From contig CAVWCX010000003.1 in the NCBI GenBank assembly GCA_963753595.1, positions 58,755-122,754 of the forward strand: a DNA stretch of 64,000 nucleotides, written 5' to 3'. The notes under the pieces are model-generated. The model worked only from the letters and a program-made list of their open reading frames with translations. It did not search any database and had not been told where the DNA came from. Within the stretch, counting starts at the first letter, position 1. Every line of letters begins with the position of its first letter. The stretch comes from Candidatus Methanoperedenaceae archaeon. GTDB taxonomy: Archaea; Halobacteriota; Methanosarcinia; Methanosarcinales; Methanoperedenaceae. Of this stretch, positions 1-64,000 are shown piece by piece. The position numbers and the translations under genes are program-made.

Positions 1-2
1 CG

Positions 3-770
3 GGCGCCTCGTTTAAGAAAATATTCGGCGAGGTTGCAAAGTATATAGTCGAGCATGAAAAAGTCCTCCTTGTGGCGCTTGATGATATGAATTACCTGTT
101 CTACGAGATGGAGGTCAATGATGTCCTGTACTCACTCCTGAGGGCTCATGAAACATATCCCGGTGCGCGGATGGGCGTTATTGCAATACTTAGCGACACA
201 GGTGTTCCCCATATACTTGATCCCAAAGTTGAATCTGTGTTCCTTCCTGAAGAAGTGAAATTCCCGACATATTCGATCGATGAGATACGCGATATCCTGT
301 CAAACCGCGCAAAGTTAGGGTTTTACCCTGATGTGCTTGACACAAACGTTCTTGAAAACATAACACAGCATACTTTCGCGCTTGGGGATCTGCGCGTGGG
401 GATAGATCTATTAAAGCGCTCAGGACTTAATGCAGAAAAGCGTGCCAGTAAAACAATTGCCCTGGAAGATGTTGAGTCAGCGTATGAGAAATCCAGGCTT
501 GTGCACCTTTCCTACATGATGCGTACTTTGAAAAAGGATGAAAAAATTCTCCTTGGATTAATAGCGGATTCCCCCCGGTCCAATTCAGGCGATCTTTATG
601 AAAAATTCCACGAAAAGACCTCTCTCGGGTACACGCGTTTCTATGAATTGCTTAACAAGCTTGGCTCTTTTAAGCTTATAGATGCCGATTTTACAGGTAA
701 GGGGGCACGCGGGAGAAGCCGCCTTGTCAAGCTTCGATTCAAACCTGATGAAGTAAGAATGAGATTGTAG
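3..770 (+). CDS. cdc6: Orc1/Cdc6 replication initiator, 5' end outside the window
   Basis: Frame is open from base 3 (GASFKKIF...LLVALDD Walker B), with GDLRVGIDLL sensor-2 and a C-terminal winged helix (TRFYELLNKL...GARGRSR). Confidence 0.93.
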   Translation, partial: GASFKKIFGEVAKYIVEHEKVLLVALDDMNYLFYEMEVNDVLYSLLRAHETYPGARMGVIAILSDTGVPHILDPKVESVFLPEEVKFPTYSIDEIRDILSNRAKLGFYPDVLDTNVLENITQHTFALGDLRVGIDLLKRSGLNAEKRASKTIALEDVESAYEKSRLVHLSYMMRTLKKDEKILLGLIADSPRSNSGDLYEKFHEKTSLGYTRFYELLNKLGSFKLIDADFTGKGARGRSRLVKLRFKPDEVRMRL

Positions 771-847
771 GTAACAGATTGTAAATTATATTTGTATATA
801 ACCTAGTGTAAATAATATATTATAGATAACAGATTTTATATAACCAT

Positions 848-877
848 ATCTGCGTTCATCTGCGTTTATCTGCGGTT
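848..877. repeat. Periodic repeat arm ATCTGCGTTC-ATCTGCGTTT-ATCTGCGGTT
   Basis: Three 10-nt subrepeats read directly. The same motif forms a hairpin at 56240-56276. Confidence 0.8.
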
Positions 878-986
878 TATTATTTCATTGATTATTTTGT
901 ATTCTCCGTATCGATTTAAAAAACTATATATATCTTTATTACCAATAATAGCTAACCAAAATTTTAATTTTAAAAGGAGAAAATAA

Positions 987-1229
987 ATGTCAAATCAATT
1001 ACAACCAATACTTCCACTTGCACCTGTCGAGCGCATTATCAGAAAAGCAGGAGCGGACAGGGTAGCAGAAGACGCAGGCGTTGAACTTGCAAAAGTCCTT
1101 GAGGAATATGGCATAGAAATTTCGCGCGAAGCCATAACCCTTGCAAAACATGCAAAGAGGACAACAGTAAAAGAAGAAGATATCAGGCTTGCTGTTGCAA
1201 GATTGAAAAAACCAAGCTTTACCCAATAA
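987..1229 (+). CDS. Archaeal histone (HMf family)
   Basis: LPLAPVERIIRKAGADRV...AKHAKRTTVKEEDI histone fold. AGGAG SD, TATA-like tract at about 925 and a downstream T-tract. Confidence 0.95.
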   Translation: MSNQLQPILPLAPVERIIRKAGADRVAEDAGVELAKVLEEYGIEISREAITLAKHAKRTTVKEEDIRLAVARLKKPSFTQ

Positions 1230-1238
1230 TCTAATTAC

Positions 1239-1257
1239 TTTTTTTTTCGTTTTTTAT
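1239..1257 (+). terminator. Oligo-T terminator of the histone gene
   Basis: T9 and T7 tracts directly after the stop codon. Confidence 0.6.
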
Positions 1258-1263
1258 TATCAG

Positions 1264-1697
1264 ATGACTATCGAAGAGAAACTTGGTTATACATTCAAAA
1301 AAATTATTTCATAAACCGCGCCCTGACACGCAAAGCCTATGCGCTTGAACAAAAACAGCAAAATATCGAGTGTGAGGACCAGGAAATTTACCGGACACTG
1401 GGTGACGCTGTCCTGAAAACAGTTTTGATCGATCTTTTGATCAAAAATGGCATTAATTCAAGGGGAGATATAACAAGCAGGAAAAAAAGCCTTGAAAGGG
1501 AAGAAGGGCTTGCAGATATCAGTAAAAGGCTCGGGATCGGCGCATATCTTAAATTGGGAAAAGGCGAGAGTAAGCAAAAAGCAGATGAGGAGCCTTATGT
1601 GCTGGCAGAGACTTTTGAAGCTGTGATCGGGGCGATATATCTTGATGGCGGATTTGAAGCCTGCAAAGGAATAATAGAGAAGTTATTTAAAATTTAG
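1264..1697 (+). pseudogene. RNase III catalytic-domain protein without dsRBD, frameshifted in an A7 run (1297-1303)
   Basis: MTIEEKLGYTFKK plus one A gives NYFINRALTRKAY...RTLGDAVL...AETFEAVIGAIYLDGG, which are RNase III family motifs. Confidence 0.8.
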
Positions 1698-1698
1698 A

Positions 1699-1733
1699 CA
1701 CTGCAAAGTTGGCAATGAACCCCCCGATTCATA
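1699..1733 (+). repeat. Partial left end of the ~180-bp TIR element
   Basis: CACTGCAAAGTTGGCAATGAAC resembles CACTGCAAAGTCGGCTATGAAC at 22878. Confidence 0.6.
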
Positions 1734-1893
1734 GTTCCATATTATTGGCATAATTCACACTATTTTTATTTGCCTAAACCATATTATCTATTTATGTAAT
1801 ATGTGTTTTAGCAGGTTGGAGATTGAGAAGGTCTATCCCTTTGCTCCAATCTTCAATCCTGTTCCTTTTTCGCTACGATTGCAAAGCTTTATC

Positions 1894-2049
1894 TCAATCG
1901 TATTGTGCACCTTCTGGCTGTTCTGCCTTGCGTGCTCTCAGTTTTGCATAGAAATCTTTCTGTCTCTTTTTCTCGGCTGGGTCTTCTTTTGCAACTTTTA
2001 CTTTCTGTGCATTCTCTGCGTTGTCCATCGAGTTTTCAAGTCCTGCCAT
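1894..2049 (-). CDS. Small charged hypothetical protein (51 aa), not in the ORF track
   Basis: MAGLENSMDNAENAQKVKVAKEDPAEKKRQKDFYAKLRARKAEQPEGAQYD preceded by a strong SD (AGGAGGTG). Confidence 0.75.
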   Translation of the reverse strand: MAGLENSMDNAENAQKVKVAKEDPAEKKRQKDFYAKLRARKAEQPEGAQYD

Positions 2050-2338
2050 TGTTTTTCACCTCCTGTTTTTTTGATTATAATAATTAATCATTAAGTAACC
2101 TGTATTTAAGTCTAACGCCCTACTTAATATATATTTTAAAAGAACTTTTTCTTGAAAAGATGATGTTCAGCAATCCTAATTTTAGTTTTTAATTTGGGTC
2201 TAATATTGGAAAAGCCATTTAACTATAACGCAAATACACAATATAATTATCGGGAGCGCCAGAATTAAACCCAATTCTTAGCTACTGCTATCCGATCAGT
2301 ATTTTTGTCAGAGAATATTTTAATTTTACAAATAGAGC

Positions 2339-3319
2339 TCATTCCGGTACAACAATAACCTTCAAAGATTCCCTTGCCCCTCCCGCTATTTTAAATCCCT
2401 TCTGGATATCTTCCAGCTTTACCCTGTCAGTTATCATATCCCTGACATTGATCTTCTTATCCTTGATCAATAGAAGCGCCTCTTCCAGGTCAATGGGCGC
2501 TGCGCCATAACTGGATACAATGCTCAATTCATTCCTCCAGAAATCTTCAACAGGGATCGGGATATTCTTATTCGGGATGGCAAAGAGCATAATTATCCCT
2601 TTCTTATCAATGAACCGAAACGCTGCTTCAAAAGCAGGCATTGCTCCCGTACACATTATTATCCGGTCAGCTTTCAAGTCCAATTCTTCACTGGCATTAA
2701 AAACCTCATCTGCCCCGAAAACACCTGCCTTTTCCAGCCTATAATCATTGATATCCGTTGCAATGACCCTTGCATTTTTTAATTTTGCCACAACAATGTT
2801 CAACAGGCCTGAGATCCCGGAACCCATGACAAGAACAGTCTGGCCAGCTTTGACACCGATCAATCTCTGCGCCCTTACAACACATGCAAGAGGCTCGATC
2901 ATCGTTCCTTCTTCATAAGAGATACTGGCAGGAAGAAGGTAAGTTCCGCTATTCACATTGATCTGGGGTACCCTGACAAATTCACTGAATCCACCGGGGT
3001 CGTAATTACCTTTATGCAGCGTTTCACAGGCCGTATGATTTCCGGAAAGACAGTATTTGCATTCGTTGCATGGGACATGATGGCTTACGAAAACCCTTTG
3101 ACCCACTTTGAATTTATCAGACTTTGATTCAACTATTTCGCCTGTCATCTCATGGCCAAGTACCCGCGGGGCTTTCTTGATCCTGTACCATTCCATCAGG
3201 TCAGTCCCGCAAATGCCTGATGCTTTGACCTTTACAAGGATTTCCCCATTATTTATTTCAGGTTTTGGTCTTTCCTCTATCCTGATATCGTTATTGTTGT
3301 AATATATTGCGGTTTTCAT
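2339..3319 (-). CDS. Zn-dependent (MDR) alcohol/polyol dehydrogenase
   Basis: SGICGTD, GHE, CxxCxxC-x7-C structural Zn motif and GSGISG Rossmann motif. Confidence 0.9.
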   Translation of the reverse strand: MKTAIYYNNNDIRIEERPKPEINNGEILVKVKASGICGTDLMEWYRIKKAPRVLGHEMTGEIVESKSDKFKVGQRVFVSHHVPCNECKYCLSGNHTACETLHKGNYDPGGFSEFVRVPQINVNSGTYLLPASISYEEGTMIEPLACVVRAQRLIGVKAGQTVLVMGSGISGLLNIVVAKLKNARVIATDINDYRLEKAGVFGADEVFNASEELDLKADRIIMCTGAMPAFEAAFRFIDKKGIIMLFAIPNKNIPIPVEDFWRNELSIVSSYGAAPIDLEEALLLIKDKKINVRDMITDRVKLEDIQKGFKIAGGARESLKVIVVPE

Positions 3320-3322
3320 TAT

Positions 3323-4105
3323 TTATTTTTTCGATTGTTCATAAATCTCATAAGCCATATCCACCGGCTTACTATCATGGACGATCGCCCTTACGGCCTT
3401 TATCATACCCACAGGGCTGTCACTCTGGAAAATATTCCGTCCCATATCAACACCAATTGCGCCATCTGATATTGCGCTATGAGCCATTTTCAGGGCATCC
3501 ATTTCAGGCAGCTTCTTTCCGCCTGCTATTACAACAGGTACATTTCCGCATGCTTCCACTATTTTCCCGAAATCCTCAGTATAATAGGTTTTTATTATAT
3601 GCGCCCCGATCTCAACGCAAATCCTTGAAGCAAGGCCAAGGTAGCGCGCATCCCGGACCATTTCTTTCCCGACAGCGGTAACTGCAAGAACAGGGATACC
3701 ATATTTTTCACCGTCATCAACAAGCTTTGAAAGATTTTCTATCGTCTCTTTTTCAAATTCCCCGCCTACATATACGGAACATGTGATCGCAGATGCGTTT
3801 ATCCTTATCGCATCTTCTATGCATGTTGTTATGGTTTCATTGGATAATTCCTTCAGGATGCTTTGCCCGCCAGAAACGCGTAAAATTATGGGAATATCAA
3901 TCGTTGGCTCTATCCAGTTCCTTATCGCGCCCCTTGTTATCATCAAAGCATCAGCGTAAGGCAATAAGGGTTCAACTGTCTTTCCCAGAGTGGAAAGACC
4001 CGTCGTTGGCCCCTGGAAATAACCATGATCAACAGCAAGCATTACGCACCGCCCTGTTTTGGGCTTGATTATCCGTGAAATCCTGTTCTTCATTCCCCAG
4101 TTCAT
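3323..4105 (-). CDS. lsrF: LsrF-like class I aldolase-fold thiolase (DhnA family)
   Basis: MNWGMKNR...MLAVDHGYFQGPTTGL, IIKTYY, AGGKK and GVDMGRNIFQS. Confidence 0.85.
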   Translation of the reverse strand: MNWGMKNRISRIIKPKTGRCVMLAVDHGYFQGPTTGLSTLGKTVEPLLPYADALMITRGAIRNWIEPTIDIPIILRVSGGQSILKELSNETITTCIEDAIRINASAITCSVYVGGEFEKETIENLSKLVDDGEKYGIPVLAVTAVGKEMVRDARYLGLASRICVEIGAHIIKTYYTEDFGKIVEACGNVPVVIAGGKKLPEMDALKMAHSAISDGAIGVDMGRNIFQSDSPVGMIKAVRAIVHDSKPVDMAYEIYEQSKK

Positions 4106-4122
4106 TTTAAATTACCTCCTAT

Positions 4123-4338
4123 TTATTCAGGTCTGACGAGCAAATAACCTTTTTCGATCAGCCAGTGATGGAATTCATAGGTCGTATGCAGGCAGTTTTC
4201 CTTGCATATTTCCCTCAGGTCATTATAATCTTCAGTGTCCTGCTCTTTCTTATTCATCATTATCTGTATATGACATCCAATGTCATTACAATATTCTCTT
4301 CGTTTATAGTCTATAAATCCCTTGATTGGCACAATCAC
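4123..4338 (-). CDS. Small Cys/His-rich hypothetical protein
   Basis: 71 aa, C-x4-C...C-x3-C-x-H...HH, co-oriented between mmp7 and lsrF. Confidence 0.75.
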   Translation of the reverse strand: MIVPIKGFIDYKRREYCNDIGCHIQIMMNKKEQDTEDYNDLREICKENCLHTTYEFHHWLIEKGYLLVRPE

Positions 4339-4386
4339 AAAGCGGATTCCGAATACTTAAAATTTTCGGAAAAGAACTCCTCTTTT

Positions 4387-5313
4387 TCAAATAATAAATC
4401 CGGTCTCACTCTTGGGCAGTGCCTTTATCAGGATAAAGTCCCTCATCTTCGAGGGCAAAACCCGGGCCACTTCTTTCATGGTCACACCTTCCACGAATTT
4501 GATATTCTCTATTTGCTCATGATATTCCCCATAAGGCAGTTTGACCCTTACCCCGTTCATCTGCAAGGTTATAGGTAATGGATGCAGGTTGTCAACTATT
4601 TCCGCGACCTGCTCTTCGATCTCTTTCTTGATACGGGGCGGCGCAACAGACGGCGGATCTTTGGCGATCTCAACCCTGACGTCATCAAGGACCTTTCCGA
4701 TAACTGCGGAGAGCTTATCAAGAGTCTTGAGTTCCTCAGCATGCCGCAGGTGGTGAAGTATCCTTCCAAAGCTTCCTACATATGCTGTGGCATTGGGCAC
4801 ATCTTCAGTCCTTAGTTCCGGCGCACCTGTTACAACTATGGGGATTTCAATCCCTTCATATAGTTTCTTTGATTTTTCGATTATACAATGCTCATAATTC
4901 CCAAGGATGAAAACCGCAACATCGTGTTCATTGATAAGGTCGCGCTCAAAAGCCGTAAGCTGGCAGATCCTTTTTCCCACGCCGCGGGCAAGACCTACCA
5001 TATTTGTCTTTGCGCCCTGTTTTCTGAGGAACTCGGCTATATCACAGTCAAGATGGGGAAGATGATGATAAGCTAGCGTCGGGGCGACTGTTGCTATTTC
5101 GCTGCCGGTGAGAGGCGCTCTTGTAAGCTTTCCCAGGAGTTCTTTTGACTTGATCTCTACAATTGAAATGTCATTTATGGGGACAAGCATCAAAAGTACA
5201 ACTTCGGATTGCATGATGTTCTTTTGCAGGATATATCCGCCAAGGTCTTCCACAAGTTCGATGAGCTGGCTGTGCTTATATGCACCTCCGACATACATCA
5301 TGGGTTCAAGCAT
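4387..5313 (-). CDS. mmp7: Methanogenesis marker protein 7
   Basis: GGAYKH-ELIELVEDLGG, HHLPHxxCDIAEFLR, GLARGVG; operon context. Confidence 0.9.
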   Translation of the reverse strand: MLEPMMYVGGAYKHSQLIELVEDLGGYILQKNIMQSEVVLLMLVPINDISIVEIKSKELLGKLTRAPLTGSEIATVAPTLAYHHLPHLDCDIAEFLRKQGAKTNMVGLARGVGKRICQLTAFERDLINEHDVAVFILGNYEHCIIEKSKKLYEGIEIPIVVTGAPELRTEDVPNATAYVGSFGRILHHLRHAEELKTLDKLSAVIGKVLDDVRVEIAKDPPSVAPPRIKKEIEEQVAEIVDNLHPLPITLQMNGVRVKLPYGEYHEQIENIKFVEGVTMKEVARVLPSKMRDFILIKALPKSETGFII

Positions 5314-5908
5314 TTTCTTCCCTCCTCAGGGATTCCAGAATTTCCTGTCCTCTTGCCAGCCATTCCGGTTTAAGGGTATCCTCAGAAGCTACAAAAAGAA
5401 CATGGGTGTTTGAAAGCTCATGCTTTCGCACCCTGAATCCTTCGGGTATAATGCGAAGTGCTATCGCATCAATAAGCCGGTCAAGAACTTCCTGCTGCGG
5501 TTCTTCAATAACGAACTCACGAAGCATATCAAGGTCCTTTATCGGATCGGTTTTCACGATTATTATTTTCCTTTCCAGCTGCTCAATATTTTCCTTCCCG
5601 TATTTTGCCCATAGTTTATTTAATAATTTTATAGAAAACATTTCCTTTTCCAGTTCAATTTTCACCTCATCTTTACCAAGAGCGCCCATCTCGATTTTGG
5701 CAAAATCCTTGATTTTTATTGACGGTGAACCAAGGCGAAGAAGTGCCGCAAAAATAAAAACAGGTTCAACCGGATCCATGTAAACCTTCAATCTTCCAAT
5801 AACCCTTGAAAGTGACAGGTCAGAAAGTGTATCCAGTATGAGACTGCGTGTGGTCTTTGCCCCTGTGGCATCCGGGCATTCCACGATAAATGTCTCAAGT
5901 TGTTCCAT
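5306..5908 (-). CDS. mmp17: Methanogenesis marker protein 17
   Basis: N-terminal VEC, LWAKYG, IIPEGFRVR; operon context. Confidence 0.85.
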   Translation of the reverse strand: MEQLETFIVECPDATGAKTTRSLILDTLSDLSLSRVIGRLKVYMDPVEPVFIFAALLRLGSPSIKIKDFAKIEMGALGKDEVKIELEKEMFSIKLLNKLWAKYGKENIEQLERKIIIVKTDPIKDLDMLREFVIEEPQQEVLDRLIDAIALRIIPEGFRVRKHELSNTHVLFVASEDTLKPEWLARGQEILESLRREENA

Positions 5909-5917
5909 AATATCCTC

Positions 5918-7258
5918 TCATTTATTAATAAATCCAGAGGCAAGCAGTGCCGCGCCAACCGCTCCGATATACTGGGCATTGGGAGGAACTATTACTTTTA
6001 CTTTTAGCAGTTCCTCAACAGCTTTTGGCAATCCTTCGATCAGGGACGTCCCCCCCACCATTATTACTGGTTCCTTTACATCTACTTCCTGTAACTGCTG
6101 CTCGAATAATTGCTCAGCTACACTGTGGCATGCTGCTGCGGCAACATCCTCAGGGGTGGACCCCCCGGCAAGTGAATTAACAAGGGACTGGATGCCGAAA
6201 ACAATGCAATAACTGTTCATTTTTACATTCGAGGCTTTTCCTTTTAATGCAAGGGCGCCAAGCTCGGTTATGCTAACACCAAGTCTTTTTGCAGTCATCT
6301 CAAGGAATCTTCCTGATGCCCCGGCACAAATACCGCCCATAGTGAACATGCCCGGAATACCATCTGTAACTGATATCGCTTTATTATCCATGCCGCCAAT
6401 ATCAAGAACAGTGGCTACTCCTTTTTGCTTATCAGCAAGATAGACCGCGCCTTTTGAGTTAACAGTGATCTCTTCCTGCATCAGGTCTGCTTTCAAATGC
6501 TCACCAATAAGGAATCGTCCATATCCGGTCGTTCCAAGCGCCTGTATCTCGCTCCGGGTGACTCCAGCCTCTTTTAATGCGTTATTATAGGCTTCCTCAG
6601 CGCTCTCGATAACTTTTATTGTTGGTACCCATCCCTTTCCTATGATCTTATTGTCTCTCATTACAACTGCTTTTGTTGTTGTTGAGCCTGAATCAATGCC
6701 AGCAGTTAAACCTGTCTGCTTTTCCCTTGCAAGAAGGCTCTTTCTCCTGGCTGTGGTGGTGAGTGCTTCCATTCGTGTAAGAAGAGTCGCTGCAGTTGTT
6801 CTTTCAGTGAATGAGTAGCTTATTACCGGTATACCTGTTTTCTCATGGATATAACGGCGCACTTCGCTTCTTACAATAGCTGCTTCGGCGCACCTGAAAC
6901 ATGTGGCAACAAAAACAGCATCAACATGCACTTTACCGCTTACAATAGACTTTGCCCGCGCCATCATAAGCCGAAGGTCGGGACTTGCCACTTTGAGACC
7001 GAATTGCTCTTCGATATTTTCGATATCTGAAATATCAACTTCAGGATAAACCATTACCGCATTGACCTGCTTTGCCGCAGAATCGATCTCGCTCTGTATC
7101 CCGCTGTATTCGGCGCCGCATGAAAGCTGGGCTACCCTCACAAGATTTTCAGCAGAGGTCATTTTTCTTATTGCCTCCTGGATACCAGGAGCTGTCTCTT
7201 TCTCCTTCCCGCATGTTGTGCATGAGGCCTGGCTTAAAGAATCATTTTGCCTGCTCAT
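5918..7258 (-). CDS. mmp15: Methanogenesis marker protein 15 (BadF/BcrA-type ATPase activator)
   Basis: [42 protein letters not shown]. Confidence 0.92.
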
Positions 7259-7707
7259 TTCTTTTCCTCCGCGGGTTTAAGAGATTTCAGGAATTCTGAA
7301 ATTTTATAAACGAATAACTTTGCATCTTCTTCAGTATTGGGATAATCCAATCTCAAAAGGGGGATCTTTTTTCCTCTCAGGAGAAAATTCACAAGTTCAT
7401 TTGTCCTTGCGCATCCCATACAGCCAAATGAGATAACCGGATCATTTACAACTATTGCTGCTTCCGCTTTTGTAAGAAGAGGATCAAAAAGCGACATGCG
7501 CCCTCTTACTCCTGCCGGCACTTCAACAGCAGCATATTTTAATCCGAATTTAGGGTCTTCAGGGGTAATGTTCATGGGTGGAGAATCCAGTCCCTGGGTT
7601 CTGACCTTTTTCCCTACTTCCTGCATTATCGCAAGCGGCTCATGGCCGAAACGCTCAACCAGGTCTGAAAGAATAAGACTGTTCGTCGGGTAAATAAAAA
7701 CTTTCAT
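7255..7707 (-). CDS. mmp5: Methanogenesis marker protein 5
   Basis: [32 protein letters not shown]. Confidence 0.92.
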
Positions 7708-8132
7708 TGTGTTACCTCTGTTTGTTTTATAATTTCTTTTAATTTATCGATATCAAGTTTCTTTGTCCGGATTTTCTCTTCTGGTATTTCGCCCCTGTCA
7801 AGCGCTTTCAGGGCATTCGCTATATGGGGTAATATCTTATCCTCATTCTCCAGGTTATGAAATCCTGGTCTTGCCCCGCCGCGCCTGGTAGCCCTGCAAC
7901 GAAAAGGTTCACCCGGCGCAAATCCTCTCTCTTTTATGAAAATACCATAGGGATCTAATTTGCGAATGTTCACAAGAAGCGGATCCAGTATCTCACGTTC
8001 CCCTGAAACCATAATACCAAAACAAGTTTCCTTTACCATGATATCATCTTTTGTCTCATAAAGCTTCATAGCAACATCGCTTGGTAGTAATTTTGATGAG
8101 TTTATCACGATCATTTTGGTTATTTTTTCCAT
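7704..8132 (-). CDS. mmp6: Methanogenesis marker protein 6
   Basis: KETCFG, KERGF-RCRA-RRGG-RPGFH. Confidence 0.9.
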   Translation of the reverse strand: MEKITKMIVINSSKLLPSDVAMKLYETKDDIMVKETCFGIMVSGEREILDPLLVNIRKLDPYGIFIKERGFAPGEPFRCRATRRGGARPGFHNLENEDKILPHIANALKALDRGEIPEEKIRTKKLDIDKLKEIIKQTEVTQ

Positions 8133-9649
8133 TATTGGACCTCACGTATGTAAATTATATCGTCTACCTTAAATCCTTTAAGACGTTCAGGTTCCAGGAC
8201 TTTTCCTATGATGTTCGTGGATTCGAATTTCTCTCCGGTCGGGCCATATTTATCATCGTCTACAAGCTTAACACCCACCATACCATAGCGTTTTGCCGCC
8301 TGGTTAGTGACACCTATCTCTCCTGCTTTTACCCTGCCTTTCGGGATATTCTCGGGATTTATTTCTTTATATGCCTCTGCCTCCTTTTCCGACCTGAAAA
8401 GGAAAGTATTTTCATATGTATATATTACGGGTAATGGGCCCAATGGCCTGTCCTTGAGGCGCAGGGAATGCCTGAAGAAATCAAGAGTTATAGGCGCAAG
8501 ATCATCGTAGAACTTTACATTGATTATTTTATCAGATTTTACACCAAGAGCCGTGACCCCCCCTTCTGCGATAATTCCTATTGTTGTATCCGGTTCCTGT
8601 TCCACAACAATAGCATCATCACCTGTATAGCCTCTCCGTTCAAGTTTTAATCCGCGCAAATCCAATACTTTTTCAGCTTCGCTAAAAGTCATACCCTGTA
8701 CCATGACCCTCTCAGGATTTGCAACAACAGCAAGATTACTACCCGCAGGAGCTATTTTAATAAGTTCAATTCCCTGGGAAACATGCCCGACAACGCTATG
8801 TACAGGGCTTGAAGTCCGGTCTTCTTTATAGATGTATATCCGTCCATTTCCCTGCCCGTCAGTCCTTACTACTACAGATCCCTCTGAACGGGCATCCCAG
8901 TGTTCGTATACACATCCTTCACCCTGAAGTACATTATCAGAAACAAATGAATTTGTGAATGTATCCACATGAAAAGTTTTTCTTCTTATCAATGCAAGGA
9001 AATGCTCGGCTCCCTCAGGGGATTCATTAATGAGATCGACATTAAAATATGTAAAGACCTTCATTCCGTCTTCAAGCGGCGTATTCAGGTCCTGTGTAGT
9101 TATTTTGTTTAGAAGTGTTTCCCATTTAATTATCGGTTCAATTTTTAATAAAGTATCGCCTTGCTTGAGGTTTGCTATGACATTCTTGCCGCTTATCACC
9201 TTTCCAAGAACAGCGCCTTTAGGACCCCCATAATCAGAAACATGTTTATCTTTTGCGATCATAAGGTAAGCATTTTTTGGATCATAGCCGCCTGTTCCAA
9301 GAAAAACGTCATAGCGGTTATATTTTTGCTCAGATCTTTCCACTGTAATATCTGTTTCAAATGGGCCAAAAGCAATTGCATTTCGTGATTCCCAGTGCGC
9401 CTTTATATCTGAAAATGAATGGGAGAATTTTGTCCACAACGTGGAATCCCCAAACAACTCTATCTTAAATTCGCCTTTTGATGTGAGAATCTTATATTCG
9501 GATGTTGCTTCCTCTTTTTTGCCGTGTGTTTTCAGGATACCTATTGTTGTTCCAGGGATATAGAATGCTTTTGCGATTTCTATAGCATCTTTCAGGAGCA
9601 AATCATCCTTTATCTCTACTTTTTGCCCATTAATCTCTATTGAGATCAC
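8132..9649 (-). CDS. mmp3: Methanogenesis marker protein 3 (cyclophilin-like fold), GTG start
   Basis: AFGPF, IYIYKEDR-HSVVG, IGVTNQA, YGPTGEKF. Confidence 0.9.
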   Translation of the reverse strand: MISIEINGQKVEIKDDLLLKDAIEIAKAFYIPGTTIGILKTHGKKEEATSEYKILTSKGEFKIELFGDSTLWTKFSHSFSDIKAHWESRNAIAFGPFETDITVERSEQKYNRYDVFLGTGGYDPKNAYLMIAKDKHVSDYGGPKGAVLGKVISGKNVIANLKQGDTLLKIEPIIKWETLLNKITTQDLNTPLEDGMKVFTYFNVDLINESPEGAEHFLALIRRKTFHVDTFTNSFVSDNVLQGEGCVYEHWDARSEGSVVVRTDGQGNGRIYIYKEDRTSSPVHSVVGHVSQGIELIKIAPAGSNLAVVANPERVMVQGMTFSEAEKVLDLRGLKLERRGYTGDDAIVVEQEPDTTIGIIAEGGVTALGVKSDKIINVKFYDDLAPITLDFFRHSLRLKDRPLGPLPVIYTYENTFLFRSEKEAEAYKEINPENIPKGRVKAGEIGVTNQAAKRYGMVGVKLVDDDKYGPTGEKFESTNIIGKVLEPERLKGFKVDDIIYIREVQ

Positions 9650-9676
9650 TAATCCTCCAGCTATTGATAATAAACT

Positions 9677-11305
9677 CTATTTTAATTCTTTAGCTATCCC
9701 TTGGAGAGCTTCTTCCCGCTCTTTACTGGAAAGCTTTGATAAAACATCGCCGGTTTCACCTATGTCAACGATCTTGCCAAGACGCATTAAAGCAGCCCTG
9801 TCACATATCTCAGCGACAAAATCCATGTCGTGGGATACTATGACAAAAGTCTCTCCCATTTCTTTCCTGGCATTCAGGATAGATTTTGAAACTTCAATTT
9901 TGGTAACGGGGTCCATTGTTCCTGTGGGCTCATCGAAAACAAGTATCCTTGGCTCTTTAATGAGGACCTGCGCCATTGCAACCCTGTGTCTTTCCCCTTC
10001 ACTTAATTCATCCGGCATCTTGGCAAGAATCTCTTTTGCCTTTTTTTCCGTAAAACCCGATGTTACCAATGTATGAACGGCTTTTCTCTCCGCCAGTTCA
10101 AACGGCAGGTCAAGACCGATAGACTCAGTCAGGTTATCGATAATATTCCTGTGCGGATAAAGACTGTATTCCTGGTGCAGTACGCCAATATATTTTGTAG
10201 CGCGTCCTTTTTTATCAGGCCCAAGCTGGGTAAGGTCGATCCACTCATCCCCTATTCTTACGTCAATTGAACCGGAAGTTGGCCTCAATAATCCGGAAAC
10301 TATCTTTGATGTCGTGGTTTTTCCTGCCCCGCTGACCCCGATTATTCCGAATATTTCACCTTCGTTAATATCAAAACTGATATCATTGACAGCCCTTACT
10401 ATACCCCTGTCCAGTGAAAAATAGGTCATCTGAAGGTTACGTCCCCTGATAATTGTTTCTCCGATACTGACTTCTTCCTGTTCGCCAATTGTCCCGACTT
10501 CTTTCATAAATTCAGCGGCAACTTCAGAAGGTTTCCCCATCATTATTATTTTTCCTTCATCAAGCCATATTGCCTTGTGTGAAAGCTCTTCAATTACTTT
10601 TGGCCAGTGGGATGTGATGATGAGTGTCATATTGAAATTCTTTGTTGCATTTACTATGCTTTCATGCACAAGTTCGGCAGTCTTGGGATCAAGAGTACCG
10701 GTCGGTTCATCCGCGAGCAATATTATAGGGCTTTTGACAAGCTGCCTTGCAAGCACTACGCGTTGTTTTTCACCGCCTGAGAGTTCCCTGGCGATATGCA
10801 TCATCCTGTTGGAAAGATTTACCTGCTCAAGGAGATCTGCTGCCTTGTGAATGGCATTTGGCCCCATCTGGTCAATTTCCTGAAGGGCATTCATGACATT
10901 TACTATAACCCTTTCATCCCCGTATAATGCAAATGTTCTCTGGAGCATGATGGCGATCCTTCTGGTTATGTCTCTTCGGAGAGGATCGTGGAGTGGCAAT
11001 GTTACGAAATCTACATCGAGTTTCTCATAATTGGCATTGCATTTGGGACATAAGGTTCCCACCTTACTTGGTTTTTCAATTCCTCCGCATTTTGGGCATT
11101 GGGCGAGATGATAGATCACGTTTCCTGATATATCGCTGAATTCTTCCACACCTCGCAGCACATGCATAAGTATGGACTTTCCCGCGCTGCTTTTTCCTAA
11201 GATACCAAGAATTTCTCCTTCGTTAATATCAATATTTATATCTTTGAGTACATCGACTCCGTCAAAACCAACACGAAGATTTTTAATTTCGATAAATAGC
11301 GTCAT
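9677..11305 (-). CDS. atwA: MCR system component A2 (tandem ABC ATPase with Zn-ribbon insert)
   Basis: Two NBDs (GKSSAGKS/LSGGEKQ and GVSGAGKT/LSEGE), CPKC...CPKC insert, IAIMLQRTFALY. Confidence 0.95.
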   Translation of the reverse strand: MTLFIEIKNLRVGFDGVDVLKDINIDINEGEILGILGKSSAGKSILMHVLRGVEEFSDISGNVIYHLAQCPKCGGIEKPSKVGTLCPKCNANYEKLDVDFVTLPLHDPLRRDITRRIAIMLQRTFALYGDERVIVNVMNALQEIDQMGPNAIHKAADLLEQVNLSNRMMHIARELSGGEKQRVVLARQLVKSPIILLADEPTGTLDPKTAELVHESIVNATKNFNMTLIITSHWPKVIEELSHKAIWLDEGKIIMMGKPSEVAAEFMKEVGTIGEQEEVSIGETIIRGRNLQMTYFSLDRGIVRAVNDISFDINEGEIFGIIGVSGAGKTTTSKIVSGLLRPTSGSIDVRIGDEWIDLTQLGPDKKGRATKYIGVLHQEYSLYPHRNIIDNLTESIGLDLPFELAERKAVHTLVTSGFTEKKAKEILAKMPDELSEGERHRVAMAQVLIKEPRILVFDEPTGTMDPVTKIEVSKSILNARKEMGETFVIVSHDMDFVAEICDRAALMRLGKIVDIGETGDVLSKLSSKEREEALQGIAKELK

Positions 11306-11421
11306 ATGTCGTTCTCCCTGGATTAATTATTCAGATAATTAATCCGCTTCACTATAAGTTTTTTGCTTTTTGAATTATGCATTCTAAATAATGTGGGATT
11401 CTGAATAGCTTATGCTGTACA

Positions 11422-11447
11422 TAAATATAACGATTAAATATAACGAT
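11422..11447. promoter_or_regulatory. Perfect 13-bp tandem duplication TAAATATAACGAT x2 in the atwA/prs divergent promoter region
   Basis: Read directly. The regulatory role is inferred from position only. Confidence 0.4.
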
Positions 11448-11542
11448 AATACATTACAGTATTAATCATATAAAAGTGTTATATTGATCACCATACAAAT
11501 TCTTTATATTCATTCTATCCATAAAGGGCGTGAGGAATTCAA

Positions 11543-12391
11543 TTGAATATTATCGCAGGTCCAGCGTCACAATTGCTTGCAGGAAGAGTCACAGAAGTAT
11601 TAAGATCAGATCTTCTTGTCAGTGAATTCAAGAAATTTCCTGACGGGGAGCTATATACACGAGTTGTAGATGATATCGGGCCGGAAGTCACAATAATCCA
11701 GAGCACAGTTACCGATACTGATTTAATTGCCCTGCTCCAGTTGATCGATGCATGTAGTGATGCATCCAGGGTAAATGTTGTAATTCCATATATGGGATAT
11801 GCGCGCCAGGATAAAAAATTCAAGGCAGGGGAACCCATAAGCGCCCGCGCCCTTGCAAGAACTATAAAGGCCGACAATGTTTATACGATCAACATCCATG
11901 ATACAAGTATTCTTGATTATTTTGACGCAAAAACAAAAGATCTTGATGCCACCCCGATGATAGGGAAATACATAAAAAATATGAAATTCATCAATCCTCT
12001 TGTCATTGCACCTGATGACGGAGCGATCAATATTGCAAAAAGCGCGTCTTTAGACCTTGGTATTGATTATGATTATCTTGAAAAGACAAGGTTAAGCGGT
12101 GATACTGTATCGATCCACCCAAAGAATGTCAATGTAAAAGGAAGGGATGTTATCATTATCGATGATATTATTTCAACTGGCGGGACAATTGCGGAAACGA
12201 TATCATTGCTCAGGAAACAGGGAGCTCATGAAGTCTATGCATCCTGTATACACCCCGTACTTTCAAATAATGCCATCCTTAAATTATTTAAGGCCGGTGT
12301 AAAAGGTATCATAGCCACAGATACCATTGAGAAGGGCGTAAGTGTCGTGAGCGTTGCGCCGGTAATAGCTTCTGCGATAGGTACTAATTAA
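11543..12391 (+). CDS. prs: Ribose-phosphate pyrophosphokinase, TTG start
   Basis: FPDGE, PYMGYARQD, IIDDIISTGGT PRPP motif. Confidence 0.95.
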   Translation: MNIIAGPASQLLAGRVTEVLRSDLLVSEFKKFPDGELYTRVVDDIGPEVTIIQSTVTDTDLIALLQLIDACSDASRVNVVIPYMGYARQDKKFKAGEPISARALARTIKADNVYTINIHDTSILDYFDAKTKDLDATPMIGKYIKNMKFINPLVIAPDDGAINIAKSASLDLGIDYDYLEKTRLSGDTVSIHPKNVNVKGRDVIIIDDIISTGGTIAETISLLRKQGAHEVYASCIHPVLSNNAILKLFKAGVKGIIATDTIEKGVSVVSVAPVIASAIGTN

Positions 12392-12491
12392 AAATACAAA
12401 TATTATTTTTAGACAGGATTGACATCTAAATAAATATTTATCCCGAGCTTCATGTCGAATTTTTATTGTGATATGTAGATTGATTATCCGC

Positions 12492-14108
12492 TTAATCCAG
12501 ATCACTCATATCAGGTTTTTTCTTTGGGTTCGCGTCTTTTGCAGATGCTATCACATCGTCGATGCGCAATATCATAGAAGCTGCTTCTGTTGCCGAACTT
12601 ATCGCCTGGGTCTTAACGCGAAGTGGTTCGATTACACCGATTTTAAGCATATCTACGGGTTTGCCTTCATAGACATCAAGCCCTACTGTTTTATTACCAT
12701 GCTCATGCGAGCTTCGAAGCTCAACAAGCATATCAATAGCATCAAGCCCCGCATTTTCCGCAAGTGTCTTGGGTATTATCTCAAGCGCCTGGGCAAATTT
12801 ACTCACCGCAAGCTGTTCCCTGCCTTCAAGTGTTGAAGCATATTCCCTGAGGCGAAGTGCAAGTTCAATTTCAGGGGAGCCGCCGCCAGCCAGTATTTTC
12901 TCATCTTCAATGGCTACACCTACGACCCTCAGGGCGTCATGCATAGCTCTTGCAAGGCTTGTCACAACATGTTCCGAGCCGCCCCGTAATAATATTGAAT
13001 TTGTATCAGGGTTCTTGCAGCCAGTGATGAATATCATTTCGCCGTTGCCTACCATTTTCTCTTCAACAAGTGCTGCATTCCCGAGAGTATCGGGTTTTAT
13101 CTCATCAAGGCTTGTGATGATTTTTCCGCCGGTTGCCCTTGATAATTTTATAAGGTCGTTCTTCTTGATCCTGTGGGATACAAAAATACCTGCTTTTGCA
13201 AGGAAATACCTGGCCATGTCATCAACGCCTTTCTGGCAGAACACGACGTTAGCGCCGCTTTTTATGACCTTGTCAGCAGCCGCGCGCACAAGATTTTCTT
13301 CCTGTTCAAGGAACATCCGGGTCTGTCCTATCGATTCAATGGATATCTCGGATTTTGTATCCGTCTTCCTGACTTCAATGGGAGTCGCAAGAATTGCTAT
13401 CTTTGCATTCTCTATTTTTGAAGGCATGCTCTGGTGGGTCTTTGTTTTATCAAGGATAATACCTTCGACCAGTTCGCTGTCCTCAATGCTTCCCTCGCCG
13501 CGGCGCTCAATAGATATATCCTTTATGTTCACGGTCCTCTTGCCGTTTTCTTTTTTAACTATTGATTTTACAGCCGTTACAACAAGATTAGCTAATTTTT
13601 CTCTTGAAAATTCAACGCCTTTTCCAGTAAGCGCAGTCTCCGCAATTTTTCGAAGGTGCTCATCAGTGGAATGGACAGCTATGTCAGACAGGAGCTCTTT
13701 TGATTTGTGTGCTGCAAGATTATAACCATGGATAATAGTTGTTGGATGAACCCCAAGTTCCATGAGCTCCTGGGCACCTTTTAAGAATTCACCAGTCAAA
13801 ACCGCCGCTGTTGTAGTACCATCGCCGACTTCATCATCCTGGGTTTTTGCAACTTCAGCGACAAGTTTTGCAGCCGGATGTTTTATTTTCATTTCATCAA
13901 GGATAGTGGCACCATCGTTTGTGATAATTACAAGTCCTGCCGGGTCTGTGATCATCTTATCCAATCCTCTTGGACCAAGGGTTGTGCGCACGGCATCAGC
14001 TACAGCGCGCGCTGCCATGATATTGGATCTTTTTGCTTCGTCTCCTCTTGTTTCTTGCGTTCCCTGTCTTAAAATAATGATTGGCTGTCCGCCAGTTTGG
14101 CCTTGCAT
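12492..14108 (-). CDS. ths: Thermosome subunit (group II chaperonin)
   Basis: [33 protein letters not shown]. Confidence 0.96.
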
Positions 14109-14379
14109 AGATATTCTCCTGTATCAGATAATTAAATGAAATGCGTCCATGGTTCCAATAATGGATTTTACCTTGACGTTCCGTTGTTTCATGTTTATAG
14201 TTCTATAAAAAGATTTCGCATGCATTTTGCAGAAATCCCAAAAAAACTGAGTATTATAGATTTATTTCAGCTATAAAATTCATTGGAAAATCTGGATAAA
14301 TTTGGATGATAATCCAGATTCCCAGACAATCTATTAAATACAAAGAAAAAGTATTATTATCACCTCCGGTGAAATCCTT

Positions 14380-15006
14380 ATGAAAACAATCGATGAATTA
14401 ATTCAAAAAGCTGTAGAACTCCAGGCTGGCGGACTCTTAACAGGCCAGATCGCTGATGAATTGAATGTTTCCCGTGAAACAGCAACATGGCTTCTTGTCC
14501 ATTCCAAAAAGGGTGATGCTACCGCAGCGCCAAAGGATATTTACATTGACTGGAGCAACATTGGAAGAAGTTCGAACAGGCAAAGACTGATCGCAGGCTC
14601 ATTGACTGATATGATAATTGAATGCCTTAGCAAGACAGAATCTGATATTGACGTTATCGTAGGGGTTGCGCTTTCAGGAATACCCCTTGCTAACCTTATA
14701 GCAGATGAATTAGGGGTGGAATTTGCCACATATCACCCAAATAAGCAGAAATGGGAGCCAGAATCAAAGGATATTGGCGGAACTATAAGCCAGAACTTTG
14801 CAAAAGTCGCCGGAAAGAATTGTGTCCTTATAGATGATGTCGTAACATCAGGAACGACTCTTACAGAAGCCGTAGCGGTTCTTGAGAACCTTGGCGCGAA
14901 ACCGGTAGCAATAGCTGTGCTTATAGATAAGAAAGGAATTGATGAGATTTCAGGTGTTCCTCTTAATGCATTGCTGCGAGTTACAAGAGTGGATAAAACT
15001 GAATGA
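14380..15006 (+). CDS. PyrE-like protein with N-terminal HTH (GfcR-type)
   Basis: GQIADELNVSRETATWL HTH plus LIDDVVTSG PRT motif. Confidence 0.85.
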   Translation: MKTIDELIQKAVELQAGGLLTGQIADELNVSRETATWLLVHSKKGDATAAPKDIYIDWSNIGRSSNRQRLIAGSLTDMIIECLSKTESDIDVIVGVALSGIPLANLIADELGVEFATYHPNKQKWEPESKDIGGTISQNFAKVAGKNCVLIDDVVTSGTTLTEAVAVLENLGAKPVAIAVLIDKKGIDEISGVPLNALLRVTRVDKTE

Positions 15007-15033
15007 ACAGGATAAGGATGAAATAATTCTATA

Positions 15034-15549
15034 ATGCCAAATTGGGCGATACACTTAATTGTTCCTCTTCTTGCCCTTGTAATATTGGGCCGGAAAGAGG
15101 AATATAAATATATACTTTTGCTGTTACCACTTGCAGTTTTGCCTGATATTGACACTTTTGCGGCACAACACAGGGCGCTTTTACATAATATTTTTATTCC
15201 TGCAATACTCTTTTTTATTGGTTTATCAATTAAGAAAATGAGGACGGCATTTTTAATAGCCGGTGTGTATTTTGCATCCCATGTCTTTCTTGATATGTTC
15301 GGGGGCGGAGTAGTACTTTTTTATCCGGTATACAATGAAATGGCATTTATTGATGCAAGCCTTGAAATGAGTAAGACAGATCAATTATTATGGACATTAG
15401 ATTATGGTTTCAGGAGTTACAGCGAAAACTGGAAGACCGGTTATGGATATATATCAGACAGCATAGGGACTGGTTCCCTGGTTTTTATTTTGGCAGCAGG
15501 TATCCGGGCAGCTTACAGGAAGAGAATATTTGAAAGTGAGGATAAATGA
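15034..15549 (+). CDS. Membrane-bound metal-dependent hydrolase (YdjM-like)
   Basis: H...LPDID...HRALLH...SHVFLD motif with hydrophobic segments. Confidence 0.75.
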   Translation: MPNWAIHLIVPLLALVILGRKEEYKYILLLLPLAVLPDIDTFAAQHRALLHNIFIPAILFFIGLSIKKMRTAFLIAGVYFASHVFLDMFGGGVVLFYPVYNEMAFIDASLEMSKTDQLLWTLDYGFRSYSENWKTGYGYISDSIGTGSLVFILAAGIRAAYRKRIFESEDK

Positions 15550-17003
15550 AGAAAAGGACAAAAAGCCTCATGGTGGTCGGTACAGGATCGCATGTGGGAA
15601 AAAGCATCATTGTAACGGCCCTGTGCAGGATATTCTCAAAAAGATATTCTGTTGCCCCATTTAAGGCGCAGAATATGAGCCTTAATTCCTGGGTAACGCG
15701 AGATGGCAACGAAATCGGGATAGCACAGGCAATACAGGCAAAAGCGGCAGGGGTTGAACCAACAGCAGACATGAATCCGGTATTATTGAAGCCTAAAGGT
15801 GATCACAGGTCACAGGTGGTAATCCTTGGAAAGCCTGTAGCTGACAGGGAAGCAGGGGATTATTATGATTCAATAGATGATGTTATGTCAACTGTTTCCG
15901 GAGCTTACGAGCGGCTAAGTGATCGTTACGAATTGATAATAATTGAAGGAGCAGGCGGAGCAGCCGAAATAAACCTGTATCATCGGGATATCGTGAACAC
16001 GGGTATGGCCAGGTTAGTCAGGCCTCCGATAATACTGGTGGGGGATATCGAGCGGGGCGGGGTTTTTGCAAGTATTTACGGGACCCTGCAATTACTGCCT
16101 GCTGATATCAAACCTCTTGTTGCCGGTCTTATAATAAACAAATTCAGGGGAGATCTATTGCTGCTTACGCCTGGAATAAAACAGCTTGAAGAGATCACCG
16201 GACTTCCTGTGCTGGGTGTAATTCCCTATACCAATATGAGGGTGCCATCAGAGGATTCAGTATCTATTAAAGATAAAACCAGTAATGGCAATCCGGTCAA
16301 GATCGCAGTGATACGATTACCCCACATATCAAATTTTACTGATTTTGAGCCTCTTGAACATTGCGCAGATATTGAATATGTTGAACCGGGTGAAGAACTC
16401 CCTGGTTCAGATGCGATCATACTGCCTGGAACAAAAAACACAATGGATGACATGTCAGTCCTGTTATCCAGTGGAATGGGACAAAAGATCATCGACGAAG
16501 CAAAAAAAGGGATCCCGGTGATCGGAATATGCGGGGGTTACCAGATGCTCGGTAACGAAATAATCGACAGCGGTATAGAAGGAACAAATGGTGCATGTTC
16601 AATAAAGGGACTTGGGCTTCTTAATGTTTCTACGCTATTTGAGAAATACGAAAAACAAACACGCCAGGTTGAAAAACCCGTTACTGGGAACGGACTGATA
16701 CTTGGGGCAATAAAAGGACAAAAGGTTTCAGGATATGAGATCCATATGGGCGAAACAAAAGGAGAAGCGCACGCATTCGGGGATGACGGAAGTGTCAGTG
16801 AAAACGGGATCATCATAGGAACATATCTTCACGGGCTATTTGAGAACCATAATTTCAGGAATTCTTTCCTTAGCTATTTATATAATCAAAAAGGATTGAT
16901 ATATGAAGATAAAATCCAGGGCGATGGTATTGAGGAACTTGCAGGATTCATTACATCCCATGTGGATATGGATTCGATTTACCGAATGCTAGAGGAACAA
17001 TGA
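15546..17003 (+). CDS. cobQ: Cobyric acid synthase
   Basis: GTGSHVGKS, PFKAQNMSLNS, GICGGYQMLG, GTYLHG. Confidence 0.96.
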   Translation: MKKRTKSLMVVGTGSHVGKSIIVTALCRIFSKRYSVAPFKAQNMSLNSWVTRDGNEIGIAQAIQAKAAGVEPTADMNPVLLKPKGDHRSQVVILGKPVADREAGDYYDSIDDVMSTVSGAYERLSDRYELIIIEGAGGAAEINLYHRDIVNTGMARLVRPPIILVGDIERGGVFASIYGTLQLLPADIKPLVAGLIINKFRGDLLLLTPGIKQLEEITGLPVLGVIPYTNMRVPSEDSVSIKDKTSNGNPVKIAVIRLPHISNFTDFEPLEHCADIEYVEPGEELPGSDAIILPGTKNTMDDMSVLLSSGMGQKIIDEAKKGIPVIGICGGYQMLGNEIIDSGIEGTNGACSIKGLGLLNVSTLFEKYEKQTRQVEKPVTGNGLILGAIKGQKVSGYEIHMGETKGEAHAFGDDGSVSENGIIIGTYLHGLFENHNFRNSFLSYLYNQKGLIYEDKIQGDGIEELAGFITSHVDMDSIYRMLEEQ

Positions 17004-17938
17004 AACAGCTTTCAAACACGGCACAACGGATAAAGAACATGGATATAAGGGGCGCGGGAAGGATCGCACGAGCAGCGGCAGCCGAACTTCGCGATTACAG
17101 CGAACGCTTGGAAAAGAGCAAGCTGGAAGAATTTAATACAAAGATGAGTGAGGCTGCCCAACTTCTTATCAGCACGCGCCCCACAGCAGTATCACTTCCA
17201 AATGCGGTTCGTGCTGTGATGAGATATAAGGGTGATAGTGTCGATGATGCGAAAGCAAATATCAAGGAACTTGCAGATGGATTTATCCTTAATTCAGAAA
17301 ACGCCCTGCTCAAAATTGGCCAGATCGGCGCACATAGAATACGTGATGGGGACACCATAATGACGCACTGCAACTCCAATGCCGCGATTTCAATAATGAC
17401 TGCCGCGCATAAAGAGGGGAAAAATATCACTGTTATAGCTACGGAATCCCGCCCGAGATGGCAGGGACATCTGACCATCAGGCAGCTTGATGAAAACGGG
17501 ATAAAAACATCATTAATAGTAGACTCTGCGGTTCGATATTTCATGAAGGAAGTTGACCTTGTGGTGATGGGCGCCGATGCGGTTACAGCTAATGGTTCAG
17601 TTATAAATAAAATAGGCACATCCCAGCTAGCCCTTGCTGCGCATGAAGCAAGGAAAAATGTAATAATTGCAGCCGAGACCTATAAATTCAGCCCGAGATC
17701 ACTATTAGGTGAGCTTATTGAAATAGAAGAACGAAATAGCTCGGAAGTAATAGCAGATGAAAAATTACGGGAATTCCCAAATGTATCTGTAAAAAATCCC
17801 GCTTTTGATGTAACGCCGCGTGAATATATCGATCTTATATGTACGGAGGTCGGGGCGATCCCTCCTGAAATGGCATATATTATAATAAAAGAATACCTGG
17901 GATGGAAATTAGGGGATATGGATGAGGGGGTAAAATAA
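17000..17938 (+). CDS. Ribose-1,5-bisphosphate isomerase (eIF2B family)
   Basis: IRGAG, TRPTAVSL, THCNS, ESRP, NKIGT, NPAFDVTP. Confidence 0.9.
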   Translation: MKQLSNTAQRIKNMDIRGAGRIARAAAAELRDYSERLEKSKLEEFNTKMSEAAQLLISTRPTAVSLPNAVRAVMRYKGDSVDDAKANIKELADGFILNSENALLKIGQIGAHRIRDGDTIMTHCNSNAAISIMTAAHKEGKNITVIATESRPRWQGHLTIRQLDENGIKTSLIVDSAVRYFMKEVDLVVMGADAVTANGSVINKIGTSQLALAAHEARKNVIIAAETYKFSPRSLLGELIEIEERNSSEVIADEKLREFPNVSVKNPAFDVTPREYIDLICTEVGAIPPEMAYIIIKEYLGWKLGDMDEGVK

Positions 17939-18014
17939 TTGTATGATAATATGATGTTTTGTAATCAAAAGAATTAAATATCATTATTATAATCATATAT
18001 ATCATGGAGACGTC

Positions 18015-19115
18015 ATGAGTACAGAGAAAATCGCGCTTTTCATTATAATGGTCTTTATTTTTATTATTGCGATTTATCTATTTGTAATGCTCAGGAAATC
18101 ACATGAAAAAAAGCAACATCCGGAACTAAAAACAATTGAATTCAAGGATATGGTTGATATAACCCCGGAATTCAAGTTTGAAACCTCAGGATTGAATAAT
18201 GTAGATATTCACCAGATAAAAGACCTGATGAAACCCGTAAAGGATAATGCTGCTGCAGAAACGGACACGGAAACCATCAGTATAGAAGAGAAAATCCGGA
18301 GGCAAAAAAGAGATATAAAAACCATTCCAGACCCGGATAATAAAATACATGAGATAAAATATGATGTCCGGGATGGGAAAAACGATGAAATTCCGAAAAC
18401 AGAACCAAATATCATAGAATCTCATGCAAAAGAAGACATTTCTGTACAGGTAGCAATGATGGGAGATGTTTCGGGGCTTAAGCTTGAGGACATTGTGATA
18501 GGGAGCGAAGAAGAAAAAAAGAAACACAGAAAAACTGCTGCGAAGAAAGCAGATCAAAAGATCAAGAAATCGATAGTTTCACCGGCTAAACCATTGATCC
18601 AGGAAAAAGCAATAAAAAAAATCGAACCAAAAAAGAAGTCCTTAAAAGAAGAAGAAAAAGTTATTAAGAAGGAAGCTCCCGGGGAAGATGAAAAGCCAGA
18701 GAAAAAAAGGTTACGAAAGAAAAAAACGGTAATACAGGAACCTGCAAAACAAGAACCGGTAATACAGGAACCGATAATACAGGAACCGGTAATACAAGAA
18801 CCGGTAATACAAGAACCGGTAATACAAGAACCGGTAATACAAGAACCGGTAATACAAGAACCGGTAATACAAGAACCGGTAATACAGGAACCGGTAATAC
18901 AGGAACCGGTAATACAGGAACCGGTAATACAGGAACCGGTAATACAGGAACCGGTAATACAGGAACCGGTAATACAGGAACCGGTAATACAGGAACCGGT
19001 AATACAGGAACCGGTAAAACAAGAACCGGTGAAACATAAACCGAAAAAACATAAACAGGTAAAACAGGAACCGGTAGTAGTTGAGCCAGGGAAAGTTTCC
19101 CGGGAAAGCCCGTGA
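18015..19115 (+). CDS. Single-pass membrane protein with Lys-rich region and (VIQEP)n tract
   Basis: N-terminal TM, GGAG SD, co-oriented with neighbours, low-complexity C-terminus. Confidence 0.75.
   Translation: MSTEKIALFIIMVFIFIIAIYLFVMLRKSHEKKQHPELKTIEFKDMVDITPEFKFETSGLNNVDIHQIKDLMKPVKDNAAAETDTETISIEEKIRRQKRDIKTIPDPDNKIHEIKYDVRDGKNDEIPKTEPNIIESHAKEDISVQVAMMGDVSGLKLEDIVIGSEEEKKKHRKTAAKKADQKIKKSIVSPAKPLIQEKAIKKIEPKKKSLKEEEKVIKKEAPGEDEKPEKKRLRKKKTVIQEPAKQEPVIQEPIIQEPVIQEPVIQEPVIQEPVIQEPVIQEPVIQEPVIQEPVIQEPVIQEPVIQEPVIQEPVIQEPVIQEPVIQEPVIQEPVKQEPVKHKPKKHKQVKQEPVVVEPGKVSRESP
18729..19028 (+). repeat. 15-bp coding tandem repeat, 20 units (GTAATACARGAACCG)
   Basis: Counted: 6 identical CAA units (18789-18878), then 9 identical CAG units (18879-19013), with more variable flanking units. 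Confidence 0.97.
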
Positions 19116-19119
19116 AATA

Positions 19120-19692
19120 ATGAAATCACTCCACATTATTATTTTAATATCTGTTTTATTAGCGCTCAGTTCAGGAAGTATTGGTTCTGCCGATGAAAAA
19201 GCCGGTATTAATGGTTATGTGGAAAAAATCATAAAATTATACAATGATGCTTATATGGAAATCATCAGGGTTTATAACGATTTCATGGATAGAAACATCA
19301 AACCACCGAACTATGAGATCAATATTAGCGAGGCCAGGATACTGAAAGACTGTTTTGATATTTCCCTTGATGCTAAATCGCCTTGCGTACTTGTTAATCT
19401 TGATATTAAAAATGATCATAATGACAGCGTGACTTTTGAAATTACAGGACGAACTATTGTTACAAAAGATGGCAAACAACTTGATAAATACGGTGGATTA
19501 TATAATACTAAACAATTGAATAGTCAATGCGATACTGAAAATTTCTTCAAGCTTTTCCCAAATGCGAATAAAAAAGTAGGGGTATGTTTTCCAGTTGTAA
19601 GTAAAAATGATGGTCCGGTAATGTACATAGGGGTAAAGGCAAATGGGAAAGAAAAGGAGCATAATTTTGACCTCACCCAATACTTTTCCTGA
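19120..19692 (+). CDS. Secreted hypothetical protein (possibly Ig-like/DUF4352-like)
   Basis: MKSLHIIILISVLLALSS signal-like N-terminus, beta-rich body, 4 Cys. Confidence 0.65.
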   Translation: MKSLHIIILISVLLALSSGSIGSADEKAGINGYVEKIIKLYNDAYMEIIRVYNDFMDRNIKPPNYEINISEARILKDCFDISLDAKSPCVLVNLDIKNDHNDSVTFEITGRTIVTKDGKQLDKYGGLYNTKQLNSQCDTENFFKLFPNANKKVGVCFPVVSKNDGPVMYIGVKANGKEKEHNFDLTQYFS

Positions 19693-19760
19693 TATTTGTA
19701 AAAAATTTTAGATTTTAAGACCTCAACCTAATATACCCCTCATTCCAATATCAGGCTATA

Positions 19761-21203
19761 ATGCCTCCAATCTTCGAAATTCTCCAAAAGGACTGTGCCG
19801 GTCGTATCGGGCGTCTTGAAACCCGTCACGGGATCATCGAGACACCCACCATCATGCCTGTCGTCAATCCCAATATCCAGACGATCAAGCCCTCAGAACT
19901 TCGAAAATTCGGCGCCCAGGTCATCATAACAAACTCATATATAATTTACCGAAAGCCTGAAATGAGGGAACGCGCCCTGAAGGAAGGGTTACATTCACTT
20001 ATCGGTTTTGATGGCCCGATAATGACTGACTCGGGCTCATACCAGTTATCGATATATGGGGAAGTGGAAGTAAATAATAAACAAATTGTTGAATTCCAGC
20101 AAAATATCGGCTCAGATATTGGCGTACCTCTTGATATTCCTACGCCTCCTGACGTTTCACGAATGCGCGCCGAGTCTGAACTTGAACAAACAATAGCCAG
20201 GGAAAAAGAGGCCTTAGGATCAAAAAAGGATATGCTTCTTGCTGCGCCCATTCAGGGTTCGACATTTCCTGACCTCAGGGAGAGATGCGCGCGCGAGTTA
20301 AGCCTGCTTGATTTTGATGTTTATCCTCTGGGAGCGGTCGTACCTCTTATGGAATCATACAGGTATTCCGAGCTTGTGGATGTTATCGTTGCCTCTAAAA
20401 AAGGCCTGTCACCGGCAGCGCCTGTGCATCTTTTCGGGGCCGGGCATCCAATGATGTTCTCTCTTGCCGTGGCTTTAGGTTGTGATCTTTTTGATTCAGC
20501 ATCTTATGCACTGTATGCCAAGGATGGAAGATACATGACAACGCGGGGCACGTATCATATTGAAAATCTCCAGTACCTGCCCTGTTCTTGCCCGATATGC
20601 AGTTCGCTAAGTGCCCGGGAATTGTTTGAAAGCGAAAAGCGTGAAGAGCTGCTGGCGCGCCATAATCTCTATGTGACCTTTGAGGAAATACGAATTGTAA
20701 AACAGGCGATACAGGAAGGAAGCCTGTGGGAACTTGTGGAAAACCGGTGCAGGGCACACCCTCAATTGCTGTCCGGATTAAAGAGGGCGCTATCACAGCA
20801 TTCGGGATGGATAGAAACGATCCAGCCTTTATCAAGGTCAACATTCTTTTACAGTGGTCCAGAATCATCCCTGAGGCCTGAGGTTTTAAGGCACAAGAAC
20901 AAGCTCAGGAATTTGAAGATAAATGGAAAGGTCCTTATCAGGAATAAAAGACTTGAAAATGAGGATGAATTTGACTGGGTTTTTGATTTCAAGCCCCCAT
21001 TTGGCCCATATCCATTAGAACTCAAGGAAACATTTCCTTTTAACGCTGAAGTTATTGATGAACCGGATCATGAATCATTGACCGTTGCCCTTCAAAATAC
21101 GCTTCATTTGATAGAACTAAATCCCGATTCTGAATTTACGATCCGTTTAGATGGTATGCCTGGACATCCATTGATGAATGAAATTAACAAAGGAAGTAAA
21201 TAG
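19761..21203 (+). CDS. tgtA: Archaeosine tRNA-guanine(15) transglycosylase, split type without PUA
   Basis: MTDSGSYQL, HLFGAG, DLFDSASY, CSCPIC Zn motif. Confidence 0.94.
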   Translation: MPPIFEILQKDCAGRIGRLETRHGIIETPTIMPVVNPNIQTIKPSELRKFGAQVIITNSYIIYRKPEMRERALKEGLHSLIGFDGPIMTDSGSYQLSIYGEVEVNNKQIVEFQQNIGSDIGVPLDIPTPPDVSRMRAESELEQTIAREKEALGSKKDMLLAAPIQGSTFPDLRERCARELSLLDFDVYPLGAVVPLMESYRYSELVDVIVASKKGLSPAAPVHLFGAGHPMMFSLAVALGCDLFDSASYALYAKDGRYMTTRGTYHIENLQYLPCSCPICSSLSARELFESEKREELLARHNLYVTFEEIRIVKQAIQEGSLWELVENRCRAHPQLLSGLKRALSQHSGWIETIQPLSRSTFFYSGPESSLRPEVLRHKNKLRNLKINGKVLIRNKRLENEDEFDWVFDFKPPFGPYPLELKETFPFNAEVIDEPDHESLTVALQNTLHLIELNPDSEFTIRLDGMPGHPLMNEINKGSK

Positions 21204-21258
21204 AATATAAAAAGTTAAAGTAAAGTTTTTTGTGTTTAAATCGCTTAATATAGAACAA

Positions 21259-22104
21259 ATGCAAAACAAAATCGGTAAAGCTTTCGCCCCCGCCCATATA
21301 TCAGGTATCTTTATCATCGATACCAAAAAAGACCCATCACTTTCAGGTTCAATGGGCTGCGGAATATGTCTTGAGGACGGCGCTGTGACAGAAGTGCGCC
21401 CTGCCAGAGAAACAATGATCAGGATCAATGGGGCTGTCACAAAAGCTCCCACGACATTATCGGCAATAGAACTCCTGACCCCGGAACCAGTGCTCGTAGA
21501 TACAAAAATAAACATACCCATTGGCGCAGGGTTTGGTGCAAGCGGCGCCGGGGCATTGAGTACCGCACTTTCACTAAATGAAGCGCTTTCCCTGGATTTG
21601 ACCTTGAAAGGAGCAGCAGTAGCCGCTCATTGTGCCGAAGTGATGAATCTCACAGGGCTTGGGGATGTGACCGGAATGACCTTTGGCGGCATGGTTATCA
21701 GGAAAAAAGCAGGCGCGCCTTTTCTTGGAGTTATTGATAAGATCCCATGCAGGAATACTGAAATATCCTGGATAGAGTTCAATGGGATATCAACAAGATC
21801 GATCTTATCAGATGAACTGAAAACAAAAAGCATAAACAGGGCCGGAAAATCAAGGCTCAAAGAACTCTTAAATAAACCCACGATCGAAAATTTCATGATC
21901 CAATCCGAAGCCTTCGCAAAAGATATTGAACTCATGAGCCCGGAGGTAAAAGATGCTATCGAAACCGTAAAAGCCGCAGGTGGTCTTGCAAGCCAGGCAA
22001 TGCTTGGGGATACTGTTTTTGCAATAAACGATAACGGTGCACTTCAGGAATTCGGAGAAGTGCGTATAAGCAGGATAAGTAATGCCGGAGCACACCTTTT
22101 ATGA
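21259..22104 (+). CDS. Pantoate kinase (GHMP family)
   Basis: AFAPAHISGIF, PIGAGFGASGA, TGLGDV, SQAMLG; overlaps PPS. Confidence 0.9.
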   Translation: MQNKIGKAFAPAHISGIFIIDTKKDPSLSGSMGCGICLEDGAVTEVRPARETMIRINGAVTKAPTTLSAIELLTPEPVLVDTKINIPIGAGFGASGAGALSTALSLNEALSLDLTLKGAAVAAHCAEVMNLTGLGDVTGMTFGGMVIRKKAGAPFLGVIDKIPCRNTEISWIEFNGISTRSILSDELKTKSINRAGKSRLKELLNKPTIENFMIQSEAFAKDIELMSPEVKDAIETVKAAGGLASQAMLGDTVFAINDNGALQEFGEVRISRISNAGAHLL

Positions 22105-22850
22105 TACCCAAAAGCCATCCCCGATATGATTCTTTAATGACGCGTGAGTTGATAGTCGAGGGCGTAAAAAAAGGAATAACAAGTACACAGGGATTGATCG
22201 CACAGGGGCGGGGGGAGGCATTTGATTATTTGATAGGTGAGAAAACCACAGAAAGCGCTTTGCGTGCTGAAAAGGTGGCAGCAGCAAAGTTACTTCTTGC
22301 AAAAAAACCTGTAATATCGGTGAATGGAAATGCCGCAGCCCTTGTCGGTTCTGAACTCATAAGGTTAAGCGAACTTGTAAATTCGCCTCTTGAAGTTAAT
22401 TTATTTCACAGGACAGAAGAAAGGGTAAATAAAATCATGCAGCATCTTCGATCCCTCGGTGCAAAAAATCTGGTTACAAAGAACGATGCCCTGATCCCCG
22501 GACTTGAACATGACCGCGCAAAAGTGGATAGAAATGGCATCTTCATTGCGGATGTCGTACTTGTACCTCTTGAGGATGGAGACAGGTGCAAAGCACTCGT
22601 AGATATGGGAAAAACCGTAATCGCTATTGACCTTAACCCGCTTTCAAGAACTGCGCAATGCGCAACGGTAACTATTGTGGATAATATAACCCGCGCTGTA
22701 CCCAATATTTCTAAATTTGCAGGAGAATTGAAAGAATTGGATATAAAAAACTTAAAGGAGATAACCAGGGGATATGATAATAAACAGACACTGTCTCTTG
22801 CTATTGAAGAAATAAATAAGAACATGGTCTCTTTTACAGGCAGACCATGA
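22101..22850 (+). CDS. 4-Phosphopantoate--beta-alanine ligase (PPS)
   Basis: IPKSHPRYDSL, GRGEAFDYLIGE, VPLEDGDR, IDLNPLSRT. Confidence 0.95.
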   Translation: MIPKSHPRYDSLMTRELIVEGVKKGITSTQGLIAQGRGEAFDYLIGEKTTESALRAEKVAAAKLLLAKKPVISVNGNAAALVGSELIRLSELVNSPLEVNLFHRTEERVNKIMQHLRSLGAKNLVTKNDALIPGLEHDRAKVDRNGIFIADVVLVPLEDGDRCKALVDMGKTVIAIDLNPLSRTAQCATVTIVDNITRAVPNISKFAGELKELDIKNLKEITRGYDNKQTLSLAIEEINKNMVSFTGRP

Positions 22851-22877
22851 TATTACCCATATCGGCAGGTATATTGC

Positions 22878-23057
22878 CACTGCAAAGTCGGCTATGAACT
22901 CTTGGTTCCTAAATAACCATGAAAAAAACAGCGAACTAACACGAACTGAAACGAACTCCGGTAGCGTGAGTTCGTTTCAGTTCGTTCAGTTAGTTGTTAA
23001 TTTATTCCATATCATGACCAAAAGAATTTGCTGCTACGCTTTGCGTCCTTCGCAGTG
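22878..23057 (+). mobile_element. ~180-bp MITE/REPIN-like element, copy A
   Basis: TIRs CACTGCAAAG/CTTCGCAGTG and an internal (CGAACT)3 hairpin. An inverted homolog lies at 57269-57444. Confidence 0.75.
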
Positions 23058-23071
23058 ATGCGGGTATTATA

Positions 23072-23161
23072 CGGGCGCGGGGGGATTCGAACCCCCGACC
23101 TACAGCTAGCTCCAATATAATTTAGGAGGCTGCCGCCCTATCCAGACTAGGCCACGCGCCC
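23072..23161 (-). tRNA. tRNA-Arg(CCT) with a 15-nt intron (23108-23122)
   Basis: GGGCGCG/CGCGCCC acceptor stem, GGTTCGAATCC T-arm, bulge-helix-bulge CTCC/GGAG at 37/38. Confidence 0.95.
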
Positions 23162-23259
23162 TGTGGGGTTTTGACTAGATGTCAGTGGTTTGTATTTAAT
23201 ATATCGCATCTTTCAAACAGAAATTGGATGTTTGGATTAATGATATTTGGAACACAAAG

Positions 23260-24363
23260 TTAATAATAAGTCACTTCAACCACATATTTTTCAGCAAGCG
23301 CAAGTATCTTTGCGGCCAATTCATCCCTGTTGTGCCTGAATTGCTGTTTTCCCTGCATTATTTCCTGTGAAACCTCCCTTCCCACGACATCATCAAATCC
23401 CGATCTTACGCGAATGATCACTGACCCTTCCGAAACCACTGTATTCTCAAGCACATTGTCTATATCCCCATCAATAATACCAATAACAGGAATGCCAAGA
23501 CGCGCCAATATATCTGCTGCTATCATAGTTGTGTCATCCCCTACAGTTATGACAAGGCCTGCATCCCGGACAAGTTCAAATGTTGATTCTGCAGCATGAT
23601 CAATTATTGCTATTTTATTGTTCGATTTTTTTGAACTGATATCTCCTATCCTTGGTTTTGATCTTGTTCTCCTGATGCCGCCTGTTTTTACCTTCGCTTT
23701 AAAAAGGTCGATCTTGCGACTTTCAAGTTTTTCAAGACCATGTGATTTTACTTTTATGCCCTTAAGGCCTGCGATCTTTCCATCCCTGCATATAATTTCA
23801 ATATCAGGGTCTGTGATCTCACCGATCACCACACCATCCAGGCGAATGTTTTCACCAGTAAACGCGCCTCCTATGCTGCGGATGACAGAAGCCCCATCGA
23901 TCCTGATATGCGATGGTTCAGGTATTCCCAACTCCACAGGCAGGTCACAGGCATATTTTAACAGGAATTTCCTGACGAATTGCGCGCATCGTTTTGCAGG
24001 CTGGTAGTAGTATATTATCCGGCCATTATTATCCGGGCTCTCTATATGGACAAATGGCAGTGAATTATCAAGTTTAGACGCTACGATCCTGCCGAAATAG
24101 CGGCCAGTATCAAGGGTTTTTCCATGATTAAGGAGTATTGCAAGGTCAATTTCATTTTTCATCGCGATTACAGTTTCACTGGGCGTGAGTCCCTGCGAAA
24201 TGTCAATAACGTTTTCAAGACCGGCATCCAGAACTGCGGTTCTTCCCATAGTCCCGCCAAGTCTTGCGGTTACGTCATGTTCTTTCTTGAATATGCCGAT
24301 GATCTTACCGGCAGAACCCACATCGACTATCTCAGGCCCGTGAAGAATTATCCCTATGCGCAT
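23260..24363 (-). CDS. DUF2117-family protein
   Basis: MRIGIILHGPE, LGGTMGRTAVLDA, LNHGK, TVGDDTT, GIIDGD. Confidence 0.8.
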   Translation of the reverse strand: MRIGIILHGPEIVDVGSAGKIIGIFKKEHDVTARLGGTMGRTAVLDAGLENVIDISQGLTPSETVIAMKNEIDLAILLNHGKTLDTGRYFGRIVASKLDNSLPFVHIESPDNNGRIIYYYQPAKRCAQFVRKFLLKYACDLPVELGIPEPSHIRIDGASVIRSIGGAFTGENIRLDGVVIGEITDPDIEIICRDGKIAGLKGIKVKSHGLEKLESRKIDLFKAKVKTGGIRRTRSKPRIGDISSKKSNNKIAIIDHAAESTFELVRDAGLVITVGDDTTMIAADILARLGIPVIGIIDGDIDNVLENTVVSEGSVIIRVRSGFDDVVGREVSQEIMQGKQQFRHNRDELAAKILALAEKYVVEVTYY

Positions 24364-24426
24364 GCTATCGATTAATTGAGGGTATCGGAATAAATATTTA
24401 AGTATCAAAAATAATAAAAGCCATTT

Positions 24427-24579
24427 ATGCAACTTAAGAATATTGTCCTTCTCATCATCGCGATCATTCTTGCCCTGATTGTAATTAAGATCTTGTGGTG
24501 GATTACTGCGATCCTTTTCCAACTGGTTATATTTTTGATCGTTGTGTATATAATTTATTTATTTTTAAAAAAATTATAA
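24427..24579 (+). CDS. Small 2-TM membrane protein (50 aa), not in the ORF track
   Basis: MQLKNIVLLIIAIILALIVIKILWWITAILFQLVIFLIVVYIIYLFLKKL. Confidence 0.6.
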   Translation: MQLKNIVLLIIAIILALIVIKILWWITAILFQLVIFLIVVYIIYLFLKKL

Positions 24580-24613
24580 CACATTTTAAACCATTATTTT
24601 TTATATAATTATA

Positions 24614-24808
24614 TTAATCAAAACCATCAGAGCGCTTGTTAAGGATTTTATGGACTATAAAAATCACGGCCCAGAAAATTAACGCACCTATCAGAGCACC
24701 TCTCCAGTCCAGAACTCTATCGTGCAAAAAATATTTTAGAATAACAAATGTGACAAAATATGTTAATGATGCCGCAGAAGCTGTAAAATATGGATTCGTT
24801 TTTTCCAT
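24614..24808 (-). CDS. Small 2-TM membrane protein
   Basis: 64 aa with two hydrophobic helices. Confidence 0.6.
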   Translation of the reverse strand: MEKTNPYFTASAASLTYFVTFVILKYFLHDRVLDWRGALIGALIFWAVIFIVHKILNKRSDGFD

Positions 24809-24963
24809 GGATTAATTTAATTATTTTAATAAGCCAAATATCTTTGCTTTAGTCTTGTTCTGTTTATGCGTGTATTTCCAGTACTTTTGTCGCACGCATT
24901 ATTCGTTCAGTTTTTTCCTGGCAGGCAAGAATATATAACAAAAGCGCCTGTAAATTCCGGAAT

Positions 24964-25779
24964 ATGCAGGATGAAAATATAAACAAAATAAAAGAAATTA
25001 TTGGATCAGCTGCGGGTATTTCTGATCCGGCCGAACGTTCGCGAAAATACAGGACTATAGTGGGAATACTATCCCAGAATGCAGTACGTTCAAATGATCA
25101 CCTGTATATTGAGGAAGCAATGAAGATCTCAGGAATGATCACTGATGATCCATCCAAAGCTTATGTTGAGATAATCCGCGCCATAGCGAGAATGAATCGA
25201 AAAGATAAAAAAACATTCGATGAAACCCTTCAAATCACTGAAAAAATAGATAATGAACTTGACCTTTCTGTTGCGCTTTATGAAATCGTATTTGCGTTTG
25301 GCAAATCCGGTATTGATAAAAAGGATAATATGATTTTTTCTGCCTCCCTTGACCTTGCAGGAAAAATACCGATGAACACATATCGTGCAATGGCTTATCG
25401 GAATATTTCAAAGGTAATGGTGGATATTGATCCGGTAAAATCACTGGAATTGCTTGATCGATCTATTGAGATACTCGAAAAAAGTGAAGGGATCAAAACA
25501 ATATATCAAATTCCGGCATATTGTGATACCAGTGCGGTCCTGGCTAAACTTAATGATGATCGAAGTTACGGTTTTTTCAAAAAAGCAAGAGAAATGTCTG
25601 ATAATATCATGGATGATTTTGAGAAGTCTGCGGTTTTGTTAAAAATATTGGAAACCTGCATTGAAATCGGAAATAAATTTGAAGATGGAAAACTTCTGGA
25701 TGAGGCTTCTGAGATATCAAAGGAGATCACAAGAGAATATTATAAGACAGCTGCAAAAAATGCATTATTAAAGAATTAA
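24964..25779 (+). CDS. Helical-repeat (TPR-like) hypothetical protein
   Basis: Repeating amphipathic A/L helices. Confidence 0.7.
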   Translation: MQDENINKIKEIIGSAAGISDPAERSRKYRTIVGILSQNAVRSNDHLYIEEAMKISGMITDDPSKAYVEIIRAIARMNRKDKKTFDETLQITEKIDNELDLSVALYEIVFAFGKSGIDKKDNMIFSASLDLAGKIPMNTYRAMAYRNISKVMVDIDPVKSLELLDRSIEILEKSEGIKTIYQIPAYCDTSAVLAKLNDDRSYGFFKKAREMSDNIMDDFEKSAVLLKILETCIEIGNKFEDGKLLDEASEISKEITREYYKTAAKNALLKN

Positions 25780-26004
25780 CCAGGATAAAGATTATCTGGA
25801 CTATTTTGGCACACTTAAAAGCAATGTAGCGATCAGGGCAAGCACCCATAATACAATTTTTTCTTTTGTTATTTTATTATTCATCCTATCTATCCAATTA
25901 ATCCTATTGTCCATCATAAAAATAAAGCTATTGGATGAAAATTAATTATGTTGGGTATCCTGGATGGATAAAATATTTCTGTCGGTAGATGCAACCTGAT
26001 ACTC

Positions 26005-26292
26005 ATGCTAATTGAACAGATCAATCTTGAAAAGGGGAGCGCTATCGGACTTAAAATGGATATGGAACATGCCCCGCTGCTGGTTATCCGCGCAGGGTGC
26101 GGTTTTGTGATGTGCGGATATCTCAATATGGATATTGCTAATAAACTCGGGGATGTGGCCGTAAGGGTTACCGGAGTCAAGAGTTTTGAGGATGTTTTGA
26201 ACGCAAAAGCTGTGGATGTTTCCGAAAGTGCGAAGAACCGGGGGATAATGGTTGGAATGGCTGCCAGGGAAGCGCTGAACAGGATGTTTTGA
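26005..26292 (+). CDS. YunC/DUF1805 family protein
   Basis: PLLVIRAGCGFVMCGYLN, VTGVKSFEDVL. Confidence 0.85.
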   Translation: MLIEQINLEKGSAIGLKMDMEHAPLLVIRAGCGFVMCGYLNMDIANKLGDVAVRVTGVKSFEDVLNAKAVDVSESAKNRGIMVGMAAREALNRMF

Positions 26293-26439
26293 TATTTTAC
26301 TCTTTTAAATGGATTTTTTAATAATTTCCTGGTGATCCAAAGAAATGTCCAAAAGTATTAAGTATCCATTGCTCTATTAAACGCATGATTTTGTGAATAC
26401 TTTTCACATTTTAATCATATTATACCTGGAGGAAATTAA

Positions 26440-27021
26440 TTGGCAGTTACAAAAACAGAAGGCTGGAAAGCAAAGAAATGGTACAACCTTGTTGCGCCTG
26501 ACATGTTCGGGAAATCAAACATCGGAGAAACCATTGCTGATGAGCCGGAAAAGTTGGTAGGAAGAAACATCGAAGTCACACTTGGGGAGCTGACAAATGA
26601 TCTTTCCAAGCAGAATACCAAGCTGATCCTGAAAATTGACCGCGTGGGCGGAGATGTCGCTTATACAAAATACATGGGACATCAACTGACCCAGGATTAC
26701 CTGCGCTCACTTGTTAAGAGAGAAACATCATCTGTTGAAACAAATGTTTCAGTAAAAACAAAGGACGGTTATACCATTAGAGTAAAACCTTCGTGTTTTA
26801 CCATAAAAAGGGCACGTGAAGCCCAGGTAAAAGCTATCCGCCAGATAATGAACAAGGTTATTGAAGCAAGAGCCGGTGAAATGGATATGGAGCAGTTCGT
26901 CCAGGATGTTGTAACCGGGAAACTCTCTGCCAGTATATACCATGATGTAAAACCCATCTATCCTCTTCGCAGGGTAGAGGTCAGAAAAACAGAAATTGAG
27001 GCCGAACCAGTAGCCTCATAA
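26440..27021 (+). CDS. rps3ae: 30S ribosomal protein S3Ae (eS1), TTG start
   Basis: WKAKKWY-APDMF, DYLRSLVKR, IYPLRRVEVRK; GGAGG SD. Confidence 0.96.
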   Translation: MAVTKTEGWKAKKWYNLVAPDMFGKSNIGETIADEPEKLVGRNIEVTLGELTNDLSKQNTKLILKIDRVGGDVAYTKYMGHQLTQDYLRSLVKRETSSVETNVSVKTKDGYTIRVKPSCFTIKRAREAQVKAIRQIMNKVIEARAGEMDMEQFVQDVVTGKLSASIYHDVKPIYPLRRVEVRKTEIEAEPVAS

Positions 27022-27050
27022 TTCTTTTTTTTTTGTTTTTTTAAAAAATT

Positions 27051-27749
27051 TTAGAGATTGTTTTTTCTCTTCAATTCATTTGCTTTTTCTTTTAATCGCT
27101 CATTATCCATCTTCAGCATCATGAGTGTCGCTGCCAGCAGGAAATATGCAGCAAAATTGATAAGGAGATAATACAGGACTACTCCGCCTATACCTCCACC
27201 TCCGCCGCTGGGACATGGCGGGACAACGCAGGGATGCATTTTTGAATAGAAACGTACAGAAAGAAAACTTATCGGGACACTTATAAAACCGATTATACCA
27301 AAAACCGCTGATAACCGCGCTCTTTTTTCAGGCTCCTCTACTGCCTGGCGGATCATCAGGTAAGACAGGTATATCAAAAACAGGATAAGTGAGGTATTCA
27401 ACCTGACATCCCATGATACCCAGTATGCGCCCCATGCAGATTTTCCCCATATTGACCCGCTCACAAGTGTCAGGAAGGCAAATACCACCCCGACTTCAGC
27501 CGCTGATAACGATAGCATGTCCCATTTTTGTTTCTTGCTTCGAAGATATAAAATACTTGAAACAAATACAATTGCAAATGACAGGTATGCAGATATCGCT
27601 ATGGGAAGATGGAAATAGAATATTTTGAAGTTATTGGGGTCACCAGCTGCCGAACCGGGATCTATGGGAACGGGTGCTACGAAGAACAAGAGGTACATTG
27701 AAACAATTACTAATATTGCGGTTAAGGCATAAACAATTTTTTTAAGCAT
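27051..27749 (-). CDS. ccmC: Cytochrome c maturation protein CcmC
   Basis: YFHLP, GSIWGKSAWGAYWVSWDVRL (WWD domain), MHP. Confidence 0.92.
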   Translation of the reverse strand: MLKKIVYALTAILVIVSMYLLFFVAPVPIDPGSAAGDPNNFKIFYFHLPIAISAYLSFAIVFVSSILYLRSKKQKWDMLSLSAAEVGVVFAFLTLVSGSIWGKSAWGAYWVSWDVRLNTSLILFLIYLSYLMIRQAVEEPEKRARLSAVFGIIGFISVPISFLSVRFYSKMHPCVVPPCPSGGGGGIGGVVLYYLLINFAAYFLLAATLMMLKMDNERLKEKANELKRKNNL

Positions 27750-27777
27750 ATTATTTCCCTAATTAGTTCGCATGTCT

Positions 27778-27809
27778 CATAATATTATCCGTCACATAAT
27801 ATTATCCGT
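27778..27809. promoter_or_regulatory. Direct repeat CATAATATTATCCGT x2, each with palindrome ATAATATTAT, upstream of ccmC
   Basis: Read directly. Function inferred from position only. Confidence 0.4.
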
Positions 27810-27863
27810 ATATCATCAATTTATCAATTTTATTTCAAGAAAAAATATATTATTAGATTTTTA

Positions 27864-28553
27864 TCAATCTTCGATCGTATATTCAAACACCATTTGCGCT
27901 ACTACAAAAAAAATGATGTCATACACTACAAGTATCTGCATCTCTCCCGCAACATCCGAAAAATCACCATTTGCAAGCATCGTTCCGGTCGCGGTTACTG
28001 CCGAAAGTATCACAGGGATAAGAACCGGAAATAAAATAACCGGAAGAAGGATCTCGCGGGTTCGTGTATTTACAGTGAGCGCCGATAAAAGTGTTCCCAC
28101 AAAAATGAACCCGAAAGTACCAAGGATGATCACAACGATCAGGCCCGGAAGGTTTTTAATATCATAACTGAAAAGCACAACAAATATCGGTAACGTTGCC
28201 ATCTCCATAAGGAACATCAAAACCGCATTTGATAAAACTTTCCCATTATATATTTCGCTCCTGTCGGCCGGGCAAAGTTTCAGTCCTTCAAGGCATCCTT
28301 CTTCCTTTTCACCTGCAAAAGACCGGGATAGTCCGAGCATCCCTGCAAACGTGAACGCTATCCAGAGCATTCCCGGGGCAAGAAGGTCAACTATCCTTTT
28401 ATTAAGATTTGACACGAATATCGTGGCTTCATTCCCGAATGCAAAGCTAAAGATAACTATCACAAGAAGTGCGAAGATCACCATGGAATTCAGCATCTGC
28501 TTTGTGCGAAATTCCGCTTTCAGGTCTTTTTTTGCGATTTCAAGGAACTTCAT
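27864..28553 (-). CDS. ccmB: Heme exporter CcmB
   Basis: KDLKAEFR, PGMLWI, EKEEGCLEGL, LLPVILFP. Confidence 0.92.
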   Translation of the reverse strand: MKFLEIAKKDLKAEFRTKQMLNSMVIFALLVIVIFSFAFGNEATIFVSNLNKRIVDLLAPGMLWIAFTFAGMLGLSRSFAGEKEEGCLEGLKLCPADRSEIYNGKVLSNAVLMFLMEMATLPIFVVLFSYDIKNLPGLIVVIILGTFGFIFVGTLLSALTVNTRTREILLPVILFPVLIPVILSAVTATGTMLANGDFSDVAGEMQILVVYDIIFFVVAQMVFEYTIED

Positions 28554-29257
28554 TTTCGTTCCTCCACGTGTTTTTCATAAACAGCCCTGCACTGCAGCAG
28601 GTCATTGATCTCGTTCTCGGTCATCTCATGGGCAATATGCCCGCCTGCCAGGATTATTGCCCTGTCACACAATGAAATGCCATGCTCCAGGTCATGAGAA
28701 ATAAGGATTCTTGTTTTATCCGTAGCATTCATCCCCCCGAGTATCCTGTCAAATGTTGCTATGGCATGCTGGTCCAATCCAGTATAGGGTTCATCAAGAA
28801 AAAGAATCGGAGGGTCGTGAATAAGTGCTCTTGCAATTGATAAGCGCTGTTTCATCCCGCGGGAGAACGTCCTGACGCGGTCGTTTTTCCTGTAGGTCAG
28901 ACCCACCTGCTTTATCAGGTCTTCGATCCGTTCTTCAAGCCCTGGTGTGTCATACATCTTCCCGAAGAACCTGAGATTTTCAGCTGCTGTCAATTCGGTG
29001 TAAAGATAAGTTTCATGTGAGATCACACCTATTTTTTTCCTGATCTTGATTGGTTCTTCTTTAATATCAAGACCTTCGATAAGCACCTTCCCGGATGTAG
29101 GAGTGACAAGTGTTGCCATTATCTTGATGAGAGTGGTTTTACCCGCGCCGTTTGGGCCAAATATTGTGAGGAATTCCCCCTTTTCTATCTTGAGATTGAT
29201 ATTACGAAGGACAACATTCGTACCAAATGCCTTTGAAAGTTTTTCAATAGATATTAT
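28550..29257 (-). CDS. ccmA: Heme exporter ATPase CcmA, probable non-canonical start (ATA 29257 or ATC 29263)
   Basis: Walker A GPNGAGKTT lies upstream of the first ATG (29119). FSRGMKQR, LDEPYTGLD. AGGAG SD precedes the ATA. Confidence 0.88.
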   Translation of the reverse strand: MISIEKLSKAFGTNVVLRNINLKIEKGEFLTIFGPNGAGKTTLIKIMATLVTPTSGKVLIEGLDIKEEPIKIRKKIGVISHETYLYTELTAAENLRFFGKMYDTPGLEERIEDLIKQVGLTYRKNDRVRTFSRGMKQRLSIARALIHDPPILFLDEPYTGLDQHAIATFDRILGGMNATDKTRILISHDLEHGISLCDRAIILAGGHIAHEMTENEINDLLQCRAVYEKHVEERK

Positions 29258-29376
29258 ATTGATTTCTCCTGTTCGATACTAGATAATCTCATACATGCTT
29301 TATATTTTCTGTAATAAAGAATTAATCTTCCAGCAGACCATTAAATCTTTATTGACATACGCTAATTTATGAAAGG

Positions 29377-30660
29377 GTGATTTATATCAAACCGGTACTC
29401 CAGGTAGCTCTTGATGTTCTAGAGACAGAACGCGCCATCCAGATCGCTAAAGAAGCAATAGAGGGCGGAGCTGACTGGATAGAAGCAGGAACACCGTTGA
29501 TCAAAAGTGAAGGCATGGATGCTGTGAGGAAATTAAAAGCGGCGTTCCCTGACACGGTTATCCTGGCTGATATGAAAACGGTTGACACAGGAGCGATGGA
29601 AGTGGAAATGGCAGCCAAAGCCGGTGCCGATATCATTATCCTGCTCGGAAGAGCAGATGATTCCACGATACAGGACGCCATAAGATCAGCGCGCAAATAT
29701 GGTGTTAAAATAATGGCCGACCTTATCTCTGCAGGAAACCCGATAAAAAGAGCAAAAGAGCTTGCAGAACTTGGTATCGATTATATGAATATTCATGTCG
29801 GGATCGACCAGCAGATGATGGGAGAAGATCCGCTTTCGATCCTCAAGTCGCTTAAGATGAATATACCCATTGCGGTCGCAGGAGGGATTGATGCAAAGAG
29901 CGCAGCAGCAGCGGTATTATCCGGCGCAAGTATCATCATCGTTGGCGGAAATATCGTCCGGTCATCCAATGTTACAATATCGACAAGAGCGATACGTGAA
30001 AGTTTAGATATGCCGCAGTTATCAATTGCACCGAAAAAATCTATCGATGAGAAAACGATCGAACTGCTAAAACTTGTATCCACACCCAATATCTCTGATG
30101 CAATGCACAGGAAAGGCGCTATGAAAGATATCCTTTCGGTTTGCCAGGGGGCAAAAGCAGTGGGAAGAGCAGTTACAGTTCAGGTATTTCCCGGGGATTG
30201 GGCAAAATCCGTTGAGGCAATAAATGTGGCACTTCCTGGTGATGTGATCGTTATCAATAACAATAGCACTCATGTTGCCCCGTGGGGAGAACTTGCGACA
30301 TTGAGCAGCATCAATAAAGGCGTAGCAGGCGTTGTAATAGATGGGGCGGTAAGAGATGTTGATGAAATCAGGCGGCTTAATTTTCCTGTTTTTGCAACAT
30401 CAATTGTCCCGAATGCAGGCGAGCCAAAAGGTTTCGGGGAGATAAATGCCGAGATACAGTGCGGGGGGCAGACCGTAAAACCAGGGGATTTTATCGTTGG
30501 AGATGATAATGGCGTTGTCGTAATACCACGGGAACGCGCATATGAGATAGCAAGGCGCTCAGTTGAGGTTGAAAAGAACGAGCGGCGAATACGTGATGAA
30601 ATAAAAAGGGGAAAAACGCTTTCTGAAGTATTATATCTTGAGAAATGGGAAAAGAAATAG
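29377..30660 (+). CDS. 3-Hexulose-6-phosphate synthase / RraA-like fusion
   Basis: [21 protein letters not shown] (Hps) plus [22 protein letters not shown] (RraA). Confidence 0.9.
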
Positions 30661-30699
30661 AAATACAAAACATTCAATAACAAATAATTAAATGTAATA

Positions 30700-31362
30700 A
30701 TGATGACCTCTGAACTCACATTCTTTATTTCTGTTTTCTCTGCGATCTTTTCGATCGTAAACCCTGTCAGCGGTGTGATGGCATTCGTTTCCATAACATC
30801 CAACATGAAAGAAGAAGATAAGAATTATGTGGCAAAACGTTCGGCAGTTATTGGTTGTATTATTGCGATAATATTTACGATATCCGGAAATTATATTATG
30901 GAATTTTTCGGTATTACTGTGGATTCTCTTAGAGTGGCAGGTGGAATTCTACTTTTTCTTGTCGCTATTGATATGCTTTTTGCAAGAACTTCAAGAGAAA
31001 GTATTACATCCGAAGAAGTATCTGAGGCTGTGCAAAGGGAGAACATCTCTATTTTTCCAATGGCTATGCCCATGCTGACAGGACCTGGGGCCATAACTAC
31101 CATAATCCTGTATATTACAAAAGGAATTGAGGATTTCAATCTTAGCCTTGAAACTGTGAAATTGCTGGAGGTTGGAGCAATACTACTTACATTTTTCATA
31201 ACTTTCCTTATCTTTCGATTTTCAGATTATTTCAGAAAGGTCGCAGGAATGACGGGCATGCTTGTGATGACACGGCTTATGGGTCTTTTCCTTGGAGCCA
31301 TAGCAGTCGGTTTTATTGCTGATGGGATATGGAATATTTATAATCTTAAGCTAACGGGTTAA
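30700..31362 (+). CDS. MarC family membrane protein
   Basis: IVNP, VAGGILLF, PMLTGPGAIT, TRLMGLFL. Confidence 0.9.
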   Translation: MMTSELTFFISVFSAIFSIVNPVSGVMAFVSITSNMKEEDKNYVAKRSAVIGCIIAIIFTISGNYIMEFFGITVDSLRVAGGILLFLVAIDMLFARTSRESITSEEVSEAVQRENISIFPMAMPMLTGPGAITTIILYITKGIEDFNLSLETVKLLEVGAILLTFFITFLIFRFSDYFRKVAGMTGMLVMTRLMGLFLGAIAVGFIADGIWNIYNLKLTG

Positions 31363-31369
31363 AGGCTAA

Positions 31370-32863
31370 ATGAAAAAAAATGTCCTGGTAGTTACCGGAA
31401 AGCTTGCAGCCAATACAGTAAAAGCCTCTGTTAATGGCGGGGCTGATGTTCTTGTTCTTGATATCGAGGTCGCGGCATTTACAACCCCGGCTTTGCTGAG
31501 GCGTTCTCTTCCTCCAAAAAAATTCGACCTGATACTTATTCCCGGCCTGGCATCTGGGGATTTTCAAGGACTTGAAAAAGAACTTGGCATTCCGGTAAGA
31601 CTTGGACCAAAGCATGCAGTGGACCTTGGTTTTGTTCTCTCTTTTTCAGAAGGGGTAAATTTTTCATCCAGGATACCGGCATGCGAGCTATTGATCGAGA
31701 AAAAGCGTTCCAATGCATTCCAGAAGGTCTCTCTACTGGAGCAACTTGCAGATTCACCTTTATCTTTACGATCAGTGAAGATCGGGGGAAATTCCCGCAT
31801 GAAGGTGATGGCTGAAATCGTAGGAGCCGGCTCGATGAGCAGGAAGGAGCTTACGGATAAAATTATTTATTTTGTAGAAAGCGGGGCGGATATTATTGAT
31901 CTCGGGATTTCATTGGATACATCAATAGGAAAGGTCAGGACTGCTGTTGAAACTGCAAGATCCGTAACTGATATTCCCCTGAGCATTGATACGCTTGATC
32001 CTGATTTAATAAATGAGGCAATTGATGCGGGAATAGATATTGTTTTGAGCCTTAATTCAAAAAATATCGATAAAGTAAAAGATAAAATAATCCGGCATCA
32101 CACGGCTTCGGTTGTAATTCCTGACCAGACAGGTGATATTGAAAGTCTTTTCCAGAACATAAGATCAGCCCGTGATTCCGGGATAAGGAATATCATCGCT
32201 GACCCAGTGCTTGAACCTGCAGGTCATGGTCTTACACAGTCGATCAACAGGTATTATGAATTCAGGAAACGCGACGCAACTACACCCTTATTTTTCGGTG
32301 TGGGTAACGTGACTGAGCTTGTTGATGCAGATTCTATCGGGATCCATGCAATTCTTACAAGCATTGCAATGGAGCTTGATGCAAACATCTTATTTACACC
32401 GGAATTCAGCCATAAGGCCCATGACAGTGTCAACGAATTAAAGACCGCATCAATTATGATGATGCTTTCCAGGGACAGGAAAAGCGCGCCAAAAGACCTT
32501 GGCGTTGATATGCTGGCCATTAAGGAAAAACGCAGGCGTGAATTCGGGGTGATGCCGGAATCCAGTATTGAAGCAAAAGGCAGTGCAAAATGGCATCTTG
32601 ACCCGGCTGGATGTTTTAAGATCGAATTGACAGATGACCAGATCCTCAAAGGTAAGGTGATCCCTGGAAAAATAATTGTTCGAAATATTATTGATAAAAA
32701 TGATCCAATAGCAGGGTCGACCGCGAAAGATATACTTGATACTATTATCGAACGCGGGTCTATTTCGCGTCTTGACCATGCTGCTTATCTGGGGAGAGAA
32801 CTTATGAAAGCTGAAATTGCATTGAAATTCAAGAGGAGCTATTCCCAGGATGACAAATTTTGA
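31370..32863 (+). CDS. Dihydropteroate synthase-like protein with C-terminal DUF4346-type domain
   Basis: VTGKLA, GADIIDLG, SIDT, GNVTEL-DADS, LDHAAYLGREL. Confidence 0.85.
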   Translation: MKKNVLVVTGKLAANTVKASVNGGADVLVLDIEVAAFTTPALLRRSLPPKKFDLILIPGLASGDFQGLEKELGIPVRLGPKHAVDLGFVLSFSEGVNFSSRIPACELLIEKKRSNAFQKVSLLEQLADSPLSLRSVKIGGNSRMKVMAEIVGAGSMSRKELTDKIIYFVESGADIIDLGISLDTSIGKVRTAVETARSVTDIPLSIDTLDPDLINEAIDAGIDIVLSLNSKNIDKVKDKIIRHHTASVVIPDQTGDIESLFQNIRSARDSGIRNIIADPVLEPAGHGLTQSINRYYEFRKRDATTPLFFGVGNVTELVDADSIGIHAILTSIAMELDANILFTPEFSHKAHDSVNELKTASIMMMLSRDRKSAPKDLGVDMLAIKEKRRREFGVMPESSIEAKGSAKWHLDPAGCFKIELTDDQILKGKVIPGKIIVRNIIDKNDPIAGSTAKDILDTIIERGSISRLDHAAYLGRELMKAEIALKFKRSYSQDDKF

Positions 32864-33992
32864 TATTATAAAACAATTATCCGATGACACTGACATTAAA
32901 GAAATTCTGGACCGTGCACTGAATAACGGCACATTTGATAAAAATGATAATATAAATGATGGTATCGATCCACTTGATCTGGATGATGGGAAAAAACTGC
33001 TTGAATGTAATGATCTTAATCTCCTGGGAGCAGCCGCAGATACTTTACGAAAAAGAAGCGCCGGGGATCTTGTCACTTTTGTCATTGACCGTAATATAAA
33101 TTATACGAATATCTGTACATCCAAATGCAAATTCTGCGCTTTTTACCGTGAACCCGATGCAAAGGACGCTTATGTGCTAAGCATTGAGAAGATACTTGAA
33201 AAAGTTGACGAAGCTGTCAGGCTGGGAGCGACCCAGATACTCATACAGGGGGGATTGAACCCTGATATTCCCATTGAATATTATGAAAAAATGCTAAAAG
33301 AAGTTAAGAAAAAGTTCCATGTCCAGATGCATGCGTTCTCGCCTCCTGAGATCGTGCATATCTCAAAATTATATGGCGCCGGTATAAAAGAAACGATCTC
33401 ACGCCTGCATGAAGCGGGTCTTGATTCAATACCGGGGGGTGGAGCAGAGATCCTTGATGACAGGGTGAGGGATTCAGTCTCGCCTGAAAAGATCGGGTGG
33501 AAGAAATGGCAGGAAGTAATGCTGGCAGCGCACTCTCTGGGTATGCCCACAACTGCAACAATGGTCTTCGGGCATGAGGAAACCACAGAAGAAAGGATAA
33601 AACACATAATCAGGGTGCGCGATATGCAAAAACATTATCATGGTTTTACTGCATTTATACCGTGGACATTCCAATCTGAGAATACAGAATTGCCCGGGAC
33701 TTCAACAGGGATAGATTACCTCAAAATGGTTGCTGTATCAAGAATTCTTCTTGATGGTCATATTAAGAACATCCAGGCTTCATGGGTGACACAGGGAATA
33801 GAAGTTGCGCAAATAGCATTGGACTTTGGTGCAAATGATCTTGGGGGAACAATGATCGAGGAAAATGTTGTCCGTGCGGCAGGTGTGCCGTTCCACAGTA
33901 AGAGCATTGACGAATTTATTCATGCTGCAAGGAAATTGGGACGTCCTGTGGCCAAAAGAGATACATTGTATAATATCATTGAACGATTTTAG
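32850..33992 (+). CDS. mqnC: Cyclic dehypoxanthine futalosine synthase (radical SAM, CofH/MqnC family)
   Basis: NINYTNICTSKCKFCAF, PGGGAEIL, FTAFIPWTFQ, QASWVTQG, TMIEENVV. Confidence 0.8.
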   Translation: MTNFDIIKQLSDDTDIKEILDRALNNGTFDKNDNINDGIDPLDLDDGKKLLECNDLNLLGAAADTLRKRSAGDLVTFVIDRNINYTNICTSKCKFCAFYREPDAKDAYVLSIEKILEKVDEAVRLGATQILIQGGLNPDIPIEYYEKMLKEVKKKFHVQMHAFSPPEIVHISKLYGAGIKETISRLHEAGLDSIPGGGAEILDDRVRDSVSPEKIGWKKWQEVMLAAHSLGMPTTATMVFGHEETTEERIKHIIRVRDMQKHYHGFTAFIPWTFQSENTELPGTSTGIDYLKMVAVSRILLDGHIKNIQASWVTQGIEVAQIALDFGANDLGGTMIEENVVRAAGVPFHSKSIDEFIHAARKLGRPVAKRDTLYNIIERF

Positions 33993-34311
33993 ACAATTTA
34001 TTCTTTTTTATGACCAATAAGCTTTATTACTATGTCAAAACAACTGATACACGAGGTTGGGGTTAACGGCAAAAAGACCTATCCTATCCTATCCAAAATT
34101 TGAATTTTTACCCAACCTCTAAGGCCTGAAATAGCATTTATTTTTAAACAATTAAAGATAATTTCAGAAACGTATCACAATATATATAACTAAGAATGTA
34201 ATTATTATATATAAAGAAATAAAGGGAAAAAAGGTTAGCAAAAATAATGTTTGGCGGGTAAGGTTCTAAGATACAATAGTTGATGATCTTAGAACATTAA
34301 GGACTAATCAT

Positions 34312-34443
34312 ATGCTGGAAACTCCTGAAGAACGAGTGAAATTACTAAAAGCAGGCATTACTGGTAAAAAAATTGAAGAGCTTTATATTTCAGGGAATAA
34401 AATCAGAATCCTGAATCATCCGGTTCTTTTTGAGGTCGAATGA
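34312..34443 (+). CDS. Small hypothetical protein (43 aa), not in the ORF track
   Basis: MLETPEERVKLLKAGITGKKIEELYISGNKIRILNHPVLFEVE; AAGGA upstream and a TATA-like tract at about 34205. Confidence 0.5.
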   Translation: MLETPEERVKLLKAGITGKKIEELYISGNKIRILNHPVLFEVE

Positions 34444-35380
34444 TAATGGAATATATCCTATTGGCGATATCCTCCACGAGGTCCCTATTTTCAAGGCCAT
34501 TGATCCATTTTTTCGAAAAACACTCAATACCGTGAAGTGCTCCGCACAACGCACCTGTTATACAGCCGATAGAATCAGTATCACCGCCGGCGTTCACGGC
34601 TTCGATGATACCCATTTCAGGGTCATCAAAATATCTGGAAAAACAATAAAAAGAGCAAGGGACAGTATCGTACACGTAATAAGATGTTCCAAGTCTGGAA
34701 AAAACCACATCTGGCAATTCACTTCGCAATTCGTAAGCCAGCTCAATCTTCTTTGCAAGGCCAATGTCATGGATCGATGCTCTTTCGCAGGTTATCCTCA
34801 ATATTTCCGAAAGATCACATCCATCAAGCGCACATCGGACGGCTGCCGCGACTGCCACTGCGCCTGCGATCGCCCCTTTACTTTTATGTGTTGGGATCGA
34901 GGAAAGGGCTGCATTAGATTCCACCTTTTCCAGGCGATCATAAAAAAGTCCGATAGGTGCAACCCTCATAGCAGAACCACATGATGGGATATCACTCCCC
35001 GATTCTTTCCAGCCAATACCGGAATTTAATTTCTCAATAGCAGAAGAACTTGAAGGACCAAGAAATGAACATCTTGCAGGATCATTTCGGACGTCTGTTC
35101 CCCATTTTGCGATCCTGCTGGCAAAATCCGCTGCATCAAATCCATTACAGGCGATCAAAGATCTGGCAAGGACAAGCATTTGTTCAGTATCATCCGTATA
35201 TTGTCCTGCCCTTAATTTCTCCCCCAGGCTTCCGATCGGCGCCCTCCCATGGTCCTTTATGTACCCCATTTTGAGAATTTCTTCTCTTCGTACCCCTTCA
35301 TTTTGTTTGCCCAAGGCATCACCTATTGCAGCCCCAAGCATACAGCCAGTGTATTTGTTTTTTAATTCATCAGATCCCAT
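34403..35380 (-). CDS. ADP-ribosylglycohydrolase family protein
   Basis: GAAIGDALG, YTDDTE, GSAMRVAP, GGDTDSIG. Confidence 0.92.
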   Translation of the reverse strand: MGSDELKNKYTGCMLGAAIGDALGKQNEGVRREEILKMGYIKDHGRAPIGSLGEKLRAGQYTDDTEQMLVLARSLIACNGFDAADFASRIAKWGTDVRNDPARCSFLGPSSSSAIEKLNSGIGWKESGSDIPSCGSAMRVAPIGLFYDRLEKVESNAALSSIPTHKSKGAIAGAVAVAAAVRCALDGCDLSEILRITCERASIHDIGLAKKIELAYELRSELPDVVFSRLGTSYYVYDTVPCSFYCFSRYFDDPEMGIIEAVNAGGDTDSIGCITGALCGALHGIECFSKKWINGLENRDLVEDIANRIYSIIIRPQKEPDDSGF

Positions 35381-35398
35381 TTGAAAATTTGGATTTTC

Positions 35399-36379
35399 CT
35401 AAGCCGCTGGAGACCACTTCTCCAGGAAATTATTTGCTTCCTTATCTCCGTAAGCCATCATCATTTTTATGAATGCGGGACTGCGATCAAGTTTTGATGC
35501 CGTATCAAGATCTTCTTTCAACATTTTTATCTTTTGCACCTTGACAGGCTTGTATTTTTCAGGCGGCAGGTATTTTGTCCATTTATTGACTTTCTCTATA
35601 AAATCAATTTCCTGTTTAAGTGAGATATTTCCCGCAAGCTCATTTCTCCTGTCCAGGATATCTTTCATTAACTTTGGCAATTTTGTTCTTTCTTCCGGAT
35701 TTATCTGTATCACCCATATCTCATCAGGCTTTTCTTTTGCATGATGTCCCTTTATGAATTCCTTGATAGGCGGGTTCTGCGAGAACAGGCCGTCCCAGTA
35801 AATCCTGTCTTTAACACTGACAGCTTTCAGGAAAGTCGGGAGTGCTGCTGATGCAAGGACTGCTTCAACACTGATCTCGTTTTTCTTGCCATTGCTCTTG
35901 AATACCTTGAATCCTCCGGATAGCACATCAACAGCGCCAATTAATAAATTCGGGCTTGAATGCTTTAAATTCTGGATTTCTTCAAATTTCACATGTTTTT
36001 TCAAAAGATTTCTCAATATGCCCTGCGCAAAAGGAGGATATGAATAAGGACTCACCTCAGGAATGCTGACTATCCCCTGCATCCTGTTTATCCCGACGAA
36101 CCAGTTGTTTACCATCATATCCCAGATAGAACTTGCAGAATTATCTTCCCAGAAATCATCAAGCAGGCTGATAGCTTTCTCTTTATCTTTCATTAAAAGC
36201 CCATACCATGCAAGCAGAGCACAAATTGCGCCGCCTGAAGTGCCGCTTAATGCTGTTATCTCAAATTTCTTCTCCTTTTCCCGGAGAAGTCTTTTTAACA
36301 CGCCTGCCGTGAAAGCAGTATGGCTTCCGCCGCCCTGGCATGCAATAGCGATTTTTGTGATGTGATTATCTTTGTCCAA
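35399..36379 (-). CDS. Patatin-like hydrolase, TTG start
   Basis: ACQGGGSHTAF oxyanion motif, GTSGG nucleophile, YWDG. Confidence 0.9.
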   Translation of the reverse strand: MDKDNHITKIAIACQGGGSHTAFTAGVLKRLLREKEKKFEITALSGTSGGAICALLAWYGLLMKDKEKAISLLDDFWEDNSASSIWDMMVNNWFVGINRMQGIVSIPEVSPYSYPPFAQGILRNLLKKHVKFEEIQNLKHSSPNLLIGAVDVLSGGFKVFKSNGKKNEISVEAVLASAALPTFLKAVSVKDRIYWDGLFSQNPPIKEFIKGHHAKEKPDEIWVIQINPEERTKLPKLMKDILDRRNELAGNISLKQEIDFIEKVNKWTKYLPPEKYKPVKVQKIKMLKEDLDTASKLDRSPAFIKMMMAYGDKEANNFLEKWSPAA

Positions 36380-36524
36380 GATTGATTTAACCCCCTATAT
36401 TTATTAATATGTAATTCCTGCTTATAATATATTTTGGTATCGTGACGGCTAAGTCGTTGCCAAAAACCCAAAAAGTGTTGGTCAAATTTGGGACATAAGA
36501 TAGATTTTTTATGCCAGGATATAT

Positions 36525-37097
36525 TCATTTTCTCAACTTTAACCAATAATTCTTTCGTTGCGCAATCTCGTCCAATACTGAATGAAGAACCTTAGATTTA
36601 CCTTTAATTTCTAATCCGTTAGAATCCTTCCTTGCTTTAGTCAATGCAGCTTTCAATTCTTCACTCTCTAAAACTGTTGCTGCAATACAATAATAACTTT
36701 TTGAACGCCCTTCATTAAATTCCCGCAACATCTCTTTTAACAAGTATTCTCTAATTTTCTGCGTCTTTTCAAACTCATCTACCCCATTCTTTTGGATAAA
36801 TGCAATATCTTCTTCAAGTTTTTGATAACATTTGAATGAATCGACTTTTTTCCCGGCTTCTCTATGCTTCTTCCATTTTTCACATGTTTCGTTTTCTTCA
36901 CAATGCCAGCAAAATTCAATTCCTTTTTTCTTCAAGGCACAAGTGATAAAAGGGCAACCAACACATATTCTCGATTCGGTTTTACATCCACCACACTTGC
37001 TTGCACCTTCAGCATGGTAATGAGGGCAAAGCCTGCAAGAAAGTCCACAAATACCAATTTCAGGGTATTTAATTTTCATTGTTACCCAATTTACCAT
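36525..37097 (-). CDS. DUF3795-type Cys-rich protein
   Basis: CGLSCRLC...CGGC...C-FITC...CWHC...C. Confidence 0.8.
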   Translation of the reverse strand: MVNWVTMKIKYPEIGICGLSCRLCPHYHAEGASKCGGCKTESRICVGCPFITCALKKKGIEFCWHCEENETCEKWKKHREAGKKVDSFKCYQKLEEDIAFIQKNGVDEFEKTQKIREYLLKEMLREFNEGRSKSYYCIAATVLESEELKAALTKARKDSNGLEIKGKSKVLHSVLDEIAQRKNYWLKLRK

Positions 37098-37175
37098 ATT
37101 ATCACCCAATAATAATCTCATTGTTTCAAGGGCAGGTTCGGAATTTCTTATAACGTCTTATGGATGCGCGAGAAA

Positions 37176-37577
37176 CTATTTGATAAACTTCCCTCCGATT
37201 AATGCACCAATCACTGCCAGAACTGCTCCAAGCATGACATTGATTAAAGCTATGATCAGTAAATTAATAAGTAAATCCAGTTGCGATGCAAAATTAATTC
37301 CGAGCACGGGTTTATGCACCATCATTCCGATAAAGGTAGCAAGACTTACTGGAATAACGGAGGCAAGCGTTACAATGCCGCCTTTTATTGCAGCTTCTTT
37401 GAAGCCAGGCCCAGAAAATATCCAACCAGTATATCCAATAATTGCTATTCGGGCAAGTAGAAACAAAGTATTGACCAGAGAATTGACGGATAAAGGCGGT
37501 AAAATCCCAAGAAGGATTAATCCTGCCTGTAAACCTGCTAATGCGATCATGAGGGCAATGATGCGACTTTCTTTCAT
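37176..37577 (-). CDS. 4-TM hypothetical membrane protein
   Basis: Four hydrophobic helices, GGAGG SD. Confidence 0.7.
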   Translation of the reverse strand: MKESRIIALMIALAGLQAGLILLGILPPLSVNSLVNTLFLLARIAIIGYTGWIFSGPGFKEAAIKGGIVTLASVIPVSLATFIGMMVHKPVLGINFASQLDLLINLLIIALINVMLGAVLAVIGALIGGKFIK

Positions 37578-37728
37578 AATCCTCCATATGATTTTTCAGG
37601 ATAATATATATTTTCATTGGATAAATAAGTTTGATGGAAAAGAAGAGTTATCAAACAAGTAAATTTTACATGGCTTATTTGATTAGATACCTTTAATAGC
37701 AATCGGAGGAATTATTAGCGACCCACAA

Positions 37729-37944
37729 GGGGCTGTGGCCTAGTCCGGCATGGCGACGGGCTCCAGCGGAAAACCGGAGAAATCCGGAAGTGATGATGAG
37801 CAACTGGTCTCCCGAGTGAACCGGACGCGGTAAACAATGAGGAACCGTTGGAGCACTGAACGTGCTGCTCAAAGATTAAATTGCCAAAAACCTGGCATTT
37901 TCGGAGAGACCCGTCGATCGTGAGTTCAAATCTCACCAGCCCCA
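37729..37944 (+). tRNA. tRNA-Trp(CCA) with a 142-nt intron (37767-37908)
   Basis: GGGGCTG/CAGCCCC acceptor stem, ACGGG-CTCCAG...A-CCCGT anticodon arm, bulge-helix-bulge CTCC/GGAG. Confidence 0.95.
37767..37908 (+). ncRNA. Intron-encoded box C/D guide RNA targeting C34 and C39 of pre-tRNA-Trp
   Basis: C box ATGATGA, D' CCGA, C' ATGAGGA, D CTGA. Guides CCGTTGGAGC and GGTCTC pair with the splice junctions, and the N+5 rule gives C34 and C39. Confidence 0.85.
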
Positions 37945-38359
37945 CATTATATTAAAATAATAGTTTGGACTTTGCCTGGAACAAAGGAAATATCAATATT
38001 ATTATGTTAAAAAAAGACCTAATATGCTTCAAAGCTGAGACTACAAACATGTCGTATCTTAAGAAGCTTAGACAGGTTTACTCAGTTATATTATAACATA
38101 ATCTTCTTCGTATCGGGCGGCCCATGATATTTCAAGAACCTCCCAATCGATTTCAGTTTTACCATTTATTTTTTCTGACATTTTTTTTTGGGTCCAATAT
38201 TAAACATTATCTTTTTTTATACATTTTCTTATAATTTAATAATGTATCGATTGTTTTTCAAATTTTTTGGATTTTTAAGTTTTATTGAAGTTTATAATAG
38301 TTTACTATTGTACACTGATCGATTAATAATTAAACACTCATTTCATTGATTCTTTTATC

Positions 38360-39788
38360 TCATATACGTTCCAGCCTCTTTACTATTCCCTCATAAAACC
38401 CGCACCATTCCTCAAAACCACACCCTGAGTTCATTGGCATCCCTGCCCTGAAATCCCTGGTAATATCAAAATACTCCTGTGAAAACCACGGCGCTTTGAA
38501 ATCAAACTGGTCAAAGTCGCCCCAATCTTCAAGAGTGTTAAGGGGCTTTAATCCGTTCTTAACTGAGGCATCGTATAGTTTAGTATGCGGATATGGCGTA
38601 AAAAACGATAACAAGATGTCCATGTGTTTAAGTTTCCCCATTTTTCCGTATGCACAAATGATATTATTGATCTCCTCAAATGTCCTTGTTACTTCTTCTT
38701 TTGCATCCACACCCGGAATTCCTACCATGAACGAGCCGCGAATATCAATATCATGTTCTATGCATTTATCAATGCACATTTTTATCTGCCTGGTGTTCGC
38801 TCCCTTATTCATCACATCAAGCGCTTCCTGGAGGCCGCTTTCAAAACCAAAGAATATTTCATGGATGCCGGCTTTTCGCAAAAGCCCCCAGACCTCATCA
38901 TCCATTCGCGATAGCTGCTCCATTCTGCCATTGACGCTTGTGAGGCGTATTCCCGGGTTTTTTTCGATCAGGAGCCTGCAAATCTCCTTCACTCGTTTCA
39001 CATTGATGAAAAAATCACTGTCCTGGATCATGAATGTATCGATATTATAGTTCTTTGCAAGGTATTCAAGTTCCAAAACCACTGTTTCCGGAGAAAGTCC
39101 TGACCAGCGCCTGCCGCAAAACAAGGGCTCTGAACAGAAATCGCATCCTGCCGCACAGCCAATGCTTGAATAATAATCGATGCACCGATTTGCGAATTTA
39201 TATCCTTTGACGTGCCGCTCGACATCGATCATGTCATATGGAATGGGCGGAAAAGAATCAAGGGGCTTGAATTCCTGCCTCTCGTTTTCAATTATTTTTC
39301 CACCTTCTTTATAAGAAACACCCTTAATTCCTTTAAGGGATTCGTTTTTCATGAGCTTTTCTACGACTTCTTTAAAAGGGGTCTCTCCCTGCCCCCTGAT
39401 AACAATGTCGATATAAGGATTATTTAGTGTTTGCAGGGGTTCGGTAGATGGGTGATATCCTCCCCAGATGACCGGAAGATTCTGGATAAAGTTCCTTGAC
39501 AGCTTTGCAGACATCGATACCATCACTGATCTGGTAGCAGGTCATGCTGCTGACTGCAAGGCACAGGGCGTTCTTGCTGGCTGTGATGATATTTTGTTTA
39601 TAATCGTTATCTACTACGGCATTAACTATCTTAACGTCAAATTCATCACGGACCATTCTACCCAGGGCAAGAAGCGATAGCGGAACATTGACAAGTGGTA
39701 CCTGCAGGGACGTTGTCATTTTATTGGGGATGGCAACAGGATGTTCCACCGGCATCGGGTTAAATAAAATTATCGTGTTTTTTTCCAT
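38360..39788 (-). pseudogene. B12-binding radical SAM protein, frameshifted at about 39482
   Basis: The N-part (PLSLLAL...AVKELYP) joins NLPVIWGGYHPS...GCAAGCDFC if one base is removed. Confidence 0.82.
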
Positions 39789-39888
39789 TTTTACACACTT
39801 GCATTTGATACTTTAGTATCACATAAATAATTATTTGAAATGACGACATTTGACTTAGTAATATCTGAAATTTCGAAGGTATGAAATT

Positions 39889-39910
39889 TTCCAGTGGAAA
39901 TAAAGGGGGT
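39889..39910 (+). other. Origin recognition box (ORB)-like motif TTCCAGTGGAAATAAAGGGGGT
   Basis: Dyad TTCCAGTGGAA plus G-string, like the euryarchaeal ORB consensus. Single copy. Confidence 0.45.
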
Positions 39911-40032
39911 AGTGAGTAGTATCATAATGATGATTGGTGATGACAGGTTATTTACATCTTTTTCCGGCCACAGGCCAACAATAGAAGATCTTAAAAACAA
40001 GCGCCTGGAAAAGGAAGCGATGTATTTTATGT

Positions 40033-40371
40033 ATGTATGACGTAAGGCAGGATATGGATGCGGGATTAGCATACGGATTATTTGAATTGTTGTTAGTATT
40101 GATAATAATAGTGTTACCGATAGTTATTTCATATTTCATATTTTATCATATTTCGAAAAAGAAGACCTTCAGCGCAATCGGGTCAATAACAGGGATTATC
40201 GTAACTTTAATACTGGGTTACGGGGCCGGGCTTTTCTGGGCCATACTTGGATTAACCGGAGCATCAGATTTCCCACTTGCCCCAATAGTGATGTCTATAT
40301 CAATGATCGCAGGAACAGCACTGATCGGATTTGCGGTCGTTAAACTTTTAGACAAAAATATCCATGTTTAA
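40033..40371 (+). CDS. 3-TM hypothetical membrane protein
   Basis: Three hydrophobic helices. Confidence 0.65.
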   Translation: MYDVRQDMDAGLAYGLFELLLVLIIIVLPIVISYFIFYHISKKKTFSAIGSITGIIVTLILGYGAGLFWAILGLTGASDFPLAPIVMSISMIAGTALIGFAVVKLLDKNIHV

Positions 40372-40417
40372 TAAAAACTATAAGATAGTAATAAATGTTT
40401 ATAGCCCATATGAGTAA

Positions 40418-40451
40418 AAAAGTCCTGAATATTAGATAAAAGTCCTGAATA
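40418..40451. promoter_or_regulatory. Direct repeat AAAAGTCCTGAATA x2 (20-bp period) upstream of the ABC operon
   Basis: Read directly. Function inferred from position only. Confidence 0.4.
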
Positions 40452-40468
40452 ATTAAATATAATAAATC

Positions 40469-41401
40469 ATGGAACCAATAATAGAATTTCGTTCGATCAC
40501 AAAAAGCTATGGGGATTTCAAAGTACTGGATAATGTGACTCTGGGTATTGAAAAGGGGATAATATTCGGTCTTCTCGGGCCAAATGGCGCCGGAAAGTCA
40601 ACTTTGATCAAAGTCCTGTCCTGCCAATCAAGACCATCATCAGGTCACGCATTTATCTGCGGTCTTGATGTTGTATCTGATAAGAAAGACGTACTTTCAA
40701 TTATCGGGGTTGTCCCTCAGGAGAACAGTTTCTATGATGAGCTTACTGTGAGTGAAAACCTCATGTTCTTCGGTTCATTATATCGAATACCTGTTATTGA
40801 TATCAAGAAAAGGAGCCATCAAATACTTGCATTGCTAAAACTTGATGAAAAAAGTAATACCCGGGCCAATAACCTGTCAGGGGGAATGAAGACAAGGCTG
40901 AATATCGCATGTGCGCTCATTCATAAACCAGAGGTATTGATCCTTGATGAACCAAGTGTGGGGCTTGACCCGGTATCAAGACAAGCCCTCTGGGAGACCA
41001 TCAGGGTCGTTAACGGGGAAGGAACTACGATCCTTCTTACCACACATTATATGGAAGAGGCGGACATATTGTGCGATCGGATACTGATCATGAACAGGGG
41101 AAAAATAGTTATCGAGGGAAAACAGGATGATTTGAAAAAAAAGGTGGGGGAAAAGGTTATTTTGATAACAAGCTCCCCCGGCAACTATTCTGCTATTAAA
41201 AATAATCTGGGGTCAGTGGAAAAGATATCATCCTGCAGCGTAAATGAAAAAGGGCTGAAAATTACTTTTATGGATGAGCAGCCACTCCAGGTGATTTTTG
41301 AGATCTTTGAATCGCAGGGAGAGACTATCAGGAATATTGAATCAAGCACACCCAGCCTGGAAGACGTATTTATTCATGCTTCAGGAGAAGAGTGGCATTG
41401 A
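40469..41401 (+). CDS. ABC-2 type ATP-binding protein
   Basis: GPNGAGKST, LSGGM, LDEP, TTHYMEEA. Confidence 0.93.
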   Translation: MEPIIEFRSITKSYGDFKVLDNVTLGIEKGIIFGLLGPNGAGKSTLIKVLSCQSRPSSGHAFICGLDVVSDKKDVLSIIGVVPQENSFYDELTVSENLMFFGSLYRIPVIDIKKRSHQILALLKLDEKSNTRANNLSGGMKTRLNIACALIHKPEVLILDEPSVGLDPVSRQALWETIRVVNGEGTTILLTTHYMEEADILCDRILIMNRGKIVIEGKQDDLKKKVGEKVILITSSPGNYSAIKNNLGSVEKISSCSVNEKGLKITFMDEQPLQVIFEIFESQGETIRNIESSTPSLEDVFIHASGEEWH

Positions 41402-43303
41402 GCATCGTTCCAGTCATAAAGAAAGATTTTTTAGTATATGTCCGCCACAGGAAGACTTTACTTTTGATATTTCTTGCTCCTATTCTTATCATGATATTGA
41501 TCGGTTCAGTGTTCTCAGGAGCATCCGGTGAAGGCTTAAAAGAAGTAAAACTGGGCGTCGGGGGCGGGTCAACACTCGGGAATAACATAATCGAAGAATT
41601 AAACAGCAGCAAGATGTTCATAATCGTTAAAGAGAACACTAATGACCCGTCTGTTATCGAAGATGGTGTCATGAAGGGAAAATACAGCGCCGGGATATTT
41701 ATTCCCGAAAACCAGACGCAATCCATGAAATTATATATTGATAATTCCCGCGTCCAGATAGCGCCTGTAATATCTACGGTTTTCCTTACCACCACTGAAA
41801 AAATGTCCTACGAACTCACACTTGGTTTTATCAGCAAGCTCTGGGAAAACCTGGGAGAGATGGAATCAGAACTTGCTCCATTAAAAGAAGGAGTATTTTT
41901 AATAAACGGGAATATCAGCAGACTTAACAATGATACGCAGAATGTGCTTGTCCAGCTGGATGAGATCAATGTGACCAGGATGAATCAATCCATTAATATG
42001 ATGAAAACCTCGCTTGACCAGATGGGGATCGACCTCTCCCGGACATCCGTGGATATAAATACAACCCGGAATGACATTTTAGAACTTGATAAGAATGTAA
42101 GTTCTATCTATAATGACTCAGCGAGCTTGAGAGATGACCTGAAGCTTGTTGTTGATAATATCGATTCTACGGATGCCGCATTATTGGCGATCCAGAGCGA
42201 TCTTCAGGGAACATATCATTCAACATGTACTATTCCTTCAACACCACAATGCATTTCCATTGCAAACACAGTCCTGCAGATCCAGAATACAAGGGCGCTT
42301 TTACTTGAAAAGACAGACCGTATAAGATCACTTTATAATGGCCTTGCAAATGTTGCCCAGAAAGGCTCTGAATTACATGAAAAACTGATACGCACCGACA
42401 TCAGGTTGCAGAATATGCAAGCTTTGATCGGCAATTACATATTTGAGATCACAAATATCCAGGGAAATATCTCAAACATCCAGACTGCCATCGTAATCCT
42501 GGATCAGGTCAAGGCCCAGTCAGCCAATGTTTCCATCCAGATGAACAACCTCTCAACAGAAATGGAAAACAGCACTTCAAACCTGATATCAGAAATTAAC
42601 AGGACAAAAAACTATCCTGGGTGATGTAAGAAATAAGTCACCTGCTGCTATTGCTGCCCCCATAAAATTAGAAAGGGAACCGGTATTCAAAAACATGTCT
42701 AATCTTGATTTCCTGATGCCTGCGATCGTATCTATCGTCCTGATGTTCATTTCATTCCTGCTTTCATCAATAACGATAGTGCAGGAGAGAACCAAAAAGA
42801 CCCTTTTGAGAACACTTTTGACACCCTTATCACTTGAGGAGTTCATTATCGCAAAGACCCTGGCTCTTATTCTTATAGCCCTGCTCCAGGGAATTATCCT
42901 GGTGATCGTTGCATACCTGTTCTATGGGATCCTGATCCCGACAAGCCAGCTTGGACTATTGTTCCTCGCGATCCTTGTATATTCAGCAGCTTTCATAGGA
43001 ATCGGTATGGCAGTTGCAACGTTTGCAGAATCGGAAAACACAGCCATGTTATCATCCCTTGTGCTGAGTATCCCCATGCTCTTCCTTTGCGGTGTTTTTT
43101 TCCCGTTTGAGACCATGCCGGCATTGATGGTAAAGATCGGGAGCGCCCTTCCAATAACAATGGGCATCAGGGCTCTTGATTCAGTATTGATATACCAGGA
43201 AGGTTTTGGCGCACTTTCAGGATATCTCCTGCCGCTTCTTTTATATGGCATTGCGGGACTGGGAATGGCGTATATCCTGTTAAGGAAGGAAATTATGGAT
43301 TAA
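41392..43303 (+). pseudogene. ABC-2 permease with long coiled-coil insert (YhgE/Pip-like), frameshifted in an A6 run (42606-42611)
   Basis: Removing one A fuses 41392-42624 with 42695-43303 (ERTKKTLLR, LCGVFFP). Confidence 0.8.
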
Positions 43304-43359
43304 AGCCAGTAAATTTTTGTTATCGTTAAGAACTTAATTTTTAATATAATATATGAACA

Positions 43360-43410
43360 CTTTGCGTTCTTTGCATGCTTTGCAGTGTTTGATTTTATTC
43401 ACCGCAAAGG
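43360..43410. repeat. (CTTTGCnnn)3 arm followed by CACCGCAAAGG, ends of the TIR element family
   Basis: Matches the termini of the elements at 22878 and 57269. Confidence 0.65.
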
Positions 43411-43480
43411 ACTCAGAAGATCCCGATTTGATAAGTTTAAAACGATAAATTAACTATAAATAATCGTTCCCACGAAAACG

Positions 43481-43550
43481 AACCACAGAGAGCCCAGAGT
43501 TCACAGAGAGAGGTTGTTTTTTCTCTGTGTCCTCTGGGTTCTCTGTGGTT
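43481..43550. repeat. Hairpin with 29-bp arms built of three 9-nt CACAGAG-type subrepeats
   Basis: AACCACAGAGAGCCCAGAGTTCACAGAGA versus the reverse complement of the right arm AACCACAGAGAACCCAGAGGACACAGAGA (3 mismatches). Confidence 0.9.
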
Positions 43551-43624
43551 TTCGAATTATTCCAGAGAAATAATTAAAGTTTTGCAAAATTATAAATAAA
43601 ATCTCGTATAATCTTATCCTCCAT

Positions 43625-43969
43625 ATGGCATGGTTCGAAGTAGATATCTTCAAGAAATGTGTTGAGGTTGACCTGCATAATTATTCAACAAGGACGGCGC
43701 TCATGGCAGCCCGCGAAAAGATCAAAGAGGCTTATGAGCATGGGTTCAGGCATGTGAAATTGATTCACGGGGCAACAAATATTACGAATAAGAATGAAGG
43801 CGGAAGCATAAAGTTCGCATTGCGCACCATGTTAAAAAGCGGGGAACTTGACAAATGGATAGATAAAAATGGTTCCAGGGTCAGGGATGAATCCCTGATA
43901 CTTGAAATCAGGAAGAATCCAGTGGCGGTGGAGCGGGAGTGGAAAGAGATGCCTCTGGAGGAATATTAG
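43625..43969 (+). CDS. Stand-alone Smr-domain protein
   Basis: VDLH...VKLIHGA motif, 114 aa. Confidence 0.75.
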   Translation: MAWFEVDIFKKCVEVDLHNYSTRTALMAAREKIKEAYEHGFRHVKLIHGATNITNKNEGGSIKFALRTMLKSGELDKWIDKNGSRVRDESLILEIRKNPVAVEREWKEMPLEEY

Positions 43970-44059
43970 GTCGAATTGTTTTTCATTGATTATGAGCAAC
44001 CGGTTTATTCATGTCGCTGCCATGCCAATTCATGGTGGTAATTCCTCTAATGCTGCGAC

Positions 44060-44600
44060 ACTTTAAGCTTTAATTTTTCCTGACATTAATTCTTTAACCT
44101 CTATAAATCGACAGCATAAAGAACCCGATACATCACAATATTCTCAATCGAATATGTATTCCTATGGGATTAATCTTCCATGGGCTTTAGAATCAATAAC
44201 TAGATTTTCTTCGAATTGGATCATACTCAAATTACATCTGTAAGAAGAAAAATAGTCACGAATTAACCGAACAATATACCGAAATCGGATGATTTTTTCT
44301 AAATCTTTATTCAATTATTTCATCGATAAGAACTTCAAACGGAGCATACGTTTCTTTTCTAAACTATATCAATTTCAGCTTGAAATTTTTCTTCATTCGG
44401 GATTTAATTATTTTTTGATAATCCCTTTAAAATCTGCAAGACGGCGGTAATATTATTTATATATTCATCGCTTATAATCCTACGATTGGATACCTTAATC
44501 CATAAGCAGTATTTAATACAGTGTCAAATATCCAATCACCAAATTTATAATCTGATAACCTTTCTTTTGTTTTCTCATTTATTGTAATGGTTGTTGGCAT
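44060..44600 (-). pseudogene. Decayed type II toxin-antitoxin pair (antitoxin plus RelE-like)
   Basis: MPTTITINEKTKERL...FDTVLN antitoxin-like start, then fragments FEVLIDE and YRVLYAVD broken by stops and frameshifts. Confidence 0.5.
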
Positions 44601-44702
44601 AATTAAAACAATTGTTTTAATTGATGTTAAATTTTTCGGACAGTGCTATTTCAAATGGATACTGGATAATCTCTTTATATCGCAAATCCAATAAGTCAGG
44701 AT

Positions 44703-45636
44703 ATGCATTTTGACAAATATTGCGCCCAGATCGATGCCCTCAACACCGACGACGCAACAAAAAATGCTATGCATAAATCCTTTGCCCGAAGGATGGAATT
44801 ATTCGGCAACGACCTGCTTTTTTTCAGGGAGCCTTTTACGCCGATATCATTGACAGGCACTCACTGCTCTTTGAAATGCAAGCATTGCGATTCACATTAT
44901 CTTGCTCATATGCTTGATGGCTCAAATGGCAAACTTCGATCTTGCGCACATCAACTGGCCGGCGCTAATGGAATATTGTTAAGCGGCGGAAGTTTACCTG
45001 ATGGAAGTGTTCCTACCTACTTGCAGGCTGATGAGATCGCACAAATAAAAAAGGATACACATCTTAAGATCAGCGCACACACCGGGATCGTTAACAGGGA
45101 ACAGGCAGAACTGCTTTCAAAATATCTTGACATGGCGCTCGTGGATGTTATCGGGGATGATGAGACTATACATGATATCCTCGGGCTTTCTGCATCAGTG
45201 CAGGATTATGAAAATACATTATCGCACCTGTCGTATTTCGGGATCAGGCTTGCGCCGCATATCATTGTGGGACTGCATAACGGTGAATTAAAAGGGGAAA
45301 TAAGAGCACTTGAGATCGCCAGGAAATTCGATCCTGAAGTTGTCGTGATAGTTGTATTCATACCCACAAAAGGGACAGCATCGCAAGGTGCAGCGCCTCC
45401 TGGAATTGAAGATGTTGTAAAGGTAATAACAAAAGCGCGGGAAATGTTTGATGTGCCCCTGTCATTGAGCTGCGTGCGCCCTGGCGGACGATATCGTTCA
45501 ATGCTTGATAAATACGCGGTCATTGTCCGGAATTGACAGGATGGCTGTGCCATCAAGAAGCGCCTACCGGACAGGACAGGATATCGGTTTGAACATTATC
45601 GAGATACCAAAAATGTGCTGTTCTTATGGAGTCTAA
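44703..45636 (+). pseudogene. Radical SAM protein (LipS1-like), frameshifted at about 45522
   Basis: ISLTGTHCSLKCKHC, APHIIVGLH, SCVRP. The shifted frame gives LSGIDRMAVP...MCCSYGV. Confidence 0.72.
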
Positions 45637-46457
45637 ATGATAAAAATTGCAGGACATGATGATGTAGATATTTATGCGCCGGATAATTCAAGATTTTCTT
45701 TCATGAAAAGCCCTTATGCAGCCCATAAGACAAACAGTGCCGTTGATATTTATTATGGATGTTTCGGGAATGATGCTCTTTCCCCGGTTGATGGAAAGGT
45801 GATCGATATCCAGAGTTTCAATACGCCTACCCCCTTTAAAAACAGGGATTCCAAAGAATATCTTATAGCGATACAACAGGGAAAATACGTGGTTAAAATA
45901 ATCCATATAGAACCTGATATTTCAATCGGCGAGGAAATATCAATTGGAGAACGCATAGGGACATTTATCAAGAATGGATATTTTATTTTCTGGAATGATC
46001 CTGTAATGCATGTCGAGGTCAGGGATCCCCATAATTATTTGCGGGCATCGAATGATCAGGAAACTTTCGCCAAATATTGAATGGAGAAGCCTTCCGGATG
46101 GAAAAAAAGTGGAATTTGAGTGTGTTGTTGAAGAGGTAAACGAGAATTATTCTCTCCTTTATGCCCCATCCCTGAGCTGCGGGATGATCAGGGGATTCGC
46201 GATTGATGGCGGGTTTATTGACGGCTATATAGTCAAATGAGGACGACCATTTCTTTGGAATACTCAAACCAGGAGGATTTTTCCGCCCGGAAGTTTTTTT
46301 TCTTGAAATAACAAACGAAAATAGACCGGTAAGATGTTCCGGAATTGCCTTTTGTTTATCTTTCAATGAACCCAGGATAAAGTTGATCCCGGAAAAATAT
46401 GGTGATAAACCGTTATTTCCGGATGATAAAATTAAGATCCTGCTCGATATTCATTAA
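45637..46457 (+). pseudogene. M23-peptidase-like hypothetical protein with two frameshifts (about 46057 and 46232)
   Basis: AHK-AVDIY, SPVDGKV, MHVEVR. Three consecutive frames join by single-base removals. Confidence 0.6.
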
Positions 46458-46462
46458 TTACT

Positions 46463-47002
46463 TCATTCACATGAACAGAAGGACCCTTGATTTTCTTTTC
46501 GAAGCCTCACCCTCAATACATCTGCTGCACTGCTTATATCAGTTTCGTAAAGATCCCTGATCATTGAATCATATAAATCAGAGTAGATTTGAAGAAGTTC
46601 TTTTTCTGCTTTATCTCTCAAATCCGTATTTTCAGGCGCCAGAATTATATGAAAATCATCCTGGTGTGTTATTACAAATTTTCGCAGGTCTTCAACTTTT
46701 TTCATTTCCGGCAATAACCTGAGCACCCGGATAATGGGAGTGCCTCTTTTTTTTCGCTGCCTTGGACCATCGTGAATATATAATCCAACGAGTCCACGGT
46801 CTGTTTTTATTATTGCGGTCAAAGTGAGAGCCCCTGCGCCGCTGCACACTTCCACTTTTTCGCTGAGTATAGAATAACCACCATCGGATAATTGTTGTTT
46901 TGCAAATTGCATGAGAGATATTTCGTATTCCTTTTCAGGAACACCCCAGTAATCGTTCATGACAGCAAGCTGGTACGGATGGATATTTATAATTATCTTC
47001 AA
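46463..47002 (-). CDS. Hypothetical protein, 5' end uncertain
   Basis: 179-codon ORF co-oriented downstream of the mutase genes. Confidence 0.55.
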   Translation of the reverse strand: MKIIINIHPYQLAVMNDYWGVPEKEYEISLMQFAKQQLSDGGYSILSEKVEVCSGAGALTLTAIIKTDRGLVGLYIHDGPRQRKKRGTPIIRVLRLLPEMKKVEDLRKFVITHQDDFHIILAPENTDLRDKAEKELLQIYSDLYDSMIRDLYETDISSAADVLRVRLRKENQGSFCSCE

Positions 47003-47060
47003 GAAGGATTAAACGATATGGAAGCAAAAGTCAAGTCAATACCCATCCACTGCTATAATC

Positions 47061-47471
47061 TCAACAGTTCTTTCCTACTTTTTCTTTTACAAATTTCACT
47101 ATATCCTCTGTGTTCGTACCAGGGCCAAAAATTTCTGCGATATTAATATTTTTCAAAGCAGGCACATCCTCATCTGGTATTATACCCCCCGCAAAAACAA
47201 TTATATCAACCCTATTCTCTTTCAATAATTCCATTATCTTCGGGAAAAGGGTGGTGTGCGCACCTGAGAGGATGGAAAGACCAATAGCATCCACATCTTC
47301 CTGTACCGCAGCCTCAACTATCTGCTCCGGCGTCCGGTGAAGACCCGTATATATAACATCCATTCCAGCGTCCCTGAGCGCTCTTGATACTATTTTTATT
47401 CCCCTGTCATGGCCGTCCAGACCAGGTTTAGCCATTAAAATTCTTATTTTATTCTCCTCCATTTTATTCAT
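47061..47471 (-). CDS. Acyl-CoA mutase small subunit (cobalamin-binding)
   Basis: [10 protein letters not shown] (DxHxxG), [19 protein letters not shown]. Confidence 0.93.
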
Positions 47472-47472
47472 C

Positions 47473-49179
47473 TCAGAAAATTGCTTTCTCCCTGTATTCA
47501 CCATATATTGAACGAAGAACATTGCATATCTCTCCAACTGTGGCATAACATTTAACGCACTCTATTATCGGATACATCAGATTTCCTTCACTTTGTGCAA
47601 CTTTTTTAAGCTCATCCAGCGTATCTTCAACTTTCTTCCTGTCCCTTGTCAGGCGCAATTTCTTCAGTTTCGCGATCTGCTTTTTTTGCACAGCCTCATT
47701 TATCTTCAGCGTCTCTATAGGCCTTATCTCATCCAGGGTGAATTGATTCACACCTACAACGACTCTCTCCTTCTTTTCCACTTCCTTCTGGTACATGTAT
47801 GATGCATCCGTAATCTCTCTCTGGAAAAAGCCGGTCTCTATGCCATTTATCATGCCAGAAAGCATTTTCCATTCTCCACTGCCAAGAGACTCAATAGTCC
47901 CAATATATTTCAAAGCTCTCTCTTCCAGTTCGTTGGTTAATGCCTCAATGAAGTATGAACCCGCCAGAGGGTCAATAGTATTAATCACTCCACTCTCGTA
48001 TGCTATTATCTGCTGCGTGCGAAGTGAAGTACAGACAGCTTTCTCAGTAGGCAGTGCATATGCTTCATCCATCGAATTTGTATGAAGCGATTGAGTTCCT
48101 CCAAGGACTGCTGCCAGGGCCTGAATTGTTGTGCGAACGATGTTGTTCTCCGGCTGCTGGGCAGTCAGGGAGGAACCTGCGGTCTGCGTATGAAAACGGA
48201 GCATCCATGAAGCTGGATTTTTTGCCCCATATTTTTCTTTCATTATCCGCGCCCATATTCTGCGTGCTGCGCGAAACTTTGAAATTTCTTCGAAGAAGTC
48301 ATTGTGTGAGTTGAAAAAGAATGAAAGGCGGGGAGCGAAATCATCAATGTTTAGTTTCCTTTGTAGCGCCGCTTCGACATAACCCATTCCGCTTGCCAAC
48401 GTGAACGCGAGTTCCTGTGTCGCATTCGCTCCTGCTTCTCTCATGTGATATCCGCTTATGCTTATCGAATTCCATTTCGGCATGAACTCACCACAGTACT
48501 CCAGTATGTCCGCTGAAATGCGTATCGAAGGTTTGGGCGGAAATATGAAATTCCCCCTCGCTATATATTCTTTGAATAGATCATTTTGGAGTGTTCCTGT
48601 TAGTTTATCCGCAGTTACGTTCTGCTTTTCCCCTATGAGAATATACATTGCCAATAAAACAGCAGCGGGCGCATTTATAGTCATAGATGTGCTCACCTTA
48701 TCAAGAGGTATACCATTGAAAAGGATTTCCATGTCTTCAAGTGAGTTTATTGATACGCCCACTTTCCCAACCTCTCCAAGCGCACGAATATCGTCTGAGT
48801 CGTAACCCAGCTGAGTGGGTAAATCGAAGGCAACACTGAGACCGGTCTGGCCCTGCGAGAGCAAGAATTTGTATCTTTCATTGGTTTCCTCCGCAGAACC
48901 AAAACCCGCATACTGTCGCATAGTCCATATTCTTCCGCGGTAACCTGTTGGATATATATTCCTGACGTACGGGAACTCTCCGGGGAAACCCAGATCTTCT
49001 GCGTAGTCCATTTTCGCGATATCAGTTGGTGTATAAACCCTTTTTATAGGAATTCCTGAAATGGTCGCAAACGTCTGTTTACCCTCAGGGACTTTTTCGA
49101 GCACTTTCTTGAGAGTTGTGCTCTCCCATTCCTTTGTTCTTATTCCTATTTTTTTTAGCTTTTCTTCTTCAAAAACCAT
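47473..49179 (-). CDS. Methylmalonyl-CoA mutase large subunit
   Basis: [10 protein letters not shown] (Tyr), [33 protein letters not shown]. Confidence 0.92.
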
Positions 49180-49186
49180 ATCAATC

Positions 49187-49528
49187 CTATACTATCGGCT
49201 CGAATTTGAATCCGTATACTTCTCTATTTTCGACTGTGCGCAGCTTCCCCCACACAGGATGCAGTTTCATCCCTGGTTTTGGGTTGTCGGCCATTATTTG
49301 CCCCATTGCCCGGACTTTGTTATTGAATTCCACTATGCCCAGTTTCAATGGGGAAATTTCAATCCCTCTGGGCAGGGCATAGAGCTTCGTAAAGGTGATC
49401 AATTTACACTCATCTCCAAGGCTGACTTCATCAAATTCTGTGTTCTTACAATTCAAACAACGCTCGTGCTTTGGGTACATGACTTTGCCGCAGTGCCTGC
49501 ACCTCCATCCCATCATTTTGTCCTGCAT
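49187..49528 (-). CDS. DUF35 Zn-ribbon/OB-fold protein
   Basis: CRHCG-YP-CLNC plus OB-fold, 1 bp after the thiolase stop. Confidence 0.9.
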
Positions 49529-49529
49529 T

Positions 49530-50696
49530 TCAGTCGCCTCGCTCCAGAATGTGAACAACAGTATTGTTACCAAAACCTCCAAAATTGCATGCCAGTGCTC
49601 GCTGGGGATCCTTCACCTGTCTATCGCCGGCCTCGCCGCGCAGCTGCAAGACCAACTCTACGATCTGGGCAACTCCAGTCGCTCCCACAGGATGACCCTT
49701 CGCTTTTAATCCACCGGAAGGATTTATGGGAAGCTCTCCATCAATAGCTGTGACGCCTTTCTCCACCGCCAATTGCCCCTCGCCCTTTTTGAAAAATCCG
49801 ATATCTTCACTCTGTGCTATTTCCAGGATCTCAAACGCATCGTGCAGTTCGGTGACATCTATATCTCCGGGCTTGAGCTTTGCCATCTTGAACGCGCGCT
49901 CGGCTGCGATCTTTACTGATTTTAAGATTATCGGATCTTCCCGCTCCTGGAGAGTATGGGTGTCTGTTGCATGCCCAAACCCAAGGATTTTTACAGGCTT
50001 TGTAGTGAACTCTTTTGCTTTTTCTGCAGGGCACAAAACTAGCGCTGCCGCACCATCACTTATCGGGCAGCAGTGATAAAGCCGCAAAGGATCAGAAATC
50101 ATAGCTGATGTAATGACATCCTCTACAGTACATAGCTTGTGGATCTGAGCATATGGATTCTTCATACCATTTGCATGGTTTTTCACAGCTACCATTGCCA
50201 GGTGGCGTTCGGTGAGGCTATAGCGCTCCATGTAAAGGCGGGTAAATAGTGCTGCCATCGCAGGCATTGTAGCGCCGTGCACATATTCTGCAGTAGGATG
50301 GTTCACTGTAGACATAAGATCGGAGATTGTGCTTGTATCAACTCCGGTCATTTTCTCCCCACCAACGACGAGCACCAGATCACTTGCTCCAGAAGCCACC
50401 GCTAAAAAGCCATTCTTAACCGCCGATCCCCCTGACGCCGGCCCATTCTCAATTCGCTCTGAAGATGCAGGAATCAGGTTGATCCGATCCACCAGGGCGC
50501 TTGCGATTGCAGCCTGATGGGAAAGCTCTCCGGCAAGCATGTTCCCAACGTAGACTGAATCAAAGTCACGCTCGCTAGTTCCGGCATCGTCGATCGCTTT
50601 GAGCGAGGCCTCCACCAGAATCTCCATCAGGTCTTTTCCATCGAGGCGCCCGAATTTCGTCATGCTGCAGCCAATGATTGCTACGTCTCTCATCAT
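49530..50696 (-). CDS. Thiolase-fold protein (SCP2 type) lacking both catalytic Cys
   Basis: IENGPASG in place of ENACAS, ELHDAF in place of HDCF, SGGL-GHPVGATG retained. Confidence 0.88.
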   Translation of the reverse strand: MMRDVAIIGCSMTKFGRLDGKDLMEILVEASLKAIDDAGTSERDFDSVYVGNMLAGELSHQAAIASALVDRINLIPASSERIENGPASGGSAVKNGFLAVASGASDLVLVVGGEKMTGVDTSTISDLMSTVNHPTAEYVHGATMPAMAALFTRLYMERYSLTERHLAMVAVKNHANGMKNPYAQIHKLCTVEDVITSAMISDPLRLYHCCPISDGAAALVLCPAEKAKEFTTKPVKILGFGHATDTHTLQEREDPIILKSVKIAAERAFKMAKLKPGDIDVTELHDAFEILEIAQSEDIGFFKKGEGQLAVEKGVTAIDGELPINPSGGLKAKGHPVGATGVAQIVELVLQLRGEAGDRQVKDPQRALACNFGGFGNNTVVHILERGD

Positions 50697-51276
50697 GTTC
50701 CTATTTTGGTAAATTTTGCTCTAATTTGCTGATTCATAAAATGAACAGGATCAAATTCTGGTTGTTCCCACAAATCGTATTGTTTGATCTTCTGTATCAT
50801 CAATTGCTTTTGTAAATTTTCTCTTGTATGTCTCAAGCATATTATGCCCATATCCTTATAATATTGCCCACATTAACTCATAAGTCTTGCGCTCTGGTGC
50901 TCAGGTTGTAGAGGTAGTTACCAAGACCCCTTTGAAACAATTGGTAGATTTTTTTTATCTCCTATGTGAGATATGCAACTGAAGAAAGATTTTCGTATTT
51001 GATTCATGTTTTTTATATGTTTGAAAAAAAAAGTCAAATTAGAAAACCGATTTTTTAAGTTAATTGGATTTCTTCATGGAGCACAAAAGTCAACAGACCA
51101 CAGAAATATATACTCATGTGAATAACATGGATATCGGGAAGATACAAGTCCGTTGGATAGCTTCCAGATAAAAAAAGGAGAGAATGATTTAAGATGATAG
51201 TGTTTGACCAGAAGGATGTATATGCAAACATATTACTGAATTGCAAAGGAAATGTGAATAAGTTAAGATATACAAC

Positions 51277-52316
51277 GATATCTGACATCCGCCTGGAGCG
51301 CAGGATAAATGTAAGTCCCTTCTTGAGGGTGAAATATGTTTAGTATTAGTAGTATTATCTTAATCGTTACACCCCGCAGCTCTGCTGCGACTGGGACAAG
51401 GCATGATCAAGTAACCAAAGATGAACACGATGGTCATGAGATACCCCCCAGCTCTGCTGTGTGGAACTTCATTAGTAATATTAGTAGAGGCCTAGTAAAA
51501 AACAAAACTAAAATCACCATAAGCATTGTTACCCTGATGTTTTCAATTGGATTATTATTTTTTACATATGGGCAACCTCCCAGCCCAAGCACGTCGCTTC
51601 TTAAAGACTTCGCCTTGGCAATTCTGATTGGGATGACTGTTCGAACGATTAATTGGGGGCTTTCAGAGGCAAAAGAAGGGCCAGAATTGAGTAATTCCGA
51701 CCTTCTCAAGGAGATAAAGTCAGAAATTGCACCTATACGCTCTTCTTTAGAAAAAACGAATAGAAAAGACCTTCTCGATGCGATAATGAATGCAAAGTAT
51801 AGAGTGTGGATTTCCTCGACGTGGATTCCGGGAACGGAAGAAGTTACTAAGAAAATTCTTAATACGAAGGCTAAAGATATTCATATTATCCTTGCATCTT
51901 TTAAGGAAGAATCCCCGATATTCGCCCGTATAAAAGGTCGCAAATTTGATATTGAAACTGCAAAGGGACAAGTGTATGTGACTGCAAAACCGTTCGTCGA
52001 AAAATGCAAGACAGACTGTATAAGATTTAATTATGGACACCATCCCGGTTGGATTGCGGTCGTCGACTCTGCCATATATTGGGGACCTACACCAGTCGAT
52101 GAGGGTAACTGGGAAAATGACTTTCTGTTCAACAAGCATTTCGATGCAACCGAAGAAGGAATATGGTGGATTGCTCAGTATGAGTTGCTCTGGAAAGAAA
52201 GCCACGATTACAGTGAAGAAAAAAAGTACAACACGAAACTTTGATCGGGACGAATGCAGGCGGCAGATAACAACAGGCTATCTGTTTGCTTCGCAATCTT
52301 GCCCTTTGGGTCGGAT
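51277..52316 (+). mobile_element. Putative integron-type gene cassette remnant
   Basis: GATATCTGACATCCGCCTG upstream (51277-51295) is near-complementary to CAGGCGGCAGATAAC downstream (52257-52271). The two bracket one ORF. Confidence 0.5.
51336..52244 (+). CDS. Hypothetical 2-TM protein with PLD-like/DUF5919-like C-terminal domain, true start uncertain
   Basis: Two TMs, then AKYRVWIS...IHIIL...AVVD-AIYWG...YELLW pattern. Confidence 0.6.
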   Translation: MFSISSIILIVTPRSSAATGTRHDQVTKDEHDGHEIPPSSAVWNFISNISRGLVKNKTKITISIVTLMFSIGLLFFTYGQPPSPSTSLLKDFALAILIGMTVRTINWGLSEAKEGPELSNSDLLKEIKSEIAPIRSSLEKTNRKDLLDAIMNAKYRVWISSTWIPGTEEVTKKILNTKAKDIHIILASFKEESPIFARIKGRKFDIETAKGQVYVTAKPFVEKCKTDCIRFNYGHHPGWIAVVDSAIYWGPTPVDEGNWENDFLFNKHFDATEEGIWWIAQYELLWKESHDYSEEKKYNTKL

Positions 52317-52490
52317 AACTACTCTGTCATTAGTTGTCAGGACAGCGTTTATCCCTCCCTGTGCGGCAATTGAATGTGAACGCAGGGGATGGACTTTTGA
52401 TATTACAGCTACATCAGCGGATTTTACAGATAATGCAGCGCTCAAACGCGACAGGCCGCCTCCAACTATGATAATATCGTGCCGGAACAT
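52278..52490 (-). pseudogene. N-terminal fragment of an SdhA/FrdA-type flavoprotein
   Basis: HDIIIVGGG...SKVHPLRSHSIAAQGGINA, then loss of similarity and a stop. Confidence 0.85.
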
Positions 52491-52531
52491 AATTATAAAA
52501 AGGTCTGCGGGGAGAAATAAATATTGTTTTT

Positions 52532-53575
52532 CTATTTTTTTCCGGCTTTGATCTCCATATACCCCATCTCATCGCCAGAACTTAAAACAACGTTCTTCGA
52601 TCCGCAATTTCCGCATATGCTTGAATTGATCAATCCCTTTCCATTCCCCAAAACATCAAGCTCAACATAAAAATTCACGATCCCATGCTGCATTTTCATG
52701 ATTTTATCAAGCTCTTCTTCATCTTCTTTAGTTTGAGGGCATCTTGAAACCTCAAAATATCTTTCCTTGATGTCAGTACTGTTCTCACAATCTGAACAAA
52801 ACTTCTGCCCGAAACCTTTGCCCGATATATCAATGTTTGATTTTTTTAATTCCGAAAGAGCTATTTCCCTGACCTCAATGGTTCTTGAGCAAATCATTTC
52901 TTCAATTTTCTGCGCTGCCACAAAAGCTTTTCTTGCGTCATCATTGCGTTGTTCAAGAAGACATGCCTCACCGCACATTCGAAGCATTTCTTTTGAAGGG
53001 TTTTTATTTGCCAGTTTGTAAGCATCAAGGCCGGGTGTTACATGTCCGATATTGAAACACGCATTACCGCAGATAACCAGTTCATCTTCAGGCGGGGTCT
53101 TATTAGCTAACCTGTATGCTTCCAGGCCATCTGCGAGCAAGCCGTTTTTGAAACAAATGTTACCGCAAATAATAAGCTCCTCTTCGGGTGGTTTTTCTTT
53201 AATTATCTTGTAGGCTTCAAGAGCAGACGTGATCTTTCCTTTACGGAGGCACTCTTTTCCGATAACAGCGATCTTTTCTCTGGGAAGAGGGACACCGATT
53301 ATCCTTGCAGCATCCACTGCCGAGTAAATTTTTTCATTCTCAAGATATTTAGTAACATATCCTGAAAGTACATCTTTAGAAAGATCTATGCCTGCTGCTT
53401 TTGCTCCGTCAATTGCTTTTTGCATCCATCCATTCTCAAGATATTTCCGGATATATACATTGACTTCTTCTTTTGAAAGCGGTGCACCTGTGATTTTGGA
53501 AGTGTCTATTGCTTCTGCCATCTTTCCTGCATCAAGGCATTTTTTTATGTACGCTGTAACTTTCTCATCGGCCAT
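52532..53575 (-). CDS. Helical-repeat protein with C-terminal CxxC...CxxC Zn finger
   Basis: About 31-aa repeats (L-CG-C---G----LEAY-LA---P) plus CSDC/CGNC. Confidence 0.7.
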   Translation of the reverse strand: MADEKVTAYIKKCLDAGKMAEAIDTSKITGAPLSKEEVNVYIRKYLENGWMQKAIDGAKAAGIDLSKDVLSGYVTKYLENEKIYSAVDAARIIGVPLPREKIAVIGKECLRKGKITSALEAYKIIKEKPPEEELIICGNICFKNGLLADGLEAYRLANKTPPEDELVICGNACFNIGHVTPGLDAYKLANKNPSKEMLRMCGEACLLEQRNDDARKAFVAAQKIEEMICSRTIEVREIALSELKKSNIDISGKGFGQKFCSDCENSTDIKERYFEVSRCPQTKEDEEELDKIMKMQHGIVNFYVELDVLGNGKGLINSSICGNCGSKNVVLSSGDEMGYMEIKAGKK

Positions 53576-53696
53576 TTTCTTTTTTCCATGTGTTTTTTTT
53601 TGAACGTTCAAACAATCTGGCACTAACATGGATATAGCTTACGGGTGGGGTATTTAATGGTTGTTTTATTGAATTCATAGAGGCAGGAATAATTTT

Positions 53697-54746
53697 TTAA
53701 AAGAATTGATCGACCGTTTCCACTGCCCGTACTATGAGTTTTACACTGTTTTCAAGATCATCCATGCTCAATACATTTACAGGAGTATGGATATATCTTG
53801 ATGGTGTACTGATCACGCCTGTTGGTATTCCTTCCCGGGTAAGGTGTATGATAGAAGCATCAGTTTGTCCTCCTGAACCCACCTTTAACTGATATGGAAT
53901 ATTCTCTGATCCTGCCGCATTTTTTAACCACTTCAATACAGGTTCGGATACGATTATTCCTCGTCCTTCGGCATCACTTACTGTAATAACAGGCCCTTTA
54001 CCGATTTCAAGAGCTGAATCTTTTTTTTCTATCCCGGGATGATCTCCGGTGAATGTGACTTCTGACACAAGCGCAACATCGGGATCAAGCCCGAAAGCAG
54101 AGGTACGCCCTCCCTTAAGGCCGACCTCTTCCTGCACGGTAAAAACAGCATGTATAGTGGCTTTTGTATCCTTTATCCGCTTCAGCGCCTCGATCAGTAC
54201 AGCGCAGCCTCCACGGTCATCAAGAGCCTTACCTGTGACAAAGTCATTACATAGTGACTTGAATTCCGTGTCTGATGTGATTGGTGTTCCGGGGAAGACA
54301 CCGGATATTTGCGCATCATCTTTGCTCCTTGCTCCCACATCAATGAACATATCTTCGGCTTTGACTATTTTTTTTGTTTCTTCCTCTTTCATAGCATGCG
54401 GGGGCTTTGATCCTATGACACCATAGATAGGACCATTCACTGTATGCAGTATCATTCTCTGGTTCAGGAGGGTCTGGTCAAACCAGCCGCCTGTTGTTGT
54501 AAAATAGATAAAGCCTTTTTCATCGACATATTTTACCATAAGCCCGATCTCATCCATATGGGCGGCAAGCATCAATCGGGGGGATCCGCCGTTTTTTGTG
54601 GCCAAAAGATTTCCCATTTTATCTGTCCTGATCTCATCAACAAAAGGACGTATCTCCTCTTCAATGATTTTTCGGATATTACCTTCATATCCTGAAACCC
54701 CGTGAGCCTTCGATAACCGTTCCAGAAGATTTTTTATGTCACTCAT
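53697..54746 (-). CDS. M42 family aminopeptidase (TET/FrvX)
   Basis: AAHMDEIG, KALDDR, QEEVGLKG, RYIHTP. Confidence 0.93.
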   Translation of the reverse strand: MSDIKNLLERLSKAHGVSGYEGNIRKIIEEEIRPFVDEIRTDKMGNLLATKNGGSPRLMLAAHMDEIGLMVKYVDEKGFIYFTTTGGWFDQTLLNQRMILHTVNGPIYGVIGSKPPHAMKEEETKKIVKAEDMFIDVGARSKDDAQISGVFPGTPITSDTEFKSLCNDFVTGKALDDRGGCAVLIEALKRIKDTKATIHAVFTVQEEVGLKGGRTSAFGLDPDVALVSEVTFTGDHPGIEKKDSALEIGKGPVITVSDAEGRGIIVSEPVLKWLKNAAGSENIPYQLKVGSGGQTDASIIHLTREGIPTGVISTPSRYIHTPVNVLSMDDLENSVKLIVRAVETVDQFF

Positions 54747-54832
54747 AACTGTCATATTATTATTCGCTGATTTGGGTATTAAACTATTGTCAATAGAAAG
54801 CATTTTAACCACCACGATCAAAGATAAACGCG

Positions 54833-56002
54833 ATGGCAATTGACCCTATCTGCAAAACTACCGTTGATGAAAAAACAGCATTCAAATCAGTTTACAAAAA
54901 CAAAGATTATTATTTTTGCTCCGAGAATTGCAAAAAGAAGTTCGATGAGCTTGACAAAAGCGTGATCCGTGTACGGCGTTCACTAAAAGACAAAGAAAAG
55001 ATATCATTCGGGAAGCTAAGGCGTGAGATCATAGAACCTGGCATCTGTACTCTATGTGGGGCATGCGTGGCAAGCTGCGAAGTGCTGTCAGTGGTCAATG
55101 GAAAGCCAGCACTTAAAGGACCCTGTACCGCATGCGGTGTATGCTACAATCAGTGTCCTCGAACCATCACCACGGAATCAAGCCTCATCGGGAATGTGCG
55201 TGACGTCTTTACGGCTAAATCCTTGCTTTCCGAAGTAAAAGGACAGGACGGCGGGGTTGTGACATCCATGCTCCTTTATGCGCTTGAAGAAGGACTGATA
55301 GATAGTGCGATAGTAACCGTAAAAAGCGATGATGAACCATGGAAACCGGTTCCTATCGTTGCCCAGACAAGAGATGATATTTTACTTTCAAGCGGTTCGA
55401 TCTATATTCATTCACTCACGATGGAATCGTTAATGAGCGCAATAAAAAGGGGTTCCCGTTCAATAGGTTTTGTGGGGCCGTCCTGCAATATAGATGCTGT
55501 TCACAAAATGCAGAACTCACCCTATGGATTGCTGCACATGTTCATGAGGGCGAATATCTTAAAGCTCGGACTATTTTGCATGGATACATTTGACTATCCG
55601 GGTTTGAAAATATTCCTGGAACAGAAAGGGTTTCCCCTGTCTTCCATTAAGGAAATGAAGATCCGGAAGGGAAAATTCATAATCAGATCGGAGTCAGAAG
55701 CCACATTTCCTTTAAGTGAACTTGATTTTCTCCGAAGCGGCTCATGCACCGTATGCACAGACCTGACAGCTGAGAAGTCCGACCTTTCATTCGGAAGCGT
55801 GGGATCAAACGAAGGTTACACTACAGTACTTGCACGAACAGGACTCGGTCTTGAACTCCTGCAGGACGCAGCCGACAGGGGCTACATCAAGGTAGAAACG
55901 CTTGAAAGACAGGGTCTTGACAGGGTTCTTCACCAGGCGAAAGCCAAGAAAGTGCAAATGTACATGATAAAGAAAAGAATTGAAACGGGGAAAGGTTTAT
56001 GA
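54833..56002 (+). CDS. YHS domain fused to ferredoxin plus FrhB/FdhB-family F420-binding protein
   Basis: DPIC...YYFCSENC, two CxxCxxCxxxC motifs, GQDGGVVT, VGPSC, GLFC, CTVC-D. Confidence 0.85.
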   Translation: MAIDPICKTTVDEKTAFKSVYKNKDYYFCSENCKKKFDELDKSVIRVRRSLKDKEKISFGKLRREIIEPGICTLCGACVASCEVLSVVNGKPALKGPCTACGVCYNQCPRTITTESSLIGNVRDVFTAKSLLSEVKGQDGGVVTSMLLYALEEGLIDSAIVTVKSDDEPWKPVPIVAQTRDDILLSSGSIYIHSLTMESLMSAIKRGSRSIGFVGPSCNIDAVHKMQNSPYGLLHMFMRANILKLGLFCMDTFDYPGLKIFLEQKGFPLSSIKEMKIRKGKFIIRSESEATFPLSELDFLRSGSCTVCTDLTAEKSDLSFGSVGSNEGYTTVLARTGLGLELLQDAADRGYIKVETLERQGLDRVLHQAKAKKVQMYMIKKRIETGKGL

Positions 56003-56054
56003 ATAAACGGAAGTATTCTGAAGCCAAACTAAATCATTGGAGGATAATAATTTC

Positions 56055-56234
56055 ATGGGAAAAACAGGTATAACAAAATGGGGCAGAGTCAAAGGACGAA
56101 AAGGGAACATAATAATGGTCCCTGAAGCCGAACTCAGCCACAAACGCCCCGGCCCGATGCAGCGATATACTTCTGACGGCGCAAAGCGCAAGAAGATAGC
56201 CCGCTCACCAAAAGCTATTGTAAAAGGATCATAA
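56055..56234 (+). CDS. Small basic protein (DUF5350-like)
   Basis: MGKTG--W--VKG-KG-I-MVP...PGP-QRYT; GGAGG SD. Confidence 0.7.
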   Translation: MGKTGITKWGRVKGRKGNIIMVPEAELSHKRPGPMQRYTSDGAKRKKIARSPKAIVKGS

Positions 56235-56237
56235 ATA

Positions 56238-56276
56238 CGAACGCAGATATCAATCTGCGTTTATCCGCGTTCGGTT
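56238..56276. repeat. CGCAGAT-type periodic hairpin
   Basis: AACGCAGAT-ATCA-ATCTGCGTT plus a further ATCCGCGTTC subrepeat. Same family as 848-877. Confidence 0.7.
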
Positions 56277-56348
56277 AATATATTACTTGAATAAAAGGAT
56301 TGTATAATAGGCGGATTGCCTTTGCAGTCTGTCGGTTAGGATAAGGAT

Positions 56349-57248
56349 ATGTTATCAGGACCGTTTCAATTCCTTTTCAACGATAATATCAATATATTTT
56401 TTCGGGATTTCGGTACTCCTTTACTGGATAAGTTATTCAAGTTTTTAACCAATGCCGGCAGCGAGCCTGTCTATGTATTTCTTGCATCGCTCATATTCTG
56501 GTGCCTTAACAAAAAAACAGGTATCAGGGCTATGTATGTAATTTTATTTTCAGCATACGCTACACTTCTTGCCAAGAACCTGTTCGGTATGCCACGGCCT
56601 CCTGAATACCTTCACAAAGTCACTGAAAATGATTTTGGATTCCCCAGCGGTCACGCGCAGGTCTCATCCGGATTCTGGGGTTATCTGGGAATCCGAAGTA
56701 AAAGAAACCGGATCATCATAGTCGGAGCTATTGCAGTAATCCTTGTTTCATTGTCGCGTTTATATCTTGGCGTCCATTATCCTGGCGATGTGGCCGGAGG
56801 TATTATTTTTGGCCTCATGGTCGCATTTATTTCATATAAGGGAGAGCCTGGGATCCTGGGAATATTTAATAAACAAAGCCGCAATTCAAAATATCTTATT
56901 GCTTTGTTTCTCCCGTTAATACTTGTTTTAATAGCATCTTTGCAGGGACTTGTGAAAGAACAGATCGAATTGGGGCTTGTAATGGCTTCCGTAGGAGCCG
57001 GTTATTTATTGGAAGAAGAAACAATCAGGTTTTCAGATGTGAGAAATAAGGAACAGAAGGTTAAAAGGGCATTTATTGGCATTTTAATTTTGGGCTCGAT
57101 TTACTTAATTTCAGAGATATTCTCCTTAACATTTCCTATTGTTGCATATATTAAATATGCTGCACTTGGATTTTCGTCGGTGTTTGTTGTCCCGTGGGTA
57201 TTTATGAAGTTGGAAAAGGAGAAACTAACCGCTGATAAACGCAAATGA
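56349..57248 (+). CDS. PAP2 family membrane phosphatase
   Basis: K-----PRP, FPSGHA, SRLYLGVHY--DV. Confidence 0.92.
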   Translation: MLSGPFQFLFNDNINIFFRDFGTPLLDKLFKFLTNAGSEPVYVFLASLIFWCLNKKTGIRAMYVILFSAYATLLAKNLFGMPRPPEYLHKVTENDFGFPSGHAQVSSGFWGYLGIRSKRNRIIIVGAIAVILVSLSRLYLGVHYPGDVAGGIIFGLMVAFISYKGEPGILGIFNKQSRNSKYLIALFLPLILVLIASLQGLVKEQIELGLVMASVGAGYLLEEETIRFSDVRNKEQKVKRAFIGILILGSIYLISEIFSLTFPIVAYIKYAALGFSSVFVVPWVFMKLEKEKLTADKRK

Positions 57249-57268
57249 ATGATCCTGTGGGAAAATCC

Positions 57269-57444
57269 CACCGCAAAGGATGCAAAGAATTGCTGCTATG
57301 CTTTACGCTCTGGTATGTAAAAATTAACAACTAACTTGTACGAACTGAAACGAACTCACGCTACCGGAGTTCGTAACAGTTTGTGTCAGTTCGTTGTTTT
57401 TTTGTTCATTTATGAACCAGAGGGTCATAGCCGACTTTGCGGTG
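57269..57444 (-). mobile_element. ~176-bp MITE/REPIN-like element, copy B (inverted)
   Basis: Perfect 10-bp TIR CACCGCAAAG/CTTTGCGGTG. The reverse complement aligns with 22878-23057. Confidence 0.78.
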
Positions 57445-57482
57445 ACTCATGAAAATCCCATTGTGGATTAGTAAAACCATCA

Positions 57483-58316
57483 TCATATATCAAAAATTGA
57501 CCGCAATATCAGTAAAATATTCCGTTTTCTTTCCCTTATCCTTCGCATTGAATATGGGAACCATTTCTTACCATAAGGAATATAATCAACAACTACAAAA
57601 CCTTTTTTAACAAGCTCATTTTTCAGCTCTTCCCTGACCCCATGAAGCATCTGGAATTCGATCTTCTTTTTATGAGCTTTGTTCGCTTCAATCGCTTCAT
57701 TGACCAGGCGCTCATCATGGGTCGCAACAGCAAAAAACGGGCTCCTGTAGAACAGGAATCCAATGAGTTTTGAAAAATTAATTGTTACATCTGCACGGCT
57801 TGAATATGCGATTTTACTATTTTCTTTATAAGCGCCTTTTACAAGACGTATGATGCCGCCCATCGATGTAATTCTTCGGATATCATTTTCACTTCTTTTG
57901 AGGTTTGACTGGATCGCTATTCCTGCGTTTTTATATTTCTTAAAAACAGTGAGGTAAATATCGATCGTATCCTCTGTATAAGGTGAATTCTCCATATCGA
58001 TCCATACGAAAATATCGTTGGCAGCACTTACGATCGTTTCCACATGGGATAAGCACAGGTTTTTGTCGATCCCGAGTCCAAGCTGCGTGAGTTTTATAGA
58101 AATAGAGGAGTTTAGTTTTGCATCTTTAATAGCCCGCAGGATTTCAAGGTTATCGATCTTGTTTTTCTCTGCTTCGTCTTTATCCCTGACATGCTCGCCA
58201 AGAAAATTGATTATAGAGCCAATGCCTCTATCGTTTGCCTTTTTTGCGCTTATGACAGCGTCGCCTAAGGTTTCACCAGCAATCCATTGGCGTGCAAACC
58301 TGATGAAGAAACTCAT
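57483..58316 (-). CDS. Monofunctional proline dehydrogenase
   Basis: IAGE, SIKLTQLG, IDME, RLVKGAY, ATHD, YIPYG-W--Y-RR-ER. Confidence 0.9.
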   Translation of the reverse strand: MSFFIRFARQWIAGETLGDAVISAKKANDRGIGSIINFLGEHVRDKDEAEKNKIDNLEILRAIKDAKLNSSISIKLTQLGLGIDKNLCLSHVETIVSAANDIFVWIDMENSPYTEDTIDIYLTVFKKYKNAGIAIQSNLKRSENDIRRITSMGGIIRLVKGAYKENSKIAYSSRADVTINFSKLIGFLFYRSPFFAVATHDERLVNEAIEANKAHKKKIEFQMLHGVREELKNELVKKGFVVVDYIPYGKKWFPYSMRRIRERKRNILLILRSIFDI

Positions 58317-58392
58317 AACCCTTATGAAAAATGGGATTTGGTGTACTTAAGGGCTGTGATGGTTTGTTAGACATCAATTTGTGATGGTAAAG

Positions 58393-59097
58393 CTATTTTC
58401 CCCTCACTATCTTCAATTTTGCTCCATCTATCTCATATTCATACCATGAAGTAGGTTTTGATGACAGGCCCACCACTCGTATAAGATTCTTATCACTTTC
58501 CGTCCTGATCTCTATTACGCCGTCAAAAAGTTGTTTTAATGTCGCTATTGCCTGTTCGTCATGCATGCCGCTTTCTACCATATATATTCCCAGGCCCCCG
58601 GTAGATTTTATGCGGCCTGTAAAGACATGGAGGAACCTGAAAACGGTCTGGATATTTGAATACATTAAAATGGTTGAAAGTGAATTTATATGGAGCTGGT
58701 TTTTCGGGATATTTTTATTCGTTATGAATTCTTCGAAGTAATAACTGATCTTCACTCCAATTCCAGTCAGGTCGACCGGACTGCTTGCTATTCTGATATT
58801 CTCATCCTCTTTGATCTTACCACCAAGGGTTTTGCTTACGCAGTCGATTAAACCGATCCGGTCCAAAGGCAAATTCAATTTATTATCTGTGAACCATTCC
58901 AGAATATGAGGGGCTGATTCCCGGGTCGTTACGGTTATCACTGAATTCCCATTTATGGCTGCACCATGATACATGATAAAATTAAGGATCAACTCCTTTC
59001 CACTCATGGGAGGTCCGATCAACATAATATTCGAACCTTTTCTTATGCCCACGATTTCATCATCAAGTTCTTTGATTCCAAGTGTGTAGTCGCTCAT
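58393..59097 (-). CDS. KaiC-like/RAD55 RecA-superfamily ATPase
   Basis: GPPMSGKE, SSPVDLTGIG, NSLSTILMY, LFDGVIE. Confidence 0.85.
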   Translation of the reverse strand: MSDYTLGIKELDDEIVGIRKGSNIMLIGPPMSGKELILNFIMYHGAAINGNSVITVTTRESAPHILEWFTDNKLNLPLDRIGLIDCVSKTLGGKIKEDENIRIASSPVDLTGIGVKISYYFEEFITNKNIPKNQLHINSLSTILMYSNIQTVFRFLHVFTGRIKSTGGLGIYMVESGMHDEQAIATLKQLFDGVIEIRTESDKNLIRVVGLSSKPTSWYEYEIDGAKLKIVRGK

Positions 59098-59106
59098 TTA
59101 TCCCCC

Positions 59107-59928
59107 TCACCTTTTCAACGATTCATAATTCCTTTTGCGTTCAAAGAGATCACAGAAAATCAATACAATACCAATTATGTTATCGCCATCCATCTTGATC
59201 GTTGAACCGATAATATCAACAGGAATTTTATTACCTTCCTTTGTCACCAATATTGTGTCCTCAGCAAGACCATAGAATTTTTCTTCACGGATTGCCTTTG
59301 TTACAGGATCTTCGATCTTTTTGTCAATATCTTCGCTAATAATGTTGAAGATACCTGCCAGTGGTTTCCCTGAAGCCTCATTTTGTTTCCAGCCGGTCAG
59401 GGCCTCAGCGATCGGGTTCATCAGTTTTATTGTTCCTTCCGGGTCCGTGGCGATCACAGCATCACCTATGCTTTCAATCACTGCTGAAAGCCATTGGTTT
59501 TTTTCCCGCAAAATTCTTTCACTTTCTTTTAATAGCTTCTCCATTTTGTTTTTATAGAAAGCAATTTCAAGGTTTATTTGTAATTCCCTGTCTTTAAATG
59601 GTTTTATTATGTATGCATAAGGCTCAGTGATTTTTGCCCGTTCAAGTGTTATCTCATCCGTATATGCAGTGAGATATATTACTGGAATGTCAGTAAAAGA
59701 ATGTATTTTTAATGCGGCTTCAATCCCATCCATTTCGCCATACAAGTTTATATCCATTAAGACTAGGTCGGGATTATTTTCTTTAACCTTCGTGATAGCT
59801 TCTTCTCCTGAAGATACTACAACAGGGACAATATATCCTAAATTTTTTAATCTTCTTTGTATATCCATTCCAACAATTACTTCATCTTCAACAACCAGTA
59901 TCTGTTTTTCTTCCGACATTTTATTCAC
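59107..59928 (-). CDS. Response regulator (REC plus PAS)
   Basis: VVEDE, LVLMDI, YLTA, IKP, followed by a PAS domain. Confidence 0.92.
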   Translation of the reverse strand: MNKMSEEKQILVVEDEVIVGMDIQRRLKNLGYIVPVVVSSGEEAITKVKENNPDLVLMDINLYGEMDGIEAALKIHSFTDIPVIYLTAYTDEITLERAKITEPYAYIIKPFKDRELQINLEIAFYKNKMEKLLKESERILREKNQWLSAVIESIGDAVIATDPEGTIKLMNPIAEALTGWKQNEASGKPLAGIFNIISEDIDKKIEDPVTKAIREEKFYGLAEDTILVTKEGNKIPVDIIGSTIKMDGDNIIGIVLIFCDLFERKRNYESLKR

Positions 59929-62095
59929 CTTTAAAATTAATTTGAAATTCTGTTCCTCTTTCTCTATTTAGAATAATCTCACCATGAAGCTGATTTTCTG
60001 CAAGTGCATAGATTAGATGCAGACCCAATGATTTGGTATTTCGAATATCCATATCCCCTGGAAGGCCTATGCCGTCGTCACTTACTGAAAAATGGATCAT
60101 ATTACCATCCCTTTTTTGAAATACAATTTTAATTATGCCACGTCTATATTCCGGAAATGCATATTTTAATGAATTAGTAATAAGTTCATTTAGTATCAAT
60201 CCGCATGGAACTGCATAATTAATATTTAGTGGAATATTATCAACGTCAATTTCTAATTCTGCATTGCCTTTCCTTCCATAAGAACCCATCAAGTTGGAAA
60301 CCAGATCGTTGATATACTCCTGGATATTAATTTGTGCAAGTTTATCGGATTGATATAGTTTTTCATGAATAAGGGCCATAGAAAGTATCCGGTTATTAAT
60401 ATCATGAAAAATATCAAGATACTTTTGATCAATAATATTCTCGGACTGGAGCAAGAGAAGACTGGAAATAATCTGCATATTGTTTTTTACCCGATGATGA
60501 ATTTCACGCAGAAGCGTTTCTTTCTCATGGAGAGAGTCTTGAATTAGCTTCTCAGCCTGCTTGCGCTCGGTGATATCCTGCACTACTCCAAACATCAAAA
60601 GAGGCCTTCCATCCCTGTCCCTAATAACTTCTCCTGTAGTATGAGTATATCTTACACAACCATCCGGACGGATAAGAGAATATTCTCCATCAAACAACGC
60701 ATTATTATTAAGTGCATCATCAATGGCTTTATTGAACCACTCCCTGGTTTCATCGCTCAGAGTACTGACAACGGTTTCGTAGGTGGGAACAACTTTTTGA
60801 GGATCAAGTCCATAGAGCCGGAAAACCTCATCCGACCATACAACTTTGTTTGTTGCGATTTCCCATTCCCAGTTTCCGAAGTGTCCGATCTTTTCTGCTT
60901 TGGAAAAATTCTCTTTACTTTTTCTCAAAGTATTTTCCATACGCTTTCGCTCACTTATATCATGTGCCACGCATACTATGCCCCGGACATTTCCGTTATT
61001 ATCACACATTATGGAAGCAGAAAAAATAATGTCTATTCCTACAAGACTTTTTTTAATATATTTTGATTCTACACTTTTGATACAATCTTTCTTATTATCG
61101 ATATCACATTTCAAAATATTTGGAAGCAATTTATCTCCATCAATAAGCACCTTGCTGATTGGTTGGCCTATTAGCTCTTCTTCCCCATAATCAAGAAGTG
61201 TACTTGTGGTTTTGTTTATTTTTTGAATAATGCCATCCGGTGATACAACGATGAGGCTATCGTCCATGGAACCTACAATATTGTCGGTATATTCTTTGGA
61301 TGAAATTATTTCTTCATTTGATTTCTTCAATTTTTCTATCATTCTATTGAATTCATTTGAAAGCTCACCAATTTCATCGTTTGAGTCAATATCGATTTTC
61401 ATGTCAAGATTACCTTTTCCTATCTTGGCAGCCATATCCCTGAGTTTATTAATAGGGTTTGAGATATTTTTATCAATTATTATTCCAATGATCAATGCGA
61501 AAAAAATAGCAATCCCGCTGATTATGAAAATAATATTATAAAGAGAAGAAGCCTCCTGTTTTGCCTGTATATTATGTTTGCTTTGCAGATTAATTTCAAT
61601 TGTTCCCAGTTCAAGGCCATTTTGACGGATGGCAGCAGAAACATCATCGAGCTTTCGTATCAATTCTTGGTGATTTTTAAAATCAAATTCTCCCGTTGTT
61701 TTTGTTTCATTATCATAAAGTTTAAAAAGTGAATCTGTAATAGATTGCAGCATGTCCGTTTTGGACTTTGTATCATTTAAGATCCTTATTGCATCTGGAT
61801 CTTTTACTTTGCTTTCAATAATCACTATTTGTTCTCTTAAAGATGCGATTCTCTGAAGAACTTTCTTGCGGTCACTTTCGTTATGCAATGTTAAGAATAA
61901 AAATGTGTGACCTTCTGCCCTTTTTGCATAGCTGCTCACCTCATTAGATGCTTCTATTATGCTTCCGAAATGTTCTTCCCCTATTTCGTAGGAGTTTACA
62001 ATACGGTTGTTGGCGTATAGTCCAATAATTCCAACCAGACCTACCAATAAAGAAATTATAATAAACGCTACGATTAATCTCTGTCTTATTTTCAT
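59921..62095 (-). CDS. Sensor histidine kinase (TM-sensor-HAMP-PAS-PAS-HisKA_2-HATPase)
   Basis: DEIGEL HAMP, EIHHRVKNN, NELITN, DDGIG, SLGL. Confidence 0.93.
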   Translation of the reverse strand: MKIRQRLIVAFIIISLLVGLVGIIGLYANNRIVNSYEIGEEHFGSIIEASNEVSSYAKRAEGHTFLFLTLHNESDRKKVLQRIASLREQIVIIESKVKDPDAIRILNDTKSKTDMLQSITDSLFKLYDNETKTTGEFDFKNHQELIRKLDDVSAAIRQNGLELGTIEINLQSKHNIQAKQEASSLYNIIFIISGIAIFFALIIGIIIDKNISNPINKLRDMAAKIGKGNLDMKIDIDSNDEIGELSNEFNRMIEKLKKSNEEIISSKEYTDNIVGSMDDSLIVVSPDGIIQKINKTTSTLLDYGEEELIGQPISKVLIDGDKLLPNILKCDIDNKKDCIKSVESKYIKKSLVGIDIIFSASIMCDNNGNVRGIVCVAHDISERKRMENTLRKSKENFSKAEKIGHFGNWEWEIATNKVVWSDEVFRLYGLDPQKVVPTYETVVSTLSDETREWFNKAIDDALNNNALFDGEYSLIRPDGCVRYTHTTGEVIRDRDGRPLLMFGVVQDITERKQAEKLIQDSLHEKETLLREIHHRVKNNMQIISSLLLLQSENIIDQKYLDIFHDINNRILSMALIHEKLYQSDKLAQINIQEYINDLVSNLMGSYGRKGNAELEIDVDNIPLNINYAVPCGLILNELITNSLKYAFPEYRRGIIKIVFQKRDGNMIHFSVSDDGIGLPGDMDIRNTKSLGLHLIYALAENQLHGEIILNRERGTEFQINFKGE

Positions 62096-62397
62096 TTTAG
62101 TACCATTTTATTTAAAATTTAAAAATCATTATTTGTTGATGAAAACATAAAATAAAATGATTTGATAAGGTTATAAACGGATTTGTGTAAAGGGTGTGAA
62201 AAATTCATTTATCATGGAGCATGCGCTTGAAACCTGGAATCTCATCATATCAATACAAAGTACAATCACAACAGCTGGCCCCACAATAAAATAGCGCATG
62301 GGCGCCAATAGAATCGGCTGACAGCGTTGTCATTCCTCGGCCAGCATGTCGATTACAAGGCCGCCTGATATGAAGGTGTTAGGAAAATTTAAAAATA

Positions 62398-62595
62398 TTA
62401 TTCTTCTGGAGTTTCCAGTGAAGCCAAATATTCCTCATAAGTTTCATTTGGTCTTCTTGTATATACAATCGCTGTGGTATCTTTTTGTTCTTTCTTTCCA
62501 GAACCAGAACTTCTTGAGATCCATCCACTTTTCTTTTTCTTCTTTTCTCGGCTTAATTTCTGGTGTTTTGAAGATGTTTGGTTTTTGTCGCTCAT
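62398..62595 (-). CDS. Small basic hypothetical protein
   Basis: 65 aa, GAGGGT SD-like upstream. Confidence 0.5.
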   Translation of the reverse strand: MSDKNQTSSKHQKLSREKKKKKSGWISRSSGSGKKEQKDTTAIVYTRRPNETYEEYLASLETPEE

Positions 62596-63055
62596 AATTT
62601 ACCCTCTAGAACATGTTTGGTTTGTGAAGCTATAAAGGTGCTGAATTATCTTCCCGGAAATTATCAAACAGGCTGCATCCTAATGATTTAATAAAAATAA
62701 TCCGAACATAAAAGATAAAATATTACAATTAAAGAAATAAAAAACGATTTCTTCAGGTTTACTCTTAACAAGACAAAAAATAATAAGAGATTCCATGGGA
62801 CTTTTGCAGCCCATGAAGGAAGCCCTGGATACGATTGGTGAATTTTATGAAAACAGTACAAAAAGTAAAAGCAGTTAAGACTGAGGAACTTATTTCGGGA
62901 AAAGATAAATATAAAAGTACCCCACAAAGCTTATATATGATGATGTTGATTTATTAAGTATCAGTTGTCTAAATAGGTAATTTATAGAGTTTGGGGTTTT
63001 CCCCTCTGTGTTTGCTTTTTTTGGTAGATTGGTTAAAAATAACAGAGGTAATAAT

Positions 63056-63268
63056 TTGTTAACAGAAGAAGATAGAATTTCTCCAGTCTCGCAAGGCGCT
63101 ATCCACGATGTCAAGATCGATAGCATTGCAAGAGAAGGAGATGGAATAGCACATATACAGGGTTTAGTGATTTTTGTGCCGGGCACGAAAATCGGAGACC
63201 AGGTAACGATCAAGATCGAACGGGTAATGCAAAGATTTGCAATCGCAGCACTTACCGGAAAGAATTAA
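63056..63268 (+). CDS. Single TRAM-domain RNA-binding protein, TTG start
   Basis: PV--G---DVKI--IAREGDGIA-I-G-VIFVP--K-GD-V-I; GAGGT SD. Confidence 0.9.
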   Translation: MLTEEDRISPVSQGAIHDVKIDSIAREGDGIAHIQGLVIFVPGTKIGDQVTIKIERVMQRFAIAALTGKN

Positions 63269-63297
63269 AATAATAAAAACAACGGAGATATATATAT

Positions 63298-63504
63298 ATG
63301 AGCAACGATAGAAAAAGCGACAGCCGCAGCAGCGGCGGATTTAGAGCAACAGGTCCAAGAGATATGCATATGGGCCCGAGAGAAATGTTCAAAACAACCT
63401 GTGCAGACTGTAAACAGGAAACAGAAGTACCCTTCAAACCATCCGGCGACAGACCGGTATATTGCAGGGAATGCTACCAGAACCACAGACCAAAGAGATT
63501 TTAA
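63298..63504 (+). CDS. CxxC-x17-CxxC zinc-ribbon protein
   Basis: REMF---CADC----EVPFKP---RPVYCRECY. Confidence 0.88.
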   Translation: MSNDRKSDSRSSGGFRATGPRDMHMGPREMFKTTCADCKQETEVPFKPSGDRPVYCRECYQNHRPKRF

Positions 63505-64000
63505 TTAACATCGGGCACTGATAGCCGCCCACTTTTTTTTAGTATTTTTATATATTATTTATTAGCCTGAGGCTTAAACCTCCAATTCTTTCAATGTCTT
63601 TGTTATCTTATTCTCCAATTCCAGTATACGGAATATTGAAAAGATGTTATAATATTAAACTGTCTATCAATACGAATTGTAACTATCTCATTAAATTGGC
63701 ATATTACAAAAAATCATACGCATATGTCTTATGACTGAAAAAAAGTATATATCTTTCGGATACTATGGAATCTAAAGGCATTACGCAGTGATTAAAAATG
63801 TATTCAAATCAGGGCATACTATGGTTACAATCCTTGCCAGGGTTTCTGTTAAAATAGTCTTTGCATCATTTGGGTTCAATTTATTTCAACTCTTGACTCT
63901 CAAGAATAAAGAAATAGTATAGCGGCAGCTATCCATGAAAATTCAAAAATGCATGAAAAATATAGATAAATCAAGGAAAAGTTGGTAGCAAAGTCATGAA

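Follow-up and report, generated by a model that had tools for sequence, protein, structure and literature searches.

What does a thiolase-fold protein without catalytic cysteines do in an operon with a DUF35 protein and a split B12-dependent acyl-CoA mutase? Such an operon lies in the 64,000-nucleotide stretch of DNA analysed here (the window), the nearest named records of which belong to Candidatus Methanoperedens, in keeping with the preliminary description of the source as a probable methanotroph (ANME-2d). The operon points to an undescribed enzyme complex, for which the removal of CO2 from methylmalonyl-CoA is the best, though tentative, assignment.

Organization of the gene cluster

The following features were identified:

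49530..50696, minus strand: THLx, thiolase-fold protein of the archaeal/SCP2 type, 388 aa (open reading frame, families and structure-sequence alignment)
49187..49528, minus strand: DUF35x, short DUF35 protein with a CxxC...CxxC zinc ribbon and an OB fold, 113 aa
47473..49179, minus strand: McmA, large (substrate-binding) subunit of a split B12-dependent acyl-CoA mutase, 568 aa
47061..47471, minus strand: McmB, small B12-binding subunit, 136 aa
46463..47002, minus strand: ORF179, orphan open reading frame, 58-nt gap after McmB, no family match

The open reading frame listing and the sequence give a minus-strand run of four intact genes (50696-47061) separated by gaps of 1 nt (49529), 7 nt (49186-49180) and 1 nt (47472), as had been described. 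A second ATG of THLx at 50693 would give a protein of 387 aa. ORF179 has an internal ATG at 46960, belongs to no Pfam or NCBIfam family, yields weak leads only in the Atlas and is unrelated to the GNAT partner family described below. It lies adjacent to the conserved module but outside it, since BLAST found no counterpart across 80 related loci and MeaB occupies its position in a relative of the same genus (G008).

No HMG-CoA synthase (HMGCS) gene is found next to the operon, and a canonical operon of HMGCS, thiolase (CASG, HDCF) and DUF35 genes is present on another contig (C24) of the same genome. The window operon is thus not the mevalonate thiolase locus, as was previously recognized.

Active site and conservation of THLx

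THLx contains the Pfam families Thiolase_N and Thiolase_C_1 and matches the NCBIfam model NF004720 ('thiolase domain-containing protein'); its matches to archaeal thiolases score 300-322 bits. It was aligned residue by residue to solved archaeal thiolases with HMMER. In these alignments, Pro86 occupies the position of the nucleophilic Cys (ENGPASGG opposite EAACASGG of 7yvy and 6esq) and Ala287 that of the acid/base Cys (LHDAF opposite VHDCF of 6esq), whereas His285, Asp286, Asn325 (NPSGG) and His335 (GHP) are retained. A further motif, C370-N-F-G-G-F-G-N-N, is specific to the clade. The loss of both cysteines had been noted from the sequence, together with the conclusion that this is no ordinary thiolase, and both statements hold. 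Some database records carry source names such as 'acetyl-CoA C-acetyltransferase', and the similarity to archaeal thiolases is strong; nevertheless, an ordinary acetyl-CoA acetyltransferase is extremely improbable, as both catalytic cysteines are absent, THLx scores 418 against the cut-off of 600 of the equivalog model NF053570, and a canonical thiolase is encoded elsewhere in the genome.

The Pro/Ala replacements and the His and Asn of the enolate site are kept in all 80 THLx loci (53-93% identity). Among the 120 best database matches, Pro is found at the nucleophile position in 118 and HDAF in all. Conservation of at least 97% was observed at 95 of the 388 positions in 81 clade members, and the loops NGPASG, HDAF, NPSGG, GHPxGATG and CNFGGFGNN are invariant or nearly so at 53-100% identity. 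In comparisons with the 93% and 89% orthologues, THLx has dN/dS values of 0.13-0.15, similar to those of McmA (0.15-0.17). THLx is a member of a deep clade under purifying selection and not a decayed thiolase. The protein appears to be functional, but not as a thiolase.

DUF35x and the mutase subunits

DUF35x carries a ChsH2-type zinc ribbon (Pfam zf-ChsH2), the cysteines of which (C10, C13, C24 and C27) are invariant in 13 sequences. Its sole NCBIfam match is a weak one to BbsA (48.5 bits, below cut-off), and it matches the DUF35 chain of 6esq (E 2e-10) and BbsA of 7pxp. In 66 of the 80 loci, THLx is followed by a DUF35 gene at a distance of no more than 100 bp.

The subunits McmA and McmB belong to the families MM_CoA_mutase / TIGR00641 and B12-binding PF02310 / TIGR00640, respectively. 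McmA is encoded by the sole mutase gene of the window's genome. Alignment shows that it shares RQYAGF, SVAFD and IARGNF with human methylmalonyl-CoA mutase (MCM), whereas 2-hydroxyisobutyryl-CoA mutase (HCM, 4r3u) has RQIAGF, STDFD and AQKEY at these sites. The Tyr in RQYAGF, the Arg in IARGNF, SVAFD and the His in SGYHM constitute the methylmalonyl-CoA signature, in agreement with the Tyr and Arg assignment made previously. McmB carries DGHDRG, which we take to fit the B12-binding motif DxHxxG.

Linkage of THLx and DUF35 to the mutase

THLx was found in six of 49 genomes searched in the genus. The mutase was present in eight of the 49, namely all six with THLx and two of the other 43; of these two, one gene starts at a contig edge and the other is a 42% paralogue. 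In five of the six THLx genomes, THLx and the mutase share a contig, in two different arrangements. Across the 80 loci, McmA adjoins THLx-DUF35 in nine, which belong to Methanoperedens (two THLx lineages), an Anaerolineales bin, Helarchaeota and Promethearchaeota. Five Asgard genomes in which THLx has no neighbouring DUF35 gene were tested separately, and the DUF35x gene was located directly upstream of an McmA paralogue in four of them. The DUF35-linked mutases of these genomes are of the Tyr/Arg (MCM) type, whereas the McmB-linked paralogues have Phe/Gln. In another family of the same phylum (G442), a Ser-variant Cys-less thiolase and DUF35 follow McmA-McmB-MeaB. All six longer proteins matched by the DUF35x profile (676-690 aa) are fusions in which DUF35 precedes the large subunit of the mutase, and all are of the Tyr/Arg type. 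The linkage to the mutase seen in the window is thus conserved, and it turns up again in lineages that are not related. Literature searches found no description of a Cys-less thiolase-DUF35-mutase system.

The mutase is not the only partner. The neighbour of THLx-DUF35 is a GNAT-fold protein in 43 of the 80 loci, and in none of the 80 do a GNAT-fold protein and McmA lie beside the same pair. The window THLx nests within a GNAT-linked Hadarchaeota clade (80-86% identity), which suggests that the same enzyme serves either partner.

The fusions, which show physical association, would also suit a non-catalytic role, in which THLx-DUF35x binds CoA esters or stabilizes or regulates the mutase (or the GNAT enzyme). 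The absence of both catalytic cysteines is compatible with such a scaffold, solved complexes use DUF35 for docking (titles of 6esq, 7pxp and 9vbo), and MeaB is missing from the operon and genome of the window. This role is nonetheless unlikely, as the former active-site loops, where drift would be expected of a mere scaffold, are the most conserved parts of THLx, and the congener G008 keeps MeaB together with THLx. Catalytically silent thiolase-fold subunits of multi-enzyme complexes offer a comparison for a scaffold of this kind.

The aldolase alternative

The Cys-less thiolase-fold enzymes known to work with a DUF35 partner are aldolases (PMC12329534), and by analogy with Ltp2 the preliminary description proposed an undescribed pathway of an aldol step plus a carbon-skeleton rearrangement. 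THLx-DUF35x would then join an aldehyde to an acyl-CoA enolate, or break the C-C bond of such an adduct, with the mutase rearranging the carbon skeleton before or after. The enolate-stabilizing His/Asn site is present in THLx, and an aldehyde:ferredoxin oxidoreductase with a ferredoxin is encoded near THLx in six of the 80 loci. DUF35-dependent aldolases, however, are marked by a catalytic Tyr base, which lies in YDHF in Ltp2 and in YDCY in Sal (PMC12329534), and its absence weakens this reading: the position of the Tyr is His (HDAF) in 80 of 80 loci. In addition, Ltp2 (6ok1) is distant, at 108 bits against the far higher scores of archaeal thiolases; there is no hydratase partner in the operon, and no crotonase was found in the genome. 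Every linked or fused mutase belongs to the carboxylate-binding type, the substrates of which lack a beta-hydroxyl. An aldolase is therefore improbable, and the decarboxylation of methylmalonyl-CoA is a better fit to the context than an aldol step. Of the pathway originally proposed, the MCM-type mutase is confirmed and no prior description was found, but the aldol step lacks support in the form given. The pathway may still feed PHA or propionyl-CoA metabolism, as was suggested.

Missing enzymes of methylmalonyl-CoA metabolism

No PF01039 carboxyltransferase was found in any of the six Methanoperedens genomes with THLx, in G442 or in four of the five Asgard genomes; the remaining Asgard genome with the module does carry it. 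In the phylum sample, PF01039 is present in 103 of 119 mutase-bearing genomes. No epimerase above cut-off was detected in the six Methanoperedens THLx genomes, but the window's genome contains VOC-family proteins below the cut-off, so that an epimerase is possible there. No crotonase family member was found in that genome; as it is 92% complete, these absences are not proven. The pathway-hole argument does not generalize, because 14 other genomes in the phylum sample have a mutase and lack PF01039, yet the stretches inspected around the mutase, several of them with a flank of only 1.5 kb, show no Cys-less thiolase next to it. One of the 14 has a normal Cys-bearing thiolase/DUF35 beside the mutase.

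The lack of an above-cut-off epimerase in these six genomes would also suit a THLx that interconverts (2R)- and (2S)-methylmalonyl-CoA at its enolate-forming site, for which enolization alone suffices. Such an epimerase or racemase substitute is very unlikely, since it would have no use without an (S)-specific carboxyltransferase, none of which was found in these genomes, and it leaves the alternative GNAT partner unexplained.

An Acs/PrpE-family CoA ligase is encoded in the clusters of the 71% Methanoperedens lineage and the Anaerolineales bin, and could equally suggest propionate assimilation in the opposite direction. In this case a biotin-free route would lead from propionyl-CoA and CO2 via methylmalonyl-CoA to succinyl-CoA. 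Carboxylating propionyl-CoA without ATP is strongly endergonic, however, the operon has no ATP-grasp or biotin component, and within the phylum sample no THLx was seen in PF01039-less mutase-bearing families other than those of G000 and G442. Although this direction would bear on a published puzzle, that of alkane-oxidizing archaea with mcm and without pcc and mce (PMC10322722), its chance is slim.

Proposed function

Our preferred reading, to which we assign a probability of roughly 40%, is that THLx, DUF35 and the mutase form a complex for the decarboxylation of methylmalonyl-CoA. The four genes would form one functional unit, in which McmA/McmB, the split mutase, is combined with THLx, a non-thiolytic enzyme, and the DUF35 adaptor of THLx. 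We infer a physical ternary complex analogous to that of archaeal thiolase, DUF35 and HMG-CoA synthase. In it, DUF35x would most probably anchor THLx to the mutase, so that (R)-methylmalonyl-CoA, the mutase product, may be handed straight to the THLx active site. There the acyl-accepting Cys is lost, and with Pro at its position the second oxyanion hole would be deprived of its backbone NH too; the acid/base Cys has likewise gone, and the His/Asn site predicted to stabilize a thioester enolate is kept. The conversion of methylmalonyl-CoA to propionyl-CoA and CO2 is proposed because it fits this residual chemistry and the mutase partner. The net flux would run from succinyl-CoA to propionyl-CoA, which would presumably be put to physiological use, and would need no biotin carboxyltransferase, crotonase-type decarboxylase or epimerase.

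A weak precedent exists in the Cys-less SCP2-thiolase-like protein TbSLP, which decarboxylates malonyl-CoA slowly (kcat 0.005 per s), whereas CtSal does not decarboxylate malonyl-CoA (PMC12329534).

Comparison with known systems

The steroid side-chain retro-aldolases Ltp2-ChsH2(DUF35) and Sal-Shy(DUF35) (6OK1 and 9MYR) resemble THLx in that they are Cys-less thiolase-fold enzymes; they need their DUF35 partner and employ enolate chemistry (PMC12329534). They differ in the catalytic Tyr, which is the His of HDAF in THLx, and match THLx at 108 bits (6ok1) and 98 bits (9myr); the window operon also has no hydratase partner or steroid context. TbSLP of Trypanosoma brucei (5AB4-5AB7) likewise has a thiolase fold without the nucleophilic Cys, and the excerpt of PMC12329534 reports no DUF35 or mutase partner for it. 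It has YDCF where THLx has HDAF, and the two match at 74 bits only. The true function of TbSLP is itself disputed.

A solved close Cys-less relative of THLx (294 bits) is ST0096 from Sulfolobus tokodaii (4YZO), a thiolase-like protein named in PMC6392133, which has Ser at the nucleophile position instead of Pro, and HDMA replacing HDCF. The benzoylsuccinyl-CoA thiolase BbsAB (7PXP) is a thiolase/DUF35 pair that acts on a succinyl-CoA derivative and so resembles the THLx/DUF35x pairing. BbsB is a true thiolase by family name and entry title, and THLx scores 177 bits against its cut-off of 750.

The archaeal thiolase/DUF35/HMGCS complex (6esq) is among the closest solved relatives of both THLx and DUF35x, with 300 bits between THLx and the thiolase chain. 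In both systems, a DUF35 adaptor connects (in the window, putatively) a protein of the thiolase fold with another acyl-CoA enzyme; in the 2018 description of the archaeal complex, DUF35 reportedly acts as the bridge. The window system differs in the loss of both catalytic cysteines from THLx, in the N-terminus of DUF35x, which is about 20 residues shorter, and in the second enzyme, which is a B12 mutase (elsewhere a GNAT protein) and not HMG-CoA synthase.

The succinate-to-propionate operon sbm-ygfD-ygfG-ygfH of Escherichia coli couples methylmalonyl-CoA mutase with methylmalonyl-CoA decarboxylase. It includes a CoA-transferase, which is missing from the window operon, and its decarboxylase has the crotonase fold, whereas the candidate decarboxylase described here has the thiolase fold and a DUF35 adaptor.

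The operon and its surroundings

The operon encodes a thiolase-fold protein in which Pro86 and Ala287 replace both cysteines (THLx), its small zinc-ribbon partner (DUF35x), and the large and B12-binding subunits of a split mutase (McmA and McmB, respectively). An orphan ORF (ORF179) adjoins it.

50696-49530, minus strand: THLx, 388 aa, intact; thiolase fold by Pfam and NCBIfam
49528-49187, minus strand: DUF35x, 113 aa, intact; ChsH2-type zinc ribbon (DUF35) by Pfam and NCBIfam
49179-47473, minus strand: McmA, 568 aa, intact; methylmalonyl-CoA mutase large-subunit domain
47471-47061, minus strand: McmB, 136 aa, intact; B12-binding small subunit
47002-46463: ORF179, orphan ORF, 58 nt past McmB

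The ORF coordinates confirm the four-gene operon of the preliminary description, with spacings of 1, 7 and 1 nt. Genes for an ABC transporter, radical SAM proteins, an M42 peptidase, an FrhB-like protein and a two-component system are among those that flank it in the window; none is evidently tied to acyl-CoA metabolism, which leaves the operon on its own. ORF179 was rejected as a member of the module because it matches no Pfam or NCBIfam family, is unrelated to the GNAT-fold family found beside THLx-DUF35 in other genomes, and gave only weak Atlas leads.

A gene remnant is present on the minus strand upstream of THLx (50700-50860). It corresponds to a 146-aa Cys-rich ORF that immediately precedes THLx in the 89% relative (L009); the first 22 and the last 30 residues of that ORF can be recognised in the window, in two different frames, and the middle of the gene is gone. 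A B12-binding radical SAM protein (38360-39526) and an FrhB/FdhB-like protein that has ferredoxin motifs and, at its N-terminus, a YHS domain (54833-56002) are encoded less than 10 kb from the operon, and no tie of either gene to the operon was seen.

Loss of both cysteines in THLx

THLx matches PF00108, PF22691 and PF02803, all above the Pfam cut-off, and thus has a thiolase fold with N- and C-terminal domains; it scores 478 against NF004720 (cut-off 420). HMMER alignments to solved archaeal thiolases pair Pro86 (ENGPASGG) with the Cys nucleophile of 7yvy and 6esq (EAACASGG), and Ala287 (HDAF) with the Cys of the 6esq HDCF motif, which bears out the earlier reading of a thiolase without either Cys. 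The solved protein 7yvy, which is called a thiolase, also carries HDAF yet keeps the nucleophile.

The substitutions were followed through 80 THLx loci from species-representative genomes. The archaeal hosts are Hadarchaeota, Bathyarchaeia, Asgard lineages, Nitrososphaerota-labelled MAGs, a Korarchaeota-like MAG and a Micrarchaeota-labelled MAG, and the bacterial hosts include Bipolaricaulota, Thermotogota, Zixibacteria, Eisenbacteria, Gemmatimonadota and Fibrobacterota. The nucleophile position is Pro in all 80 loci, which also keep HDAF, NPSGG/NTSGG, GHP and CNFGGFGNN at 53-93% identity. Among the best 120 matches from 5.8 billion proteins (66-100% identity), HDAF is present in all 120 and [EK]NGPA in 118; one of the two exceptions has Thr and the other lacks the pattern. 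In 81 clade members, 95 of the 388 THLx positions are at least 97% conserved, including His285, Asp286, Asn325 and His335, which are common to canonical thiolases. His335 (GHP) and Asn325 (NPSGG) correspond to the residues of the enolate oxyanion site of thiolases. Values of dN/dS against the 93% and 89% orthologues are 0.13-0.15 for THLx, similar to the 0.15-0.17 of McmA. As its sequences show, THLx is a conserved family and no wreck, and with its residues this large, strongly conserved branch of thiolase/DUF35 pairs cannot be a thiolase.

Cys-less relatives are common in the superfamily. A survey of the 150 best-scoring representatives of 50%-identity clusters gave 137 full-length sequences, of which 60 have both Cys and 24 the Cys/Ala combination; in the remainder the nucleophile is replaced by Ser, Pro, Gly, Asp or another residue.

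The window's genome contains a canonical operon on contig C24, in which HMGCS is followed by a thiolase with CASG and HDCF motifs and by DUF35, and a bacterial-type thiolase flanked by two reductase genes on contig C28. THLx is 49% identical to the canonical thiolase. HMGCS was found neither around the operon in the window nor in the 80 related loci. With the canonical operon on C24 and the other thiolase on C28, THLx is an extra paralogue and, as had been proposed, not the enzyme of the mevalonate pathway.

The methylmalonyl-CoA-type mutase

McmA, the sole mutase gene in the window's genome, matches PF01642 (746 bits) and TIGR00641 (785 bits), and the small subunit matches PF02310 and TIGR00640. 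The isobutyryl-CoA mutase signature is Phe/Gln at the positions of the residues that bind the substrate carboxylate. In an alignment with human MCM and the 2-hydroxyisobutyryl-CoA mutase 4r3u, McmA resembles human MCM in its Tyr (RQYAGF), SVAFD and Arg (IARGNF), where 4r3u has Ile, STDFD and Gln; the Tyr and Arg expected for methylmalonyl-CoA specificity are therefore in place. Outside Methanoperedens, McmA is closest (63-67% identity) to split mutases whose records name Syntropharchaeia, Thermococcus, Thermoanaerobacter-type Firmicutes and Atribacteria. A database protein, P0297, is 72% identical to McmA and falls in the same tree clade, and is of the Phe/Gln type (RMFAGLG, AFHMPT, AQKSW); compared with its close Tyr/Arg relatives, it looks like a specificity switch.

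No MeaB (PF03308) was found over cut-off in the window's genome or in that of the 93% relative, and no remnant of it is present in the window. MeaB directly follows McmB in the 89% relative (L127 / L119, G008:C26) and in G442, another genome of the phylum sample; the corresponding position in the window (46463-47060) is occupied by ORF179.

Linkage of THLx-DUF35 to the mutase

THLx is present in 6 of 49 genomes of the genus and the mutase in 8, namely the same six and two others, one whose 93%-identical gene starts at the edge of a contig and one whose copy is a paralogue of 42% identity. Three of the six THLx genomes contain the co-directional operon. In another two, THLx-DUF35 faces an Acs-family ligase and the mutase within about 2.5 kb, with the mutase subunits fused in one; in the sixth the genes are on separate short contigs. 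In the 71% lineage (L120, G064:C2), the large and small mutase subunits form one 701-aa ORF, and the Acs-family CoA ligase gene lies between the fused mutase and the convergent THLx-DUF35 pair. THLx was found in none of 16 sampled genomes from other families of the order, and in the phylum sample of 401 genomes a THLx-like protein occurs in just two others. One of these, G442, encodes a Ser variant in an operon of the order McmA-McmB-MeaB-THL-DUF35.

McmA adjoins THLx-DUF35 in 9 of the 80 loci, the hosts being two Methanoperedens lineages, an Anaerolineales bin, Helarchaeota and three Promethearchaeota. In many Asgard genomes THLx has no adjoining DUF35, and in four of five such genomes tested a DUF35x gene lies elsewhere, immediately upstream of a McmA paralogue. 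Within these Asgard genomes the DUF35-linked mutases have Tyr/Arg and the McmB-linked paralogues Phe/Gln, as in isobutyryl-CoA mutase. The eight Asgard DUF35-linked sequences form one clade of the McmA tree (100/100) and those of Methanoperedens and Anaerolineales another (100/99), on an unresolved backbone. The synteny survey thus upholds the conserved linkage to the mutase that the preliminary description assumed: it holds within the genus and recurs in unrelated lineages.

Two to three mutase large-subunit paralogues per genome were observed in Asgard genomes G065-G069 (L131-L140). The first is of the Tyr/Arg type with DUF35 just before it and no adjacent B12 subunit, the second is of the Phe/Gln type with McmB, and the third is about 43% identical to McmA. 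In G378, a further genome of the phylum sample that lacks PF01039, a canonical Cys-bearing thiolase (EGACASS, HDCF) and its DUF35 follow McmA-McmB-MeaB (L151, G378:C9), so linkage to the mutase is not confined to Cys-less forms.

A search for the DUF35x profile among longer proteins gave six matches, all of them fusions of an N-terminal DUF35 to McmA (676-690 aa). They fall into three sequence groups, all with the Tyr/Arg signature; one is 71% and 81% identical to DUF35x and McmA of the window, respectively, and one is named from Freyarchaeota. These fusions argue that DUF35x and the mutase physically associate. In every solved DUF35 complex among the structure matches listed for DUF35x, and in the part of PMC12329534 consulted, the DUF35 protein binds a thiolase-fold partner, which together with the fusions makes a THLx-DUF35-mutase assembly the natural inference. 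Structure prediction of DUF35x against McmA/McmB gave no answer (score 0.00), which counts neither way. The THLx branch is tied by operon, phyletic pattern and gene fusion to a methylmalonyl-CoA-type B12 mutase.

The GNAT partner and other neighbours

In 43 of the 80 loci THLx-DUF35 is flanked by another conserved protein, about 200-230 aa long, which occurs together with McmA in no locus. Neither partner is present in 28 loci, mostly from Asgard genomes or short contigs. The predicted structure of this protein (the GNAT partner) has a GNAT fold (pLDDT 89.5) and resembles generic GNAT N-acyltransferases at a TM score of about 0.6; the model gives the fold and indicates no specific function. 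A search of the window's genome gave no GNAT partner. A FastTree phylogeny of THLx places the window's clade (98) inside a GNAT-linked clade of Hadarchaeota and Hodarchaeaceae, with a Hadarchaeota sequence of 86% identity as its sister; the other Methanoperedens lineage joins the Anaerolineales bin, and the Asgard sequences form a clade apart. That a THLx with GNAT-linked ancestors now works with a mutase suggests that the THLx reaction is identical with either partner.

Other recurrent neighbours of THLx include an Acs-family CoA ligase (9 of 80 loci), FdrA-, AllG- and AllH-like proteins (8, 9 and 11 of 80, respectively) and an aldehyde:ferredoxin oxidoreductase (6 of 80). Amidohydrolase neighbours were seen as well. 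The Promethearchaeota loci contain 2-oxoacid:ferredoxin oxidoreductase subunits, an HdrA/MvhD-like protein and an ADP-forming acyl-CoA synthetase.

Missing partner enzymes of the mutase

The PF01039 carboxyltransferase is needed by propionyl-CoA carboxylase, biotin-dependent methylmalonyl-CoA decarboxylase and transcarboxylase. It was found in none of the six Methanoperedens THLx genomes, nor in G442 or four of five Asgard genomes, and is present in 103 of the 119 mutase-bearing genomes of the phylum sample. The 16 without it include all five of family f13 and all three of family f23. Methylmalonyl-CoA epimerase gave no match over cut-off in any of the six Methanoperedens THLx genomes, and among the rival readings that were kept is one in which THLx is itself an epimerase. 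The search for epimerase, MeaB and carboxylase genes in the window's genome gave none over cut-off; no crotonase-family protein (PF00378) was found in that genome, and SucC, looked for as a source of succinyl-CoA, gave no match over cut-off.

The proposal that THLx serves all mutase-bearing genomes without the carboxyltransferase was rejected. Only the window's genome and G442, of the 16, carry a Cys-less thiolase/DUF35 pair by the mutase; among the other 14, G378 has its Cys-bearing pair and 13 have none beside the mutase in the stretches examined. THLx is thus not the general answer in these genomes. They echo the puzzle of Ca. Alkanophaga, in which, according to PMC10322722, mcm is present and pcc and mce are missing. 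THLx was not found in the sampled families comparable to Ca. Alkanophaga.

Predicted reaction of THLx

The preliminary description placed THLx in an undescribed acyl-CoA pathway with an aldol step. The module is real, conserved and linked to the mutase, and that part stands. The aldol step has in its favour that a DUF35 partner is common to Ltp2/Sal and THLx: DUF35x begins 1 nt downstream of THLx, and 66 of the 80 loci have a DUF35 gene next to THLx. According to PMC12329534, the Ltp2/Sal aldolases have their catalytic Tyr first in the motif YDHF/YDCY. All 80 THLx loci have His, not Tyr, at this position (HDAF). The Ltp2/Sal aldolase signature is therefore absent and the THLx step is probably not an Ltp2-type aldol reaction, although the aldolase reading is kept as a rival, as is one in which THLx is a scaffold. 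The second catalytic residue of these aldolases is Tyr344 in Ltp2 and Cys304 in Sal; at the Cys304 position, the third residue of the motif, the THLx loci have Ala.

The His/Asn pair of thiolases is the site that stabilises the thioester enolate. Pro86 removes the acyl-accepting thiol and also a backbone NH of the second oxyanion hole, so that acyl transfer would be specifically abolished while enolate chemistry could persist. With a partner that makes a 2-carboxy-acyl-CoA, decarboxylation would be the fitting reaction. Cys-less ketosynthase-like domains decarboxylate. Slow decarboxylation is described for TbSLP in PMC12329534.

For THLx, DUF35x and the B12 mutase we infer, with a probability of roughly one in three, a substrate-channelling complex in which THLx would represent a third class of (methyl)malonyl-CoA decarboxylase, one with the thiolase fold. 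The complex would provide a direct route from succinyl-CoA to propionyl-CoA for archaea without biotin carboxyltransferases and epimerase, and the same core would handle GNAT-delivered malonyl units elsewhere. A bolder and less likely variant, the reverse-carboxylation rival, would have the complex run backwards and convert propionyl-CoA to succinyl-CoA without biotin. Should the complex prove to channel its substrate and decarboxylate it, propionate/succinate metabolism would gain a new enzyme class, a widespread misannotation would be corrected, and the use of the mutase without its usual partner enzymes in some anaerobic archaea would have a testable candidate.

Comparison with known systems

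No publication describing a THLx-DUF35-mutase module was found in the literature searched; PMC8084838, in which DUF35 and methylmalonyl-CoA mutase occur together, concerns an acetone pathway. Archaeal thiolase/DUF35 pairs are numerous and are usually annotated as acetyl-CoA acetyltransferases. A preprint (10.1101/2024.07.05.601840) gives several pairs per genome, with a mean of 3.8 in Asgard archaea. The THLx-DUF35x-mutase module is a variation on this theme of thiolase/DUF35 enzyme complexes. ST0096 of S. tokodaii, the structure of which has been solved (4YZO), is a Ser variant, whereas THLx is a Pro variant. The known methylmalonyl-CoA decarboxylases have either the carboxyltransferase fold (PF01039) or the crotonase fold of YgfG (PF00378), whereas THLx has the thiolase fold; if THLx does decarboxylate, it would count as their analogue and belong to neither group.
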